Shown: piece by piece, positions 1-64,000 of the stretch
Position numbering within the stretch: the stretch's first letter is position 1
Layout: the number at the start of each line of letters is the position of its first letter
DNA from: Bacteroidales bacterium
GTDB taxonomy: Bacteria > Bacteroidota > Bacteroidia > Bacteroidales > UBA12077
Direction of reading: 5' to 3'
DNA length: 64,000 bases
NCBI GenBank assembly: GCA_021108325.1
Contig: JAIORB010000038.1
Location: forward strand, 17,217-81,216
Notes under the pieces: generated by a model
What the model saw: only the letters and a program-made list of their open reading frames with translations
Databases searched by the model: none
Told to the model about the DNA's origin: nothing
Translations under genes and position numbers: made by a program

Positions 1-210
1 TTTGATGATATGAGTGAATAATATCTGAGTTTAGTTTGAAAAGGTGCTAAGCGGCTAATTTTATAAAGTACATAAAAATTAGAAATCTTATCATTAGCAT
101 GTTAGTAAATCCCTGCCTGTGGCAGGCAGGCGCTAAGCACTTAAAATGTAATTATTTTAGTTTTAGATTGAACGCATATTTAAAACAAAGAAATTAGAAC
201 ACTGATGATA

Positions 211-240
211 TAAGAAAAGCCCCATAATATATGAGGCTTT
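211..240 (-). terminator. putative intrinsic terminator downstream of ribE
   Basis: Minus strand reads aaagcctc-atatattat-ggggcttt followed by ttttctt, about 20 nt after the ribE stop. Confidence 0.5.
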
Positions 241-260
241 CAATATATTATTAATTGGTT

Positions 261-866
261 TTATTTAGTTAATTGCTGTTTCACAATTCGCGCAACATAT
301 TTCCCAATAATATCGAACTCAATATTTACAACTGTCCCGGCTTTAAATTGATGGAAATTAGTAATATCATAAGTAAATGGAATAATTGCTACTTCAAAAG
401 ATTTGTCTTTTGAATTTACAACGGTTAAGCTTACCCCATTAACAGAAACAGAACCTTTTTCGACCGTAATATAATCTTCCAGAGAAGGATCATATTCGAA
501 AGTAAAATACCAGCTTCCATCAGCTTCACGAACATTTTTACAAACGGCTGTTTGATCAACATGACCCTGAACCAGATGGCCATCTAGCAAGCTGTCTATC
601 TTCATACTGCGTTCAAGGTTCACTTTATCATCAACCTGAAGTAATCCAAGATTCGACTTGTCTAAAGTTTCCTGAATTGCCGTTACTGTAAAAGTTTTAT
701 TATCTTTGTCAACTTTAACAACAGTTAAGCATACTCCATTATGAGCAACACTCTGATCAATTTTTAATTCATCTGCAAAAGAACAATGCATAGTAATATG
801 TAAATTGCCTTTATCTTTTTCAAGTTTTACAACTTTAGCAGCTTCTTCAACTATACCTGAAAACAT
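261..866 (-). CDS. ribE: riboflavin synthase
   Basis: 201-aa ORF with MFSGIVE N-terminus. It has two internally duplicated lumazine-binding halves (HNGVCLTVV / VNGVSLTVV), typical of riboflavin synthase alpha chain. Confidence 0.9.
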   Translation of the reverse strand: MFSGIVEEAAKVVKLEKDKGNLHITMHCSFADELKIDQSVAHNGVCLTVVKVDKDNKTFTVTAIQETLDKSNLGLLQVDDKVNLERSMKIDSLLDGHLVQGHVDQTAVCKNVREADGSWYFTFEYDPSLEDYITVEKGSVSVNGVSLTVVNSKDKSFEVAIIPFTYDITNFHQFKAGTVVNIEFDIIGKYVARIVKQQLTK

Positions 867-1016
867 AATCGTAATTTTAAATGTTAAATTTCTGCGAATT
901 TATGAAGATTTACATGATTAGCAAAGTTATTTTAGAGTTAAGGGTTTCTCATAATGAATAAATATTTTATACTTAGCTTTGTTAAACTAATTTGAAGAAT
1001 AACTGTTTATAAAAAT

Positions 1017-1463
1017 ATGGCAGAAATTGACAAACGCATTGTTAAATTTATAAATAAACATCATGTATTAACTTTAGCAAGCACAAAAAAAAACATTCCT
1101 TATTGTGCTAATTGCTTTTATGTTTATTTCGAAGATGAAAATATGTTGGTATTTACTTCAGATCATGAAACAAAGCATGCACAAGATGTATTAAACCAAA
1201 GCATTGTTGGAGGTTCAATTGTTTTAGAAACGAATGTTATAGGAAAAATTCAAGGAATACAATTTCAGGGAAAAATGTATGAACCAAACAACGATTTGTT
1301 GAAACAAGTAAAAGCAAGATACCTGAAAAGATTTCCGGTGGCTATGCTAATGAAAATCAATTTGTGGGTTGTTGAATTAAGTTTTCTTAAATTTACTGAT
1401 AACCGTTTAGGTTTTGGTGAAAAGTTAATTTGGGGAAAAGAAGAATCAGAAAATATTTCATAA
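1017..1463 (+). CDS. pyridoxamine 5'-phosphate oxidase-like FMN-binding family protein (YhbP/UPF0306-like)
   Basis: 148-aa ORF. The N-terminal pattern HHVLTLAS...PYCANCFYVY...LVFTSDHETKH resembles the YhbP-type split-barrel family. Assignment is by eye only. Confidence 0.5.
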   Translation: MAEIDKRIVKFINKHHVLTLASTKKNIPYCANCFYVYFEDENMLVFTSDHETKHAQDVLNQSIVGGSIVLETNVIGKIQGIQFQGKMYEPNNDLLKQVKARYLKRFPVAMLMKINLWVVELSFLKFTDNRLGFGEKLIWGKEESENIS

Positions 1464-1464
1464 A

Positions 1465-2481
1465 ATGATTTTAGTTACAGGTAGTACAGGCCTCGTCGGA
1501 TCACATTTATTATATGAGCTGACAAAAAAAGGCGAATCGGTTAGAGCGCTAATTCGCAATAGTAAAAAGATCGACTTAGTAAAGAAAATGTTTTTGTATT
1601 ATTCGAATGATTCTGAAAAATTAATTCAAAAGATTGATTGGGTTGAGGGTGATATTCTTGATTTGTATTCATTGGAACAAGCATTCTCTGACATTAAAAA
1701 TGTGTACCACTGTGCAGCTATAGTTTCTTTTGATGGTAAAGACAAAAACCAGTTGATAAATGCCAATGTGCATGGAACCGAAAATGTGGTTAATCTCTGT
1801 TTGAGTAATAATATTGAAAAACTTTGTCATGTTAGCTCCATTGCTTCGTTAGGTGAATCTTTAAATGGAGAACTTATTGATGAAAATTCGAAATGGACCT
1901 CATCCAAATCTCATTCGGCTTATTCTGTAAGCAAGTTTAAATCGGAAATGGAAGTATGGAGGGGAATTAAGGAAGGCTTGAACGCTGTGATTGTAAATCC
2001 GTCGGTTATTTTAGGCCCGGGATTTTGGAACTCAGGTAGTGGTTCGTTAATTACTAAGGTGGCTAAAGGAATGAAATATTTCACAACCGGAGCAACTGGT
2101 TTTGTTGATGTAAGAGATGTAGTTGATGTTATGGTACGGTTAATGAAAAGCGATATCAGTGATGAACGGTTTATTCTGAATGCTGAAAACATGAATTACA
2201 AGACTTTATTCGATAAAGTGGCCGAAGCTATGCAGGTTGACAAACCTAAACGGAAAGCAACAAAGAATCTTTTAAAAGTTGCTGTGTTTTTAGATAAAGT
2301 TGCAGGTATGCTAAGAATAAAAAAACGGGAGATCACGAAAGATATTATCAGGGCAAGTTTATCGGTATCGAAATATTCAAACGAAAAAGTGAAAAAGGCA
2401 ATAGGTAAAACTTTTTTACCTATTGAATCAAGTATCGGTGAAATTGCCGAAAAATTTAAAAAAGAAGTAACAATAAGCTAA
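1465..2481 (+). CDS. NAD(P)-dependent epimerase/dehydratase-family SDR
   Basis: Rossmann motif VTGSTGLVGSHL at the N-terminus and catalytic YSVSK (YxxxK). Starts 1 nt after the upstream stop. Confidence 0.8.
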   Translation: MILVTGSTGLVGSHLLYELTKKGESVRALIRNSKKIDLVKKMFLYYSNDSEKLIQKIDWVEGDILDLYSLEQAFSDIKNVYHCAAIVSFDGKDKNQLINANVHGTENVVNLCLSNNIEKLCHVSSIASLGESLNGELIDENSKWTSSKSHSAYSVSKFKSEMEVWRGIKEGLNAVIVNPSVILGPGFWNSGSGSLITKVAKGMKYFTTGATGFVDVRDVVDVMVRLMKSDISDERFILNAENMNYKTLFDKVAEAMQVDKPKRKATKNLLKVAVFLDKVAGMLRIKKREITKDIIRASLSVSKYSNEKVKKAIGKTFLPIESSIGEIAEKFKKEVTIS

Positions 2482-2530
2482 TTATCAATTAATAATGATT
2501 AGTTATTATTGTAAAAAACATTAAAATAAT

Positions 2531-4690
2531 ATGAAAAAAGAAATTAAGAAAAAAGGAAAAAAGAAGGGTAAGAAGAAGAGCTTTGGAATGAATAAGCAGA
2601 TGCTTACAAATAAGATAATTGGATTGTTTACAAATAATCCAACCAAACTATTTAATTATAAACAAATAGCAAAGCGTTTTGAAATAAAAGATGATTCAAC
2701 AAAAGGTTTAATAACTGCTATTTTATACGAATTAAAAGATTCCGGGACATTAGTAGAAATATCTCGTGGCAAGTTTAAAATTACAACTCAGGGCGGATAT
2801 ATAACAGGAAAAGTTGACCTTACAATGAGAGGTGCGGGATATATTGTTTCCGAAGAATCAGACGAGGATATTTTTGTAACGCAAACGAATTTAAATCACG
2901 CATTAAATGGCGATATTGTTAAAGTTTATTTATATGCTAAAATGCGTGGAAAACAGCCGGAAGGTGAAGTTGTTGAGATTATAAAAAAATCAAAAGAAAA
3001 TTTTGTTGGTGTTGTGGAAGTTTCAAAAAATTTTGCTTTTATGACAGCCAATAGTAAACAAATGCCTTATGATGTTTTTATTCCCTTACCTAAACTAAAA
3101 GGTGCACAAAATGGTGATAAGGTTGTAGTACGAATTACCGAGTGGCCCGAAAAATATAAAAATCCATTTGGCGAAGTTGTAAATGTTTTAGGTAAGCCTG
3201 GAGAAAACGAAACCGAAATGCACGCTATTTTAGCTGAATTTGATTTACCTTATGAATTCGATAAAAAAGTAGAGCAAGCAGCTAATAAAGTTTCAGAAAT
3301 AATTACAGAAAAAGATTATAAGGCTCGTAGGGATTTTCGTGATATCACAACATTCACTATAGATCCGGCCGATGCTAAAGATTTTGATGATGCTTTATCA
3401 ATTCAAAAACTGGGAAATGGAAATTGGCAAATAGGTGTTCATATTGCTGATGTAACACATTATGTTACTCCGGATTCAATAGTTGAAAATGAAGCTTTTG
3501 GGCGAGCAACTTCTGTTTATTTGGTCGACAGGGTTGTTCCAATGATACCGGAGAAACTTTCAAATATGGTTTGTAGCTTACGGCCTAATGAAGAAAAACT
3601 TTGTTATAGTATTGTTTTTGAGCTGGATGAAAATGCCGACATTCTGGATCAGTGGATTGGACGAACCATAATCAATTCTGATAAACGATTTGATTACGAA
3701 GAAGCACAGGCTATAATTGAAGGTGGTGTAGGAGAATTTAAGAGTGAATTACTATTGCTAAATGATTTGGCAAAAAAAATTCGGGCTCGAAGATTTAAAA
3801 ACGGGGCTATTTCTTTTGAGCGCGTAGAAGTAAAATTCGATATTGATGAAAAAGGCAAACCTTTAGGAGTATTTTTTAAAGAACATAAAGAATCGAATCA
3901 ATTGATTGAGGAATTCATGCTTCTGGCGAATAAACGTGTTGCTGAATTCATTGGTCAGGTAAAAAAAGGACAGAAAGCAAAAACTTTTGTATATAGAATT
4001 CATGATAAACCGGATCCTGAGAAACTGGAAAGATTCTCGAAATTTATACAGAGATTCGGATATTCTATAAATACTTCTGGTCATAAAAACATTACTACTT
4101 CAATAAATGATTTATTAGACGAAGTTCAAGGCAAAAAGGAACAGAATGTAATTGAAACATTAGCAGTTCGCTCAATGGCAAAGGCAATATATTCTACAAA
4201 AAATGTTGGACATTATGGCTTGTCATTCCCATATTATACTCACTTTACTTCACCAATACGACGTTACCCTGATATGATGGTTCATCGTATGTTAACCGAT
4301 TATATTAAGGGTGAAAAAAGTAAGAATAAGGACAAATATGAAGATATGTGTAAGCACTCTTCCGAAATGGAAAAAAGGGCAGCCGAAGCTGAACGTGCAT
4401 CAATAAAATATAAGCAAGTTGAATTCATGAAAGAGCATATTGGTGAAGATTTTGATGGAATTATTTCGGGCGTAACAGAGTGGGGCTTTTATGTAGAGCT
4501 AAATGAAAGTAAATGTGAAGGCCTTGTTCATATTCGTGAGTTAGATGATGACTACTATTTTTTCGATGAGGATAATTATTCAATTATTGGCAGGAGGAAT
4601 AAAAAAACCTATCAACTTGGAGATCCTGTGAAAATTAAAATTGTAAAAGCTGATTTAGAAAAAAAGCAGCTTGATTATACCCTTGCATAA
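2531..4690 (+). CDS. rnr: ribonuclease R
   Basis: 719 aa with a Lys-rich N-terminus, an RNB catalytic core (TIDPADAKDFDDALS, HYGL...YTHFTSPIRRYPD) and a C-terminal S1 domain (GIISGVTEWGFYVEL). Confidence 0.9.
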   Translation: MKKEIKKKGKKKGKKKSFGMNKQMLTNKIIGLFTNNPTKLFNYKQIAKRFEIKDDSTKGLITAILYELKDSGTLVEISRGKFKITTQGGYITGKVDLTMRGAGYIVSEESDEDIFVTQTNLNHALNGDIVKVYLYAKMRGKQPEGEVVEIIKKSKENFVGVVEVSKNFAFMTANSKQMPYDVFIPLPKLKGAQNGDKVVVRITEWPEKYKNPFGEVVNVLGKPGENETEMHAILAEFDLPYEFDKKVEQAANKVSEIITEKDYKARRDFRDITTFTIDPADAKDFDDALSIQKLGNGNWQIGVHIADVTHYVTPDSIVENEAFGRATSVYLVDRVVPMIPEKLSNMVCSLRPNEEKLCYSIVFELDENADILDQWIGRTIINSDKRFDYEEAQAIIEGGVGEFKSELLLLNDLAKKIRARRFKNGAISFERVEVKFDIDEKGKPLGVFFKEHKESNQLIEEFMLLANKRVAEFIGQVKKGQKAKTFVYRIHDKPDPEKLERFSKFIQRFGYSINTSGHKNITTSINDLLDEVQGKKEQNVIETLAVRSMAKAIYSTKNVGHYGLSFPYYTHFTSPIRRYPDMMVHRMLTDYIKGEKSKNKDKYEDMCKHSSEMEKRAAEAERASIKYKQVEFMKEHIGEDFDGIISGVTEWGFYVELNESKCEGLVHIRELDDDYYFFDEDNYSIIGRRNKKTYQLGDPVKIKIVKADLEKKQLDYTLA

Positions 4691-4906
4691 ATCATAAAAT
4701 TAACCTTTACCTTAAATTTGCAGCAAATTTCCTAAAGAACTGACAGTCACGGGGTGACTTAATAAAAAAGATATACATAACAGTCTTTATATCATATAAT
4801 TACCCCGTGACTTGCGGATTTAAGGCTTCAGAAAAAATGGGCAAAAAAATTTGCACCTAACTTTTTATGTTGTATTTTTAGAACTCAAACTAAGAATATT
4901 CGAAAA

Positions 4907-5518
4907 ATGATAAAAGAGCATATCTTAAAAAAGCAAAAATTAATAAAACTCAAGATTGTGAGTGTTGCTTCGCATGTTTTTAGTAAACTCGGATTTAAAA
5001 AAGCAACCATGGAAGACATAGCTCATGCTGCCGGAATGGGGAAAAGTTCAATTTATTATTATTTTACAAGTAAAGAAGAAGTTTTTGAAGAAGTAGTAAA
5101 AAAAGAGGCTAATGCCCTGAGTTTAGAACTTGAAAAAAGAGTAATTAATGTAAACGATAATCCAAAAGATAAAATCAGGAACTATATTTTTATAAGAATG
5201 AAATATCTTAAGGAAATGGTTAATTTCTATGAGGCATTAAAAAATGATTACCTGGGGAATCTGGTTTTTACTGAGCGAATCAGAAAAAAATATGATAAAG
5301 AGGAACAGCAAACAATTAAAAATATTTTAGAGGAAGGCGTAAATCAGGGAGTTTTTAATATAACAAATACAAAATTTACGGCTATGGTTCTTGTCACCTT
5401 TCTAAAGGGCTTGGAAACAACTATGATTATTGAACAGGAAATAGACATAAAAAATCTGGAAAAAAATCTGGATGACATTCTTCATGTACTTTTTTATGGA
5501 ATGATTAAATCATATTAG
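4907..5518 (+). CDS. TetR/AcrR family transcriptional regulator
   Basis: N-terminal HTH (FKKATMEDIAHAAGMGKSSIYYYFTSKEEVF) and about 200 aa helical length. Confidence 0.8.
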   Translation: MIKEHILKKQKLIKLKIVSVASHVFSKLGFKKATMEDIAHAAGMGKSSIYYYFTSKEEVFEEVVKKEANALSLELEKRVINVNDNPKDKIRNYIFIRMKYLKEMVNFYEALKNDYLGNLVFTERIRKKYDKEEQQTIKNILEEGVNQGVFNITNTKFTAMVLVTFLKGLETTMIIEQEIDIKNLEKNLDDILHVLFYGMIKSY

Positions 5519-5559
5519 TAAGATGAGATTAAAATTTAAATTACTTTTATAAATAATAA

Positions 5560-5590
5560 AAAACCCCGGGAGCAAGCCGGGGTTTTTTGT
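5560..5590. terminator. bidirectional intrinsic terminator (tetR / M16 peptidase convergent pair)
   Basis: aaaaaaccccgg-gagcaa-ccggggtttttt: a GC-rich stem flanked by an A-run and a T-run, between two convergent genes. Confidence 0.75.
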
Positions 5591-5591
5591 T

Positions 5592-8462
5592 TTAATCTTT
5601 AAAGAGATCTTTTTCCTTAATTTCTATAATTTTTCCGTATTTTTTTAATTCTTCAAGATCAATTCTTTTTTTATCACCAACAATTGCAATAACAACAGGT
5701 TTGGTTTTCAAGTTCTTTTCATTGAATTCAATAATATCATCAAATTCTAATTTACTATAGATTTCTGAATTAATTTTTGCAGGATCGTCATTAAATCCTT
5801 TTCTTTTCCAACCTACAACTGTTGTACTTAAATTTCTATAATTAGGTTTGTCAATTATTGATGATTGTATAAGATAATCTTTGATCATAGGCATTCGTTC
5901 AGATTTCTCAGGCATTTCGCGAATAAGCCCATTGAAAGTTTCAAGTGCTATAAGCGTTTTGTCTGCTTGTGTTCCAACGTAACCCACGAAATAGCTTTGA
6001 CCATTTATATTTATTGGTGTACGAATTGATGCCCCGGCTGAATAGGCTAACGAACGATATTCCCTTATTTCCTGAAGAACCAAGCCCGAGAATCCTCCGC
6101 CAAAATACATTTTAAATGCATCGATATAGGCTTGTTGTTCAGGAATGTAATCGTCTTGATTAGCAAAGAAATAAATTTTACTCTGAAGAGCTTTTTTCTT
6201 ATTTACCAAATAAATAATATTTTCCTTATACTGATTAATTTTTAATTCCTGTGGAGATTTGGTTTTGTTTAAATCGGTTGCCAAAGTTAGGTTTGTATTC
6301 ATTATTTCCATTACTTCATCTGGGCTTTTCTGCCCGACATAATGAATCTCTGTTTCAAATTGAGCAGCCTTGTTAAAAGCTTCTAATAATTCTGCTGTAG
6401 TAAGTTTCTTAATTTCTTTTAATGTTAGCCTGTCAATATAATCTGATTTTTCTTTGTATTTTACATACTCAAACAAAGCATCTGCAACACCATCAGCTTC
6501 AGCCTTTTCCATTTTCCTGTCAGCTTTATTATTTTCTAAAATATTGTTAAGCTTATTTTCTTCTAAAGCAGGATTGTTTATCAAATCATTAATTAATATC
6601 AATGCTTCTTGTAATGATTCTTCTATACCTTCAATGTTGATTGTTATATAGTTATTATCGGAGTATATTGAATAACTGCAACCAATTTTGCTAAATTCTT
6701 GTTTTAATTCACTTACCGATTTAGTTTTAGTTCCTGCATAATTCATTATATCACCGGCATAATCGAGCAATGGAATTTCTATTTTACCTGCTCCGAATTT
6801 TATTTCTAATGAAAAAATATCGTTAACCGGATTATTAACATGATATAGATGTAAATTTTCTTTTATTTCTTTTGTTATAACATCTTTTTCAAAATCAACA
6901 TAATCAGGTTCTACAGCTATCATTGGTAATGATTCTAAATATTCAGCAAATTCAGATTTAGCATCGGTATTTGAGATAACAGGTTCATAATCCGGCTTCT
7001 CAATTTTTTTGGGTTTTGAAAATCCCATTTTGGAATGGAATGCTAAAAAGTTATTGGCGAAATATTTGTTGGCTACATCTATTACATCTTGTTTAGTAAT
7101 AACTTTTATTTTTTCAGGATAGCCGAATATCTCATCTAAATCTTCATTTTTCACAAAAGCGTCACTTATTAAATAAGCTTTGCGTTGTGGGTTTTCTATC
7201 GATTGCTGAAACTCAACATATAAATCTTTTTTTGCAGCCTCAACTTTCCAATCGTCAAAATTACCGGCTTTTAAATTTTGTAATTGCTCTAATACAAGCT
7301 CTTCAGCTGAAATAAGTTTTTGCCCAATAATTTTAGGAACAAAAAATACAAGAGTTGCTCCATGATCGTTATAAGGTAAAGGAATTACTCCTGCAAACAT
7401 TAATTTATTATCGAGACTTAAATTATCTAATAAACCGGACTGATTATAATTTGATAAAATATTCTGAGCAATATCCAGGGCTATTTTATCCGGATGGCCT
7501 TTGGGAACAGTTCTAAATCCCAGCAATCCCAATTTTATCGGGCTTAGTTTTGCTTCAACAAATTCACGACCATCAAAAGGTTCTTCTTCCCATACTTTTG
7601 GTTCAGGCACATCCCCTGATTCCAATTTTCCGAAAGTTTTATCAATTAATGGTTTTACTGTTTCTGAATCAAAATTCCCTGATAGTATCAAAGCCATGTT
7701 ATTCGCAACATAATAGTTCTTAAAAAATTCATACATTTTAGTTAACGAAGGATTCTTTAAATCATCAATTGTTCCTATTATTGTTTGTTGGCCATAAGGA
7801 TGATTTTTAAAGAAATTCTTCTGGAATTTTTCTATCAGATTTGACATGAATTGATCGGAATACATATTTTTTTCTTCGTAAACTACCTCAAGCTCCGATT
7901 GAAAACCGCGAAATACAGGCTCTTTCATCCTGTGTGCATTAAGCTCCAACCATTTTTCAATTTGATTTGGAGGAAAAGAGTTATAAAAGACTGTTTGATC
8001 AGGGCCTGTTCCTGCATTTATATTTTTGCTTCCCATACTGTTTAGTACATTGCTAAATTCATTTGGAATAGCATACTCATTTGCTTTAACCGATTCTTCG
8101 TTTATTAATTTTTGAATAGTTTTTCTTTCTTCTTCATCTGTTGTTTTACCTAACTTGTCGTATAGTTCGAAAATTTTATCAATATGTACCTTTTCTTTTT
8201 CCCAATTTGTTGTTCCAAGTTTAGTAGTTCCTTTAAAAAGTATGTGTTCTTGGTAATGAGCCATTCCGGTAGCATCTGCAGGATCGTTTTTCGCACCGGC
8301 TTTTGTAACCACCATTCCAAAAATTTCAGGAGTATTGTGGTCTTCATTTAAATATACGGTTAATCCGTTTTCAAGTTTATATTCTTCAATGTTTTGCCCT
8401 GACAAAGGCTTTAAAAACAAACCCAGCAAAAGGCTCAGTATCAAATAAATTTTAATTCTCAT
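5592..8462 (-). CDS. M16 (pitrilysin/insulinase) family zinc peptidase, double-length
   Basis: 956 aa with a signal peptide and the inverted zinc motif HYQEH (HxxEH) near the N-terminus. The second half looks like a repeated M16 fold. Confidence 0.85.
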   Translation of the reverse strand: MRIKIYLILSLLLGLFLKPLSGQNIEEYKLENGLTVYLNEDHNTPEIFGMVVTKAGAKNDPADATGMAHYQEHILFKGTTKLGTTNWEKEKVHIDKIFELYDKLGKTTDEEERKTIQKLINEESVKANEYAIPNEFSNVLNSMGSKNINAGTGPDQTVFYNSFPPNQIEKWLELNAHRMKEPVFRGFQSELEVVYEEKNMYSDQFMSNLIEKFQKNFFKNHPYGQQTIIGTIDDLKNPSLTKMYEFFKNYYVANNMALILSGNFDSETVKPLIDKTFGKLESGDVPEPKVWEEEPFDGREFVEAKLSPIKLGLLGFRTVPKGHPDKIALDIAQNILSNYNQSGLLDNLSLDNKLMFAGVIPLPYNDHGATLVFFVPKIIGQKLISAEELVLEQLQNLKAGNFDDWKVEAAKKDLYVEFQQSIENPQRKAYLISDAFVKNEDLDEIFGYPEKIKVITKQDVIDVANKYFANNFLAFHSKMGFSKPKKIEKPDYEPVISNTDAKSEFAEYLESLPMIAVEPDYVDFEKDVITKEIKENLHLYHVNNPVNDIFSLEIKFGAGKIEIPLLDYAGDIMNYAGTKTKSVSELKQEFSKIGCSYSIYSDNNYITINIEGIEESLQEALILINDLINNPALEENKLNNILENNKADRKMEKAEADGVADALFEYVKYKEKSDYIDRLTLKEIKKLTTAELLEAFNKAAQFETEIHYVGQKSPDEVMEIMNTNLTLATDLNKTKSPQELKINQYKENIIYLVNKKKALQSKIYFFANQDDYIPEQQAYIDAFKMYFGGGFSGLVLQEIREYRSLAYSAGASIRTPININGQSYFVGYVGTQADKTLIALETFNGLIREMPEKSERMPMIKDYLIQSSIIDKPNYRNLSTTVVGWKRKGFNDDPAKINSEIYSKLEFDDIIEFNEKNLKTKPVVIAIVGDKKRIDLEELKKYGKIIEIKEKDLFKD

Positions 8463-8588
8463 AATACATCATTTTTATAATTATTAATTTGGTTACAATT
8501 TTAAATTAGATAACGAAGATAATAAAATGTTTGTTGTTTATCAATAAAAAGAAATTTGCTAAAAGACGATTAAGAATTTGGTTCGTTA

Positions 8589-8857
8589 CATATGGTAACC
8601 TTTATTAATTCGTTCGCATCAAAATTTCCATATCTTTTCAAAGGCAAGGAAAAACTTTGAAGGACTATCGGGATAATGCAAAAAGTTTTGACGAAGAATT
8701 TGGAAAGATATGGAAACCCTACGGGAATAAAGATAACAAATAATCTGACTGCGTTATATTTTTTTTCAATAGCTATGGATATTCAAAAAAAATATGCCTT
8801 GTATCTTATTCATTATCTTTATTTTTTGAAAGAAACGAATTAATAGAGGTTACCATA
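8589..8857. repeat. MITE-like / highly structured element bounded by 25-bp terminal inverted repeats
   Basis: atatggtaacctttattaattcgtt (8589-8613) against aacgaattaatagaggttaccatat (8833-8857), 24/25 complementary. Internal 18-bp IR tttccatatcttttcaaa / tttggaaagatatggaaa and a further A/T-run hairpin. Confidence 0.55.
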
Positions 8858-8975
8858 TATAAAAAAATAACTATCCGAATAGTTACCTAATGCAAAGATT
8901 GATTTTATATCCATATTATTGATATTAAACAAAAATTCTTATCTTGCCAATTACTAAAAACTAAAACTATTGAAC

Positions 8976-9443
8976 ATGAAAGCTAAATTATTTTTTACTG
9001 CTCTTTTATTGGCGATATTTTTATCTCCTGATTTATTTGCACAAGAAGCCGATAATGTCCTTGGATATTGGTTAACACAAGAAGGGGATTCTCAGGTAAA
9101 AATTTTTAAAGCAAAAGATGGCAAATATTATGGCAACATAAAATGGCTTGATGAACCAAACGAGGAAGATGGTACAGCAAAAGTTGATGATGAAAATTCT
9201 AATCCGGAATTACAAAAGCGCCCTATTCTTGGATTACAACTTTTAAAATCTTTTAATTATGATGAAAAAGCTAAGGAATGGGTTGATGGAACAATTTATG
9301 ATCCAAAGAACGGAAAAACATATAAGTGTTTTATGTGGTTTGAAGAGGGAGATGACATTACTTTACATGTAAAGGGTTTTATTGGATTTTCATTGCTTGG
9401 AAGAGAAGTTGAATGGAAAAGAGAAGAAAAATTAAGAGAATAA
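8976..9443 (+). CDS. secreted DUF2147-like protein
   Basis: Signal peptide MKAKLFFTALLLAIFL...FAQE. The GYW...VKIF...GTIYDPKNGKTYKC pattern is typical of DUF2147. The track ORF starts at TTG 8970; ATG 8976 is preferred. Confidence 0.55.
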   Translation: MKAKLFFTALLLAIFLSPDLFAQEADNVLGYWLTQEGDSQVKIFKAKDGKYYGNIKWLDEPNEEDGTAKVDDENSNPELQKRPILGLQLLKSFNYDEKAKEWVDGTIYDPKNGKTYKCFMWFEEGDDITLHVKGFIGFSLLGREVEWKREEKLRE

Positions 9444-9463
9444 ATGACCTTAAATATCTACAG

Positions 9464-9487
9464 AACCCGCTTTTTGCGGGTTTTTTT
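9464..9487 (+). terminator. intrinsic terminator
   Basis: aacccgc-ttttt-gcgggtt followed by tttttt, 20 nt after the stop. Confidence 0.75.
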
Positions 9488-9499
9488 ATCTAAAAAATT

Positions 9500-10150
9500 A
9501 TGAATAAAAACGAGATCATTAATAAAACCGTAGAATTTGTAAAAAACAAACTTGAAGGGGATAGTTCCGGTCATGATTGGTGGCATATTTATCGGGTATG
9601 GAATATGTCTAAAAAGCTTCATAAAAAAGAAGGCGGAGATTTGTTTATTATTGAGCTTGCGGCATTACTTCACGATGTAGCTGACTGGAAATTTTATAAA
9701 AATGAAAGTGAAGGCCTAAAAATTATTAGCGATTGGCTTGTTCAATTAAAATTATCAAATGGCATAACTGATAAGATTATTCATGTGATAAAGAATGTTT
9801 CATTTAAAGGTGCTGGTGTAAAAGATAAAATGGACACTATCGAGGGCAAGATTGTACAGGATGCCGATCGCCTGGATGCAATCGGGGCAATTGGAATTGC
9901 GCGAACATTTGCTTTTGGGGGTAAATTTGGCAACGAAATGCATAATCCTGAAAAAAATGCTGAACTACATAATAGTTTCGAAGAATACAAGAACTCCAAA
10001 GGAACAACCATAAATCATTTTTACGAGAAACTATTACTTCTTAAAAGCAGAATGAATACTAAAATTGCAAAAGATATTGCTCAAGACAGGCATCATTTTA
10101 TGGAAGTTTTTTTGAAACAATTTTATGATGAGTGGGAAAATTTAAAATAG
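9500..10150 (+). CDS. HD-domain metal-dependent phosphohydrolase
   Basis: H...HD signature (WWHIYRV, LLHDVAD) and downstream DADRLDAIGAIG. Confidence 0.8.
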   Translation: MNKNEIINKTVEFVKNKLEGDSSGHDWWHIYRVWNMSKKLHKKEGGDLFIIELAALLHDVADWKFYKNESEGLKIISDWLVQLKLSNGITDKIIHVIKNVSFKGAGVKDKMDTIEGKIVQDADRLDAIGAIGIARTFAFGGKFGNEMHNPEKNAELHNSFEEYKNSKGTTINHFYEKLLLLKSRMNTKIAKDIAQDRHHFMEVFLKQFYDEWENLK

Positions 10151-10182
10151 TATTGTTAACTTAGAGTAAAGATAGTTTACAA

Positions 10183-10875
10183 ATGAACTTATTTACTCAA
10201 TATTTAAACGACTTTTTCAATCTCTTTTTCCCTGACTTATGTATTGTTTGTAATTCGCATCTGGTAAATCAGGAAGAACTAATTTGTACGAAATGTTTAT
10301 ATAATTTACCCAAAACGAATTATCATAAAGAAATCGATAATCCTGTGTCACAATTATTTTGGGGGAGAACAAAGCTTGAATATGCAACCGGTTTTTTTAC
10401 TTTTAGCAAAGGTAGTAAATACCAGGGAATGATGCATAAGTTTAAATATCATGGTAACAAAGAAATCGGATATGTCCTTGGAAAATCTTTTGGGAATCAT
10501 TTAAGAAATAGTGTTTTTAATCAGATTGATATAATCATTCCTGTTCCTTTACATAAAAGCAAACTGAAAAAACGCGGATATAATCAGAGCGAATGGATTG
10601 CAAAAGGACTTTCTGAAACTATGCAAATACCTTTGGATGTTAAATCATTTATTCGTTCTGTTGCAACAGAAACACAAACCCGTAAATCGAGGTTTGAACG
10701 ATGGAAAAATGTTGAAAAGATCTTCAAAGTTACAAACGAAAATGCCTTAAAAGGATACCACATTTTGTTAGTTGACGACGTAGTTACAACCGGGTCAACA
10801 TTTGAGGCTTGTGCAAATGCAATTCTGGAAATTGAAGATACCAAAGTTAGTATAGCTGCATTGGCTGTTGCTTGA
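10183..10875 (+). CDS. ComF-family phosphoribosyltransferase-like protein
   Basis: N-terminal Cys pairs (CIVC...CTKC) and C-terminal PRTase motif ILLVDDVVTTGST. Confidence 0.8.
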   Translation: MNLFTQYLNDFFNLFFPDLCIVCNSHLVNQEELICTKCLYNLPKTNYHKEIDNPVSQLFWGRTKLEYATGFFTFSKGSKYQGMMHKFKYHGNKEIGYVLGKSFGNHLRNSVFNQIDIIIPVPLHKSKLKKRGYNQSEWIAKGLSETMQIPLDVKSFIRSVATETQTRKSRFERWKNVEKIFKVTNENALKGYHILLVDDVVTTGSTFEACANAILEIEDTKVSIAALAVA

Positions 10876-10937
10876 TCAGGTAAACAATTTTACTTTTAAT
10901 GAATATCCGGTAATATACCTAATAATTCCTATAAGAC

Positions 10938-11006
10938 CTGTCATTCCTGCGAAAGCAGGAATCTTCTAATAAATAAGTAGATTCCGCATCAAGTGCGGAA
11001 TGACAG
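10938..11006. repeat. REP-like nested palindromic element
   Basis: Outer stem ctgtcattcc / ggaatgacag encloses two inner hairpins (attcctgc-gaaa-gcaggaat and attccgca-tcaag-tgcggaat). Confidence 0.6.
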
Positions 11007-11064
11007 AGCATTTATTGGTCTACATAGGTATGAAAGCGGATATTCATATTACTTTTTAACTAAA

Positions 11065-11628
11065 CTATTTCCCCCATCTTTTATAATCAACCTCTAAGTC
11101 AGCTAAATCTAATACTCTGTTAATTACTGTTGATACCACATCTTCAATGTTTTTAGGTTTCGAATAAAACGAAGGTGTTGCAGGACAAATTATTCCTCCT
11201 GCTAAAGTAATTGTTTCCATATTTTTAATATGGATTAAATTGTATGGGATTTCTCTGGGAATCAAAATTAACTTTTGTTTTTCTTTTAAAATAACATCTG
11301 CAGTCCTTGTAATTAAATCATCTGATGTTCCATTTGCAATTCGCCCAAGAGTTCCCATTGAGCATGGACAAATAATCATAGTATCATATTGAGCTGACCC
11401 CGATGCAAAAGGTGCATAAAAATCATTAACATCGTATTGTTTGAAGGGATAATCATTATATAATTTATTTTCCAATTCATATTCCCAAATCTCTTTGGCA
11501 TTTTTCGAAAAGACTATACCAATATCTTCAATTTGATTCTTAAGTTTAAGAAACTTATCGAAAAGTAATTTGGCATAAATCGATCCGCTTGCTCCTGTAA
11601 TAGCTATTATTATTTTTCTTTTTTTCAT
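11065..11628 (-). CDS. ubiX: flavin prenyltransferase UbiX
   Basis: 187 aa with IAITGASGSIYA, PCSMGTLGRIANG and LILIPRE motifs of the UbiX/Pad1 flavoprotein family. Confidence 0.9.
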   Translation of the reverse strand: MKKRKIIIAITGASGSIYAKLLFDKFLKLKNQIEDIGIVFSKNAKEIWEYELENKLYNDYPFKQYDVNDFYAPFASGSAQYDTMIICPCSMGTLGRIANGTSDDLITRTADVILKEKQKLILIPREIPYNLIHIKNMETITLAGGIICPATPSFYSKPKNIEDVVSTVINRVLDLADLEVDYKRWGK

Positions 11629-11640
11629 CTGTTTATAATT

Positions 11641-12252
11641 TCATCTTTTACCAAAGTTGGCTATTTGATAATAAACAGCAAATGTAAGTGCATTGTTGTA
11701 CTGGCCTCTATCTAAAAAATGAACCTGATCTCCCGGATGATTTCTTATTGGTAAAATAGAATAATTAAAACGCACATTAAAAAATAGATTTTCAATTATT
11801 TTGTATTCTACACCAGCCAGACCAGAGAATTCAAATTCGTTAAAAGGAGGATCAGCAGGTTCGTCGCCAATACGATCTTTATTTTCGGTAGATTTTTGTA
11901 AGTATCCGACAGCTAATCCTATATTCGCGCTGAACTTATCTAAAAAATTATATTTTAAAAAAACAGGGAGTTCAATATAATTTAATTTTGATTGGTAAAA
12001 AACGTTTTGATCTTCACTTTCCCATTTACTGCCTTTTTGAATATACTTTAACTCCATTTGAGCATCAATATATTTATTAATTTTGGCATTGGTATAAATC
12101 CCGAAAGACAAACCTGCCTTATGATATCCACTCGATCTGTCACCATCGAGCTGCGATGCAGACAGGCCTCCGAAAACACCGCCACCAAAGGTTTGAGCAA
12201 ATCCGACTTGACTTATTAGTAATATAATTATAATAAAAAGAGATTTTTTCAT
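11641..12252 (-). CDS. outer-membrane beta-barrel (porin-family) protein
   Basis: Signal peptide, Gly/aromatic-rich alternating strands and about 200 aa length, like OmpA-N/OmpW-type barrels. Confidence 0.55.
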   Translation of the reverse strand: MKKSLFIIIILLISQVGFAQTFGGGVFGGLSASQLDGDRSSGYHKAGLSFGIYTNAKINKYIDAQMELKYIQKGSKWESEDQNVFYQSKLNYIELPVFLKYNFLDKFSANIGLAVGYLQKSTENKDRIGDEPADPPFNEFEFSGLAGVEYKIIENLFFNVRFNYSILPIRNHPGDQVHFLDRGQYNNALTFAVYYQIANFGKR

Positions 12253-12410
12253 AGTCTGAGCTTATATAACAATGATTTAAAATTACTCAAAAAAGAGAAA
12301 CTATAATTGAATAAATTAAGGTTTATTAGCAAACTTTAACTTTTTCCGCCCGTATAGATAGGTATAGTTTTTGTTATTTTGTATTTAGATAACAATTAAT
12401 AGCCTTGCTT

Positions 12411-12794
12411 ATGAAAAAGTTTTTACTCATTATAATTTCTGCATTTATTTTTGGATCCGTATTTGCAAGTCAAAACAGCAATTTAAATAATCCTTTTGGT
12501 GATCAAAATCAGAGTGATTCCACCAGTATTAATTTTTATGAGCTACAGAAATTAAAGTTATATCCCAATCCTGCTTCTAGTTATTTATTCATCGAATATG
12601 ACATTATTTTTGTAAAAGAAGCTAAACTTCAAATTTATAATTCCATCGGTGCTATAGTATACACTAAAACTTTGAAAGAAAAACAAGACAACATTAAGAT
12701 TTCAGTGTCTGATTATAAGAATGGATTATATTTCTGTTCTCTTCAGATTGATGGAAAGCTTTTAAATACAAGAAAAATCCTAATTAATCATTAA
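12411..12794 (+). CDS. small secreted protein with T9SS C-terminal sorting domain
   Basis: Signal peptide. C-terminal LKLYPNPASSYLFIEY...NGLYFCSLQIDGKLLNTRKILI matches the Por secretion tail pattern. ATG 12411 preferred over track TTG 12405. Confidence 0.6.
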   Translation: MKKFLLIIISAFIFGSVFASQNSNLNNPFGDQNQSDSTSINFYELQKLKLYPNPASSYLFIEYDIIFVKEAKLQIYNSIGAIVYTKTLKEKQDNIKISVSDYKNGLYFCSLQIDGKLLNTRKILINH

Positions 12795-13047
12795 ACTTGA
12801 AGTGCCTAAAGTTTAAAATGTCTATAATGCCTAAAATTCAATTTCTTATAATTTTATTTTCAAAATCAATAATGGTTTAGATTCTTCTAATTTGTACGTT
12901 TCCTTGTTCATAATTTTGTAAACTTTATATTTTAAAACCTTTCTTTCAAGCTATAAAATTTATAATTAAAACTTTGTGTTGCTTCCTAATTGCTACAACA
13001 CTCCTTATTATCTATTTTAAATAACTTTAGGCATTTTTAATTTTAGT

Positions 13048-13761
13048 TCACTTTAAGTATTTATTTTTTAATATATCAATTAGTTTTTGTACTCCTGTTC
13101 CTGCTTTTTCCTTAATAAAGCTTACATTTTTGTATGATGTATGAATATCATTAGGATCAATCAAAAAAATTGGAATTCCCTTAGGAGCATAGTCTAATAG
13201 CCCGGCTGCCGGATATACATTTAAAGATGTTCCTATAACCACAAAAATATCTGCTCTTTCGCATATCGAAGCAGCTTCGGCAATAGCAGGGACCGTTTCT
13301 CCAAACCAGACAATATGTGGCCGAAGTTGCGACCCTTTTTCACAGGTGTCGCCAAGTTTTAATTCCCATCCATCAATATCATAAACCAGCTTAGGATCAA
13401 TAGTGCTTCTGGCTTTTTTAAGCTCTCCATGTAAATGGAGAATATTTTTACTTCCTGCTCTTTCGTGTAAATCGTCAACATTCTGAGTTACTATGTGTAA
13501 ATCGAAATATTTTTCAAGTTCAACCAGTCCTTTATGACCTTCGTTTGGTGATGCCTCTAAAAGCTTTTTTCGGCGTTCGTTATAAAAACGCATAACCAAT
13601 TCCGGACTATGTTCCCATGCTTGTGGACTTGCAACTTCCATTACATCGTATTCTTCCCAAAGACCTCCCATGTCACGAAAAGTTTTTATTCCACTTTCGG
13701 CACTGATGCCTGCACCCGAAAGAACTACTAAATTTTTCATATCATTTATTTTGACATCCAA
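13048..13761 (-). CDS. cobB: NAD-dependent protein deacylase (Sir2 family)
   Basis: LSGAGISAESGI, TQNVDDLHERAG, HLHGEL and VIGTSLNVYPAAGL motifs. The true start may be the internal MKNLVV. Confidence 0.85.
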   Translation of the reverse strand: MDVKINDMKNLVVLSGAGISAESGIKTFRDMGGLWEEYDVMEVASPQAWEHSPELVMRFYNERRKKLLEASPNEGHKGLVELEKYFDLHIVTQNVDDLHERAGSKNILHLHGELKKARSTIDPKLVYDIDGWELKLGDTCEKGSQLRPHIVWFGETVPAIAEAASICERADIFVVIGTSLNVYPAAGLLDYAPKGIPIFLIDPNDIHTSYKNVSFIKEKAGTGVQKLIDILKNKYLK

Positions 13762-13895
13762 TTTAAAAATTATTGATCGTATTTAAAAGAAGTTTCCTTT
13801 TTAATTAAATAATCAAAAATTTGCATCGAATTTTTAGTATTTTAGCTGATGCTCCAATTTCAATAAGTTGCTGAAATACTGATAAATAGTTTTTA

Positions 13896-15848
13896 ATGAT
13901 AGATCATAGCACTATACAAAGAATAATTGATACTGCCGAAATAACTGAAGTTGTTCAGGATTTTGTTAATCTTAAAAAGCGTGGTGTAAATTACTTGGGT
14001 TTATGTCCATTTCATAACGAAAAAACACCATCATTTACAGTCTCACCATCCAAAGGGATTTATAAATGTTTCGGATGTGGAAAAGGAGGAAATGCGGTTA
14101 ACTTTATAATGGAGCATGAACATTTAAGTTATCCTGAATCCTTAAAATATCTTGCTAAAAAATATAATATCGAAGTTGTTGAGAAAGAATTAACAGCCGA
14201 AGAAATTCAACAACAGAACGAAAGGGATAGCTTACTCATTGTTACAAAATTTGCAAATTCATATTTTCAGGAAAAGCTTCATAAAAATACTGATGGAAGA
14301 GCAATCGGGTTAAGTTATTTTAAAGAACGCGGTTTCCGTGAAGAGATAATAGAAAAATTCGAATTAGGTTACAGTCTTGATGTTAAAGATGCCTTTACTA
14401 TTGCTGCTAAGGAAGCAGGATATAAAATTGATTTTATTGAAAAAGCAGGATTAACAATTGTAAACGAGAATGGAAAATTTGATCGTTTTCGTGGTCGTGT
14501 GATTTTCCCAATTCATGGTTTATCCGGAAATGTAATTGGCTTTGGTGGTCGTATACTGAAAAAAGATGCAAAAGCTGCCAAATATTTAAACTCTCCCGAA
14601 TCGGATATTTACCATAAAAGCAGAGTGTTATATGGAATGTTCTTTGCAAAAAAATCGATAACACAATTAGATAAATGTTATCTGGTTGAGGGATATACTG
14701 ATGTTATTTCAATGCATCAATCGGGTATTGAAAATGTTGTGGCTTCTTCCGGAACATCATTGACAGTAGAACAAATCCGGTTAATTAAACGATTTACACC
14801 TAATGTTACAATAATTTACGATGGTGATGCAGCCGGAATAAAAGCATCGCTTCGGGGAATTGATTTGGTGTTAGAGCAGGGATTAAATGTACGGGTTCTT
14901 TTATTACCCGAAGGCGAGGATCCTGATTCTTTTGCAAAAAGTAAAAGTTCCGGTGAGTTAATAGAATTTATTGAACAAAACGAAGAAGATTTTATAACAT
15001 TTAAAACTCGTTTACTGGCTAATGAAGCTAAAAATGATCCTGTAAAAAAGGAAAATTTAGTAAGAGAAATCTTGGCAACAATAAATAATATTCCTTCAGA
15101 TACATTAGCAGCACAATATTTAAAAGTTTGTAGTGAGATTTTTAACGTTGATGAGAAACCGATTTATTCGGAATTTGGTAAGCTAAGACGTCAACGAAAA
15201 AAGAAAATAGAAGAACGAAAAAAGAGATTGGTAATAGATAAAAATATCAGTCATGAGAGTAGTTTTTCAAGCTTCATAGAAGGATATTATGCTGAATCTC
15301 AAGAGAAAGAAATTGTTCGATTACTTTTACATTATTCAGACAATACTTTGTATACAGATCAGGAAGATAAATACGATGAACCCAGGAATGTATCTGTTGC
15401 TGAATATATTATTAGCGAAGTTTTACATGATGATCTTGAATTTAAGAATTTAATATATAAACAGATTTTTCAGGAATATTTTGATGCAATTAGTAGTGGT
15501 ATATCAATAAGTAATAAACATTTCACTTCTCATTCTGAACCTAAAATAAGTGAATTAGCAGCAAGCCTACTAAGTTCTCCTTATAAAATTAGTGACATAT
15601 TTAAAAAAGGTGGTTTGCATATTGAGACTGAGGAAATGAAATTAAAACGAATTGTTCCGGAAACAATAATAGCTTACAAACGAAAGATATTAGAAATGGC
15701 TATTGAAGAAGTGAATGGAAAATTAAAATTGGCACAGGAAAAAGATGCTTCTTTAGATGAAATCTATCAGATACAATCAGAATCTAAAAAAATAAATACT
15801 ATTCTAAATACTATTTCAAGAGAAAGGGGCTGGGTAAAGTTTAAATAA
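13896..15848 (+). CDS. dnaG: DNA primase
   Basis: Zinc ribbon CPFHNEKTPSF...CFGCGKGG, RNA-polymerase core, and TOPRIM (VEGYTDV...YDGDAAG). Confidence 0.9.
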   Translation: MIDHSTIQRIIDTAEITEVVQDFVNLKKRGVNYLGLCPFHNEKTPSFTVSPSKGIYKCFGCGKGGNAVNFIMEHEHLSYPESLKYLAKKYNIEVVEKELTAEEIQQQNERDSLLIVTKFANSYFQEKLHKNTDGRAIGLSYFKERGFREEIIEKFELGYSLDVKDAFTIAAKEAGYKIDFIEKAGLTIVNENGKFDRFRGRVIFPIHGLSGNVIGFGGRILKKDAKAAKYLNSPESDIYHKSRVLYGMFFAKKSITQLDKCYLVEGYTDVISMHQSGIENVVASSGTSLTVEQIRLIKRFTPNVTIIYDGDAAGIKASLRGIDLVLEQGLNVRVLLLPEGEDPDSFAKSKSSGELIEFIEQNEEDFITFKTRLLANEAKNDPVKKENLVREILATINNIPSDTLAAQYLKVCSEIFNVDEKPIYSEFGKLRRQRKKKIEERKKRLVIDKNISHESSFSSFIEGYYAESQEKEIVRLLLHYSDNTLYTDQEDKYDEPRNVSVAEYIISEVLHDDLEFKNLIYKQIFQEYFDAISSGISISNKHFTSHSEPKISELAASLLSSPYKISDIFKKGGLHIETEEMKLKRIVPETIIAYKRKILEMAIEEVNGKLKLAQEKDASLDEIYQIQSESKKINTILNTISRERGWVKFK

Positions 15849-15879
15849 AAAATCCGATTAAAAACTTAACCGGATTTTA
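15848..15879. terminator. possible bidirectional terminator (dnaG / creD convergent)
   Basis: aaaatccg ... cggatttt stem with a 14-nt loop between convergent genes. The loop is large, so confidence is modest. Confidence 0.4.
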
Positions 15880-15899
15880 TAAAAACTAAATTATACCAA

Positions 15900-17240
15900 T
15901 CAACTTACTATATCTGAGCTATTATCTCCATTTAAATTAGAATACCAGTCTACTTTTCTTGATAAATACATTACAATTGCTAATGCAATAAATAAGCCGA
16001 TACTTCCAAATAACAATGAATAATCCTGTAATTGAAGAATTGTAAACAAGAAAACATATAATACTATTAAAACCAAGGCTACTATTGCTGTTAGTTTTTT
16101 ATTTTTTAGCATACTATATGAATATGCAGTTATTAAAGTAATAATCGAAAAACTTGCTATTAAGTAGGCCAGGTTAAAGCTGATTTGTTCGGATAATGAT
16201 ACCAGGAGGGTATAAAAGATGCTTAAACCTAAACCTACTAGCAAGTATTGTATTGGATGAATCCTTTTTTTGTTTAGTATCTCGGTGAAAAAGAAAATTA
16301 AAAATGTTAATCCAATGAACATAATAGCATATTTAACAGATCGTAACGATTTTTGATAATGATCGACAGGGAGTAATAATTTAACTCCAAACATAGAATC
16401 ATCAATTGAATAAGTATTTCCCATCCATTTTTGCGGATATGGCCTGTTTAAATGCAGTACTTTCCATTTGGCATTAAATCCATTTTCGGTAATTTCTCTA
16501 TGATATGGAAGAAATGAACCATCAAAGCTAGGATCTGCCCAATCGGAATTAATTTCAATATTTGTTTCTTTTCCAACCGGAATAAAATTCAACGATTCAC
16601 TGCCATTTATATTAAGGTTAAATTGAAATTCAAAACTTTCGGAATCATTAAAATCAATATTTGTCGATACGCCGGTATAGTTGTAATTATTAATTCCAGG
16701 ATTAACATCGTATTCATCTTTATTCCATTTAACTTTAATTCCTTCTTTAATGCCCCGCATATCGGGGATTCGAATTGCTAAAGTTGCATCTTCCCACATG
16801 ATGTCTGATTCCGGAATTTTCCAGTTGCTAAAATCAGGCTTGTTAAAAGTTCCTCTAAAACTTAAATTGGTATTATAAACAATAACTTTATAAATGCCAC
16901 GATAACGAATTTCCGGGTTTAATTTTCCTTCTATATTTAAATCTTCAGGTAAAAAATGAGCATAACGTATTTCTTCTACAATTTCTTTGTCTTTTTTATA
17001 ATATAGTTTATATGGAATAGTGATAATAGGGCCAGCAATTGTTTGTGGATTTCCCCACTTGTAGCTTACTTCGCTAATCACAGAGTTTCTCAGGACATTT
17101 CTTTCATGAATAAGATTTTTAATCATTCCGGCTGGAATCAAAAGAGCTAAAATCATTAAACCGACAATGATAAACTTAATAGTAATTGAGTTTCTTACCC
17201 AGAATTTACTTTCGTTTTTCCCCGACATTTTATTGAGCAT
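15900..17240 (-). CDS. creD: CreD-family inner-membrane protein
   Basis: 446 aa with one N-terminal TM, a large periplasmic segment and five C-terminal TMs. The QYLLVGLGLSIFYTLL region is typical of CreD. Confidence 0.75.
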   Translation of the reverse strand: MLNKMSGKNESKFWVRNSITIKFIIVGLMILALLIPAGMIKNLIHERNVLRNSVISEVSYKWGNPQTIAGPIITIPYKLYYKKDKEIVEEIRYAHFLPEDLNIEGKLNPEIRYRGIYKVIVYNTNLSFRGTFNKPDFSNWKIPESDIMWEDATLAIRIPDMRGIKEGIKVKWNKDEYDVNPGINNYNYTGVSTNIDFNDSESFEFQFNLNINGSESLNFIPVGKETNIEINSDWADPSFDGSFLPYHREITENGFNAKWKVLHLNRPYPQKWMGNTYSIDDSMFGVKLLLPVDHYQKSLRSVKYAIMFIGLTFLIFFFTEILNKKRIHPIQYLLVGLGLSIFYTLLVSLSEQISFNLAYLIASFSIITLITAYSYSMLKNKKLTAIVALVLIVLYVFLFTILQLQDYSLLFGSIGLFIALAIVMYLSRKVDWYSNLNGDNSSDIVS

Positions 17241-17655
17241 TGGTTAGATAAATTAAATACTCGAAATGGCACAAAAAATTGTTTTGCAAATAGTTAATTA
17301 ATGTTAAAAGGTTTAATACATTTTTATTTTTTTTAAACAAAAAACCTTTAAGCAGATGGCATAATTTAGCTAAATTACTGACAATTAATTTAAAAGTCAA
17401 TAAGTTGGTGTTTAGTAATTTTGTAATATGACGAAACAATTACTGAGAATAGATTCTTGTCATCATTATAAATTTGCAAGTTAGTAGGTCAGGTAGAAGA
17501 ATCTGTTTTTCGGATTTGCTATTTAGGAAAGTAAATTTATGAAGAAACCTGAACCTACCAGCAAGCAAAGTAATGTTAAGTTATTATTAATACTTAATTT
17601 AAGGCAGAAAATTGTTTAGCGGAAGTTAATTAATGTTAAAAGGTTTAAAGAAGTA

Positions 17656-20600
17656 TTAAACCGAATGTTTTTTAAGGGAGAATTGTATTGTTGTGCCTTT
17701 GTTAGGCTTGCTGCTAATGTTAATTTCACCACCATTTTTTTCAACAAATTCTTTACAAAGAATAAGTCCTAATCCTGAGCCTTTTTCGTTAGAAAGTCCC
17801 GGAGTGGAGTAATGTGTATCAATTCTAAAAAGTTTTTTCTGATCTCCTTCACTAATTCCTATTCCGGAATCTTTAACTGAATATTTCACAAATTCTGTAT
17901 CGATATAGCAAGAAATTTCAATTTCACCATTTTCGGGAGTAAATTTAACTGCATTCGAAAGTAAATTACGAATAACGGTTTTTATCATATTTTCATCTGC
18001 GAATGCAATAGTATCCTTTTCAATATTTAATTTTAATTGAATATTTTTCGAATCAACTTTTCGCGTAATAAGTTCTATGTTTTCAGTTGTTAATAAATGA
18101 ATGTCAATTGGCTTCGGAGAAAACCTTATTTCCCCCATTTGAGTTGATGACCAATCGAGCAAATTCTCAAGTAAGTTAAATGTAGTTTGCGAAAGTTTAT
18201 TTAGTTCTCCTATAAAACCTTTGGTTTGCTCTTTGTTATATTCATCAAAATCATTAAATATTAAATTAGTTGAACCGGCCAAAGTACTTATAGGATTTCG
18301 AAGGTCGTGAGCAATAATTCGGAAGAATTTATTTTTAGTGGCATTACTTAATGCAAGCTTATCTCGTTGTTCTTCGATTTCCAGATTTTGTTTTTCCAGT
18401 TTTTTGTTTTTAGCACTAATCCATTGGTTTGCGTCTTTAAGGTGTTCGGCCTGAACAAGAATTTCTTCTTTTTGCATTAAGATTTCCTGCGTGCGTTCTA
18501 TTACAATTTTTTCTAACTTATCTTTTTCCTTAATTAAACGATAAGTATACAAACGCACAATAATAATAATTAACATTATACCCAGAAGAATGTACCCGAG
18601 AATGGCAGCGAAACTTCTGTACCATGGTGGAAGTATTTTAAATTTAAATTCAGAAACAGGGCCTTCCAATGTATATAAATTCCTGGATTTAACCTTAAAA
18701 GCATAATCCCCTTTTCTTAAGTTAGTATATTCTTTTTTTGTTTCAGTGTTCCAGGGTGACCAGGTTTTATCGTATCCTTCTAGAAAGTAACTGTATTCAT
18801 TTTTTGATTCATCTTCATAAAATGGCAACGAATAATTAAATGTTAATGAATTGTTTTTAAAATCAAGAATAGTACCAATATTTACTTTAGAATCAGGGTT
18901 TATTATTAAACCGGTAGAGCTGGAATCAAGATTATTTTCTATTTTTTTATAATTTGTTCCATTATAAATTAATGAATCACCTGAAAGAACATTTCTGATC
19001 AACACCGGGTAGATGTTAAAATAATCTTTTTGATTTGTTACATAATATCTAAATGTTCCGTCGGTAGTGCTAAACCAAATAATAGAATCAGCTGTTTGGG
19101 TTGTAATGTAATAACGCGAAACGGTATTTTCTAAAACCCGATACCAGGATAAACTATCATGCGGGAGGCCTTCCTCAACACTATCCGTTGCTGCCAAATA
19201 AGGACGTTCGTCAATAATAAAACTATCTTCGGTATTGTTAAAAACAAAATAATCGTTAGCACTTAAATAGAATAATTCTTTATTGATTTCTGCAAATTGA
19301 ACTGATTGTACCGATGGTAATCCATCAAGAGTATTGTACAAATTAACAATATTGTGTTCTTGGCTAAGAAGAGGTTTTTTAATTCTATAAACTCCCTTAT
19401 AACTAGCACTTGCCCAAATACTCCCTAAAGAATCTTCATTTATATCACGTATTTGATTATTAATATCAAACTTCATTCCATGATCAGTCCATTTCCCGTT
19501 AGAGTAACTCATTAGGGCTATGCCATTAGCTAATCCAAGAAATATTTTGGAAGGATCTTTTTTGTACTGATAAATTTTAAAAATTGCTTTGTAATCAGAT
19601 ATCTTTATTGATTTACCATCATTAATCTGAAAAAGGCCTGTGCTTGTAGCAACAAGAAGTAACATTTTATCTGAAGAAGGAGAAAAAAACGCCTTTCGGT
19701 CATTTAATAATTCTTCAGTAGTTTTATAATTTAAATCAGGTAAAATAAAATATAAAAATCCCCAGGCTTGTTCAAACCTACCTTCTACCGGAGTAAAATT
19801 ATTAATAGAATAATTAATGTTATCTTTTTCTCTTTTTGAATAGTAAACACCAGACCCGGTTGAAACATAATGATTATCATCTAGACTTGCTACATCGGAA
19901 ATGGTTCCGTTTATTCCTTTTTCATCATTCCAATATCTAAAAGGAGATAAAATATCTACCCGGCAAATACCATTTGCAAGAGCCATCCATAAGGCCTGAC
20001 CCTGTTGATAATAAAGGCGGTGAGCAGAACTTATAACACCAGTCGATTCATGATTGATAACATCAACAACATCCCAATTAGTATTAACAAGCAATACTCC
20101 TCCCGTTATTGTACTCATTGCAAATAAATTATCAGAGATTTTAATTCCATGATAAAATGTGTTTTTGATAAAATAATTATTCAGATTTAAAGCATTAGTT
20201 GAAATATCCGAAAACGGTATTATTTGCACCTCTTCACCTGAATCCTCATATAAAAACAAACCTTTTGTCCGAGTACATATAAGTAATTTATCGTTAAGAG
20301 GAAGTATAGAATGAATTCTTTTATCGGCAAAAAATTCTCCTTTTTTAATAAGTACCAATGAATCGTTTTTAAATTTTAATAAACCTTTTCCTATTTCCTG
20401 TACATATAAGTTTTTGTCAACTTTATGACTAAGATAGTATCGTTCTTTATTTCTTTCCCAGCAATCAATTTTTTGATTTTTGTAACGAAATAAATAATTG
20501 TCGGTTAAAAAGAAAACGTCTTTATTAAAACAATGAATATCCCAGACATCACCAAAGTTGGAGTAATTTGAATCAATTAAATGTGTAAGAGAGTTATATG

Positions 20601-20883
20601 TTAATGTGCCATTTTTGTCAGGCAATAAGTGTCCAAATTCTTCGTAAGCTCCCACATAAAGATTATTATTATCGTCAATAGCAATGCTACGTACATTTGA
20701 ATTGTTAGGAACATAAATTTTTCTCCATTCATTTCCGTCATATTCTAAAACACAACTCGAATTCCCAAAATACAAAACACCTCTGTTATCCTGAACAATT
20801 GACCAGTTTTGAGATGGGGCGCTGTAGTCTTTTGGAGAATAATATTTAGATACTAACAGACCTCTTTCTTGAGCAATTGACAC
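17656..20883 (-). CDS. sensor histidine kinase with periplasmic two-component-regulator propeller / Y_Y_Y domains
   Basis: Long beta-propeller-like N-terminal region, Y_Y_Y-like segment (YSYFLEGYDKTWSPW), one TM and a coiled coil. HisKA is FFRIIAHDLRNP and HATPase_c is GSGLGLILCKEFVEKNGG. The true N-terminus probably lies upstream (see finding). Confidence 0.8.
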   Translation of the reverse strand: MSIAQERGLLVSKYYSPKDYSAPSQNWSIVQDNRGVLYFGNSSCVLEYDGNEWRKIYVPNNSNVRSIAIDDNNNLYVGAYEEFGHLLPDKNGTLTYNSLTHLIDSNYSNFGDVWDIHCFNKDVFFLTDNYLFRYKNQKIDCWERNKERYYLSHKVDKNLYVQEIGKGLLKFKNDSLVLIKKGEFFADKRIHSILPLNDKLLICTRTKGLFLYEDSGEEVQIIPFSDISTNALNLNNYFIKNTFYHGIKISDNLFAMSTITGGVLLVNTNWDVVDVINHESTGVISSAHRLYYQQGQALWMALANGICRVDILSPFRYWNDEKGINGTISDVASLDDNHYVSTGSGVYYSKREKDNINYSINNFTPVEGRFEQAWGFLYFILPDLNYKTTEELLNDRKAFFSPSSDKMLLLVATSTGLFQINDGKSIKISDYKAIFKIYQYKKDPSKIFLGLANGIALMSYSNGKWTDHGMKFDINNQIRDINEDSLGSIWASASYKGVYRIKKPLLSQEHNIVNLYNTLDGLPSVQSVQFAEINKELFYLSANDYFVFNNTEDSFIIDERPYLAATDSVEEGLPHDSLSWYRVLENTVSRYYITTQTADSIIWFSTTDGTFRYYVTNQKDYFNIYPVLIRNVLSGDSLIYNGTNYKKIENNLDSSSTGLIINPDSKVNIGTILDFKNNSLTFNYSLPFYEDESKNEYSYFLEGYDKTWSPWNTETKKEYTNLRKGDYAFKVKSRNLYTLEGPVSEFKFKILPPWYRSFAAILGYILLGIMLIIIIVRLYTYRLIKEKDKLEKIVIERTQEILMQKEEILVQAEHLKDANQWISAKNKKLEKQNLEIEEQRDKLALSNATKNKFFRIIAHDLRNPISTLAGSTNLIFNDFDEYNKEQTKGFIGELNKLSQTTFNLLENLLDWSSTQMGEIRFSPKPIDIHLLTTENIELITRKVDSKNIQLKLNIEKDTIAFADENMIKTVIRNLLSNAVKFTPENGEIEISCYIDTEFVKYSVKDSGIGISEGDQKKLFRIDTHYSTPGLSNEKGSGLGLILCKEFVEKNGGEINISSKPNKGTTIQFSLKKHSV

Positions 20884-20945
20884 AAAAGAATTTATAAACA
20901 GGAATAAAAAAAATAAAACGATATGTCTGCTATTAGATTTCAGTA

Positions 20946-21662
20946 TTAATTGTTTTTTAGATTGTTTAAATTTTCTAATGCCTCAATTACGGTTTCTTTA
21001 TATTTTCTACCTATTGGTAATTCGGTATCACCTATATCAATACCGGATAAACTATAAGCATCAATTTTGCCAGTAGCAACAATAAAAGATCTGTGAATTC
21101 GTAAAAATTTATTGTTATTTAATGATGACTCAAAATAGCTCAGTTGTTGTTTGGTTATAACCGTTTTACATAATGTTACAACTTTTACATAATCCTTTAT
21201 GCTTTCAAAGTAAAGTATATTTTTAAAATATACTTTAACCATTTTTTTATTTTCTTTAAGATAAAGGAACTCATTTGATTCTGGTTTCTCTGTTTTCTTT
21301 TCCTGATTTACATTTTCGCAAACACGATTTACGGCCTTAAATAAACGTTCAAAAGTAATCGGTTTTAAAATGTAATCCACAACATTTAAATCAAATCCTT
21401 CAATGGCATAATTTTTATTTGCCGTTGTAAATATAACGGAAGGTGGTGATGATAAACTTTTAAGAAAGTCAATGCCGGTTATGTTTGGCATTTCAATATC
21501 CAGAAAAAGCAGATCGACAATATTTTCTTTAAGAAACTCATAAACAGGAATAGCGTTATCGAATTTCCCAATAATTTCGATATATGGTATTTTTTTTAAA
21601 TATCCTTCAATAATAGTTATAGCTAATGGTTCATCATCTACTATAACACATTGCAACTTCAT
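20946..21662 (-). CDS. LytTR-family response regulator
   Basis: Receiver domain (VIVDDEPLA...LFLDIEMP) plus a C-terminal LytTR DNA-binding domain (FLRIHRSFIV). Confidence 0.85.
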   Translation of the reverse strand: MKLQCVIVDDEPLAITIIEGYLKKIPYIEIIGKFDNAIPVYEFLKENIVDLLFLDIEMPNITGIDFLKSLSSPPSVIFTTANKNYAIEGFDLNVVDYILKPITFERLFKAVNRVCENVNQEKKTEKPESNEFLYLKENKKMVKVYFKNILYFESIKDYVKVVTLCKTVITKQQLSYFESSLNNNKFLRIHRSFIVATGKIDAYSLSGIDIGDTELPIGRKYKETVIEALENLNNLKNN

Positions 21663-21767
21663 AAATATTTTTAAATTAGATGGTTAGATAATGCTCCGAT
21701 TTTAATTAGCAGCAATTTAAAAATAATTTTTAAAAAACTATAAAATAGATTAATAAAAATGAAGATA

Positions 21768-21830
21768 TCTGAGCAAATTACTTTTTATGGGTAGAAGCTT
21801 GCTGTTTGTCGACATGTCAAAAATTATTTA
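21768..21830 (+). promoter_or_regulatory. conserved ~62-bp promoter-proximal block, copy 1 (upstream of protease gene)
   Basis: TCTGAGCAAATTACTTTTTATGGGTAGAAGCTTGCTGTTTGTCGACATGTCAAAAATTATTTA. Roughly 50 of 62 positions are shared with 25199-25260. It contains CTGTTTGTC, resembling the AlgR-type LytTR 9-mer CCGTTTGTC. Confidence 0.45.
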
Positions 21831-21880
21831 AATAATAACAATACTTTAAACCAAATTAACTAACCTAAAAAATTTTTACT

Positions 21881-24800
21881 ATGAAAAAATTTACTCTTTT
21901 AACATTTATTTTTTCTATTACCTTAATATTTACGGTATTTGGGCAAAAGGGTTATATAAACCCTGCTGCAAAGTACTGTGAAATGTTAGGATACAGATAC
22001 GAAGTTACCTCAGTAAAAGGTAGTGGTGAAGTAGGTATTGTTCATTTGCCTGACGGACAAATGGTAAATGCATGGGATTTCTTTAAAGGTAAAGTTGCTC
22101 CCGAATATTCTTATGCTGCAAAGTTAGGTTTCGATGTAGAAACTGAAGTTGTAAAAGAAAACGGATATACTGTTGAAAGAGCAGTATGTGTTCGTATGAA
22201 CAAAGGAGTTGAGGAAAGAATTCCATTATTAGAATTAATGGAATTAAATGGAGAACCTTTAAATGCAGAAGTTGAAAAAACTATTCCAACTATTCAGGAA
22301 ATTGCAAAAGTTGATCCAAATTTTACAAACGTAAAAAGTCTTCCTTCAGAGTTTGACTGGAGAAACTATAATGGACATTCTTATATAGGCGATGTGCGGA
22401 ACCAGGGAAGTTGTGGTTCTTGTTATGCATTTGGAGCAACTGCATGTGCAGAGGGAACTTATAACTTTGCTACCGGCAGCTATGACAGTAATACTTCTGA
22501 TTTTTCTGAAGGCTGGATAGCTTTTTGTTTAAGTGATATATCTCCTTATAGCAGCCATTTTGATGGTTGTAATGGAGCAGATTATGATTATTATGAATTA
22601 CAGGCATTAGTTGATATTGGACATATAGATGAATCTTATTTCCCTTATTCTGATGCAAGTAATCAGTCATGCCCTTCTACAACAGAAAGTGCTCCAAAAA
22701 TCCAATTCGAAGGATGGTACAGAGTACCTTGTGCCGATGTTGATGCTATTAAAACTGCTATTATGACTTATGGTGTTGTTGATGCCGCGGTGTATGTTAC
22801 TACAGCATTTCAAAATTACACAGAAGGAGTGTTTACCGATAGTTATACAACATGTAATTCTAGTCCTTGTTATAATGCGACTACAAACCATGCAATAGCA
22901 TTGATAGGCTGGGGCGTTGATGCAACAGAAGGAGAATACTGGATTTTAAGAAACTCATGGGGTAGCTCATGGGGAGACGGTGGTTATATGAAGTTATCTG
23001 TTAATGCTTCACATGTTGACTGCTCTGTTTGTTATATGGTTTACACTGATGACGGATCAGTTGCTCCAACTGTAACTTCTAATACTGTTACTGGAATTGG
23101 AGATAACACTGCTACTTGTGGTGGTAATGTTACAGATGATGGTGGAGCTGCTATTATCGCTAGTGGTATTGTTTATAGCAAAACATCTGGTGTTAACACA
23201 TCTAATGGAACAGTTGTTGAAACATCACCTACTGTAACAAGTGGTTCTTATAGTTTAACTATGAATGGATTATTATCTGGAACTACATATTATGTAAATT
23301 CTTTTGCTACAAATGCAAAAGGAGCTGGTTATGGAACAGAAAGAAGCTTTACAACAACTGGCGAAGCTCAAATCGAATATTGTTCATCTCAAGGTGCTAA
23401 TTATTCATATGAGTGGATTGCTGGTGTAGTAGTTGGTGATTTCTCCAATACTTCTGGTGCTGCAGGTTATACAGATTTTACCGGTATGACAGCTAATTTA
23501 ACTGCAGGTGAAACTTACAATATTACATTAACTCCTGCTTTTAGTGGTTCTACATACAATGAATATTGGAAAATATGGATTGATTTAAATCATGATGGAG
23601 ACTTTGACGATGCAGATGAAAATGTATTTGATCAGGGAGGAATGAGCAAAACAATAGTTACAGGTTCTATTACAATTCCTGCAAGTGCAGCAGCTGTTAC
23701 AACTCGCATGAGAGTTACAATGAAATATAATGCTGAACCAACAGCTTGTGAAGCGTCATTTAGTTATGGAGAGGTAGAAGATTATACTGTTCAGATACTT
23801 GGAGGAGACACGGAAGCTCCAACTGCTCCATCAAGCTTAATTGCTTCAAATATTACAATGACAAGTGTTGATCTTGACTGGAATGCTTCAACAGATAATG
23901 TTGGTGTTGCAGGATATGATGTATATCAAAACGGTTCTTTAATAACTAATACTACAAATACATATTATAATGTTAGTGGATTAACTTCGGGAACTTCATA
24001 TTCATATTATGTTATTGCTAAAGATGCTGTAGGAAATGAGTCTGATGCAAGTAATACTGTTAATATAACTACAGATACTGATACTCAAGCTCCAACTGCT
24101 CCGGCAAATTTGGCATCTTCAAGTATTACAGCAACATCTGTTGGTTTAAGCTGGAATGCTTCAACTGATAATGTTGGTGTTACCGGGTATGACGTTTATA
24201 AAGATGGTGCTTATTTAGCAAGCACATCTGGTACTTCATATAATGTATCCGGCCTGACAAAGGCTACAACATATACATTCTATGTGAAAGCAAAAGATGC
24301 TGCGGGTAATGTGTCTGCTGCAAGTGATTATTTAGATGTTACAACATTAGATGAAGTTGTTGTTGTTGAATATTGTGATCTTTATGCAACCAGTGCAAGG
24401 TTTGAGTGGATTGATGTATTTGGCTTAAATGATTTATACAATACTTCAGGAGCTAATGCAGGTTATGGCGATTATACTAGCTTAACCGCAAATGTTTCCG
24501 CAGGAACAAGCTACACAGCTAGTTTAAGTGCCGGATTTAAGAGAAGAACATACACTGAATACTGGAATGTATGGATCGACTTTAATATTGATGGTGAATT
24601 TACTAGTGACGAAATTGTTGTTCAGGGAACTGTTGCTGATGGTAATGTTTATACTGCAACGGTAGATATTCCTTCTACAGCAACAATCGGTCAGACAAGA
24701 TTGCGTGTTGCAATGTCTGATGCTGGTTATTCTGCTGCTTGTGGATCATTCAGATATGGCGAAGTAGAAGATTATACTGTTAATATTACAGCTAAAGCTG

Positions 24801-25075
24801 CTCCAATAGCACGAATGGTATATGGAAAACTATTAGGAAATGATGAAGTAACTAATATTAAAGTTTATCCTAATCCTGCAAAAGAAGAATTAAATATAGA
24901 AATACCATTTGATAATGCAAAGGTTAGAATTATTAATTCAACCGGAGCAATTGTTAAAGAAGTAGTGTTAAATAACGAAAAAGTAATTAATATTTCTGAT
25001 TTAGCTAATGGTTTATATATTATTTCAGTAGAAGATGATAAAGGCCCTATTACAGAAACATTTATTAAACAATAA
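21881..25075 (+). CDS. T9SS-secreted multidomain papain-family (C1) cysteine peptidase
   Basis: Signal peptide and a DUF333-like N-domain (NPAAKYCEMLGY...). C1 catalytic residues are QGSCGSCYAF, NHAIALIGWG and NSWGSSWGDGGY. Also two GEVED-type domains (YGEVEDYTV x2), two FN3 repeats (WNASTDNVGV.GYDVY) and a Por tail (KVYPNPAKEELNIE...GLYIISV). Confidence 0.8.
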   Translation: MKKFTLLTFIFSITLIFTVFGQKGYINPAAKYCEMLGYRYEVTSVKGSGEVGIVHLPDGQMVNAWDFFKGKVAPEYSYAAKLGFDVETEVVKENGYTVERAVCVRMNKGVEERIPLLELMELNGEPLNAEVEKTIPTIQEIAKVDPNFTNVKSLPSEFDWRNYNGHSYIGDVRNQGSCGSCYAFGATACAEGTYNFATGSYDSNTSDFSEGWIAFCLSDISPYSSHFDGCNGADYDYYELQALVDIGHIDESYFPYSDASNQSCPSTTESAPKIQFEGWYRVPCADVDAIKTAIMTYGVVDAAVYVTTAFQNYTEGVFTDSYTTCNSSPCYNATTNHAIALIGWGVDATEGEYWILRNSWGSSWGDGGYMKLSVNASHVDCSVCYMVYTDDGSVAPTVTSNTVTGIGDNTATCGGNVTDDGGAAIIASGIVYSKTSGVNTSNGTVVETSPTVTSGSYSLTMNGLLSGTTYYVNSFATNAKGAGYGTERSFTTTGEAQIEYCSSQGANYSYEWIAGVVVGDFSNTSGAAGYTDFTGMTANLTAGETYNITLTPAFSGSTYNEYWKIWIDLNHDGDFDDADENVFDQGGMSKTIVTGSITIPASAAAVTTRMRVTMKYNAEPTACEASFSYGEVEDYTVQILGGDTEAPTAPSSLIASNITMTSVDLDWNASTDNVGVAGYDVYQNGSLITNTTNTYYNVSGLTSGTSYSYYVIAKDAVGNESDASNTVNITTDTDTQAPTAPANLASSSITATSVGLSWNASTDNVGVTGYDVYKDGAYLASTSGTSYNVSGLTKATTYTFYVKAKDAAGNVSAASDYLDVTTLDEVVVVEYCDLYATSARFEWIDVFGLNDLYNTSGANAGYGDYTSLTANVSAGTSYTASLSAGFKRRTYTEYWNVWIDFNIDGEFTSDEIVVQGTVADGNVYTATVDIPSTATIGQTRLRVAMSDAGYSAACGSFRYGEVEDYTVNITAKAAPIARMVYGKLLGNDEVTNIKVYPNPAKEELNIEIPFDNAKVRIINSTGAIVKEVVLNNEKVINISDLANGLYIISVEDDKGPITETFIKQ

Positions 25076-25114
25076 TTGGGATTCTAACACACTTTAATAT
25101 TAATTTAAACTTAG

Positions 25115-25146
25115 AAGAGTGCCAGTAAAATGGCACTCTTTTTTTG
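25115..25146 (+). terminator. intrinsic terminator after protease gene
   Basis: aagagtgcca-gtaaaa-tggcactctt followed by ttttt. Confidence 0.75.
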
Positions 25147-25198
25147 TGCTGTTACCGGATAAAAGACATAAATGTTAAAATAAGTTTTTAAATAAATT

Positions 25199-25260
25199 TC
25201 TGAGCAAATCACTTTTTTGGGGTAGCAACTTGTCGTTTGTCTATATCCAAAAAATAATTA
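25199..25260 (+). promoter_or_regulatory. conserved ~62-bp promoter-proximal block, copy 2 (orphan)
   Basis: TCTGAGCAAATCACTTTTTTGGGGTAGCAACTTGTCGTTTGTCTATATCCAAAAAATAATTA. It contains TCGTTTGTC (8/9 to CCGTTTGTC). No ORF of 60 aa or more follows it. Confidence 0.4.
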
Positions 25261-25408
25261 GAAAAGTAATATTATTTTTCTGCTGTTAATTTCATGGTAG
25301 TCAAAAGATATAATTGTAAATTATTAGGCCTCATGGTCTAGCACTCTATTTAACCCAAATACTTTAATTTATTAACCTAATTTTAAAAGAGCCTCTGGCT
25401 CTTTTTTT
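25261..25408 (+). ncRNA. candidate short transcript (sRNA or 15-codon micropeptide mRNA) between block copy 2 and a terminator
   Basis: Bounded upstream by the conserved block and downstream by the hairpin aagagcc-tct-ggctctt + ttttt (25387-25408). It contains the ORF atggtagtcaaaagatataattgtaaattattaggcctcatggtctag (25294-25341, MVVKRYNCKLLGLMV). Confidence 0.25.
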
Positions 25409-25625
25409 ATAGGGTAAATTGCCTAAAAATGAGGTGACTTTTTTATCTTAAATCTTAGGAACTTGATATTATACCAGAACTCAAAAATAATAGAATTCAG
25501 TTTAAAATAGATGATCATATAAAAAAGTGATTTAAAACAGTTTTTAAATTGACTCATTTATTCACAAAAAAGATGCTTCATAACACATCTAGTTGTAAAT
25601 TTACTTGAATATTTAATATAAGGAG

Positions 25626-26018
25626 ATGGCTTTAAAAGAATCGGATATAAAGAAGTATTCTATACAAATTGCTGAAAAAAATGAGGTGTTTGTATGGATA
25701 GGTCCATGTTCTGTTAAAAAAATGGAATTTACAAAAATACCACTGGATGGTAGAAAGTATGAATGTGGAGGAGAAGTCTTTCTGGCAAATGGACTTGTTT
25801 TACAAGCTAGTTTCAGAATGCAGAAAACCAATGATGTTTTATTAATTGAAGACACTGTTTATACAAAAATTGATGGAATATGGTATAAACTCAATGAACC
25901 TGAATTCCTTGAAAAAACCGGTTTGGACAAAGAAGATGTTTTTCCTGTTGAATGGAAACCGGACATCCCATTAAATCACCCATTAAAAGGACCATACAAA
26001 ATGAACTGGAAAGGATAA
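25626..26018 (+). CDS. hypothetical protein
   Basis: 130-aa ORF preceded by aaggag and followed by a strong terminator. No motif recognised. Confidence 0.4.
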   Translation: MALKESDIKKYSIQIAEKNEVFVWIGPCSVKKMEFTKIPLDGRKYECGGEVFLANGLVLQASFRMQKTNDVLLIEDTVYTKIDGIWYKLNEPEFLEKTGLDKEDVFPVEWKPDIPLNHPLKGPYKMNWKG

Positions 26019-26047
26019 AAAAAGGAGAGCAATTTTGCTCTCCTTTT
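26017..26047. terminator. bidirectional intrinsic terminator (end of the sulfur operon)
   Basis: aaaaaaa-ggagagc-aatttt-gctctcc-tttt between convergent genes. Confidence 0.75.
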
Positions 26048-26069
26048 ATATTAATTCGTTTTTTAACGA

Positions 26070-27119
26070 TTATACAACTTGTTTAATCTTATCGAAATAC
26101 ATTGCAAATGAACGATATAAAAAGTGTGTCCATTTACCAAATGGAACAATAATCAACGCCCATTGAACGAGTACTATTAAATGGAATAAGTACATCCAAA
26201 TATTATTTTCTATTAAATCAAGATCAATAAAAACTCGAACAATAAATGCAGTAAATCCCAATAAAAATAACCAGATTACGAAAAACCAGTCTGATGGTTG
26301 AGAAAACTTATTTACTTCTTTATTCTTTTGAATCCGGCCAGCAACAAAAATGAATGTAATAATAAATATTACAACGCTTTCAATGTATCCGAGAAGAATA
26401 ATAAAAAGATTTTCGGTTCCAAACCAGTCAAGAACAACGGTTGTAAATAGTAATGCTAGATATCCAAAAACAAGGATAAGATGCATAAACCATCGGGTTT
26501 GACTATCGTCGCAACCCAAAGTTCTTTTTTGTGTAAACATATGTATTAAGAGGTCTTGAAACTCTTTGAAATATGTTATAAATTTTACTTTAATACCAGG
26601 CTTAATAATCACAAAATACCACATCCGAAAAAGGTTAGGTAAAATAATAAATGTGAAAACGGAAGCAATCGATAACATTTCAAACAGATGACCGTGGTGC
26701 ATTATAGTTTCTACATTAAAATTCTGGTATACGCTATAGTATATAACGCCAATAGCAGTAATTATAAATGCAAAAAGACTAAATAACAGAGATTTTTGTA
26801 ACAAGCCTGATAAACCTGTCCAGTCGTATTTCGCTGTTAGCCATCGTCGTAACGACATCATAAGCTCGCCCGGATTAGCTTCACGAGGACATGTTGTAGC
26901 ACAATCGCCACAATAATAACATAACCAGGGATCTAAAGATGTAGTTATTTTTTCATCTAAACCTAACACACTTGCCCTAACCATTTTTCTGGGAAATGAG
27001 TTATGTTCATCAGTTAAACTACATACGGCTGTACAGTTACCACAATTATAACATGCATTAAAATCGCCATTACCGTATTTAAAGATTTCTTTTGCAAAAT
27101 CAGGATTTATTTTTGCCAT
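26070..27119 (-). CDS. QmoC-like membrane subunit (HdrC-type 2x[4Fe-4S] domain fused to a cytochrome-b/NarI-like multi-TM domain)
   Basis: N-terminal CYNCGNCTAVCS and CYYCGDCATTCP, followed by at least 5 hydrophobic helices with conserved-looking His (HHGHLFEM, FMHLILVF, LFHLIVLV, KWTHFLY). Confidence 0.7.
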   Translation of the reverse strand: MAKINPDFAKEIFKYGNGDFNACYNCGNCTAVCSLTDEHNSFPRKMVRASVLGLDEKITTSLDPWLCYYCGDCATTCPREANPGELMMSLRRWLTAKYDWTGLSGLLQKSLLFSLFAFIITAIGVIYYSVYQNFNVETIMHHGHLFEMLSIASVFTFIILPNLFRMWYFVIIKPGIKVKFITYFKEFQDLLIHMFTQKRTLGCDDSQTRWFMHLILVFGYLALLFTTVVLDWFGTENLFIILLGYIESVVIFIITFIFVAGRIQKNKEVNKFSQPSDWFFVIWLFLLGFTAFIVRVFIDLDLIENNIWMYLFHLIVLVQWALIIVPFGKWTHFLYRSFAMYFDKIKQVV

Positions 27120-27124
27120 ATCCT

Positions 27125-27403
27125 TTACTTTTTCAGTTTGTAAAAATAAAATTCGTCCATATCGTCTACTTCTCCGGCTTCAATATTTCCGTATTTCTGA
27201 AGAGTCATAAGATGATATGTTACAACATCCAGAGGAAGATCTATTTCTTGTGCTATTTGTGGAACAGTTTTTTCTTCGGTTTCCAGAGATTTTAAAATCT
27301 GCCTTTTGATTTTATTAAAGGCTTTCATATTTTCTTTTACCGAATCGGAAACTTTCCTTTTTGTCTTAATAATGTCTATTGTTTTTCCCATAATTTTATG
27401 CAC
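27125..27403 (-). CDS. small winged-helix (ArsR/MarR-like) protein embedded in the redox module
   Basis: 92 aa. KRQILKSLETEEKTVPQIAQEIDLPLDVVTYHLMTLQKYGNIE looks like an HTH plus wing. It is 2 nt and 5 nt from its neighbours. Confidence 0.45.
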   Translation of the reverse strand: MHKIMGKTIDIIKTKRKVSDSVKENMKAFNKIKRQILKSLETEEKTVPQIAQEIDLPLDVVTYHLMTLQKYGNIEAGEVDDMDEFYFYKLKK

Positions 27404-27405
27404 TA

Positions 27406-29343
27406 TTAATAAATTAAAGCTTCAATCATACTTTCCATTTCTATGTCTGTATATCCGATTAAATCAATTGCATTTTCAGGACATACAGGCAAACACATTC
27501 CACATCCTTTACATAAGGATTTAGATACTTCAGCCACTTCTTTGTCTTTGTATTTAATTTTAGAAATAGCATCGTAAGGACATGCCTCCGTACATTTATC
27601 ACACCATGTACATTTATCGTTATGTATAACGGCCATGGTAGGTTCAAGTTTTATTTCGCCCGAACTTACAAGAGAGTTAACTTTTGAAGCTGCTGATAGA
27701 GCAGATTTAACCGATTCTGTTATATTTAAAGGTGCCTGACATGCTCCTGAAATCAGAACTCCGTCAATTACAGTTTCAACAGGACGTAATTTAGGATGAA
27801 TTTCATTGAAAAATTTATCACGACCAATAGGAACTTTTAGAATGTTTACAATACCTTCATAATCTCTTGGTACCATACCGGTTACCAGGACAACTAAATC
27901 GGCATTAACTTCAAGCTCTTCATTGTCAGTTAAAATATCATTAATTTTAACGATTGTTTCATTTCCAGCTCTTTCAACCTGTGGCGGAGCTTCTTCAAAT
28001 GATTGTAAGAAAATATCTCCTGCTTCTGAAGCTTCATGATAAAGTTTTTCCTGTTTACCATAAGTTCTGATACCCCGGTTAAAATGGAAATTGTTAATTT
28101 CAGAATACTTCTCTTTAGCCAGAATTGCTGTATGAATTGCGGAAGTACAACAATATCTTGAACAATATTTATTAGGACCGTCAATTTGCCGGCTTCCTAC
28201 ACAATAAATATATGCTATATTCTTTATCGTTTTATTGTTATAAATTAATGCGTCTTCGTTCAATTCAATTAATCGTTTGAACTGTTGTAGTGTAATCACA
28301 TTGTCAATTTCACCAAATCCAAATTCACCTTTAGTAGGTTCGTAAGGATTAAAACCTGTGCTTAATTGTATTGCACCAACAGATATATTAACTTCTTCAG
28401 GTTGTTGGTTAAGATCGATATCAGCACAAATTTTTACACACTCACCACATTTGTTACATGCTTCACAATCTATAGCAGGAATTTCAGGGAATTCACTACA
28501 ATAGTTTTTATAGATAGCTTTGCGTTTAGTAATATTGAAATTGAATTCATCATCAACCTCAATTGGACAAACTGCAATAGCTTTTTCAAGATCTTTTATA
28601 TCATGCTTACAGTCAGGTTTTATATACCGTGGTTTTATTTTAAGTGTCAGGTTAAATTCTCCTACACTTCCTTTTTTACCAATAATTTCTGTTCCGGTAT
28701 ATAAGGTAATTTTTGGATGAGTATTAATCTGATGATATAACCTGGTAACAACTTCCTGTCCGGTTTCATTAGTAGTAAAAAGGACATTCCACTGCGAGGT
28801 TCTACCTCCAACAAAATGTTCACGTTCTATTAAATGAACAGTAGTTCCCATTTCTGCTAATTCAAGAGCGGCTCTCATTCCGGCAATACCTGCACCAACA
28901 ACCGCAACAGCATTAATTGAAGGAATTTTAATCGGAATCAATTCTTTCGAATGTTTCACTCTTTCAATTCCTCCTTTAACCAGATTAATAGCTTTTTCTG
29001 TGGCTAAAGGCGGATTATCAGAATGAGCCCATGAGCCTTGTTCACGAATATTTACCTGAACATAATTGTATGGGTTTAATCCTCCTCTTTGAGCAACATT
29101 TCGGAAAGTGTCTAAATGTAATTTTGGAGAACAGGATGCAACAACAATTGCATCAAGCTTTTGCTCTTTTATATCATTTTCAATTTCCTGTTGTGTAGAA
29201 TCTGCACAGGCAAACATGGTGGTTTTTGCAACATAAACACCATCAATTTTTTCTGCGGCTTCTTTAACTTTATCAACATCTACATAGTCTGAGATGTTAG
29301 ATCCACACATACATACGTAAACTCCTATTTTATTTTTCATCAT
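27406..29343 (-). CDS. HdrA-type FAD/Fe-S flavoprotein (QmoB-position, without fused MvhD domain)
   Basis: HdrA N-domain (IGVYVCMCGSNI...VASCSP), FAD fold VVGAGIAGMRAALELAE, inserted ferredoxin CEACNKCGECVKIC, and CSRYCCTSA. C-terminal 2x[4Fe-4S] sites are CTWCDKCTEACP and CKGCGMCLPVCP. Confidence 0.8.
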   Translation of the reverse strand: MMKNKIGVYVCMCGSNISDYVDVDKVKEAAEKIDGVYVAKTTMFACADSTQQEIENDIKEQKLDAIVVASCSPKLHLDTFRNVAQRGGLNPYNYVQVNIREQGSWAHSDNPPLATEKAINLVKGGIERVKHSKELIPIKIPSINAVAVVGAGIAGMRAALELAEMGTTVHLIEREHFVGGRTSQWNVLFTTNETGQEVVTRLYHQINTHPKITLYTGTEIIGKKGSVGEFNLTLKIKPRYIKPDCKHDIKDLEKAIAVCPIEVDDEFNFNITKRKAIYKNYCSEFPEIPAIDCEACNKCGECVKICADIDLNQQPEEVNISVGAIQLSTGFNPYEPTKGEFGFGEIDNVITLQQFKRLIELNEDALIYNNKTIKNIAYIYCVGSRQIDGPNKYCSRYCCTSAIHTAILAKEKYSEINNFHFNRGIRTYGKQEKLYHEASEAGDIFLQSFEEAPPQVERAGNETIVKINDILTDNEELEVNADLVVLVTGMVPRDYEGIVNILKVPIGRDKFFNEIHPKLRPVETVIDGVLISGACQAPLNITESVKSALSAASKVNSLVSSGEIKLEPTMAVIHNDKCTWCDKCTEACPYDAISKIKYKDKEVAEVSKSLCKGCGMCLPVCPENAIDLIGYTDIEMESMIEALIY

Positions 29344-30628
29344 AACCTCCTCTTAAATAACCTGATGTTTCTGCAGAAGCTGCACCTGCTGATAGGATAG
29401 AGTCCGGAATATCCATTGGACCGGATGCTGTGCCAGCTACGTATACACCACTCATATTAGTTTGAGCAGGATTTGCCAGTATGTCTTTTTGTTCAACAAA
29501 ATTATATTGATCAAGCTCAAGTTTATTATTAAACATTGATGAAACACCATCGTTAGCTAGTATCCCTACTGATAAAACAGCCATGTCATGATTTGCTTCT
29601 TTAACAACACCACTTTCAATATCTTCATAACGAAGTTTTAAATCTCCATTTTCAGTTTCTTCAATTTTCCCTATTTTCCCTTTTATGAAAGTAACACCCA
29701 TATCTTTAGACTGTTGATAGAATTCGTTGAAACCTTTACCAAAAGAACGTATATGAAGATAATATATGGTAACGTCAGCCATAGGTAAAGCTCCCATTAA
29801 AAGTTGAGCTTGTTTTATTGAGTACATGCAACATACTTGAGAACAGATAGGATTTCCTACTGTTTCGTCACGCGATCCTGCACATAATACATAAGCAATA
29901 TTATCAGGAACTTTTCCATCTTTTGGTCTTAGTACATTATTGTAAGGCCTTGTAGGTACAAGTTGTCGTTCCATTTGCATTGATGTTACCACATTCTTAA
30001 ATACTCCGAATCCGTATCGTGGTATTAAGGTTGGGTCAAAAAGCTTAAAACCTGTAGCGATTACTACTGATTTAACTTTAATCTGTATTTCTTCTTCCTC
30101 TTGTGTAAAATCTATACAATCTGCAGGGCATACTTTTTCGCATGCTCCGCATAAGCTGCAGTTTTCAATATCAATTGCAGCAACACGAGGGTTTGCAATG
30201 CTGAAAGGAACATAAACAGCTTTTCTGCCAACTAAATCATACTGATATTGATCCTGTACGGTAACAGGACATGCTTCTTCGCACAATTGACACCCTGTAC
30301 ATGCATCTTCAATTACATATCTTGGATGTTTTGTTAAAAGAGCTCTAAAATCATATTCCGATTTTTTATCAATATTACTTACTTCACTGTATGTATAAAT
30401 AGTTATATTGGGATGCCTTGCTGTTTCGGATACTTTCGGTGTGGTTATACAAGCTGAGCAGTCCAGTGTAGGAAAAACTTTACTAAGATGTATCATTTTT
30501 CCGCCAACGGATAAATCTTTCTCAACGATAAGAACTTTATATCCCTGGTCGGCTAAATTTAATGCTGCTTCCTCACCAGAAATTCCTCCTCCGATAACTA
30601 GTACATCATATTCTTCTGTTTTTGACAT
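29330..30628 (-). CDS. QmoA/HdrA-type FAD/Fe-S flavoprotein
   Basis: VIGGGISGEEAALNLA, LDCSACITTPK, CTGCQLCEEACP, CSLCGACEKVCP and CSQVCCMYS. Overlaps the next gene by 14 nt. Confidence 0.8.
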   Translation of the reverse strand: MSKTEEYDVLVIGGGISGEEAALNLADQGYKVLIVEKDLSVGGKMIHLSKVFPTLDCSACITTPKVSETARHPNITIYTYSEVSNIDKKSEYDFRALLTKHPRYVIEDACTGCQLCEEACPVTVQDQYQYDLVGRKAVYVPFSIANPRVAAIDIENCSLCGACEKVCPADCIDFTQEEEEIQIKVKSVVIATGFKLFDPTLIPRYGFGVFKNVVTSMQMERQLVPTRPYNNVLRPKDGKVPDNIAYVLCAGSRDETVGNPICSQVCCMYSIKQAQLLMGALPMADVTIYYLHIRSFGKGFNEFYQQSKDMGVTFIKGKIGKIEETENGDLKLRYEDIESGVVKEANHDMAVLSVGILANDGVSSMFNNKLELDQYNFVEQKDILANPAQTNMSGVYVAGTASGPMDIPDSILSAGAASAETSGYLRGGYDEK

Positions 30629-30644
30629 ATTGAGTTATTTTTAA

Positions 30645-31046
30645 TTAATTCCCTTTAGATTCTGATAAAAATTTGTGGAATGATTTCATGTGTTTAACAA
30701 AAGCTTCTGCACAAACTGAGCATATTGCAGCCATTTTTAATTTTGCAGGATCAATGTTTTTTTCTTTCATTAATTCATGAGTGTTTGCAACAATTTTTGA
30801 TGTTTTATCAGAACAAGTATCACTGAATGAACAATCTGTTCCATCGGCAGCGATAAATACTCCATCGAAACCTTTATCAAAAGCATGTAAAATCCATTTT
30901 GATTTTATTGCGCTTGAGCAAGGAACATTAACGGTATATACTGTTGCGGGATAATGTTTTTTCAGAAGCCCCGCCATATCAATAGCGGGGTCAGAAATTT
31001 TCTCAGTAGAAAAAACCAGAATTTTTGGATTATCTGTGTTTTCCAT
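30645..31046 (-). CDS. MvhD/FlpD-like (methyl-viologen-reducing hydrogenase delta-type) protein, divergent Cys pattern
   Basis: 133 aa with KILVFS...VNVPCSS...AFDKGFDGVFIAADGTDCSFSDTC...KLKMAAICSVCAEAF. The fold-level pattern is FlpD-like, but the N-terminal CxxC position reads STEK. Confidence 0.6.
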   Translation of the reverse strand: MENTDNPKILVFSTEKISDPAIDMAGLLKKHYPATVYTVNVPCSSAIKSKWILHAFDKGFDGVFIAADGTDCSFSDTCSDKTSKIVANTHELMKEKNIDPAKLKMAAICSVCAEAFVKHMKSFHKFLSESKGN

Positions 31047-31051
31047 TTTTC

Positions 31052-31303
31052 TTAGCCTTTCTTCATGTAGATTTTGAAATATCCTGAATCTTCTGCTGTT
31101 CCTAAATATTCGTGTCCTTTTTTAGCAGCCCATTTTGGAATATCTTTTCTTGTACCTTCATCAGCTGAAAGAACTTCCATAATCTGGCCTGAACTAATTT
31201 CAGCTATTGCTTTTTTTGCAGCTAATAGCGGGCCAGGACATGCTGTACCTCTTGCATCAACTGATTTGTCAACGTTTAATGCTTTTAATTCTTCTTCGTT
31301 CAT
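31052..31303 (-). CDS. tusA: TusA-family sulfur carrier
   Basis: 83 aa with VDARGTACPGPLLAAKKAI (CPxP motif). Confidence 0.8.
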   Translation of the reverse strand: MNEEELKALNVDKSVDARGTACPGPLLAAKKAIAEISSGQIMEVLSADEGTRKDIPKWAAKKGHEYLGTAEDSGYFKIYMKKG

Positions 31304-31362
31304 AGTTGTATTTTTTAATTTGTGAAATTATTAATGATAATTATGAAACAATATGATATTTA

Positions 31363-31791
31363 TTAAATAAATAAATGAATATCAGCTTCTTCTGCAGCAG
31401 TAATGTATTCTCCTATACCAACAATATCATCTGCTAAGTCGATAAAATCTTCTAGTTTTTCTCCGCCCCAAATTTTACCGGCTAACCCGCAGATATGAAT
31501 TTTTACATTTGTTAATTCTTTAGCTTCTTTAAAGAATTCATGCCATTCTTTCACATTTAATTTATCTAATGAATTTATAAACTCATCACGCAAATGAGAA
31601 TTTTCGGCAAGTTTTATCTCATCTTTATTTGTTGCAATTTCTTTTTTAAACGCCCTTGCAGCTTGTAAAAGTACATATATATCTACGTCCATATCGTCAG
31701 CAGCAGCCCCGCTAAGTATCACTCCTGCAGCTGTTAGTTTATCTAAACACCCTGAAAAAAGAGCTAAACACATTTTTTTATTATCTTCCAT
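31363..31791 (-). CDS. DsrE3-like (COG2210 / DsrE-DsrF-DsrH-like) sulfur-relay protein, paralogue 1
   Basis: 142 aa with LDKLTAAGVILSGAAADDMDVDIYV, conserved Cys in KIHICGLAGKIWG, and the C-terminal EADIHLFI typical of this family. Confidence 0.6.
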   Translation of the reverse strand: MEDNKKMCLALFSGCLDKLTAAGVILSGAAADDMDVDIYVLLQAARAFKKEIATNKDEIKLAENSHLRDEFINSLDKLNVKEWHEFFKEAKELTNVKIHICGLAGKIWGGEKLEDFIDLADDIVGIGEYITAAEEADIHLFI

Positions 31792-31832
31792 AGTTTTAAG
31801 TTTTTATTGTTAATTATTTAATAAGTATTATT

Positions 31833-32246
31833 TTAAATAAATAAATTAACATCTGCTTCCTGAACAGACTCAATGTATTCGCCAATGCCACAAATGTCAT
31901 CAACGAGATCGATAAAATCTTCCATTTTTTCACCACCGGCAATTTTACCTGCTAAACTACAGATATTAATTTTTACTTCGGTCAATTCTTTTGCCATTTC
32001 AAAAAATTCTATCCATGATGGTGTATTTAATTTTTCAAGAGAAGCTTTAAACTCCTCAGGTGTTTGAATATCTTCACTCATATTAGATATATCAGCAGCC
32101 TTGTTTTTTAAAAATGCATGACCAGCATTTACTAAAACAAATACATCTACTTCCATATCGTCGGCGGCAGCACCACTAAGTATTACACCTGCACTAATAA
32201 GTTTATCAATGCTTGATGTGCCTAAGCCCATTGTCATTTTTGCCAT
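31833..32246 (-). CDS. DsrE3-like (COG2210) sulfur-relay protein, paralogue 2
   Basis: 137 aa, collinear with paralogue 1 (IDKLISAGVILSGAAADDMEVDVFV, KINICSLAGKIAG, EADVNLFI). Confidence 0.6.
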   Translation of the reverse strand: MAKMTMGLGTSSIDKLISAGVILSGAAADDMEVDVFVLVNAGHAFLKNKAADISNMSEDIQTPEEFKASLEKLNTPSWIEFFEMAKELTEVKINICSLAGKIAGGEKMEDFIDLVDDICGIGEYIESVQEADVNLFI

Positions 32247-32271
32247 ATCTTATTTTTTTATAGATTAAACA

Positions 32272-32772
32272 TTAACCTCCACAACCTCCACCTGATGATT
32301 CTTTTTTTACAGGTGTAGGTGCTGCTTCTCCCATTCCTTGTTCAACGAACTCGGGATAAGTAGCTTCCCAATCGAACCAACTGAAATCAAGCATGTAGCA
32401 ATCGGAATATTTTAATAACTTTAATGACTGAACAGCTAATGCTCCGCTACCCACTTCATTACCAATTACTAAAGTTTTAATCCTCCTGTTTGAAAGTTTG
32501 CTCGAAAATTCAAGAAGCCCTCTTGGAATATGAATAGATCCTGAAATATGCCCTAGCATGAAATCATAATCTTCACGACAATCAATTATTTGTATTTCTG
32601 TATGATTATCAATTAAAGCTTTTAATTCTTCCATGCTCATGGTATTAACTTCTGCTTTAGCAGCAGTAACCATATCTTCGGCATTTTCATATACAGTATT
32701 ATCTTTTTTTACACAACTGAAAAGCAGCGTAAGAGATAATATAGCCGGAACAATAAATTTTATGAATCTCAT
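32272..32772 (-). CDS. rhodanese-fold lipoprotein lacking the catalytic Cys, with C-terminal GGCGG tail
   Basis: Track ORF trimmed to ATG 32772 (MRFIKF...LTLLFSC lipobox), which removes the overlap with the upstream gene. The active-site loop position reads LVIGNEVGSG. The C-terminus is ...PTPVKKESSGGGCGG*. Confidence 0.7.
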   Translation of the reverse strand: MRFIKFIVPAILSLTLLFSCVKKDNTVYENAEDMVTAAKAEVNTMSMEELKALIDNHTEIQIIDCREDYDFMLGHISGSIHIPRGLLEFSSKLSNRRIKTLVIGNEVGSGALAVQSLKLLKYSDCYMLDFSWFDWEATYPEFVEQGMGEAAPTPVKKESSGGGCGG

Positions 32773-32785
32773 AATTGAATTAGTT

Positions 32786-33589
32786 TTATTTCCATTCGTT
32801 ATAAGCACCATCATAAACTTTAACATTTGGATATTCTAAAATTGATGTTAATGCAAGAAATACAACACCAGCTCTAACACTTGTAGCACAATAAAGAATT
32901 ATTTCCTTGTTTTTAGTCATTCCTGCACTATTAAAAAGTTTTTCCAATTCAGCTTTTGATTTTAACTTTCCACCATCGGCAAGAACATTTTTAAACTCAA
33001 GATGCTTTGCTCCGTTAATATGTCCTTCGCCCCATTCTGTGTCGTCTCTAACATCAACAATAACTGCAGAGTTTAATTTTGATTTCACATAAGCTTTATT
33101 GCAAAAAATCTTAGAATTTACTTTAGGTGTAAAAGTAACAGCAGTAACTTTTGTAGCTGCATTTGTAACCGGACCTCTGGCGGTTCTCCATGCCTGCATA
33201 TGCCCATCAAGAACTTTAACATCGTTAAATCCTAAATATTTAAGAATCCAGTATAATCTTCCTGAACCTTTATTTGAACCTGTATCGTAAATAACAATTT
33301 TCTTAGCAGGGTCAATTCCCTTTTTTCCTAAAATTGTTGCCAGCTCAGCAGGAGATTTTAGAATTCCTTTTGGTTCTGTAGTACTTGCTAAAGCATCTAT
33401 GCTAACGTTCACAGCATTTCTGATGTGTACTTTTGCATAATCTTCAGCACTTCTTGTAGAAACAATAACTGTGCTTTTATTATTAACTAATTTTTTTGCT
33501 TCTGCTGCAGAGATTAAATCCTGAGCAATTGAAATATTTACAAAAATGGTTAATAATAAAAAACTAAATAATATGTTTTTAAATTTCAT
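32786..33589 (-). CDS. periplasmic two-domain rhodanese (thiosulfate sulfurtransferase-like)
   Basis: Signal peptide (VNISIA-QD). The N-domain is inactive (VIYDTGSNKGSGR) and the C-domain is active (ILYCATSVRAG). Confidence 0.8.
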   Translation of the reverse strand: MKFKNILFSFLLLTIFVNISIAQDLISAAEAKKLVNNKSTVIVSTRSAEDYAKVHIRNAVNVSIDALASTTEPKGILKSPAELATILGKKGIDPAKKIVIYDTGSNKGSGRLYWILKYLGFNDVKVLDGHMQAWRTARGPVTNAATKVTAVTFTPKVNSKIFCNKAYVKSKLNSAVIVDVRDDTEWGEGHINGAKHLEFKNVLADGGKLKSKAELEKLFNSAGMTKNKEIILYCATSVRAGVVFLALTSILEYPNVKVYDGAYNEWK

Positions 33590-33603
33590 AACTTTTCTTT
33601 TTA

Positions 33604-34641
33604 TTAAAATTTAACTTGAACTTGTAATACTACCTGATCATTAGGAATTTCAGCTCCATGTTCAGCCCTATATCTGTAATTTAACTGAATTCTTGTCCAA
33701 TCGTTTAAGAAATAGTTAATTCCATAAGTCGTAATGAATTCAGTATTATCATCAATAGATACGTTAGCATCATAACTTTCTAACTTAAATACAGGTTGTA
33801 AATTCCATTGAGTCATATACATTGCCTGAGCAAAGAAACCACTACGTGTTACACCACCAGTGTGGAATTCGATTGGTGTTCCGTCGCAACCACCACCAGT
33901 TGTATAGTCTCCGCTATCATCGGCCCATAAGTATTCACTCTGGAATAAGAAATTACTATATTTTATTTGAAGTTCACCTCCCAAACGAGTTTTTTTATTG
34001 TCCTCATTTGCTCCTGTTTTACCATAAGCAAAACTTCCACCAAATTGTACGAATTCTACAGGTGAAATAGTTACACGTCCTTTAATACTTTTTGCAATAT
34101 TTTCATCCTCGAAACCTCTTTCGTAATCGTTCATTATTGCAAGATAATAATGAAGCTTAGAATCGGCTGTTCCACCAAATAACATAGCTCCCATATCGCG
34201 TTGTGGGCCTGCAAGTTCATTAACAACCTTTGAACGATAAATTGTATGTAATGACTGGCATGCAGTGTTTTGTTCTAAACTTATCGGAGATTTAAATTGT
34301 CCGAAAGTTACTTTAGCCCAATCATATCTGGTATATGATACAAATGCATCTAGTATCCATGGTGAACCGGATTTGAATTTAGAGAAATCGATCATTACAA
34401 AATAACTTACATCATAAGGTATGCTTCCTAATGCAGCTATTCTGGCACGATTAAGTGTAAAGCTGTTAGCATCATGACCATCAGTTGTTTGCCAATATTC
34501 CCATTGTGGCTGAATATATCCTTTTATACTTACTCCCTCATCAGATGATGCCTCCATACAACCTTGTGCAGAAATTACATTTACAGATGTAAATATAATC
34601 AGCATTGAGAGAGTTAATATTGATATTGATTTTTTAATCAT
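33604..34641 (-). CDS. outer-membrane porin (porin O/P-like beta-barrel)
   Basis: Signal peptide, alternating amphipathic strands, and a C-terminal ...VLQVQVKF ending in Phe. Confidence 0.6.
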   Translation of the reverse strand: MIKKSISILTLSMLIIFTSVNVISAQGCMEASSDEGVSIKGYIQPQWEYWQTTDGHDANSFTLNRARIAALGSIPYDVSYFVMIDFSKFKSGSPWILDAFVSYTRYDWAKVTFGQFKSPISLEQNTACQSLHTIYRSKVVNELAGPQRDMGAMLFGGTADSKLHYYLAIMNDYERGFEDENIAKSIKGRVTISPVEFVQFGGSFAYGKTGANEDNKKTRLGGELQIKYSNFLFQSEYLWADDSGDYTTGGGCDGTPIEFHTGGVTRSGFFAQAMYMTQWNLQPVFKLESYDANVSIDDNTEFITTYGINYFLNDWTRIQLNYRYRAEHGAEIPNDQVVLQVQVKF

Positions 34642-34670
34642 TGTAATTGGTTTTAAATATTATTTATATT

Positions 34671-35648
34671 TTATTCTGTTGGTAAATCAGTAATTACTGT
34701 AGCATCCCACTTACTGGAAGTAAGATCATTATAGATCATTCCATTTGCACCGAATTTTAAGCTATGAGAATTATAACCTAAAACGTATAAATAAGCAGTA
34801 ATAACTGAAGAAGTCTGACCAGTCCAGCAATAAGTTACAACATCTTTAGATGGATCTAAATATATATATTCTTCGCCCGCTAGCGTAAGAGGATTAATTC
34901 TGTGTGCACCAGAAATATTACCATAAGTAGTAACATCAGTAGCAGCCCAGTAATTGTTAATGAAATATGATCCGGGAGCATCTAATACACCAGGACTGTC
35001 ACCTGTTATAGCTGTAACACCTCTTAAACTACCGCTTAATAATGAAGTAACTCTTGCTTCTAAAATAGCAGCACCATCTCCGGTTTCTGTAATATCAGGA
35101 TCTTTGTATTCTGAGGTATGCTCAATAATTGATCCTGGTGATGCAATCCAGTTAGGACTTGAAATAGTATTTGTATTTGGACTCCATGAATCTGTTGAAG
35201 TATGCCATCCGCTCATTCCCCATTTTAATACTTTTGCAGTAGGATAACCACTAAGCCTTAAGGCACAAACAGCATGCCCTGCAGTTTGCCCGGTGTAACA
35301 AACAACAATAATAGTTTTTCCGGCTGCGCTGGCAGCTTGTGTTACAACATTACCATACGAGCAGTTTACAGCACTAGGTATATGACTGGTTGCATAAGCA
35401 TCAGCTTTACGGATGTCTATAACATAATAATTTACTAAATCTGCATTTACAGTTGCAGCGGTAGTTATCCAACCATCTAATATATTATTTAAATCGAGGT
35501 CGTTGTTTTGTAAATAAGTAATTAAAGTTTGAAATTCAGCATCTGTTTCACGTTCCGGTATTAGATCATCAGTATCATCTTTACAAGATGTTAAAACAAA
35601 TGCAGGAATCATTAATAATAAAATAGAGAATCTTAAAAACTGTTTCAT
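34671..35648 (-). CDS. two-domain rhodanese lipoprotein
   Basis: Track ORF trimmed to ATG 35648 (MKQFLRF...FVLTSC lipobox). Two rhodanese-type loops: VVCYTGQTAGH and VTYCWTGQTSS. Confidence 0.7.
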   Translation of the reverse strand: MKQFLRFSILLLMIPAFVLTSCKDDTDDLIPERETDAEFQTLITYLQNNDLDLNNILDGWITTAATVNADLVNYYVIDIRKADAYATSHIPSAVNCSYGNVVTQAASAAGKTIIVVCYTGQTAGHAVCALRLSGYPTAKVLKWGMSGWHTSTDSWSPNTNTISSPNWIASPGSIIEHTSEYKDPDITETGDGAAILEARVTSLLSGSLRGVTAITGDSPGVLDAPGSYFINNYWAATDVTTYGNISGAHRINPLTLAGEEYIYLDPSKDVVTYCWTGQTSSVITAYLYVLGYNSHSLKFGANGMIYNDLTSSKWDATVITDLPTE

Positions 35649-35680
35649 AGTTATATTTATTTTGGTTAGTAAAAGTTTCA

Positions 35681-36166
35681 TTATCCACCACAACCACCTG
35701 ATTCAGGTTGTTTAGTAACTGTAGGATTTTCTCCGGCAAAGCCAAACCAGCCTCCTTGAAGGTTGGAAACATTTTCAAATCCCAGTTTTTTAAGTGCTTG
35801 TGTTGCAAGTGTGCCTCTGGCACCAGACTTACAATACACAATTATTTTGTCAGTTTTAAGAGGAGTGTACATGAATTGTTCTTCCCAATAATATTCATCA
35901 AGAATAAAGAATTCCAATTCACCACGTGGGATAGAGAATGATCCTGGGATATTACCCGCTTCGTATTCGGCAGGTTGTCTAATATCTAATAAAAGGAATT
36001 CTTCTCCGTTATCTATCATTGATTTTAATGTATCAACGCTTATTTCATTTATTTCAGATTTAACAACACTTGCTAATTCTTTTCCGTCTTCATAAATTGC
36101 GGTACAAGCAGAAAGCAAGAAGATAAGCAGTGCTAAAATCGATATATTGAATTTTATATTTTTCAT
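35681..36166 (-). CDS. single-domain rhodanese lipoprotein with intact active site and C-terminal SoxY-type GGCGG tail
   Basis: Lipobox LLSAC, active loop IIVYCKSGARG, and C-terminus ...NPTVTKQPESGGCGG* (DNA: caacctgaatcaggtggttgtggtggataa on the minus strand). Confidence 0.8.
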   Translation of the reverse strand: MKNIKFNISILALLIFLLSACTAIYEDGKELASVVKSEINEISVDTLKSMIDNGEEFLLLDIRQPAEYEAGNIPGSFSIPRGELEFFILDEYYWEEQFMYTPLKTDKIIVYCKSGARGTLATQALKKLGFENVSNLQGGWFGFAGENPTVTKQPESGGCGG

Positions 36167-36194
36167 ATCTTAAGTTTCAATAAGTAATTACAGC

Positions 36195-37409
36195 TTAAAA
36201 AGCACTGAATTTTCCTGTGCGTTCGTTCCATTTAACAAATACATACCAAACAAGTATGATTAACAGAACAATTAAGACCGCTCCTGCATATCCAAAGTAG
36301 TCAGGAAGATAATTCTTAAATTTCATGTTATGAGGAAGCTTATTAACAATAGCAGGAACTATATAAAGTTTTGAAATAGGAGATATTAATAAAAATCCTA
36401 AAGCAGCCATCCATAATTTCACTTGTCCTTCGCCAACTCTCCATAAGGTACCTACGGCACATCCTCCGGCAACGGTCATTCCTAATCCAAATATAAATCC
36501 ACCAATAAGACCACGTAACCAGAATTGACTGAAAACCCAGGTCATTTCTCTTGCGCGAATTGAAATTTCGCTTGCACCTATTCCAAAGAATTTAATAGCA
36601 GTAAATCCAATAAGAGTAATTAGCAATCCTGCCATAACCCCTACAGAACCGTCGCTTTCACCTGTCATGAAAGGATCTCTGAAAGCTTTAACAATGCAAA
36701 AACGAGATCTTTGACAAATAAGACCCATTAATAATCCGGATATGATAAACCATGCTAATACTCCATTTGTACCTGCAACTTTATATGCAAGAATAAATGT
36801 TCCGATTGATACAATCCAGCCTAGCCAAATTTGCCAATTTCCTTTGCCTTCTGGGGCTGCAAGAAAAGTAAAGCTTTTTCCGGAACTCATTCCAGGCCAT
36901 TTTTCCATTTCCCAAAGAAGATATTTAAGTGCAAGAATAGTACCCGCAAAAAGACCTATTGTAAAAACAATTGCACCACCTGATAAGGCAGGAACACCAC
37001 TAAAGAATGAACCAATAGTACACCCAAGTCCAAGGGTAGCACCAATTGCCATAAGTGCACCGCCAATAAAACCTTTTAGCAATTCTCCTTTTGGAGGAAT
37101 TCGTAATGCAAATTCTTTTGAGAAAAGAGCTCCTGCAAAAGATCCTAAAATAAGTACCAGACATAATACACCATAAAGACTTGTACTTGTAGGTGCTGCG
37201 TTTTCAAAAGCAGAAATACCGAAAAGTTTAAAAATGTTTTCTCCCCAGTTGTTAATACCTCCGCTGGCACCCCATGGGCTTTTTACTGTAAACAATAAAA
37301 TGTTTAATAAACCCAGAGTTACACCACCAACCCATACAGGCCAATGTTTTGCGAAAAATGTATTAAATAATTCCCGGAGTATTCCTGGCTCTTTTTGTTG
37401 ATCAGCCAT
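36195..37409 (-). CDS. yeeE: YeeE/YedE-family thiosulfate/sulfur-compound transporter (TsuA-like)
   Basis: 404 aa, polytopic, with duplicated halves carrying GLGCTIGSFFSG and AGGCAVGTLW motifs. Confidence 0.85.
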   Translation of the reverse strand: MADQQKEPGILRELFNTFFAKHWPVWVGGVTLGLLNILLFTVKSPWGASGGINNWGENIFKLFGISAFENAAPTSTSLYGVLCLVLILGSFAGALFSKEFALRIPPKGELLKGFIGGALMAIGATLGLGCTIGSFFSGVPALSGGAIVFTIGLFAGTILALKYLLWEMEKWPGMSSGKSFTFLAAPEGKGNWQIWLGWIVSIGTFILAYKVAGTNGVLAWFIISGLLMGLICQRSRFCIVKAFRDPFMTGESDGSVGVMAGLLITLIGFTAIKFFGIGASEISIRAREMTWVFSQFWLRGLIGGFIFGLGMTVAGGCAVGTLWRVGEGQVKLWMAALGFLLISPISKLYIVPAIVNKLPHNMKFKNYLPDYFGYAGAVLIVLLIILVWYVFVKWNERTGKFSAF

Positions 37410-37418
37410 TTTTACCTC

Positions 37419-37649
37419 CTATTTTTTTTGAATTAGAAATCTAAAAACACCACTTTCAACTTCACCTTCTTCAACTATTGTGTTGCCAGTTTTTTCGCAC
37501 CATTTTGGCAAATCTGATTTTGTTCCAGGATCGGTTCCAAGCATTTCTAAAACTTCACCTGAGTTTAATCCTTTAATTGCTTTAGCCAGTTTCATCATTG
37601 GCATTGGACATGAAAGCCCTTTACAATCTAATGTTTCTTTAATTTCCAT
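37419..37649 (-). CDS. TusA-family sulfur carrier (YeeD/TsuB-like)
   Basis: 76 aa with LDCKGLSCPMPMMKLAKAI, 9 nt upstream of yeeE. Confidence 0.8.
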   Translation of the reverse strand: MEIKETLDCKGLSCPMPMMKLAKAIKGLNSGEVLEMLGTDPGTKSDLPKWCEKTGNTIVEEGEVESGVFRFLIQKK

Positions 37650-37768
37650 AATCGTATAATTTTTTGTTGATTTTCAATGCAGTAAAGATTGTTAATTAAA
37701 TAACACACAAAAAGAAAAGCAGATTGATTTACCACCAGTATAAATTATGAGATTGCATAGTCAGAAAG

Positions 37769-37782
37769 CTGATGCAAATCAG
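37769..37782. promoter_or_regulatory. candidate Crp/Fnr-family operator (CTGAT-N4-ATCAG)
   Basis: Perfect palindrome ctgatgcaaatcag in the divergent intergenic region, 120 nt from the tusA start and 58 nt from the crp-like start. The core TGAT-N4-ATCA is identical to the FNR box. Confidence 0.45.
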
Positions 37783-37839
37783 TTTTTTTTCTGATTTAAT
37801 GTTATATTTGTAATCTTTAGTTCTAATAATGAAAACTTT

Positions 37840-38535
37840 ATGGAAAGATTCTCAGCGTTAAATAGCTGCACTGTAAGTAATTCTAAATGTATTTGTTTCG
37901 ATGTGTTAACGGAAGAAGAACAGGATTTGATAAGTAAAAACCAGATTGAAGTTCGTTATAAAAAAGGTGAAGTAATTTGTAAACACGGAACATTTGCCCC
38001 TCATATTATATTTTTGAAAGAAGGATTAGCCAAGGTTTATCTGGAAGGATTAAATGATTCTTTAATTTTAAAGATAATCACATCAGGTAATTTGATTGGG
38101 CTTACTACGATCATGGAGGACAATAATGTGTTTCATTATTCATCATCAGCATATGTTGATTCAACAGCAAACCTTATTGATATAAATATATTTAGAAAAA
38201 TTATTAAACAAAATGCTGAGTTTGCAAGTTCTATAATAAATATATTATGTGAAAACTCTTTACAAACTTTCGGAAGATTTTTTTGCCTGACTCACAAGCA
38301 ATTATACGGCAGGATGGCTGATATTATTTTATGTTTATCAGAAAGAATCTTTAAAGAAAGAAATTTTGAAATGAATCTTTCGAGAAAAGAACTTGCTGAA
38401 TTAACCGGAATGTCGACAGAAAGTGTTATTCGAATGCTTAAGAAATTTAAAGACGACGGTATAATTGAAATGCATGGAAAGACTCTTAATATTTCAAATT
38501 ATGATTTGTTAAGAAAAATTAGTGAATACGGATAA
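37840..38535 (+). CDS. Crp/Fnr family transcriptional regulator (N-terminal C-X6-C-X-C)
   Basis: cNMP-binding-like beta-roll plus a C-terminal HTH (LSRKELAELTGMSTESVIRMLKKF). N-terminal Cys10/Cys17/Cys19. Confidence 0.8.
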   Translation: MERFSALNSCTVSNSKCICFDVLTEEEQDLISKNQIEVRYKKGEVICKHGTFAPHIIFLKEGLAKVYLEGLNDSLILKIITSGNLIGLTTIMEDNNVFHYSSSAYVDSTANLIDINIFRKIIKQNAEFASSIINILCENSLQTFGRFFCLTHKQLYGRMADIILCLSERIFKERNFEMNLSRKELAELTGMSTESVIRMLKKFKDDGIIEMHGKTLNISNYDLLRKISEYG

Positions 38536-38559
38536 AAGTAAGTTGATAATATTTAATTA

Positions 38560-38590
38560 AAGAGCTGTCAAATTTGATGGCTCTTTTTAT
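38560..38590 (+). terminator. intrinsic terminator
   Basis: aagagc-tgtcaaatttgatg-gctctt followed by tttat. Confidence 0.55.
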
Positions 38591-38719
38591 TTTATGTTGC
38601 CTTGCTTTTATTGTGAGAAAATGGTCAATATATTTTAGCTTGACATATTGATTTTATGTCAAATTCAAAATGGTTAATCAACAAGACTATAATTTTTAAT
38701 GAAGTTTGATACGTTAATC

Positions 38720-39412
38720 TTATCCGTTTTTACTAATACTTTTAAGTAGTTCCAGATTCTTAATTTCAATTTTTTTTCTATTTAATTCAATTATTTTTTC
38801 ATCGCTAAATTCCGATAAAATCCGAGCTACACTTTCTATAGCCATTCCGGATAATTCGGCTAAATCTTTCCTTGTAATATATGAAAAAACATCAATAGAT
38901 TTAAATTCTTCTCTATTTAGATACAATAGGGTATTTGCCAGCTTCCCATGTAGTTGTCTAAGGCCTAAGTTTAAACATTTAGTAAGCATGATATTATAAT
39001 TCTTACAATACCAGCTCGCTGTTTCACGAGAAAAATCACAACTTTGAGAAATTAAATCTTTAATACCTTCCCGATCAATTGAACAAACTTTTGTTTCTTT
39101 TAGTGCAGCAGCAGAAAAGTAATATGTATCATCCCCAAAAAGAGATGTTAATCCTAGAAAATCACCTGGTTTTAGTAATTTTATTATGATATTCCTTTCA
39201 GGGCCTTCGATATATGTTTTAACTAGTCCGTCCAAAACATACAATATGTTTGAAACACGGGAGCCTTCTTTTATTATTGTTTCTCCTTTTTTATAATTAA
39301 TATGGATTTTTTGTAAATTATAAAATTCCTCTATTTTTTCAATGTTTTGAATAAAACAATCTGAACTTCTGTTACATTCATTGCAATTTGTTTTTTCGAA
39401 ATATCGATTCAT
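38720..39412 (-). CDS. FNR-like regulator with C-X2-C-X5-C cluster motif
   Basis: N-terminal CNECNRSSDC has the same spacing as E. coli FNR Cys20/23/29, and there is a fourth Cys in KVCSID near residue 110. The HTH is ITRKDLAELSGMAIESVARILSEF. Confidence 0.8.
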   Translation of the reverse strand: MNRYFEKTNCNECNRSSDCFIQNIEKIEEFYNLQKIHINYKKGETIIKEGSRVSNILYVLDGLVKTYIEGPERNIIIKLLKPGDFLGLTSLFGDDTYYFSAAALKETKVCSIDREGIKDLISQSCDFSRETASWYCKNYNIMLTKCLNLGLRQLHGKLANTLLYLNREEFKSIDVFSYITRKDLAELSGMAIESVARILSEFSDEKIIELNRKKIEIKNLELLKSISKNG

Positions 39413-39517
39413 ATTAGAAGATTGTTCTTTGTGCTATAATAGCAAGTTTCTTAAAAATTACAATATAAAGATATAAAATTTATAATAAAGAAATTGTCCA
39501 AATTTAATAGTATTAAT

Positions 39518-39553
39518 AAAAAAACAGGAAACGACATCTGGTTCCCTGTTTTT
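39518..39553 (-). terminator. intrinsic terminator after the flavoprotein gene
   Basis: Minus strand reads acagggaac-cagatgtc-gtttcctgt followed by ttttttt. Confidence 0.7.
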
Positions 39554-39609
39554 ATGTATTTAAAGCTGTATTAGTATTTCTGCTAATAGTTCTATTTTAA
39601 CATATTTTT

Positions 39610-40965
39610 TTATTTAAACATTGTTTTATAAGCCACATTTTCTGCTGCTTTTAGTAAAGGATAACCTGCAGGAGAGGCTGTTAGTAAAGGATGAGTCCCA
39701 ATTTGTGAAGTTAAAATGGAATTTATATTCATTCTGTTTTGAATAATGACACCAATAATATTTGTTAATTCTCCTACGGATGAACCTCCAACTACTTCTC
39801 CACCTAAAATTACATTTGATTCTTTTCCGACAATTAATTTAACAAGTTGTTTCTTTGCTCCAGGGAGTGCCCCCGGGTGTTTATCCATTCCCTCAAATAC
39901 CCCTGTTATTACATCAAATCCTTCTTCTGAGGCTTGCATCTCAGTTATTCCGGCAACTCCAAAAGCAATATCACCAATCATTGTTGAAAAAATTGAAATT
40001 GTTCCACTAAATGTTTTAATGGCACAAAGTTTAAATAAATTCATTCCGGCAGTTCTGGCTTCGGCGCATGCTGTAGATGCCAACATTGTACAGCATGGTT
40101 TTCTTGTTATAAAATCATGCTTTTGGGCACAATCACCTACTGCAAAAATATCCGGGTCATCTGTTCTCATATATTCATCAACATTTATGCAGCCTTGTTT
40201 ACTTAAGCTTAATTCGGATTCTTTTGCTAGTGTAGTATTAGGATGATATCCTATTGATAATACAACTGCATCTGTTTCAAGTATTTTACCGTTATCTAAC
40301 AATACTTTATTTACTTTTTTATCCCCTTCTAATTCTTTAACACCGATGCCGGTTATAATTTTAACACCCCTTTCCTGGAGCACTTCTTCTGCCTTAATTG
40401 ATATTTCTTCGTCGAAGCATAAACCCAAAATATGAGGTAATTTTTCAATTAGAATAATTTCCTTACCAGTTTTTTTCAATTCATCAGAAAGTTCAACACC
40501 TATAAATCCGGCACCAACAACAATAATTTTATTGCATTTATCAAGCTTGGTTTTCATTATATCAAGGTAGTCTTTATCTTTTGGTACTGAAAAAACATTT
40601 TCTAAATCAGCTCCTTTTAACCATGTGGGAACTGATGGAGAAGAACCTGTCGCCAGAACGAGCTTTTTATATGAAATTTCTTCCTTATCTTTTAAAATAC
40701 AAGTTTTTTTTTCGCGGTTAATAGAAATAGCTTCTCCAATAATCAGATTAACACTTGAGTTTTCAAGCATCTTTTCAGATGGTAATATGTTATCATTCGT
40801 ACCATTAATTGAAGCGAATGTATAAGGTATACCGCATGGAACAAGAGTTTTTTCTTCTTTTCTTATAACTGTAAATGTTTTATCAGGATAAACTTTTTTC
40901 CCTGTTAGGGCTGTAACCATACCTGCGGCACTACTCCCTATTACTAATACATCAGTACTTTTCAT
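39610..40965 (-). CDS. CoA-disulfide reductase / NADH oxidase-type pyridine nucleotide-disulfide oxidoreductase
   Basis: VIGSSAAGMVTAL, a single redox Cys in TLVPCGIPY (Nox/CoADR position), a second GxGxxG (VVGAGFIGVELSD) and AVGDCAQ. No C-terminal rhodanese domain. Confidence 0.8.
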   Translation of the reverse strand: MKSTDVLVIGSSAAGMVTALTGKKVYPDKTFTVIRKEEKTLVPCGIPYTFASINGTNDNILPSEKMLENSSVNLIIGEAISINREKKTCILKDKEEISYKKLVLATGSSPSVPTWLKGADLENVFSVPKDKDYLDIMKTKLDKCNKIIVVGAGFIGVELSDELKKTGKEIILIEKLPHILGLCFDEEISIKAEEVLQERGVKIITGIGVKELEGDKKVNKVLLDNGKILETDAVVLSIGYHPNTTLAKESELSLSKQGCINVDEYMRTDDPDIFAVGDCAQKHDFITRKPCCTMLASTACAEARTAGMNLFKLCAIKTFSGTISIFSTMIGDIAFGVAGITEMQASEEGFDVITGVFEGMDKHPGALPGAKKQLVKLIVGKESNVILGGEVVGGSSVGELTNIIGVIIQNRMNINSILTSQIGTHPLLTASPAGYPLLKAAENVAYKTMFK

Positions 40966-41019
40966 TATATAAATATTTAAAATATTAATTAATAATTATA
41001 AAATTCTATCCCGTATTGG

Positions 41020-41508
41020 TTAAATATTTTGTACAGTGAATTTATAATGCGTGTTTTCTTTAGAGTTATTAAGCATCTTGGCAAGGATTGTTTCTTCTTT
41101 TTTTGTCTTTTTTAACATATAGTAAAATATATTAATCATTGTTTCATTCAATTCATTTTCAGAGGCTAATATGTTATAAAGTTTAATAAGGCAATTATCA
41201 AAATATAATTCTATTTTAATTAAATCAGCCATAGACAAGTCTGGTCCTGTTTTTATATTTTTGAAACATTCCGATATTTGATTTGATAATTTGTTAGAAG
41301 GAAAACCTAACCAACAGTTCATTGCTTTTGCAATTTTTTTATGTTTTTCAAGATAGCTTTCACGAAATTTTTCATGTTGATACAGATCATATATTAACAG
41401 TTTAATTTCTTCGTTTTCAACCTTTTCATAGAGTCCAAAGTATAATTGAGCCACTTGTTTATGATAAGATTGAATTTGTTCGATGATTTTGCTTTTTTGT
41501 TTATACAT
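41020..41508 (-). CDS. hypothetical helical protein
   Basis: 162-aa ORF with helical heptad-like composition. No motif recognised. Confidence 0.35.
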   Translation of the reverse strand: MYKQKSKIIEQIQSYHKQVAQLYFGLYEKVENEEIKLLIYDLYQHEKFRESYLEKHKKIAKAMNCWLGFPSNKLSNQISECFKNIKTGPDLSMADLIKIELYFDNCLIKLYNILASENELNETMINIFYYMLKKTKKEETILAKMLNNSKENTHYKFTVQNI

Positions 41509-42090
41509 TTTAATCTCCTTTCTTGTTAAAATTTTATATTTGGTATGTTTGAAATAAGCTTCTTATCCAACTACTTAAAGTTAGTATGTTTTAATGTTAA
41601 CTTTTGTTAATCTTAAGGGTTTTACATCAAGAAAACTCTTGAGATTTATCAAATTATTTCTTATTTAATTAATACTTAAAGAACCCTTTTTGGTCAAAAA
41701 TTAAAACTCTTTCTTGGGAAATGTTTGTTTTACCTGACCTTTGGAATTGTGATTATTGAAGCTGTAAATATTTGCTGAATGCTGACTGCTCTGGCATTTC
41801 TTAATTTGTCGACTTTTTTAATAGTTATTTTCTTGCATAAGAAAAATGCATTTAAAAGATTCTCCAGTTTCCTTTTCCATTTTTTAAAACTCCTGTTCGT
41901 CGAACATTTCTCAGTATTCCTGATTGTCTATTCCAGTCATTTTTTCATGTATTATTAAAACATTAATAGCAATAATTAAATATATATTTCATTTGTTAGA
42001 GAAAATTTAAACTTTGTTTAAGTATTTTTGTCTTAAGTGTAATAATTTTCAAAATTAGGGGTCAAAAATATTTATATTAATTTTTACAAG

Positions 42091-43272
42091 ATGAAACAGA
42101 TTGACAGAAGGATAGTCATTGTTGCCGCCTTTGTTTTTATTGTTGGTATGGCATTTGGATTAATGAAGTTTTTAATAGCGCAGAAAGAAAAACCTTTTAA
42201 ACGACCGGCAGTAATTGCTAAACGACTAGTTAAAGCAGAAGAAGTAAAATATAAAACAATTATTTCGCCTGTATTTGCAACCGGTAGATTAACATCTGTT
42301 TCAGAAATAGATGTTATTGCTGAGGCATCAGGGAAAATTTTAAAATCAAATATTCCTTTGAAAAAAGGAGCCGAATTTTCTAAAGGCGATGTATTATTTA
42401 CTATTTATACTGACGAAGCTATCTTAGCTTTAAAAGCCAAAAAAAGCAAGTTTTTAAATTCATTAGCAAATCTTTTACCGGATATAAAAATTGATTATCC
42501 TGAATATGAAGCTCAGTTCAGCAAATTTTTTACATCAATAGATGTGAACAAAAAACTTCCTGAGTTTCCTGAATTTGAAAGTGAAAAACTGGAGATTTTT
42601 CTTGCCGGCAGGAATGTGTTAAGTGATTATTATGGAATTTTAAAGGACGAACTTCAATTAAGTCGCCATACAGTTGTTGCTCCCTTTAACGGAGCTTATT
42701 CTGATGTTTACTTAGAAGCTGGAGCCTATACTAATATGGGCGGGAGAGTTGCTCATGCTATTCAAACAGATATTTTAGAACTAGAAGTTCCTTTGGAAAA
42801 AATTGATGCCGAATGGGTTAAAATAGGCGATAAAACAAAAATTACTTCTGCCTCACGAAATACTAATTGGCAAGGGAAGGTAGTAAGGAAAAGTAAGTTT
42901 GTTGACCCTAATACTCAATCTTTGGGAATGTTTATCCGAATAAACAATACAAATGAAAACCCTTTATTAGCAGGGGAGTATTTAAAAGCTACTTTCCCCG
43001 GCCGTTATGTTAAGAATGTAATGGAAGCCCCAAGAAATGCGATTTTTAATTCTAACGAAGTTTTTGTTATTAATGAGGGTCAATTGCAGAAGAAAATCAT
43101 TAATGTGATTAAGGTAAATGAAAATACATTAATATTTAATGGTTTAAAAGAAGGGGAGATGCTTGTTATGCAACCTTTAATTAATGTATTGGAAGGAACT
43201 TTAGTTGAAATTCAGGGACAACAAAAAGAAAGAAAACCAACTAAAAAGAGTGCTAAATCCAAAAAAGATTAA
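42091..43272 (+). CDS. RND efflux periplasmic adaptor (HlyD/MFP family)
   Basis: N-terminal TM, lipoyl/hairpin/beta-barrel pattern, and a Lys-rich tail. Confidence 0.8.
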   Translation: MKQIDRRIVIVAAFVFIVGMAFGLMKFLIAQKEKPFKRPAVIAKRLVKAEEVKYKTIISPVFATGRLTSVSEIDVIAEASGKILKSNIPLKKGAEFSKGDVLFTIYTDEAILALKAKKSKFLNSLANLLPDIKIDYPEYEAQFSKFFTSIDVNKKLPEFPEFESEKLEIFLAGRNVLSDYYGILKDELQLSRHTVVAPFNGAYSDVYLEAGAYTNMGGRVAHAIQTDILELEVPLEKIDAEWVKIGDKTKITSASRNTNWQGKVVRKSKFVDPNTQSLGMFIRINNTNENPLLAGEYLKATFPGRYVKNVMEAPRNAIFNSNEVFVINEGQLQKKIINVIKVNENTLIFNGLKEGEMLVMQPLINVLEGTLVEIQGQQKERKPTKKSAKSKKD

Positions 43273-43299
43273 TATTAAAATATATAAAGGTTACCCTTT

Positions 43300-43422
43300 A
43301 AGTAATTTCTAAAAATAGTGAAATTCGAGGCGCAATAAATTTTAAAACCTGAGTTTACTATTGTAAATGATGGATTTAAAATTTTGAAGCAATGAAGAAG
43401 TTTGAATTTTTAGAGATTACTT
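43300..43422. repeat. structured intercistronic element (17-bp inverted repeats)
   Basis: aagtaatttctaaaaat (43300-43316) against atttttagagattactt (43406-43422), 16/17 complementary. Lies between the adaptor and pump genes. Confidence 0.45.
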
Positions 43423-43435
43423 TTAATAAATTAAG

Positions 43436-46400
43436 ATGATGAGGAAACTAATAGAACGTTTTGTTGAATATCCTATATATGCTAATCTTATTATAGCTTT
43501 TGTATTAATTGCAGGATTAGTAAGTTTATTTTCCATGAAAAAAGCTTTTTTTCCGGAAGCTGAAAGCCGAATTATTACCGTATCTGTTTTTTATCCGGGA
43601 GCTTCGCCTGTTGAAATGGAAGAAGGAGTGACTTCGCGTATAGAAGAAGCTATAAGAGGCCTTGTGGGTATCAAGGAAATAAATTCAACATCGGTTGAAA
43701 ATAGTGCCAGTGTAACTATTGAAACGACAGGAGAATATCCTATTGATGAAGTTTTAATGGAAGTTAAAACAGCGGTTGATGGAATTTCATCATTGCCAAC
43801 GGCAGCTGAACGGCCCGTAGTTGCAAAGCGCAGATCAAGATCTGGTGCGCTTTATATGACATTAGTTTCTGCCGGGGAATATGATGTTGATTTAATGACT
43901 TTAAAAGAGTATGGTCAGCGAATAGAGGAAGACTTGATGAACTCCGGAGTTATGAGTCAGGTAACAGTGTCGGGATTTCCGCCGCCTGAAATTTCAGTTG
44001 AAGTAAAGGAAGAGGAATTACTTCGTTACAATATTACTATAAGTGAAATCATTAGAGCAATACAATTAAATAATCAGGATATTTCCGGTGGTCAGATTAA
44101 ATCTGATGAAGAAGAGTTATTAATTCGTCTTCGCTCCAGAAGTACCGACCCTGTTAAAATAGGGAATATTATTGTCCGCGGACAATCTGAAGGAGGTTTT
44201 ATAAGAATTCGTGATATTGCCGAAGTAAAAAAGAAATTTGCTGATACATCAAACGAATCATGGATTAATGGTAGAAATGCCGTATTTATTGGTGTCGATA
44301 AATTGCCTGAAGAAGACCTGGAAGAGATTACAATATATGCCAGGAAATATGCAGAAGAATTTAATGCTGAAAATCATGGTGTGAGATTAGAAACGGCATT
44401 TTCTTATTTAGAAATTTTAAATAGTCGTTTAGATTTACTTACAAAGAATGGTATAATCGGTTTAACTTTAGTAATTCTTGTATTATCCATGTTTTTAAGT
44501 GTGAGGTTATCCTTATGGGTGTCATGGGGTATTCCGTTTAGTTTCCTGGCAATGTTTATTTATGCTAACCTTGCCGGGATTACCATAAACATGATATCCT
44601 TATTTGGAATGATACTGGTAATTGGAATTCTGGTGGATGATGGAATTGTAATAGCGGAAAATATATATCTGCATTTCGAAAAAGGTAAAACACCAATGAA
44701 AGCAGCCGTTGATGGCACTATGGAGGTTATGCCTGCTGTTTTAACTTCGGTTACTACAACTATTATTGCATTTATACCTTTATTGTTACTCACAGGAACA
44801 CGAATGGAAATGATATATCATATGGCTATTGTGGTCATAGCAAGTTTATTCTTTTCATTATTCGAAGCTTTCTTTGTTTTACCTGCTCACCTAAGTAGTA
44901 ACATGATACTTAGTCGTAAAAGTTTAGAAAAGAAAAAAAGAGGGATTAAAAAATATTTTGAACGATTTATTATTTGGTTACGAGATGATATTTACCATCA
45001 TACTTTAATTTGGTTGTTAAAATGGCGACATGCAGTAATCGGAATTCCTGTTGCATTATTTTTAATTACAATTGGTTTGGTTGCCGGTGGTCATATTAAG
45101 AATACCTTCTTTCCAATGGTCGATTTTGATAATTTTGAAGTTAATATAGCTTTTACTCCAGGTGATGGTGAAAAACAAACAAAACAGTATTTAGATAAAT
45201 TTGAAATTTCCGTTTGGGAGGTAAATAAAGAACTATCAGAAGAATTCAATTTGGATGAAGATATTATTGATTTTGTAATGAAATCAGTTGGAAGTTCGTT
45301 TAGCGGCCAGGAAATTGGTTCTCATGCCGGAAATCTCAGGATTTACCCGATAAATCTGGAAGGGATAGATATTAGCGGGCATGATATTGCTAATCGGGTA
45401 AGAAAGAAAATTGGAAAAATTCCCGAAGCCAGAAAATTTACCGTAGCGGGTCGAAATCGCTGGGGAGCCCCTGTTTCAATAAGCTTAATGTCTAAAAATT
45501 TACAGGAATTAGATGAGGCGAAAGAATATTTAATGAGCCGTTTAACGGAGTTGCCACAATTAAAAGACATTAATGAAAATGTAGCTTTGGGAAAGCAGGA
45601 GATTAGACTAAAATTAAAGCCTAAAGCCTATTTTCTTGGTTTAGACGAAAATATAATAGCACAACAGGTGCGTCAGGGATTTTACGGAGGACAGGCACAG
45701 CGTTTGCAGGAAGGCCGTGATGAATTGCGTGTTTGGGTGCGTTATCCAAAGTCGGATCGACTTACTATCGGACAAATGGAAAATATGAAAATTAAAACGG
45801 CTAAGGGAGAATTTCCATTAACCGAATTAGTCGATTATCATATGGAAAGAGGTCCTGTTGCAATTAATCGCTATAATGGTTCGAGAGAAATAAGGGTTGA
45901 AGCAGAAACTGTTAATCCATTTGCTCCGGTTCCTGAAATATTAGATCAAATTAGTCATGAAATTATGCCCGATGTTGAAGCTCAGTTTGCAGGTATTCGA
46001 TATGAATATCAGGGTCAACAAAAAGCAGGAAATGAGGCTATGGCTAAAATTCTACCATATTTCTCAATCGCATTTTTGCTTATTATATTTATCATGATTA
46101 TTCATTTTAAAAGCTTTAATCAAACCTTAATAATATTGGCCATGATACCATTATCGATGCTTGGAGTGTTCTGGGGGCATGGAATTCATGGAAAGCCTTT
46201 ATCATTAATGAGTCTTTGGGGAATGGTTGCTTTAACCGGTGTAATTATTAACGATGCTATTGTTTTTCTTGCTAAGTACGATGGAAATTTATTGGAAGGG
46301 AAAAAAGTTCATGATGCAATAGTTGAAGCAGGAAAATTGAGATTAAGACCTATAATTCTTACTACTGTTACAACATCAGTCGGATTATTCCCAATGATTC

Positions 46401-46648
46401 TTGAAAAAAGTGTACAGGCTCAGTTTCTTATTCCTATGGCAATTAGTTTGGCATATGGAGTAGCAATTGGTACAATATTTATACTGATATTCTTCCCGGT
46501 TTTAATTATGTTGTTAAATGATATAAGAGTTTATTTAAAACTATTATGGACAGGGATTAAGCCTGAACGCGAAGATGTTGAAGTAGCTATAATCTTAAAT
46601 AAGCGTAAATTAAAATACGAATCAAATACACGAGATAAAGATGAATAA
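43436..46648 (+). CDS. RND efflux permease (AcrB/CzcA superfamily)
   Basis: 1070 aa with 12-TM architecture, two large periplasmic loops and the VIGILVDDGIV motif. Confidence 0.9.
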   Translation: MMRKLIERFVEYPIYANLIIAFVLIAGLVSLFSMKKAFFPEAESRIITVSVFYPGASPVEMEEGVTSRIEEAIRGLVGIKEINSTSVENSASVTIETTGEYPIDEVLMEVKTAVDGISSLPTAAERPVVAKRRSRSGALYMTLVSAGEYDVDLMTLKEYGQRIEEDLMNSGVMSQVTVSGFPPPEISVEVKEEELLRYNITISEIIRAIQLNNQDISGGQIKSDEEELLIRLRSRSTDPVKIGNIIVRGQSEGGFIRIRDIAEVKKKFADTSNESWINGRNAVFIGVDKLPEEDLEEITIYARKYAEEFNAENHGVRLETAFSYLEILNSRLDLLTKNGIIGLTLVILVLSMFLSVRLSLWVSWGIPFSFLAMFIYANLAGITINMISLFGMILVIGILVDDGIVIAENIYLHFEKGKTPMKAAVDGTMEVMPAVLTSVTTTIIAFIPLLLLTGTRMEMIYHMAIVVIASLFFSLFEAFFVLPAHLSSNMILSRKSLEKKKRGIKKYFERFIIWLRDDIYHHTLIWLLKWRHAVIGIPVALFLITIGLVAGGHIKNTFFPMVDFDNFEVNIAFTPGDGEKQTKQYLDKFEISVWEVNKELSEEFNLDEDIIDFVMKSVGSSFSGQEIGSHAGNLRIYPINLEGIDISGHDIANRVRKKIGKIPEARKFTVAGRNRWGAPVSISLMSKNLQELDEAKEYLMSRLTELPQLKDINENVALGKQEIRLKLKPKAYFLGLDENIIAQQVRQGFYGGQAQRLQEGRDELRVWVRYPKSDRLTIGQMENMKIKTAKGEFPLTELVDYHMERGPVAINRYNGSREIRVEAETVNPFAPVPEILDQISHEIMPDVEAQFAGIRYEYQGQQKAGNEAMAKILPYFSIAFLLIIFIMIIHFKSFNQTLIILAMIPLSMLGVFWGHGIHGKPLSLMSLWGMVALTGVIINDAIVFLAKYDGNLLEGKKVHDAIVEAGKLRLRPIILTTVTTSVGLFPMILEKSVQAQFLIPMAISLAYGVAIGTIFILIFFPVLIMLLNDIRVYLKLLWTGIKPEREDVEVAIILNKRKLKYESNTRDKDE

Positions 46649-47945
46649 AAAGAGTTTAATACTATATATTTTTTTAGTGGCAATTGTTTTTTCTGCTTTA
46701 TCAGTAAAATCACAGGAAACTGCTTTAAGTGTTTCTGATGCTTTAGAAAAAGCTCTGGAAAATAATTACGGAATCATAATATCGAAATCGGAAATTGAAA
46801 TAGCCAAAATCAATAATAACTGGGGAACTGCAGGACGAATACCAACAGTGGGTTTTGATGTTTCATCAATAAATAATAAGGAGTTACTTGACAATACAAG
46901 CACCAATATGATTTCGGGAGGAATAGGTGTAAATTGGACTATTTTCAACGGATTTAAAGTAAATATTACAAAAGATAAATTGGAGAGACTCGAAAATCTT
47001 ACAAAAGGTCGTTCGGCGGTTGTTGTAGAAAGTACAATTCAGGATGTTATAATGAGTTATTACAATATTCTACTTCAAAAAGAACAATTGGAAGTACTGA
47101 AAACGGTAATGCAATTATCAAAAGATCGATTTGATTATGAGCAAGTCCGACACGAAATAGGAGGCTCGGTTACATATAATGTTTTGTTGGCAAAGAATAT
47201 TTATCTGAATGATAAAGCTTTATATTTAAATCAGGAAGTTGTTGTGCGTAATACTATCAGAAATTTTAATTTTCTGGTAGGAGAAGAGCCCCAAATAACC
47301 TGGACTTTTTCTGAAGAATTTAATTCTGATACTACTGAATATATTTTAGGAGATTTGATGGATAAGATGTTGGCCAATAATCAAACCCTGCAAAATCAAT
47401 ACGCAAATCTTTTACTTCAGAAAAACGAGATTGATTTACAGCGCAGCAACTTATATCCTCGATTAAGTTTATCGGCAGGTATTGATAATTCATATTCATG
47501 GATTAACTCCGAAGGGCAGGCAGAAATTTATAATGAGGCACTTACTCCTTATGGAAATGTGAGTTTGTCGTATGATATTTATTCGGCAGGAAATCGCAAA
47601 AGAGCTATAAACATTGCAAAAATAAACGAAGAGATAACTCAGGTTGAAACTGATGAAATAAAACATAGCTTAACAAATCAGCTTTATAATGAGTTTGAAA
47701 CCTATAACTTGCGCAAAGTACTTTTAAATGTTGCTAATGAAAGTTTAGAAGCAGCCGAAATGAATCTTCAGATTGCCGACGAAAAATTCAAATCAGGAGC
47801 AATAAATTCATTTAATTATCGCGATATTCAGTTAAGTTATTTAAGGTCGGCAATTAATCAGCTGCAATCTGTTTATAACCTGATTTATTCCAATACTACA
47901 TTGACTCGTTTGACAGGAGGCTTTTTGGACGAGAAGAATCCTTAA
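46641..47945 (+). CDS. TolC-family outer-membrane efflux protein
   Basis: Signal peptide and duplicated OEP repeats. Its start overlaps the pump stop by 8 nt. Confidence 0.8.
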   Translation: MNKKSLILYIFLVAIVFSALSVKSQETALSVSDALEKALENNYGIIISKSEIEIAKINNNWGTAGRIPTVGFDVSSINNKELLDNTSTNMISGGIGVNWTIFNGFKVNITKDKLERLENLTKGRSAVVVESTIQDVIMSYYNILLQKEQLEVLKTVMQLSKDRFDYEQVRHEIGGSVTYNVLLAKNIYLNDKALYLNQEVVVRNTIRNFNFLVGEEPQITWTFSEEFNSDTTEYILGDLMDKMLANNQTLQNQYANLLLQKNEIDLQRSNLYPRLSLSAGIDNSYSWINSEGQAEIYNEALTPYGNVSLSYDIYSAGNRKRAINIAKINEEITQVETDEIKHSLTNQLYNEFETYNLRKVLLNVANESLEAAEMNLQIADEKFKSGAINSFNYRDIQLSYLRSAINQLQSVYNLIYSNTTLTRLTGGFLDEKNP

Positions 47946-47949
47946 GTTT

Positions 47950-49233
47950 TTAATTTTTTGAAGAAAAAATCTCAGGTGAAAAGGCTAATTGTATCCACAT
48001 GAAGTATTGTGTATTTGCCACATTACCATTAACTCCCTGAAGAATTTCCATGCTTTTGGTAGCATTAAATAATGACAATCCTATCCTTAATTCCGCAGGT
48101 ATTTCAGCTTTATATTTATACATAATATCAATTTCATCCCCTAAGGGTTTATTTAATTTAGCTGTAATATCAATAGGGTCGGGAATGCTTTTTTGTGTTG
48201 AAAAATTATGATAAACTATACGTAAACTATTTTTACTGTTAAATGCCACATTAGCTTTAGCATATATATCGACTATGCCTGCATCGGAAACACTTTTTGA
48301 GAGTATCGAAAAATAGTCCATGTTTCCTAAAAACTTGTTTCTGGCTCCATACAGGAGATCAAATGAATAATCAGTATCTGATGCGCTTGAAGGATCATTA
48401 CCACTAATAATATCTATTCCGGGCCCTAGTCCAAGTTTATTTGAAAATTTATATATCCCTTTTAACGACACTAAATAAGCATTTATCTTCTGGCTATTTA
48501 TATTAGTTCCTGTTTGATGATAAAAATATCCGTCAATTTCAAACCTTTTACTTTTTGTTTTAAAATAGGGGCCATACGTGGCAGTTACATAAACAGTTTC
48601 ACTACCTTCTTCCTTTTGATATCCTGACAAAACACCCATAAAACTTAATTTTGAACTTTGCCCTAAATTCTTACTTAAATATATAAAGTCTAAAAACTTC
48701 ATCTTATCAGGAGTATATTCATTCCCAATCTTGTTTTCAGTATCATTATTTAATGATAATCCGACATCAGCTCTAAAATCTTTATTATCAAATTTGTATA
48801 ACACCCCATCGTATGTTAAGCCGGTTTGACTCCAATTTCTCTTTGCAATGAGTCTTTGATCATCATATGCCCACTCTTGTCGTCCGATTTTTAAAAATGA
48901 ATAATCACCAAGATTTAGTTGAAACCATGCTTCATATAAATCAATACTGGCAATATCTCCTTTAACTGAAGTAGAACTATAAAGACCTTCATCTCCCCAT
49001 ACTCTCACATCTTGTCCCGTAATGTTTAAACTGTATTTTTCATTATCATACGATAATCCAAGGCGGGTTCTCTGCGATACAAAATACGCAGTATTATCAT
49101 CTTCTGAAAACATCGATTTATAACCATGTCGTATTTCGCCTCTTGGCCTTAATAGTGCCTTAATAGTAAGTTGAGCCTTTAATGATGTAAATGCTATAGC
49201 AATTAATAAAGTAGTGATTCCGATTTTTTTCAT
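47950..49233 (-). CDS. outer-membrane porin (alginate-export-like barrel), downstream of pstB
   Basis: Signal peptide with beta-strand-rich, Tyr/Gly-rich sequence. Same strand as the pst genes. Confidence 0.5.
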   Translation of the reverse strand: MKKIGITTLLIAIAFTSLKAQLTIKALLRPRGEIRHGYKSMFSEDDNTAYFVSQRTRLGLSYDNEKYSLNITGQDVRVWGDEGLYSSTSVKGDIASIDLYEAWFQLNLGDYSFLKIGRQEWAYDDQRLIAKRNWSQTGLTYDGVLYKFDNKDFRADVGLSLNNDTENKIGNEYTPDKMKFLDFIYLSKNLGQSSKLSFMGVLSGYQKEEGSETVYVTATYGPYFKTKSKRFEIDGYFYHQTGTNINSQKINAYLVSLKGIYKFSNKLGLGPGIDIISGNDPSSASDTDYSFDLLYGARNKFLGNMDYFSILSKSVSDAGIVDIYAKANVAFNSKNSLRIVYHNFSTQKSIPDPIDITAKLNKPLGDEIDIMYKYKAEIPAELRIGLSLFNATKSMEILQGVNGNVANTQYFMWIQLAFSPEIFSSKN

Positions 49234-49414
49234 AATTATTTGATTAACTGTTTACCGATATATTTATTTCATTCATGTGTCTGGTATAAAAAGAATAAAT
49301 TAGGATTATCAACCCTGTCAGGGTTGTGTTAATAAACTGATAACTGGCTTTGTCCGATTTAGAATTTTACATAATTAACCCTGACGAGGGTTTTTAGATT
49401 AGACTCATTCACAA

Positions 49415-50176
49415 TTAACTATATATCCCTTTGATATAAGATTTAGTTATTTCATTCCTGGGATGCTCAAATATTTGTTCAGCAGGTCCGTGTTCAATAA
49501 TTTCTCCCAGGTACATAAATATCACGTAATCTGCTACTCTTTTGGCCTGCCTTAAAATATGTGTTACCATTACAATAGTATAACGCTGTTTTAGTTTTAC
49601 AAATAATTCTTCAACCTCCCGGCTCGAAATAGGGTCAAGAGCTGATGTAGGTTCATCTGCCAATAAAATATCAGGATCGACTGACAAGCCACGTGCAAGA
49701 CATAATCTCTGTTGTTGCCCTATTGAAAGTGCCGATGCAGGATCTTTCAACCTGTCTTTTACCTCATCCCATAAACTAACTTGTCTTAAATAGTACTCGA
49801 CTCTTTTATTCAGAAACCTTTTTTTTCGTCTTCCACTGATACGCAACCCATAAGTAATATTATCATAAATACTCATCGGCAGTGGATAAGGGCTCTGTGC
49901 TAATAAACCCATTTTTTTTCTTAATTCGGTAATTTCTGTTTTTGGATGAAGTATATCTTCATCTCCATTAAAAATTCTGCCTTGTGTTTTAACTTCGGGA
50001 TACAAATCTGTAAGACGGTTCAGGCTTTTTAACAAAGTTGTTTTACCGCAACCTGAAGGCCCAAGAATTACTGTAAGTTTCTTTTCGGGAATCTGAACGT
50101 TTATATCTTTTAAAATATGATTTTTACCTATATGCAGATTAAGATTCTCGATATTTATTTTTGTTTCATTAATCAT
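49415..50176 (-). CDS. pstB: phosphate ABC transporter ATP-binding protein
   Basis: Walker A GPSGCGKTT, signature LSIGQQQR, Walker B LLADEPTSALD, and PstB-typical length. Confidence 0.9.
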   Translation of the reverse strand: MINETKINIENLNLHIGKNHILKDINVQIPEKKLTVILGPSGCGKTTLLKSLNRLTDLYPEVKTQGRIFNGDEDILHPKTEITELRKKMGLLAQSPYPLPMSIYDNITYGLRISGRRKKRFLNKRVEYYLRQVSLWDEVKDRLKDPASALSIGQQQRLCLARGLSVDPDILLADEPTSALDPISSREVEELFVKLKQRYTIVMVTHILRQAKRVADYVIFMYLGEIIEHGPAEQIFEHPRNEITKSYIKGIYS

Positions 50177-50182
50177 AATTCA

Positions 50183-51061
50183 TCATTTAATCTTATTTTT
50201 TTGATATTTCATAGAAAAACCGCGCGAAGCAATACTTATTATTAAAACTATTACGGTTAAAACCACAGCTGATGCATACGCTCTGTTTTGTACTTCGGGT
50301 ATTGGCGAACTCAATTGAAAAAATACTGATAAAGGCAAAGTTGCAGTAGGCTGTGAAAGTGAGGTTGGAATATAATCGGTATATCCTGCTGTAAAAAGTA
50401 CGGCTGCGGCATCGCCAATTGCTCTTCCGAATGCGAGCAAAATTGCAGTTATTATTCCAGGGATACATTGCCGCAGCATAACCCTGAATGCTGTTTCAGA
50501 TCGGGTTGAACCCAAAGAAAATGCTGACTCCAGTAAGCCTTTGGGGACTGTTTTCAATACTTCGTCCATTGAACGAACCATTATAGGAATTATGAATAAA
50601 GTAACTGTTAGTATTCCGGCTAATAAAGAAGTGCGTAAGCCTAATAATACCATTAAAGTAAATCCGAAAGCACCGTACACTATTGAGGGAACTCCCCATA
50701 AAAGATCAAGGAAAAACCGGATAGAATTCACAACATTTTTCTGTTTCAATTTATGAACATTCATGTAAAGGGCAAGCGGAAGACTAACAGCCAATGCAAG
50801 CAATGTCGCACCACCTGACAGATACAAAGATCCTATTATTGCATTCAAAATACCGCCTTCTTTTCCAAAATAATAACCACCTTTAGGGGTTTGTGTAATC
50901 ATGCTCCACGATAATGAAGGCATGCCTTTTACAAGAATGCTGATGATGATTGCCAACAACGCTATTATAATTATAACAGTAGATATTATCATTAATACCC
51001 TGTAAAATAGTTCTTCTGATTTTCTTAAAAGCTGACGATTCATTTTAAATCTTCTTTTCAT
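50183..51061 (-). CDS. pstA: phosphate ABC transporter permease PstA
   Basis: 6-TM permease with the EAA-like loop ESAFSLGSTRSETAFRV. Confidence 0.85.
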   Translation of the reverse strand: MKRRFKMNRQLLRKSEELFYRVLMIISTVIIIIALLAIIISILVKGMPSLSWSMITQTPKGGYYFGKEGGILNAIIGSLYLSGGATLLALAVSLPLALYMNVHKLKQKNVVNSIRFFLDLLWGVPSIVYGAFGFTLMVLLGLRTSLLAGILTVTLFIIPIMVRSMDEVLKTVPKGLLESAFSLGSTRSETAFRVMLRQCIPGIITAILLAFGRAIGDAAAVLFTAGYTDYIPTSLSQPTATLPLSVFFQLSSPIPEVQNRAYASAVVLTVIVLIISIASRGFSMKYQKNKIK

Positions 51062-51965
51062 AATGTATTATAATATATCGCGATCCCATGTTAAAAATAG
51101 TAACCACAATAAATAATATTAATGCTGCCAGCATTAATGCCGAATCATACATCGGGATAGACAACATTTCGCCATAATTGTTAGCAATCAGCGCGGGCAA
51201 AGGGTAACCTGCCTGAAAAATTCCAGTAGGAATATGTACAACATTGCCTACAACCATAAGAACAGCTATTGTTTCACCAAACGCCCTGGATACGCCTAAT
51301 CCAAATGATGATATTATCCCGGGAAAAGCTTTTCGTGTTAATACTTTTTTTATTGTTTCCCACTTTGTTGCTCCCAATGATAGTGATGCCTCAGATAATT
51401 CAATCGGGATTGTTTTGTAAACTTCAATAAGAATATTCAGAATAAATGGAATTATCATGACTGCCAAAACCACTGCGCCAGCTAAAATGCTATAACCGGA
51501 CGAATGTACATTAAACCATCCGGCTATTTTTGAGACAAAAGGGACTATAATTATTATGCCCCATACACCATAAATTACAGAAGGGATACCTGCCAGGATA
51601 TCTATTACAGGTTGCATTATTTTTAATACAACTCTCCTGGCATATTGTGTCAGATAAATAGCTGTTAATAAACAAATCGGAGCTGCTATTATGACCGAAA
51701 TAAATGTTACCCACAATGAGCTTATTATAAATGGAAGAAATCCAAACTTGCCCGACATTGGTTTCCACTCGCTTGAGAATATAAGTTCTGTTAAAGATTT
51801 TTCACCAAATAATAATGAGGATTTAATTAATAAACCGGTAAGCAGAATGAAAGGCATTGCTAAAACCAGAATATAACAACATTTCATCCAAAAAGTGCTT
51901 AACTTTTCACGTAAATTTCTCCGTAACTTAAAATTAGTTAACACTAATGCTCTCATTATTATCAA
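51045..51965 (-). CDS. pstC: phosphate ABC transporter permease PstC
   Basis: 6-TM permease with EASLSLGATKWETIKKV. Overlaps pstA by 17 nt. Confidence 0.85.
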   Translation of the reverse strand: MIIMRALVLTNFKLRRNLREKLSTFWMKCCYILVLAMPFILLTGLLIKSSLLFGEKSLTELIFSSEWKPMSGKFGFLPFIISSLWVTFISVIIAAPICLLTAIYLTQYARRVVLKIMQPVIDILAGIPSVIYGVWGIIIIVPFVSKIAGWFNVHSSGYSILAGAVVLAVMIIPFILNILIEVYKTIPIELSEASLSLGATKWETIKKVLTRKAFPGIISSFGLGVSRAFGETIAVLMVVGNVVHIPTGIFQAGYPLPALIANNYGEMLSIPMYDSALMLAALILFIVVTIFNMGSRYIIIHYEKKI

Positions 51966-52015
51966 ATTGATTTTAGCTTTAGTTTAAATGAGTGTTGGAA
52001 AGTGTGTTTGTGTAC

Positions 52016-52085
52016 CGATAGCTATCGATACTTTGTGACTTAGCCCCGAAAGCTTTCGGGGTAGTGGCAGAATTTTTATTGCCAC
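52016..52085. repeat. three consecutive palindromic hairpins in the pstS-pstC spacer
   Basis: cgatagctatcg (52016-52027), ccccgaaagctttcgggg (52044-52061) and gtggca-N10-tgccac (52064-52085). The CGATAGCT / CCGAAAGCTTTCGG motifs recur at 61084-61142. Confidence 0.65.
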
Positions 52086-52122
52086 AAAAACACTAAGAAT
52101 GCACTAAGTTTTACATGCTAAA

Positions 52123-53106
52123 TTAAAGTTTGGCAAGTTCATTTATCAATTTATCATCAGATAATTGAACATATCCTCCTTCTTTTACATATACTTGTCC
52201 GTCCGTAACAATCCATTTCAAAAATTCTATCACTTCTTTACTTTCAGGTTTTCCTTTTGCTACGAAATATAATTCCCTTGCCGGTGGTGAAGGATATTTC
52301 TCTTCTTCAATAGCAACCATCATATCATCGAGAGAATCATAAAAGTTCTCATCATCATCAATTACACCATTTTCATTAATGTCAATTGGAATAACGTCAA
52401 GTCCCTGATGTTTTTTTCTTGAGCTTATATCATATATATAAATAACATTATTGTATCCGATTCCATAAATGTCAGACTTAACTGCATCAGCCATTCCGGG
52501 ATCACCAAAAATTCCTATACCATTAAGACTTTCCTGGTTTTTACCAAGATATGCTCCCCACATTTGAGCTGCACCGCAGGCATCAGAGCGGGTATATACA
52601 TTCATGTTTGTATTCTTCATTGTTTTATCTGCAAGCCATTCGTCCCAGGTTTTAATTTTTCCGTTAATAAAAATATCAATAAACTCATCGCGGGTTATAC
52701 CACGTTCTTTTACAATATCCAGTACCGGAGAATTTGCATTTATGGTGGGAAGTACCGCATCTTTTGTAACCGCTACCCACCAAACACCTTTTGCTTTTTC
52801 TACATCAGAAATTTCTCGTGAAAACATTCCCAAGTCTACAATTCCTGATAAAGCATCTGTCATTCCTTTTCCCGCTCCTCCTGCAGAAATATCTATTCGC
52901 ACTTTTGGGTGAATTTTACGGAATTCTTCTGCCCAGCGCGTAGTCATTGGATAAAGGGCAAAGGCACCTGAAATAGTAATTGTGCCTTTCAGTTCTTCTG
53001 CTGAATCATTTGAACCTGAATCAGATTCAGTATTTGTTTTTTTATTGTTACAGGCAAATAAAGTAACAATCAAAAAGATCAAAGAGAATAATTTAATTTT
53101 TTGCAT
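52123..53106 (-). CDS. pstS: phosphate-binding lipoprotein PstS
   Basis: Lipobox LFAC. GAFALYP...SAGGAGKG...TRSDACGAA is the pattern of PBP-type phosphate binders. Confidence 0.85.
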   Translation of the reverse strand: MQKIKLFSLIFLIVTLFACNNKKTNTESDSGSNDSAEELKGTITISGAFALYPMTTRWAEEFRKIHPKVRIDISAGGAGKGMTDALSGIVDLGMFSREISDVEKAKGVWWVAVTKDAVLPTINANSPVLDIVKERGITRDEFIDIFINGKIKTWDEWLADKTMKNTNMNVYTRSDACGAAQMWGAYLGKNQESLNGIGIFGDPGMADAVKSDIYGIGYNNVIYIYDISSRKKHQGLDVIPIDINENGVIDDDENFYDSLDDMMVAIEEEKYPSPPARELYFVAKGKPESKEVIEFLKWIVTDGQVYVKEGGYVQLSDDKLINELAKL

Positions 53107-53286
53107 AAAAATTGTTTTAGATTAATAATTCAAAAGTAGTCTCTGAAATAATCAATTAAAACAGTTTAAAACCCTAAATTTCTGTGTAAGTATTTATACT
53201 TAGAGGTAGCGAGAAGAGCAAATCATAATAGGGAAAGTGAATTGTATTCTTTCAAGGTTTTTAATTTATATTCGAATGTTTTGGTA

Positions 53287-55410
53287 TTATAATTTTAAAC
53301 GCTCAAGCATATTAATTGCATTTGTATTTTCAGGATTTAACTGGAGCGATTTTTTGTAATTTTCTATTGCCAGTTTTGTTTCTCCATTTAACATACAAGC
53401 TTCGGCAAAACTATCATATACATTAGAGGATTCTGGGAATAATTTAACATTTAAGGAAAGTATTTGTATAGCATCAGAGAATTTTTCCTGCCGCAAATAT
53501 CTATATCCTAAAACATTTAATATCCCTTCAAGATTATTTGTGTTAGTTTTTATTTCGTCCGGGTGGTTTAATATTTCAGTAATCCCTTTTTCTATATTTC
53601 CTGCTGTAAGGAGCTCTAAAGGCAGTTTATAATCCGCATCAACTTTAATAGCTCTTTTTGTTGTGCCCAACCAATTAATATCGACATATTGAATGCTGTC
53701 ATTTAATGAGTTGAATGTAAAATTAAGAAATGGGAGTCTGGACTTAAATTTACCATCCGATTCAGGATAAAGCAATGTTTTAATTTTAAAATAATTGTCA
53801 ATATAGTCATCAATTGTACATGTTAGCTCATTATTAATTTTTTGGATATCCAGTTTAAGATATGATGAAACGGAGTATTTTCCACAGATTTTTTCAAAAG
53901 TATTATCGGATAAATTAACATTCGTTGATTGTTGGAATTTATAACTCAGAATTGAATCCATTTCAGGGTCTTTTCCTAAAAGGAAATCTTTATGCAAATA
54001 TTCTGTATAGATGTCGGGTGTTATCCATTTTCTTGTATCTTCTAAAATACTCGATTGAGTTAATCCGGTTGATATTACAACCTGAATTTTTGAATTTGGC
54101 AAGTTAATTTTTCTGGGTATTGAATAAAAATTGGGGCCTTGTGCTGTGGGTTCTCCTACAAAAATAGCATCTGTTTGTTGTTGAAGCATAGATGAAAAAA
54201 TTACAGCGGCCGAAAAGGTTTTTCTTCCAATAATTACAAAAAGTTTCCCTGGTTGATTTATTTTTTCATTTGAACTTATGAATTCTGCTAATGGAATAAC
54301 TTCAACAGCATTTCCTCCATCATTGTTTCTTACATCAACTACAAAGCGTTCAAAATCAAACTGATTTACTGTAGATTCCAGTTTTTTAATAAAATCCTCC
54401 ATTGGTTCATCATTCATTGGTATGCAACGGTTATATTGCAAGTAGAGAGTTTTATCTTCTTCACGATATTCAAACCAATAGTTTGATTTTCGGTCATTTG
54501 AAATTGCAGGTGAAAAATCATTATCGATTTTTCGCATTACAGACCAATACAAATTTGGGATATAATGAACAGGCTTACTTTCAAATGTATATTTTTCTCC
54601 TGAAGAGTTCTCAAGGGTAAACTGTGCTACTTTATCTGATTCAACTATTTTTTCGGCTTGTAACCATTCAGATATTAGGATTATTCCCACACGATTTTTT
54701 GTGTGAAATTCATTTTCGGCGCTAATATTCTTTTTTAACTTATTGTAAATTTCGATAACATCTTTACCATTTATTTTAAGAACTTTTGATCCTATAAGAT
54801 GTTTTAATCCTCGTCCTGCATCGGTTATGTAGATTCCATCATCAAAATAATAAATGTTGATTGGATAAATATGCCAGCCAAGAGTAAGAGATTGTATATT
54901 AGGGTAACTGTGCGCATCATTTGGAAGTGCTAGAATTCTTGCAAACTCAGCTTTTATTTTATTATTATCAAATTCATCAATATTTTCTTCGAATAACTTT
55001 ATTTCATTTTTAAAATATTCTTCATCAACTAAAGAATATAAATCGGGATGTGTAACTTCCATTTGATTTACGAGAAAGCTTAAGTCTTCCCTCCATTCTG
55101 TTTTAGTAGGATTTGGAGGAAATCCAAAATGTAATAATATTTTATAATTTATAATGAATACCAAAATAATAATTGTGATGATAGAAGTGAATAATAAAAG
55201 CACAAACCCTGGTATTTTTAGCCATAAGGTTGATAACCTTATCAGCTTAATATTTAGTAATACTATGGTTAAGGCGAAGCTTATAATAGTTATATAAAAA
55301 CTTAACTTGAAAATAAAACCAAATGGAATCTTAAAAAGTATTATAGTTGATGTCAGACTCAACACAAAAATTATTGAGCTTATTATCAGAAAATTTTTAG
55401 CTGTTTTCAT
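53287..55410 (-). CDS. membrane-anchored S41-peptidase-like protein with C-terminal TPR repeats
   Basis: Three to four N-terminal TMs, a central region with VRNNDGGN...IGRKTFSAAVIF (S41-like Ser motif), and C-terminal TPRs (AIENYKKSLQLNPENTNA). Confidence 0.5.
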   Translation of the reverse strand: MKTAKNFLIISSIIFVLSLTSTIILFKIPFGFIFKLSFYITIISFALTIVLLNIKLIRLSTLWLKIPGFVLLLFTSIITIIILVFIINYKILLHFGFPPNPTKTEWREDLSFLVNQMEVTHPDLYSLVDEEYFKNEIKLFEENIDEFDNNKIKAEFARILALPNDAHSYPNIQSLTLGWHIYPINIYYFDDGIYITDAGRGLKHLIGSKVLKINGKDVIEIYNKLKKNISAENEFHTKNRVGIILISEWLQAEKIVESDKVAQFTLENSSGEKYTFESKPVHYIPNLYWSVMRKIDNDFSPAISNDRKSNYWFEYREEDKTLYLQYNRCIPMNDEPMEDFIKKLESTVNQFDFERFVVDVRNNDGGNAVEVIPLAEFISSNEKINQPGKLFVIIGRKTFSAAVIFSSMLQQQTDAIFVGEPTAQGPNFYSIPRKINLPNSKIQVVISTGLTQSSILEDTRKWITPDIYTEYLHKDFLLGKDPEMDSILSYKFQQSTNVNLSDNTFEKICGKYSVSSYLKLDIQKINNELTCTIDDYIDNYFKIKTLLYPESDGKFKSRLPFLNFTFNSLNDSIQYVDINWLGTTKRAIKVDADYKLPLELLTAGNIEKGITEILNHPDEIKTNTNNLEGILNVLGYRYLRQEKFSDAIQILSLNVKLFPESSNVYDSFAEACMLNGETKLAIENYKKSLQLNPENTNAINMLERLKL

Positions 55411-55577
55411 TTTGTGTTTTTTAAATAAAAAAATATCTTTTACATAAAGTTTAGAATTGAAGCAAGTTACAAAAGAATTTTGATATTAACAGAATGATAA
55501 AGAAAGAGGTTGTTAAACGATAGTTTGATAGAAGATTGACAGAGTATAAAATAAAATGTCAAACAAAATTTTAAAAA

Positions 55578-55606
55578 TAAAAAAAGCCACTGATGAGCAG
55601 TGGCTT
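55578..55606 (-). terminator. intrinsic terminator ending the accD-accA-carboxyltransferase operon
   Basis: Minus strand reads agccactg-ctcat-cagtggct followed by ttttttt. Confidence 0.75.
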
Positions 55607-55656
55607 TAATACTAAGTTAACAATATCTGTTATCTTGGATAATAATTACGCTTAAT

Positions 55657-57594
55657 TTACAATTTTTCTACAGCCATTAATGGCTGATCTTTAGTAATTA
55701 AAGCGGCATCATCAACCAGAATCTTAATAATTTTACACTTGAACGGAGCTTCAATTTCGTTGAAAAGTTTCATAGCTTCAAGTATACAAATAGTGTCTCC
55801 CTCATTAACTTCAGACCCTTCCTTTACGAACGGAGGTTTATCTGCAGCAGAAGCATTATAGAATGTTCCTGCCATAACTGCGTTAATTGTATCCTTATAT
55901 TCCTGTGTATTTTGTTTTTCTACTTTTTCTTCAACTTCAATAACTTCTTCATGTGTTTCTGCATGGATATTTTGTTTAATTTCAGGTTCTGTAAAAACAT
56001 GTTCTTTTGTACTATCATTTCCAGATCGCATCGACATATTAAAATCACCTTTTCTGATAACTAATTCACTAAGTTGCATTTTTGAAGCTTTGTCTAAAAT
56101 AGCATTCATCCCTTCATAATCTTCCGGATGTAACATTGGATTTGCAGTACCCGAAACAGTTGATTCTACTGATATTTTCTTTTCTTTTTCAGGAGTTTTT
56201 GTAAACTCTTCTACTTCAATATCAGCAGGAGTTTTTGGTCTTTTATCTTCCGACAATGTTCTCCATTTGAAATATTCCATCGAAACATCAGGAAACAGGC
56301 AATAAGATAAAATATCTTCTTCGTTTTCAATTAATTCCGGGTTTACAGCATTTTTAGTAGCTGTAGGTAAGATTGGTTTAAGATCATCAGCAGGTCGGTG
56401 ATCAATTGGTTTTTCCTTACCCAGAATTTGCTTAATGAATTTTGGTGTGATAGGAGCAGGCGAACGGCCATACATTCCTTTCACATAATTCTTTACTTCT
56501 TGTGGAACAACCTTATATCTTTCACCTGTTAAAACATTCATTACTGCCTGAGTACCTACAATTTGACTTGTTGGAGTAACCAGGGGAGGATATCCAAGAT
56601 CTTTTCTAACTTTTGTAACTTCTTCCAATGCTTCAGGTAATTTTTCAATTGCTCCCTGTTGTTCGAGTTGTGAACGGAAATTTGAGATCATTCCACCAGG
56701 AATTTGGTGTACAAGAATCTCAGAATCGACAATTGGTTCATAACCTCGACCTTTTGTTCTAAGAGGAGTAAGATCAGCAAAATATTTATTTACTTTTCGT
56801 AATGCTTCAACATCTAAATCAACATCAAATTCAGTTTCCCGGAAAATAGAATTCATAGTTTCTACAGGTGGTTGTGACGAAAATCCTGCCATTGATGAAA
56901 TAGCACAATCAATAGCTCCGGCACCGGCTTTAACTCCTTCAAGATATGCAGTCTCGGCCATTCCGCTTGTTGCATGACAATGAATCTGAATTGGAATATC
57001 CAGTTCTTTCTTTAGCGCAGACATAAGATTTTTTGACATGGTTGGAGATAATAACCCGGCCATATCTTTTATACAAAGCGAATCAATTCCCATCTGAACT
57101 TGTTCCTTTGCATCACTTACATATTTTTCAATTGTATGCACAGGACTTATAGTATAAGAAAGTGATCCCTGGGCATGAGCCCCGTGTTTTTTTACAGATT
57201 TAATAGCTGCTTCTAAATTTCTGGAATCATTTAATGCATCGAAAATTCTGAATATATCAATCCCGTTTTCATGTGCTGTTTCAACAAAGCGATCAACCAA
57301 ATCGTCAGGATAGTTTTTATAACCAACAATGTTCTGACCCCTTAACAACATCTGTAAAGGAGTTTTTTTAGCCTTTGATTTTATTAGCCTGATTCTTTCC
57401 CATGGATTCTCGCGTAAAAACCTTAAACACACATCGAAAGTTGCTCCGCCCCAAACTTCCAGCGAATAATAACCAACAGTGTCAATAACATCAATTATAT
57501 CAATAATATCTTTGGTTCTCATTCTGGTAGCCCAAAGTGACTGATGTCCGTCTCTTAAGGTAGTATCGGTAATTCTTAATTTGTTCTGTTTCAT
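55657..57594 (-). CDS. 5S-type (pyruvate/oxaloacetate) carboxyltransferase fused to an AccB-like biotin carboxyl carrier domain (OadA/PycB-like)
   Basis: RITDTTLRDGHQS with a TIM-barrel carboxyltransferase and PYC_OADA region. A long acidic linker and an AccB-like segment LSELVIRKGDFNMSMR follow, then the biotinyl motif ILEAMKLFNEIEA. Start trimmed to ATG 57594 (MKQNKLRITD), 13 nt after the accA stop. Confidence 0.8.
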   Translation of the reverse strand: MKQNKLRITDTTLRDGHQSLWATRMRTKDIIDIIDVIDTVGYYSLEVWGGATFDVCLRFLRENPWERIRLIKSKAKKTPLQMLLRGQNIVGYKNYPDDLVDRFVETAHENGIDIFRIFDALNDSRNLEAAIKSVKKHGAHAQGSLSYTISPVHTIEKYVSDAKEQVQMGIDSLCIKDMAGLLSPTMSKNLMSALKKELDIPIQIHCHATSGMAETAYLEGVKAGAGAIDCAISSMAGFSSQPPVETMNSIFRETEFDVDLDVEALRKVNKYFADLTPLRTKGRGYEPIVDSEILVHQIPGGMISNFRSQLEQQGAIEKLPEALEEVTKVRKDLGYPPLVTPTSQIVGTQAVMNVLTGERYKVVPQEVKNYVKGMYGRSPAPITPKFIKQILGKEKPIDHRPADDLKPILPTATKNAVNPELIENEEDILSYCLFPDVSMEYFKWRTLSEDKRPKTPADIEVEEFTKTPEKEKKISVESTVSGTANPMLHPEDYEGMNAILDKASKMQLSELVIRKGDFNMSMRSGNDSTKEHVFTEPEIKQNIHAETHEEVIEVEEKVEKQNTQEYKDTINAVMAGTFYNASAADKPPFVKEGSEVNEGDTICILEAMKLFNEIEAPFKCKIIKILVDDAALITKDQPLMAVEKL

Positions 57595-57607
57595 AATATT
57601 ATCTCTA

Positions 57608-58441
57608 TTATTTATTAACTGAGAATTTTCCCATTCCGGAATATTTTTCAAATCTGCTTTGAATTAATTCTTCAATGCTTAGTTTTTTTAATATTTCAAG
57701 ATTTTTTAATACAGATTTTTTTGCTGATTCAGCAATTGCTTTATAGTTTGTGTGGGCGCCTTCGCCTGGTTCACTAATTATTTCATCAATAACTCCGTGT
57801 CTAAGAAGATCGCTGGCTGTAAGATTTAAAGCATTAGCAGCATCTGGAGCATATTTAGCATCCCTCCAAAGAATCGAAGCACAACCTTCAGGTGATATAA
57901 CCGAATATATGGCATTTGACAACATCAATATTTTATCGCCAACACCAATTCCAAGAGCACCACCACTACCTCCTTCACCTATTACAACCGAAATTATCGG
58001 CACTTCAATTGAAGCCATTTCAGTAAGATTTTTTGCTATAGCTTCTGCCTGACCTCTTTCTTCAGCCTCAAGACCGGGAAATGCTCCGGGTGTATCAATA
58101 ATAGTTACAATTGGCACATTAAATCTTTCAGCTAACTTCATTAATCTGAGAGCTTTTCTATAACCATCAGGTTTAGCCATACCAAAATTTCTTTCAAGAT
58201 TTTCATTGACCTTTTTCCCTTTATTATGGCCAATTAGCATTACTTTTTGACCTCCTATTTCGGCAAAACCACCTATCATAGCTTTATCGTCGGAATAATA
58301 TCTGTCGCCATGAAATTCCACAAAGTTTTTTACTATTAACGAAAGATAATTTTGTAGAATAGGCCTTTTAGGATGCCGGCTTATACTTACAATTTCCCAG
58401 GCCGACAATGCTGGTTTTTTGGTTTTTTTCTTATCAGTCAT
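57608..58441 (-). CDS. accA: acetyl-CoA carboxylase carboxyltransferase alpha-type subunit (short N-terminus)
   Basis: ISRHPKRP, IGHNKGK, RNFGMAKPDGYRKALRLMKLAERF, DTPGAFPG and VIGEGGSGGALG. It lacks about 40 N-terminal residues relative to E. coli AccA. Confidence 0.85.
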   Translation of the reverse strand: MTDKKKTKKPALSAWEIVSISRHPKRPILQNYLSLIVKNFVEFHGDRYYSDDKAMIGGFAEIGGQKVMLIGHNKGKKVNENLERNFGMAKPDGYRKALRLMKLAERFNVPIVTIIDTPGAFPGLEAEERGQAEAIAKNLTEMASIEVPIISVVIGEGGSGGALGIGVGDKILMLSNAIYSVISPEGCASILWRDAKYAPDAANALNLTASDLLRHGVIDEIISEPGEGAHTNYKAIAESAKKSVLKNLEILKKLSIEELIQSRFEKYSGMGKFSVNK

Positions 58442-58492
58442 TTTTTTCTTCTAATAATTTAGTTCTTAATTGAAGAAAGATTTTAAATTTGA

Positions 58493-59320
58493 TTACCTGT
58501 TATAAAAGCTAAGGACATTACTTAAATAATCTTTCATATCCTTTCTGTTAACAATGGAATCAATAAATCCATGTTCAAGAAGATATTCTGAAGTCTGAAA
58601 ATCATCAGGAAGTTTTTCCCCGATTGTTTGTTCAATTACCCTTCGGCCTGCAAATGCAATTAAAGCTCCAGGCTCGGAAATATTTAAATCGCCTACCATG
58701 GCATAACTTGCCGAAACACCTCCGGTAGTTGGATTAATAAGAACAGAAATGTAAGGAATGTTTTTTTTGTTCAACCGTGCAACCCCGGCGCATGTTTTAG
58801 CCATTTGCATAAGTGAAAGTATTCCCTCCTGCATTCTGGCGCCTCCCGATGCAGAAAAAACAATATAAGGTAAATTATTATCGTAGGCATAATTTGCAGC
58901 CTGTAGTATTTTTTCGCCTGTACCGCTTCCCAGGCTTCCACCAAGAAATCTGAAGTCCATTACTGCAACAACAGCATTAAAACCATTAATTTTACCCCGA
59001 CCTGTTACTACAGCTTCTGAAATACCTGTTTTTTTAATGGCAAGTTCATATTTATCCTTATAACTACCTTTTAGGTCATTAAATTTAAGTGAATCTTTCG
59101 GGCTAATATTGTTGAATAGCTCTTCGAAAGTGTTTTTATCAAATAAAAGATTTATCCGTTCATGCGAGGTAATACTACCGTGGTAGTTACAATTCGGGCA
59201 AACATTCAGATTTTCTTCCCATTCACTTTTGTAAATATGTGAATGGCATTCTTTACACTTAACCCACAAATCCTTTTTTGATTTCTTTTTTGCAGTTGTA
59301 GTTTCGCTATACCATGCCAT
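58493..59320 (-). CDS. accD: acetyl-CoA carboxylase carboxyltransferase beta-type subunit
   Basis: Zn ribbon CKEC...CPNC and the GGSLGSGTGEK, SGGARMQEG motifs. Confidence 0.85.
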   Translation of the reverse strand: MAWYSETTTAKKKSKKDLWVKCKECHSHIYKSEWEENLNVCPNCNYHGSITSHERINLLFDKNTFEELFNNISPKDSLKFNDLKGSYKDKYELAIKKTGISEAVVTGRGKINGFNAVVAVMDFRFLGGSLGSGTGEKILQAANYAYDNNLPYIVFSASGGARMQEGILSLMQMAKTCAGVARLNKKNIPYISVLINPTTGGVSASYAMVGDLNISEPGALIAFAGRRVIEQTIGEKLPDDFQTSEYLLEHGFIDSIVNRKDMKDYLSNVLSFYNR

Positions 59321-59833
59321 CTATCTATTCTCCGCTATTTATGTTTCTAATTCTAATGTAAAATTTTTCAATACTGTGTTATGTTCAAACAAATTATTGA
59401 AATAATTAGCTCGGCAAAGTAGTTATTTTTATAAAAAAAAGCTAGATAAATTGTAATTATTATGACTTATAAATAATCAAAAAGCAAGACTGAAACAGCA
59501 TAAAAGATCGGTATGTCAGTAATTTATGTTGTTATGTAAAGTTCATTATATTATGGAGGCTCCATGTCTGAATATTGAATTAAAAAAAGACTCCTAGTTT
59601 TCTAGAAGTCTTTTAAAGCCTGTGGCCTCAATGATGACTATTACCAGAATTTCCACCAAAACACAGACAAACATTAAAAACGATATAAATTAATGTTTGT
59701 CGCGTATTTAAGAATTAATTTTAAGGTCAGGATTTCCGCAAACATTATTTTTAAAACTTTTTAATGTTTGTTGGATAAAAAATTGTACTTTTAAGGTCAG
59801 AATTTGAGTAAACATTAAAAATTAGATTAATTA

Positions 59834-60964
59834 ATGCGTGAGCTGCTTTATCCAATCAATCCTGACAGAAATGTTCCATGGAATGATATTCCTTCGTTAC
59901 CCATTAGAAAGGAACTTTATCAAACAACAGAAATATTGGGGAAGCTTGGAGATGCAAAGGCAGCTTTAGCAAGACTTCACGGTCGTAGTGCCATAATTCC
60001 AAATCAGGGACTATTGATTAATACAATAAGCTTACAGGAAGCAAAGATTTCTAGTGCGATTGAGAACATATTCACAACTGATGATGAGCTATATAAAGAA
60101 TATAGCGATCAAAATATCGAAACAACCGGAGCATCCAAAGAGGTATTAAGATATCGGGAAGCACTTTGGTCTGGCTACAACTATTTACAAAAAACAGGAC
60201 AATTTGATCAAAACTACTTTTTACAGGTATTTCAGGAAATAAAACAAACAAGGGATGGAATTCGCCCCGACTTTTTAAATACAACAATTAAACAAGGAGG
60301 TTCAGGACCAAATGCAGGGCAGGTTATCTATACTCCTCCTAGAGGAGTTACCGTAATTAAAGACAAACTAGACAATCTTGTAGATTTCTTGAATGATGAT
60401 GAACAGTATAGAATAGATCATTTACTAAAAATGGCAATTGCTCATTTTCAGTTTGAGGCTATTCATCCTTTCCGTGATGGAAATGGCAGGTTAGGACGTA
60501 TATTCAATATCCATTATTTGACGAACAAAGGACTACTGGATGTTCCAATATTGTTCCTCAGTCGATACATTTTGGATCATAAGGATGATTATTACACTGG
60601 ATTAATGGGTGTCTCTCAAAGAGGTAACTGGAAGGACTGGTTATTATTTATGATGAGAGCCATTGAAACCACTTCGAATATTACGTTCCATAAGATTAAT
60701 GAAATTGTGTCTATAAAAGATTCAATTCTAGAATTTGTAAAGAAAGATGAACGAAAATTTCGTAATCAGGAAGGTCTTATTGAGTTCTTATTTTCTCAAC
60801 CGTTTACAAAGGTAAAACACTTGGTTGATTCAGGAATTTATGCAGAAAATACAGCGAGAAATTATCTAAATAAGTTATGTGATATGCAGGTGTTGGAGAA
60901 GAAAGAAATGGAGGGACATCATTACTATCTAAATCTTGAATTGTACAGGATACTTTCAGAATAA
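59834..60964 (+). CDS. Fic-family protein (AMPylase-type toxin fold) with intramolecular inhibitory motif
   Basis: Active-site HPFRDGNGRLGR (HxFx[DE]GNGRxxR), N-terminal inhibitory motif SSAIEN ([ST]xxxE[GN]) and a C-terminal wHTH-like region. Confidence 0.85.
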   Translation: MRELLYPINPDRNVPWNDIPSLPIRKELYQTTEILGKLGDAKAALARLHGRSAIIPNQGLLINTISLQEAKISSAIENIFTTDDELYKEYSDQNIETTGASKEVLRYREALWSGYNYLQKTGQFDQNYFLQVFQEIKQTRDGIRPDFLNTTIKQGGSGPNAGQVIYTPPRGVTVIKDKLDNLVDFLNDDEQYRIDHLLKMAIAHFQFEAIHPFRDGNGRLGRIFNIHYLTNKGLLDVPILFLSRYILDHKDDYYTGLMGVSQRGNWKDWLLFMMRAIETTSNITFHKINEIVSIKDSILEFVKKDERKFRNQEGLIEFLFSQPFTKVKHLVDSGIYAENTARNYLNKLCDMQVLEKKEMEGHHYYLNLELYRILSE

Positions 60965-61030
60965 TGCTTAATTCAATAAAATTAGAATCTTCGAATTTAA
61001 GTGGTTTTAACAAGCTGAGATAAACCCAAT

Positions 61031-61065
61031 AAAAAAAGACTCCTAATTTCTTAGAAGTTTTTTTA
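61031..61065. terminator. bidirectional terminator between the convergent Fic genes
   Basis: aaaaaaa-gactcctaa-tttc-ttagaagt-tttttt. Confidence 0.65.
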
Positions 61066-61067
61066 TA

Positions 61068-61155
61068 CCTGTGGGCCCACCTGTCCCGATAGCTCCCGAA
61101 AGCTTTCGGGACGGGATGAACTAGCTCCGAAAGCTTTCGGAGCCTGATTATGAGT
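61068..61155 (-). pseudogene. tRNA(CAT) 3'-half remnant interrupted by a palindromic insert (att-like duplication)
   Basis: cctgtgggcccacctg (61068-61083) is identical to 63846-63861, and cctgattatgagt (61143-61155) is identical to 63880-63892. The T-arm is replaced by the 59-nt tcccgatagctcccgaaagctttcgggacgggatgaactagctccgaaagctttcggag. There is no 5' half. Confidence 0.6.
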
Positions 61156-61233
61156 TAAAAGTGAAGATGATATTTTGGGTTGTTTCACATCAGGTTTTTT
61201 ACCTTCTGAATAGTATTGTCGTTGAAATGAATT

Positions 61234-62763
61234 TTATTTTGCAGCTTTTTTTACCAGTTCACCTAAGAATTTTGCAAAATCAGTTATATCGCCATCAACA
61301 CTTGCCTTTTCCAAAGCAGCCATATATGCATCTCGCTTTTCTACTGGAACAACTGTCCAGGAATAACCACCTGATGCAAGCATTGTATTAAAAAGAAAAC
61401 GTCCAATTCGACCATTACCATCCATGTACGGGTGAATATATACAAATATAAAGTGACCAAGAACAGCTCTTACGCAAGTCTCTTTTTCTTCTTTAAGTAA
61501 GTCAAAAAACACAGGTATTGCATCACGAACAGCTTCAGGATTTAAAGGTGTATGTTTTGAGCCTTTGATAAAGACCTGACTATTTCTGTATCCAGCAAGG
61601 TCGCTCGCTTTTACTATTCCTGCAGCAACGCTTGGTGCAAATAATTCACGATACCAGTCTCCATGGTCGTTATCAGCAACCTCGCCAGCATTTGTACCAC
61701 CAAGTATTGTTTTTATACTCTTCTTAACGGTTTGGAATGCCTGATAATATCCACGTGCTGCCATCGTGTTTTTTTCCTTTTTGTCTGCTTCACTTACTTC
61801 AGGATCCCATTTGCCATCACGTACTCTTTCAATTAATTCTGCTGTTACACGATACCCTTCAATGGATAACGAGTTATATGCATCATCCGCATAATTTTCT
61901 TCCACCTCCTTAAGATAAGCATCAATATCAATTGGCAGTACTTTGGATGGGGGAAAGTTGGTAATTGCTGTTTCACGCATTTTATACCACATTAATTTAA
62001 TGCGATTGGCATATGGAGATGTTTCTCTTGCATTTAAAATGTTTGGCAGTTTTTCTTTAAAGGGATCTGTTTCCCTTACGTCATATCCGGCAGATTTCAT
62101 GGTTTTAACAATAGTATCTGCTATTTTATCATTGCCAATATTTCTGAATGCTCCAACAAGGCGGCCTGCTACAGCACTATGACCACCTTCAAGGAGTTTC
62201 CCGAGTAGATTGGAACCATCCTTAACCATGGCAAGACATGTTCTGGCATCTGTGGCCTGACGTGTAAAAAAATCTTCTCCTATAGATATTAAGCCTGCTT
62301 CAAGAGAATAGAGGTTTGCCCCTTCTACGATTGTTCTATTCTGTTTTTCTGGTACCGAAAGGTTTGTGTCAAAAATAGATGTATTATGGGGCAAAACAAG
62401 ATTGTTATTTGATGCTTTTGATGAGCGAACTAACAATTGTTCTGGTACTGTATAATTACCAGCATGAAGCATCAGGGATTGTTCAGGAGATAAACACCAG
62501 TCATCTCTAAAACGGTTTTTGCAATATACAGAAACGAAATACCAGAAAGACATATACCATGATGTAGTATCTCCATCGGTCTCATCAGGTCTGGTTGATA
62601 TGTACCATCCCCTTACAACTTCTTTTAAAAAACCATTTCCCACAAGCCTTTCTTTTACCGTGCGTGTCATTTCGCTTGCCTGGATAACTGCAATACCTTT
62701 TTCATTTTGCATTTTTTGCAATTCTTCTAAAGCTTGTGCCAATTTTTCCTGTGGTGTCGCCAT
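61234..62763 (-). CDS. Fic-family protein, long form
   Basis: Active-site HPYMDGNGRIGR and upstream inhibitory-type motif SLSIEG. 509 aa. Confidence 0.8.
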   Translation of the reverse strand: MATPQEKLAQALEELQKMQNEKGIAVIQASEMTRTVKERLVGNGFLKEVVRGWYISTRPDETDGDTTSWYMSFWYFVSVYCKNRFRDDWCLSPEQSLMLHAGNYTVPEQLLVRSSKASNNNLVLPHNTSIFDTNLSVPEKQNRTIVEGANLYSLEAGLISIGEDFFTRQATDARTCLAMVKDGSNLLGKLLEGGHSAVAGRLVGAFRNIGNDKIADTIVKTMKSAGYDVRETDPFKEKLPNILNARETSPYANRIKLMWYKMRETAITNFPPSKVLPIDIDAYLKEVEENYADDAYNSLSIEGYRVTAELIERVRDGKWDPEVSEADKKEKNTMAARGYYQAFQTVKKSIKTILGGTNAGEVADNDHGDWYRELFAPSVAAGIVKASDLAGYRNSQVFIKGSKHTPLNPEAVRDAIPVFFDLLKEEKETCVRAVLGHFIFVYIHPYMDGNGRIGRFLFNTMLASGGYSWTVVPVEKRDAYMAALEKASVDGDITDFAKFLGELVKKAAK

Positions 62764-62796
62764 AATGTTAACCTTTTAATGTAATTTTATGTGATA

Positions 62797-62885
62797 TTTC
62801 CAGTGTAAACCGTCGTACAGATTCCAGTGTAAGCTGCTGTGTAATATTCAGTATAAGCTGACGTGTAATTTCCAGTGTAAAGCAC
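62797..62885 (-). promoter_or_regulatory. four tandem ~24-nt direct repeats (TTACACTGGAA core) immediately upstream of Fic-509
   Basis: Minus strand: tttacactggaaattacacgtcagc / ttatactgaatattacacagcagc / ttacactggaatctgtacgacgg / tttacactggaaatatcac, ending 34 nt before the ATG at 62763. Confidence 0.55.
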
Positions 62886-63529
62886 AAAAATAGTGAATTA
62901 TTATATATTATGGCATATTCTCATAAAAAACATTCAAAAATAGACTACTATCCACCCCTTACCAATCCATTACGAACCCAATAAAAAAACTCCTGGTTTT
63001 AAAACTTGATTGGGTTTATTATATTATTTTAAGGCCAAAATATAACCAAACATTAAAAAAAGAAATATTTGATGTTTGGTGTTGCGATATATTATAAATA
63101 GTCAAACACAAAATATAAGTAATCCGATAGAATATTTTCCTAAGATGTAAAATTTATTTTAACCGAAGATTCTTCTGTGATTAAAATTAAAAAGCAATAA
63201 ATACCAATTCCTTACGAAATCCCAATAAAAAAAGACTCCTAGTTTCCTAGAAGTCTTTTATGTCACGCGGTATTCCAAGATGAAAATCTCTTATAGAATT
63301 TTAGTTAAGGTTAAATATTAAAATTAGTGATTGTCAGTATTTTAGACTAACTTCGCAATTCTAAATTTTTCTAAGAATTAAATGTTATTTCTATAGTAAT
63401 AAGATTCCTAAATTAAGAGGAAATAATAATTAACTTATAATCAATAGATAGTTAGACTAAATTTTCTCAATAGCCTTTAGTAATAGAAATGGTGATAGTT
63501 AATTTAAATTAATTGAAAGGATAAATCAT

Positions 63530-63694
63530 ATGCGTGAAAAAAAGCCGAATAATTTCCCGTCACCCAATTTGAATAATTTGCAAAGAGTTGCGATTGATCA
63601 CAAAACAGTAATCTTTATTGCAGTGGGAGCTGATCCAGAAAAAGCCAAGCGTCGTTATTTAGAGCAAATTAATAGTAAATTTGTTAAAAAGTGA
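63530..63694 (+). CDS. possible 54-aa small protein
   Basis: ATG preceded by gaaaggataaatcat. It encodes MREKKPNNFPSPNLNNLQRVAIDHKTVIFIAVGADPEKAKRRYLEQINSKFVKK. It is below the track cutoff and no motif was recognised. Confidence 0.25.
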   Translation: MREKKPNNFPSPNLNNLQRVAIDHKTVIFIAVGADPEKAKRRYLEQINSKFVKK

Positions 63695-63849
63695 CAATAG
63701 ATATCGATGTTTAGAATAAAGTTTTTATTTGGAACTACTTGAGAAATTTATTGAATTTAGATTAAATACCATTCATATTCACAATTCCCTTACGACCAAT
63801 AAAAAAAGGAGTCAGATCAAAATAATCTAACTCCTTTTCTAAAAGCCTG

Positions 63850-63923
63850 TGGGCCCACCTGGGCTCGAACCAGGGACCCCCTGATTATGAGTCAGGTGCT
63901 CTAACCAGCTGAGCTATGGGCCC
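63850..63923 (-). tRNA. tRNA with CAT anticodon (elongator Met or lysidine-type Ile2; not initiator)
   Basis: Reverse complement is GGGCCCATAGCTCAGCTGGTTAGAGCACCTGACTCATAATCAGGGGGTCCCTGGTTCGAGCCCAGGTGGGCCCA. It has a 7-bp acceptor stem, D, anticodon (CT-CAT-AA) and T (GGTTCGAGCC) arms. G1-C72 is paired and there are no GGG/CCC anticodon-stem pairs. C4-G69/C5-G68 are as in tRNA-Ile2. No encoded CCA. Confidence 0.85.
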
Positions 63924-64000
63924 GATTTATCATATGATAAATTTCGGATTGCAATATTAACGAAATGTTATTAAATACGCAATAGTTTTCAAAAAAAAGC

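Follow-up and report, generated by a model that had tools for sequence, protein, structure and literature searches.

Acetyl-CoA carboxylase spends one ATP for each two-carbon unit that it delivers as malonyl-CoA, and this reaction is generally regarded as the step by which all bacteria commit to fatty-acid synthesis. The Propionibacterium transcarboxylase (EC 2.1.3.1; 12S, 5S and 1.3S subunits) is a biotin enzyme without a biotin carboxylase, in which two carboxyltransferases of different specificity share one carrier. A fused protist enzyme, ACCT/PycB, is described as a '(methyl)malonyl-CoA:pyruvate transcarboxylase' of Entamoeba, Giardia, Mastigamoeba, retortamonads and Monocercomonoides (Jordan et al., 2003; Barbosa-Cabrera et al., 2012; cited via PMC8136499, PMC7985675 and bioRxiv 10.1101/2024.02.02.578639), and PMC8136499 and PMC7985675 attribute to it the conversion of acetyl-CoA and oxaloacetate to malonyl-CoA and pyruvate.

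An operon in the genome of an uncultured Bacteroidales bacterium (G000), contained in the window (the whole 64-kb stretch of DNA analysed), resembles the protist enzyme as described there. The same chemistry is proposed for the operon, both systems combine an acyl-CoA carboxyltransferase and a PycB-type carboxyltransferase with one biotin carrier and no biotin carboxylase, and the hosts are anaerobes in need of malonyl-CoA. The operon differs in that three separate genes (two in Kiritimatiellia) take the place of the single polypeptide, and the two systems are likened here by their description. From its gene content and relatives, we consider it rather likely that the operon encodes a biotin-dependent transcarboxylase of several subunits that works independently of any biotin carboxylase, and it probably makes malonyl-CoA from oxaloacetate without ATP.

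The operon, a single minus-strand transcription unit, comprises accD, accA and a gene in which a 5S-type carboxyltransferase is fused to an AccB-type carrier. Its features are as follows.

59585-59614, minus strand: terminator-like hairpin 5' of accD, 13-pair stem, then a T-run
58493-59320, minus strand: accD, ORF of 275 aa
57608-58441, minus strand: accA, ORF of 277 aa
55657-57651, minus strand: fusion gene, ORF with TTG start at 57651, 664 aa
56260-57594, minus strand: 5S/PycB/OadA-type pyruvate/oxaloacetate carboxyltransferase domain, residues 1-445 of 645
56020-56109, minus strand: AccB-type N-terminal domain, residues 496-525, with a variable linker on each side
55660-55890, minus strand: AccB-type biotinyl domain with thumb, residues 569-645
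55768-55770, minus strand: codon of the biotinyl lysine K609 in EAMKL, invariant in 78 orthologs
55657-55659, minus strand: stop codon of the fusion gene
55573-55607, minus strand: terminator-like hairpin (55607-55583) and T-run ending the operon, 10-pair stem with 5 G-C pairs, tail TTTTATTTTT

For the fusion gene, the most probable start codon is the ATG at 57594, which gives a protein of 645 aa, equal in length to the homologs, with full coverage. With this start the spacers are 51 nt between accD and accA and 13 nt between accA and the fusion gene, which reproduces exactly the values given in the earlier note for three co-directional genes. That note had also placed a strong terminator at 55578-55606, where we find the terminator-like hairpin and the T-run that follows it. 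Since the predicted hairpin at 59585-59614 shuts off upstream transcription, the operon promoter must sit between 59585 and 59321. No biotin carboxylase gene is present within the 64-kb window, as had been noted before; the sole biotin carboxylase of the genome lies on another contig (C90).

In profile searches, the AccD subunit scored 378 bits against TIGR00515 (accD; cut-off 317) and carries an N-terminal Cys4 Zn ribbon (PF17848), in keeping with its original description; residues 7-271 align with residues 11-274 of E. coli AccD. The AccA subunit matched NF004344 accA at 421 bits (cut-off 357), with the match beginning at profile position 53, and its residues 11-269 align without gaps with residues 54-312 of E. 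coli AccA. Approximately 43 N-terminal residues are thus missing, close to the earlier estimate of about 40. Both proteins are ∼60% identical to their E. coli counterparts, and they are encoded by the only accA and accD genes in the genome. Scores of 73 and 51 bits against the 12S-type carboxyltransferase model TIGR01117 are far below its cut-off. In this respect the operon departs from the Propionibacterium enzyme, whose CoA-side carboxyltransferase is a 12S hexamer subunit of ∼520 aa in place of a split AccD/AccA of the acetyl-CoA/malonyl-CoA type.

The fusion protein matched the HMGL-like, PYC_OADA and Biotin_lipoyl domains and scored 790 bits on the PycB domain model NF006761. Its N-terminal 445 residues match best to PycB of the two-subunit pyruvate carboxylase of Methylobacillus flagellatus (5KS8, 477 bits), followed by V. 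cholerae OadA (2NX9, 464 bits) and the Propionibacterium 5S subunit (1RQB, 422 bits). The metal ligands D15, K176, H205 and H207 of the 5S subunit are retained, and these residues together with the catalytic T342 are invariant in 78 orthologs. At the C-terminal end, residues 517-663 of the 664-aa ORF (498-644 when counted from the ATG) cover positions 8-156 of the TIGR00531 BCCP profile, and the carrier aligns gap-free with E. coli BCCP (1BDO, 8UXZ_B) over the thumb segment as well. The 1.3S subunit (1DCZ, 30.8 bits) and PC-type carriers align to the carrier core only, and the PycB carrier of 5KS8 matched at just 14.6 bits. Together with the motifs RITDTTLRDGHQS, LSELVIRKGDFNMSMR and EAMKLFNEIEA, all of which are found in the protein, these matches bear out the claim that a 5S carboxyltransferase domain is fused to an AccB-like carrier. 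The 'long acidic linker' reported between the two requires revision: the segment consists of two variable linkers flanking a conserved AccB N-terminal domain, in which E510, I513, K515 and G516 are near-invariant. The acidic character itself stands, though only mildly, since residues 450-575 contain 27 acidic and 17 basic residues among 126.

Compared with the 12S/5S/1.3S transcarboxylase, the 5S component is present and the 12S-type carboxyltransferase is not; the free 1.3S carrier, which has no thumb, is replaced by an AccB that has one and is joined to the 5S domain in a single protein. As for AccABCD acetyl-CoA carboxylase, the homology of AccD, AccA and the AccB-type carrier is clear, with scores that reach or approach equivalog level. 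The operon nonetheless has no dedicated AccC partner, its AccB is fused to a second carboxyltransferase and its AccA is N-terminally truncated. Assignment to PycA/PycB pyruvate carboxylase was rejected because, although the carboxyltransferase domain matches, the carrier is of the AccB type and none of 80 related loci has a linked PycA gene.

The family memberships are consistent with the following mechanism. At the 5S-type domain, oxaloacetate would give up its carboxyl group to the biotin on the AccB-type carrier at the C terminus of the same protein, leaving pyruvate. The flexible linkers would then allow the carboxybiotin to swing over to the AccD/AccA carboxyltransferase, which would hand the carboxyl group to acetyl-CoA and so provide the malonyl-CoA used by type II fatty-acid synthases and their relatives. 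Neither ATP nor bicarbonate would be required, and the reaction should be freely reversible. Oxaloacetate can be supplied by ATP-forming PEP carboxykinase, in which case one ATP less would be spent per malonyl-CoA than by acetyl-CoA carboxylase. We infer the substrates from family membership, and we also infer the physical assembly of the subunits and a physiological flux toward malonyl-CoA.

Of 80 species-level genomes, from Bacteroidales and Victivallales, 69 share the accD-accA-fusion gene order; in five further loci accA is present before the contig ends. A Kiritimatiellia genome contains an accD::accA fusion with a 5S::BCCP gene directly after it. Neither a biotin carboxylase, an OAD_beta subunit nor a separate BCCP is encoded within ∼4 kb in the 80 related loci, and no single-chain form joining an acyl-CoA carboxyltransferase, a PycB-type carboxyltransferase and a BCCP was found among longer homologs or representatives. 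Among 301 Bacteroidales species sampled, four carry the fusion gene, and it is these four, and no others, that encode an N-terminally truncated AccA, always at an adjacent position. In the AccA tree, 5S-linked AccAs cluster (SH-aLRT 93) separately from the classical Bacteroidales clade (100). Among the matches listed, AccC-type biotin carboxylases (445-465 aa) reside almost exclusively in ∼25 genomes with full-length AccA.

The single biotin carboxylase of G000 (502 aa) is of the acyl-CoA-carboxylase type and lies in its own CT (518 aa)-BC-BCCP (177 aa) operon; no AccC-type enzyme of ∼450 aa is encoded in this genome. The genome has one accA/accD pair and no classical accBC operon; the earlier note had seen its hypothesis as undercut by a sole accA/accD pair together with a separate accBC operon. 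A second genome of the same genus, G098, consists of one closed 4.6 Mb contig (99% complete) with the operon intact. G098 has no match to Biotin_carb_C; its best CPSase_L_D2 match, a 434-aa ATP-grasp protein of generic type, is encoded in a sugar cluster, and a biotin carboxylase protein query recovered nothing better. It does contain fabD and fabF, both above cut-off, and a PEPCK-family gene. Since this closed genome keeps the operon and shows no biotin carboxylase, the operon there probably does not depend on PycA or AccC. In G000 itself, the enzyme encoded on C90 might act in trans. The operon is missing from two congeners (G211 and G299), which have CT-BC-BCCP; G098 has the operon alone, and in G000 the two occur together. 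Within pairs of genomes that lack biotin carboxylase, dN/dS values for all three genes range from 0.03 to 0.13; accD, accA and the fusion gene are under purifying selection in such genomes. Synteny, the closed genome and these dN/dS values support the candidate reaction proposed at the outset, oxaloacetate + acetyl-CoA ↔ pyruvate + malonyl-CoA.

More widely, a biotin carboxylase of some kind is present in 60 of 78 fusion-gene genomes and absent from 18, all of which apart from G098 are metagenome-assembled genomes whose completeness is not established. Absence is not enriched with the fusion gene (18/78 vs 104/301, or 35%, of Bacteroidales overall). Nearly all Bacteroidales without a biotin carboxylase also lack the operon, so another source of malonyl-CoA must exist in the order.

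An unlikely alternative is a hybrid ATP-dependent carboxylase, in essence an acetyl-CoA carboxylase with a PycB module added to its AccB: a biotin carboxylase from another locus (in G000, the 502-aa protein on C90) would charge the fused AccB domain, feeding both AccD/AccA as acetyl-CoA carboxylase and the 5S domain as pyruvate carboxylase. The N-terminal domain of E. coli AccB helps bind AccC, and the carrier, which has both the thumb and this domain, is a full AccB of the kind that works with AccC. That the operon holds the only accA and accD genes of G000, and that most fusion-gene genomes encode a biotin carboxylase, would also fit such an enzyme. However, the AccB N-terminal domain is equally conserved where biotin carboxylase is absent, the biotin carboxylase of G000 belongs to a complete operon of its own, and none of the 80 loci has a linked biotin carboxylase. 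The ∼450-aa AccC type goes with full-length AccA and is absent from genomes with the operon. The closed genome plus at least 17 other fusion-gene genomes show no biotin carboxylase, yet keep the fusion gene, together with accD and accA where linked, at dN/dS of 0.03-0.13.

It is highly improbable that the fusion protein is an OadA-like alpha subunit that passes carboxybiotin to a membrane beta subunit (C19), such that oxaloacetate, or malonyl-CoA via AccD/AccA as in the Malonomonas malonate decarboxylase, is decarboxylated to pump Na+. The match to V. cholerae OadA, the frequent label 'oxaloacetate decarboxylase alpha subunit' in source records and the presence of one Na+-pump beta subunit in G000 point in this direction. 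The 701 bits on TIGR01108 oadA fall below the cut-off of 756, however, and genes for beta, gamma or delta subunits are near the operon in 0 of 80 loci; on these grounds membership in the Na+-translocating oxaloacetate decarboxylases (OadABG) was rejected. The sole OAD_beta gene is embedded in a complete methylmalonyl-CoA decarboxylase operon (epimerase-mmdA-delta-mmdC-mmdB), and known OadA proteins show neither strict linkage to an acetyl-CoA-type carboxyltransferase nor an AccB-type carrier. The same enzyme running in reverse, from malonyl-CoA and pyruvate to acetyl-CoA and oxaloacetate for anaplerosis or malonate/malonyl-CoA catabolism, is also quite improbable. Sequence fixes no direction, and carboxyl transfer between β-keto-acid and thioester donors is expected to lie near equilibrium, as for methylmalonyl-CoA:pyruvate transcarboxylase. 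Against reversal, the window and the related loci examined show no linked genes for malonate uptake or activation, oxaloacetate is already supplied by PEPCK, and G098 needs malonyl-CoA for fabD and fabF without having a biotin carboxylase.

Returning to the transcarboxylase that forms malonyl-CoA, the balance tilts slightly toward a broader proposal: in anaerobic Bacteroidales and PVC-group bacteria, an acetyl-CoA:oxaloacetate transcarboxylase (AccD/AccA + 5S::AccB) can stand in for the biotin carboxylase half of acetyl-CoA carboxylase, and this enzyme may have been the prokaryotic ancestor of the protist ACCT/PycB. The reaction has a precedent in the protist fusion proteins and the idea is not new in kind; our literature search returned no paper on the split bacterial form. 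If the proposal holds, the operon would represent a prokaryotic counterpart, and possibly the origin, of the odd protist enzyme, and it would explain how a closed genome can have a full type II fatty-acid synthase yet no biotin carboxylase. Fed by ATP-forming PEP carboxykinase, the enzyme would remove the ATP cost of malonyl-CoA, a saving relevant to energy-limited anaerobes of sediments, soda lakes and guts, and for the production of polyketides, fatty acids or 3-hydroxypropionate the three genes would make a compact module that supplies malonyl-CoA without ATP. Annotation would be affected as well: in source records, homologs of the fusion protein currently go by 'pyruvate carboxylase subunit B' or 'oxaloacetate decarboxylase alpha subunit'.

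The earlier note had described an accD-accA-5S::BCCP operon without a linked biotin carboxylase (BC) in the window, an observation now confirmed by the open reading frames, by profile matches and by a survey of 80 loci. The operon and its surroundings are laid out as follows.

58493-59320, minus strand: gene 1, accD, co-directional with genes 2 and 3
57608-58441, minus strand: gene 2, accA
55657-57651, minus strand: gene 3, ORF of the fusion (5S::AccB); likeliest ATG start at 57594, giving 645 aa
55607-55583, minus strand: terminator-like hairpin and T-run, 3' of gene 3
59614-59585, minus strand: terminator-like hairpin, upstream of accD
53287-55410, minus strand: S41-peptidase/TPR protein (707 aa), downstream of the operon and before a PstS-like gene
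59834-60964, plus strand: Fic-domain gene (domain match), upstream of the operon
61234-62763, minus strand: Fic-domain gene (domain match), upstream of the operon

The ATG at 57594 is the most likely start of gene 3 because more than 100 homologs match a protein of 645 aa in length and over their whole extent; with this start the spacers are 51 nt and 13 nt, as had been claimed. The terminator expected at the end of the operon is present, and since hairpins lie on either side of the trio, the three genes form a self-contained unit. The flanking genes are unrelated to the operon. One of the two Fic proteins is SoFic-like (Fic_N plus SoFic C-terminal domain) and the other has 509 aa with a C-terminal Fic domain. 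In the congener G098 a PstS-type gene (PBP_like_2) directly follows the operon; in the window the S41/TPR gene intervenes.

The identities proposed for the three products held up. The first is an AccD-type subunit with a matched Zn ribbon (TIGR00515, 378 bits against a cut-off of 317), and its residues 7-271 align with E. coli AccD 11-274. AccA scores 421 bits with NF004344 (cut-off 357), but only from profile position 53 onward; its residues 11-269 align gap-free with E. coli AccA 54-312, and therefore about 43 N-terminal residues are missing, close to the shortening of about 40 that had been noted. A short AccA is common to the window and to PDB 9M70, a solved carboxyltransferase (chains A/B) whose AccA chain has just 273 aa and aligned from its own residue 9. 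By sequence match, residues 1-445 of the fusion protein are a 5S/PycB/OadA-type pyruvate/oxaloacetate carboxyltransferase, scoring 477 bits with PycB (5KS8), 464 with OadA (2NX9) and 422 with the Propionibacterium 5S subunit (1RQB). The protein ends in a complete AccB, in which residues 496-525 are the conserved N-terminal domain, the linkers are variable and the biotinyl domain matches E. coli BCCP without gaps, thumb included; 1.3S and pyruvate carboxylase-type carriers match it in the core only. Asp15, Lys176, His205, His207, Thr342 and the biotinyl Lys609 are invariant in 78 orthologs. The ESM Atlas returned generic PycB/OadA/BCCP cluster names only.

More than 120 homologs of the fusion protein share at least 71% identity with it; most of them belong to Bacteroidales MAGs and go by the names PycB or OadA. 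With each species represented by a single genome, a synteny scan yielded 80 loci; these belong to Bacteroidales (including Marinilabiliales, Tenuifilaceae and Perlabentimonas), 'Sphingobacteriia' MAGs, Victivallales, Planctomycetia and Latescibacter. The order accD-accA-fusion on a single strand was conserved at 69 of these; at five the contig ends after accA, at two the upstream flank is too short to be judged, and at four accDA is absent within about 4 kb of the fusion gene. These four unlinked fusions (57-58% identity) belong to two unclassified MAGs (L103, L109), a Planctomycetia MAG (L107) and Latescibacter (L110), and two of the four genomes carry a full-length accA elsewhere. No BC, separate BCCP or OAD_beta gene was found in the flanks of any of the 80 loci. 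In the Kiritimatiellia genome G378, accD and accA are fused and the very next gene is a 5S::BCCP; BC was not found in that genome.

The Bacteroidales sample comprised 301 species in 137 families. Just four of them encode an N-truncated AccA (the window's own genome G000, G098, G029 and G159), and these are also the four with a full-length fusion ortholog, its gene always adjoining the truncated accA. Full-length AccA is present in about 25 of the genomes, and almost all of the approximately 450-aa AccC-type BCs among those listed are in these. On the AccA tree the 5S-linked proteins (split in Bacteroidales, fused in Kiritimatiellia, and including those of Victivallales) cluster together (SH-aLRT 93), separate from the classical Bacteroidales clade (100) and from the accB-accC-linked form of Cloacimonadota. 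The 5S-linked AccAs are a dedicated carboxyltransferase lineage. Proteins of about 630 aa in G227, G114 and G021 (L123, L124 and L125, respectively) and in 10 further Bacteroidales genomes have an AccA-like N-terminal stretch of 290 residues (33% identity to the window AccA), followed by about 330 more residues.

The operon follows the same logic as the Propionibacterium 12S/5S/1.3S transcarboxylase, with AccD/AccA in place of 12S and a fused AccB in place of 1.3S. The predicted reaction, oxaloacetate + acetyl-CoA <-> pyruvate + malonyl-CoA, is the one attributed in PMC8136499, PMC7985675 and bioRxiv 10.1101/2024.02.02.578639 to the single-chain ACCT/PycB of Entamoeba, Giardia, Mastigamoeba, retortamonads and Monocercomonoides. 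The likeness is one of predicted reaction; the protist enzyme is one chain whereas the bacterial genes are split. No single-chain CT-5S-BCCP protein was present among the longer homologs of the fusion protein, which are ordinary pyruvate carboxylases, or among those of AccA, which are accD::accA fusions of 486-917 aa; an AccA scan of 1.84 billion representatives gave none above 914 aa among the best 150. These searches yielded no link between the operon and the protist enzyme. The literature searched contained no description of a bacterial accDA-5S::AccB enzyme. Judged from its genes, the operon enzyme is probably a multi-subunit bacterial form of a known transcarboxylase type.

The operon enzyme falls outside three other families. 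Classical ACC has AccC and a free AccB, both missing here; PycAB has another type of carrier and a PycA, which is also missing; and for OadABG the score does not reach the cut-off and beta and gamma subunits are lacking. A Na+-pump decarboxylase was likewise rejected, no beta subunit lying near any of the 80 loci. A carrier charged by a BC encoded elsewhere is a possibility in G000, which has its own BC. The inventory of biotin enzymes in this genome (98% complete) is as follows.

Contig C90: CT (518 aa)-BC (502 aa)-BCCP (177 aa), likely acyl-CoA carboxylase; only BC of the genome
Contig C19: epimerase-mmdA-delta-mmdC-mmdB, likely Na+ methylmalonyl-CoA decarboxylase; only OAD_beta of the genome
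Contig C8, 30200-32126 (L020): 12S-type CT (515 aa) and BCCP (132 aa)
Contig C55, 5180-6925 (L021): diverged 5S-like::BCCP (581 aa) beside PFOR (pyruvate:ferredoxin oxidoreductase)
Contig C5 (window): accD-accA-5S::AccB, the sole accA/accD genes of G000

The window itself is thus free of BC, as had been stated. The genome-wide search that the earlier note proposed for accC, accB, pycA and a second accA/accD pair found no second accA/accD and no classical accB-accC pair; the BC in the C90 operon weakens the transcarboxylase reading.

Independence from BC would rest on the closed congener, the pattern within the genus and purifying selection. G000 has both the accD-accA-fusion and the CT-BC-BCCP operon, G211 and G299 have the latter without the former, and G098, a single closed 4.6 Mb contig (99% complete), has the former without the latter. 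Biotin_carb_C had zero matches in G098. The top CPSase_L_D2 match was no BC but a generic 434-aa ATP-grasp protein in a sugar-modification cluster (57 bits against BC models with cut-offs of about 600-740), and the G000 BC protein as a direct query found nothing better. G098 encodes fabD and fabF above cut-off, several more ketosynthases and a PEP-carboxykinase-family gene. BC was undetected in 18 of 78 fusion-gene genomes (14/50 plus 4/28), all except G098 being MAGs without a completeness figure, and some of the apparent losses may reflect incomplete assemblies. They are scattered over the fusion-protein tree (7-10 changes) and do not form one BC-less clade. They include sister pairs, between which all three genes have dN/dS values of 0.03-0.13, and the AccB N-terminal domain is equally conserved in BC-less genomes and elsewhere. 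An argument from enrichment was dropped because BC loss is not commoner in fusion-gene carriers (14/50 and 4/28) than in Bacteroidales at large (104/301). On the BC-free G098 that keeps the operon, the same-genus pattern and the dN/dS values, a transcarboxylase working without BC is probably the right reading, and the best-supported explanation of the operon.

BC is absent in 104 of the 301 Bacteroidales genomes (at least 90% completeness), and 103 of these have neither the accD-accA-fusion operon nor a true AccA/AccD; the order must therefore have another route to malonyl-CoA. The control, Bacteroides thetaiotaomicron, gave no AccA at E<=1e-30. One possibility for the malonyl-CoA source in BC-less Bacteroidales is a 12S-type CT with a small BCCP and a 5S-like protein. 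The C8 12S-type CT/BCCP and the C55 5S-like::BCCP are shared by all four congeneric species, and their products together may constitute a classical methylmalonyl-CoA:pyruvate transcarboxylase.
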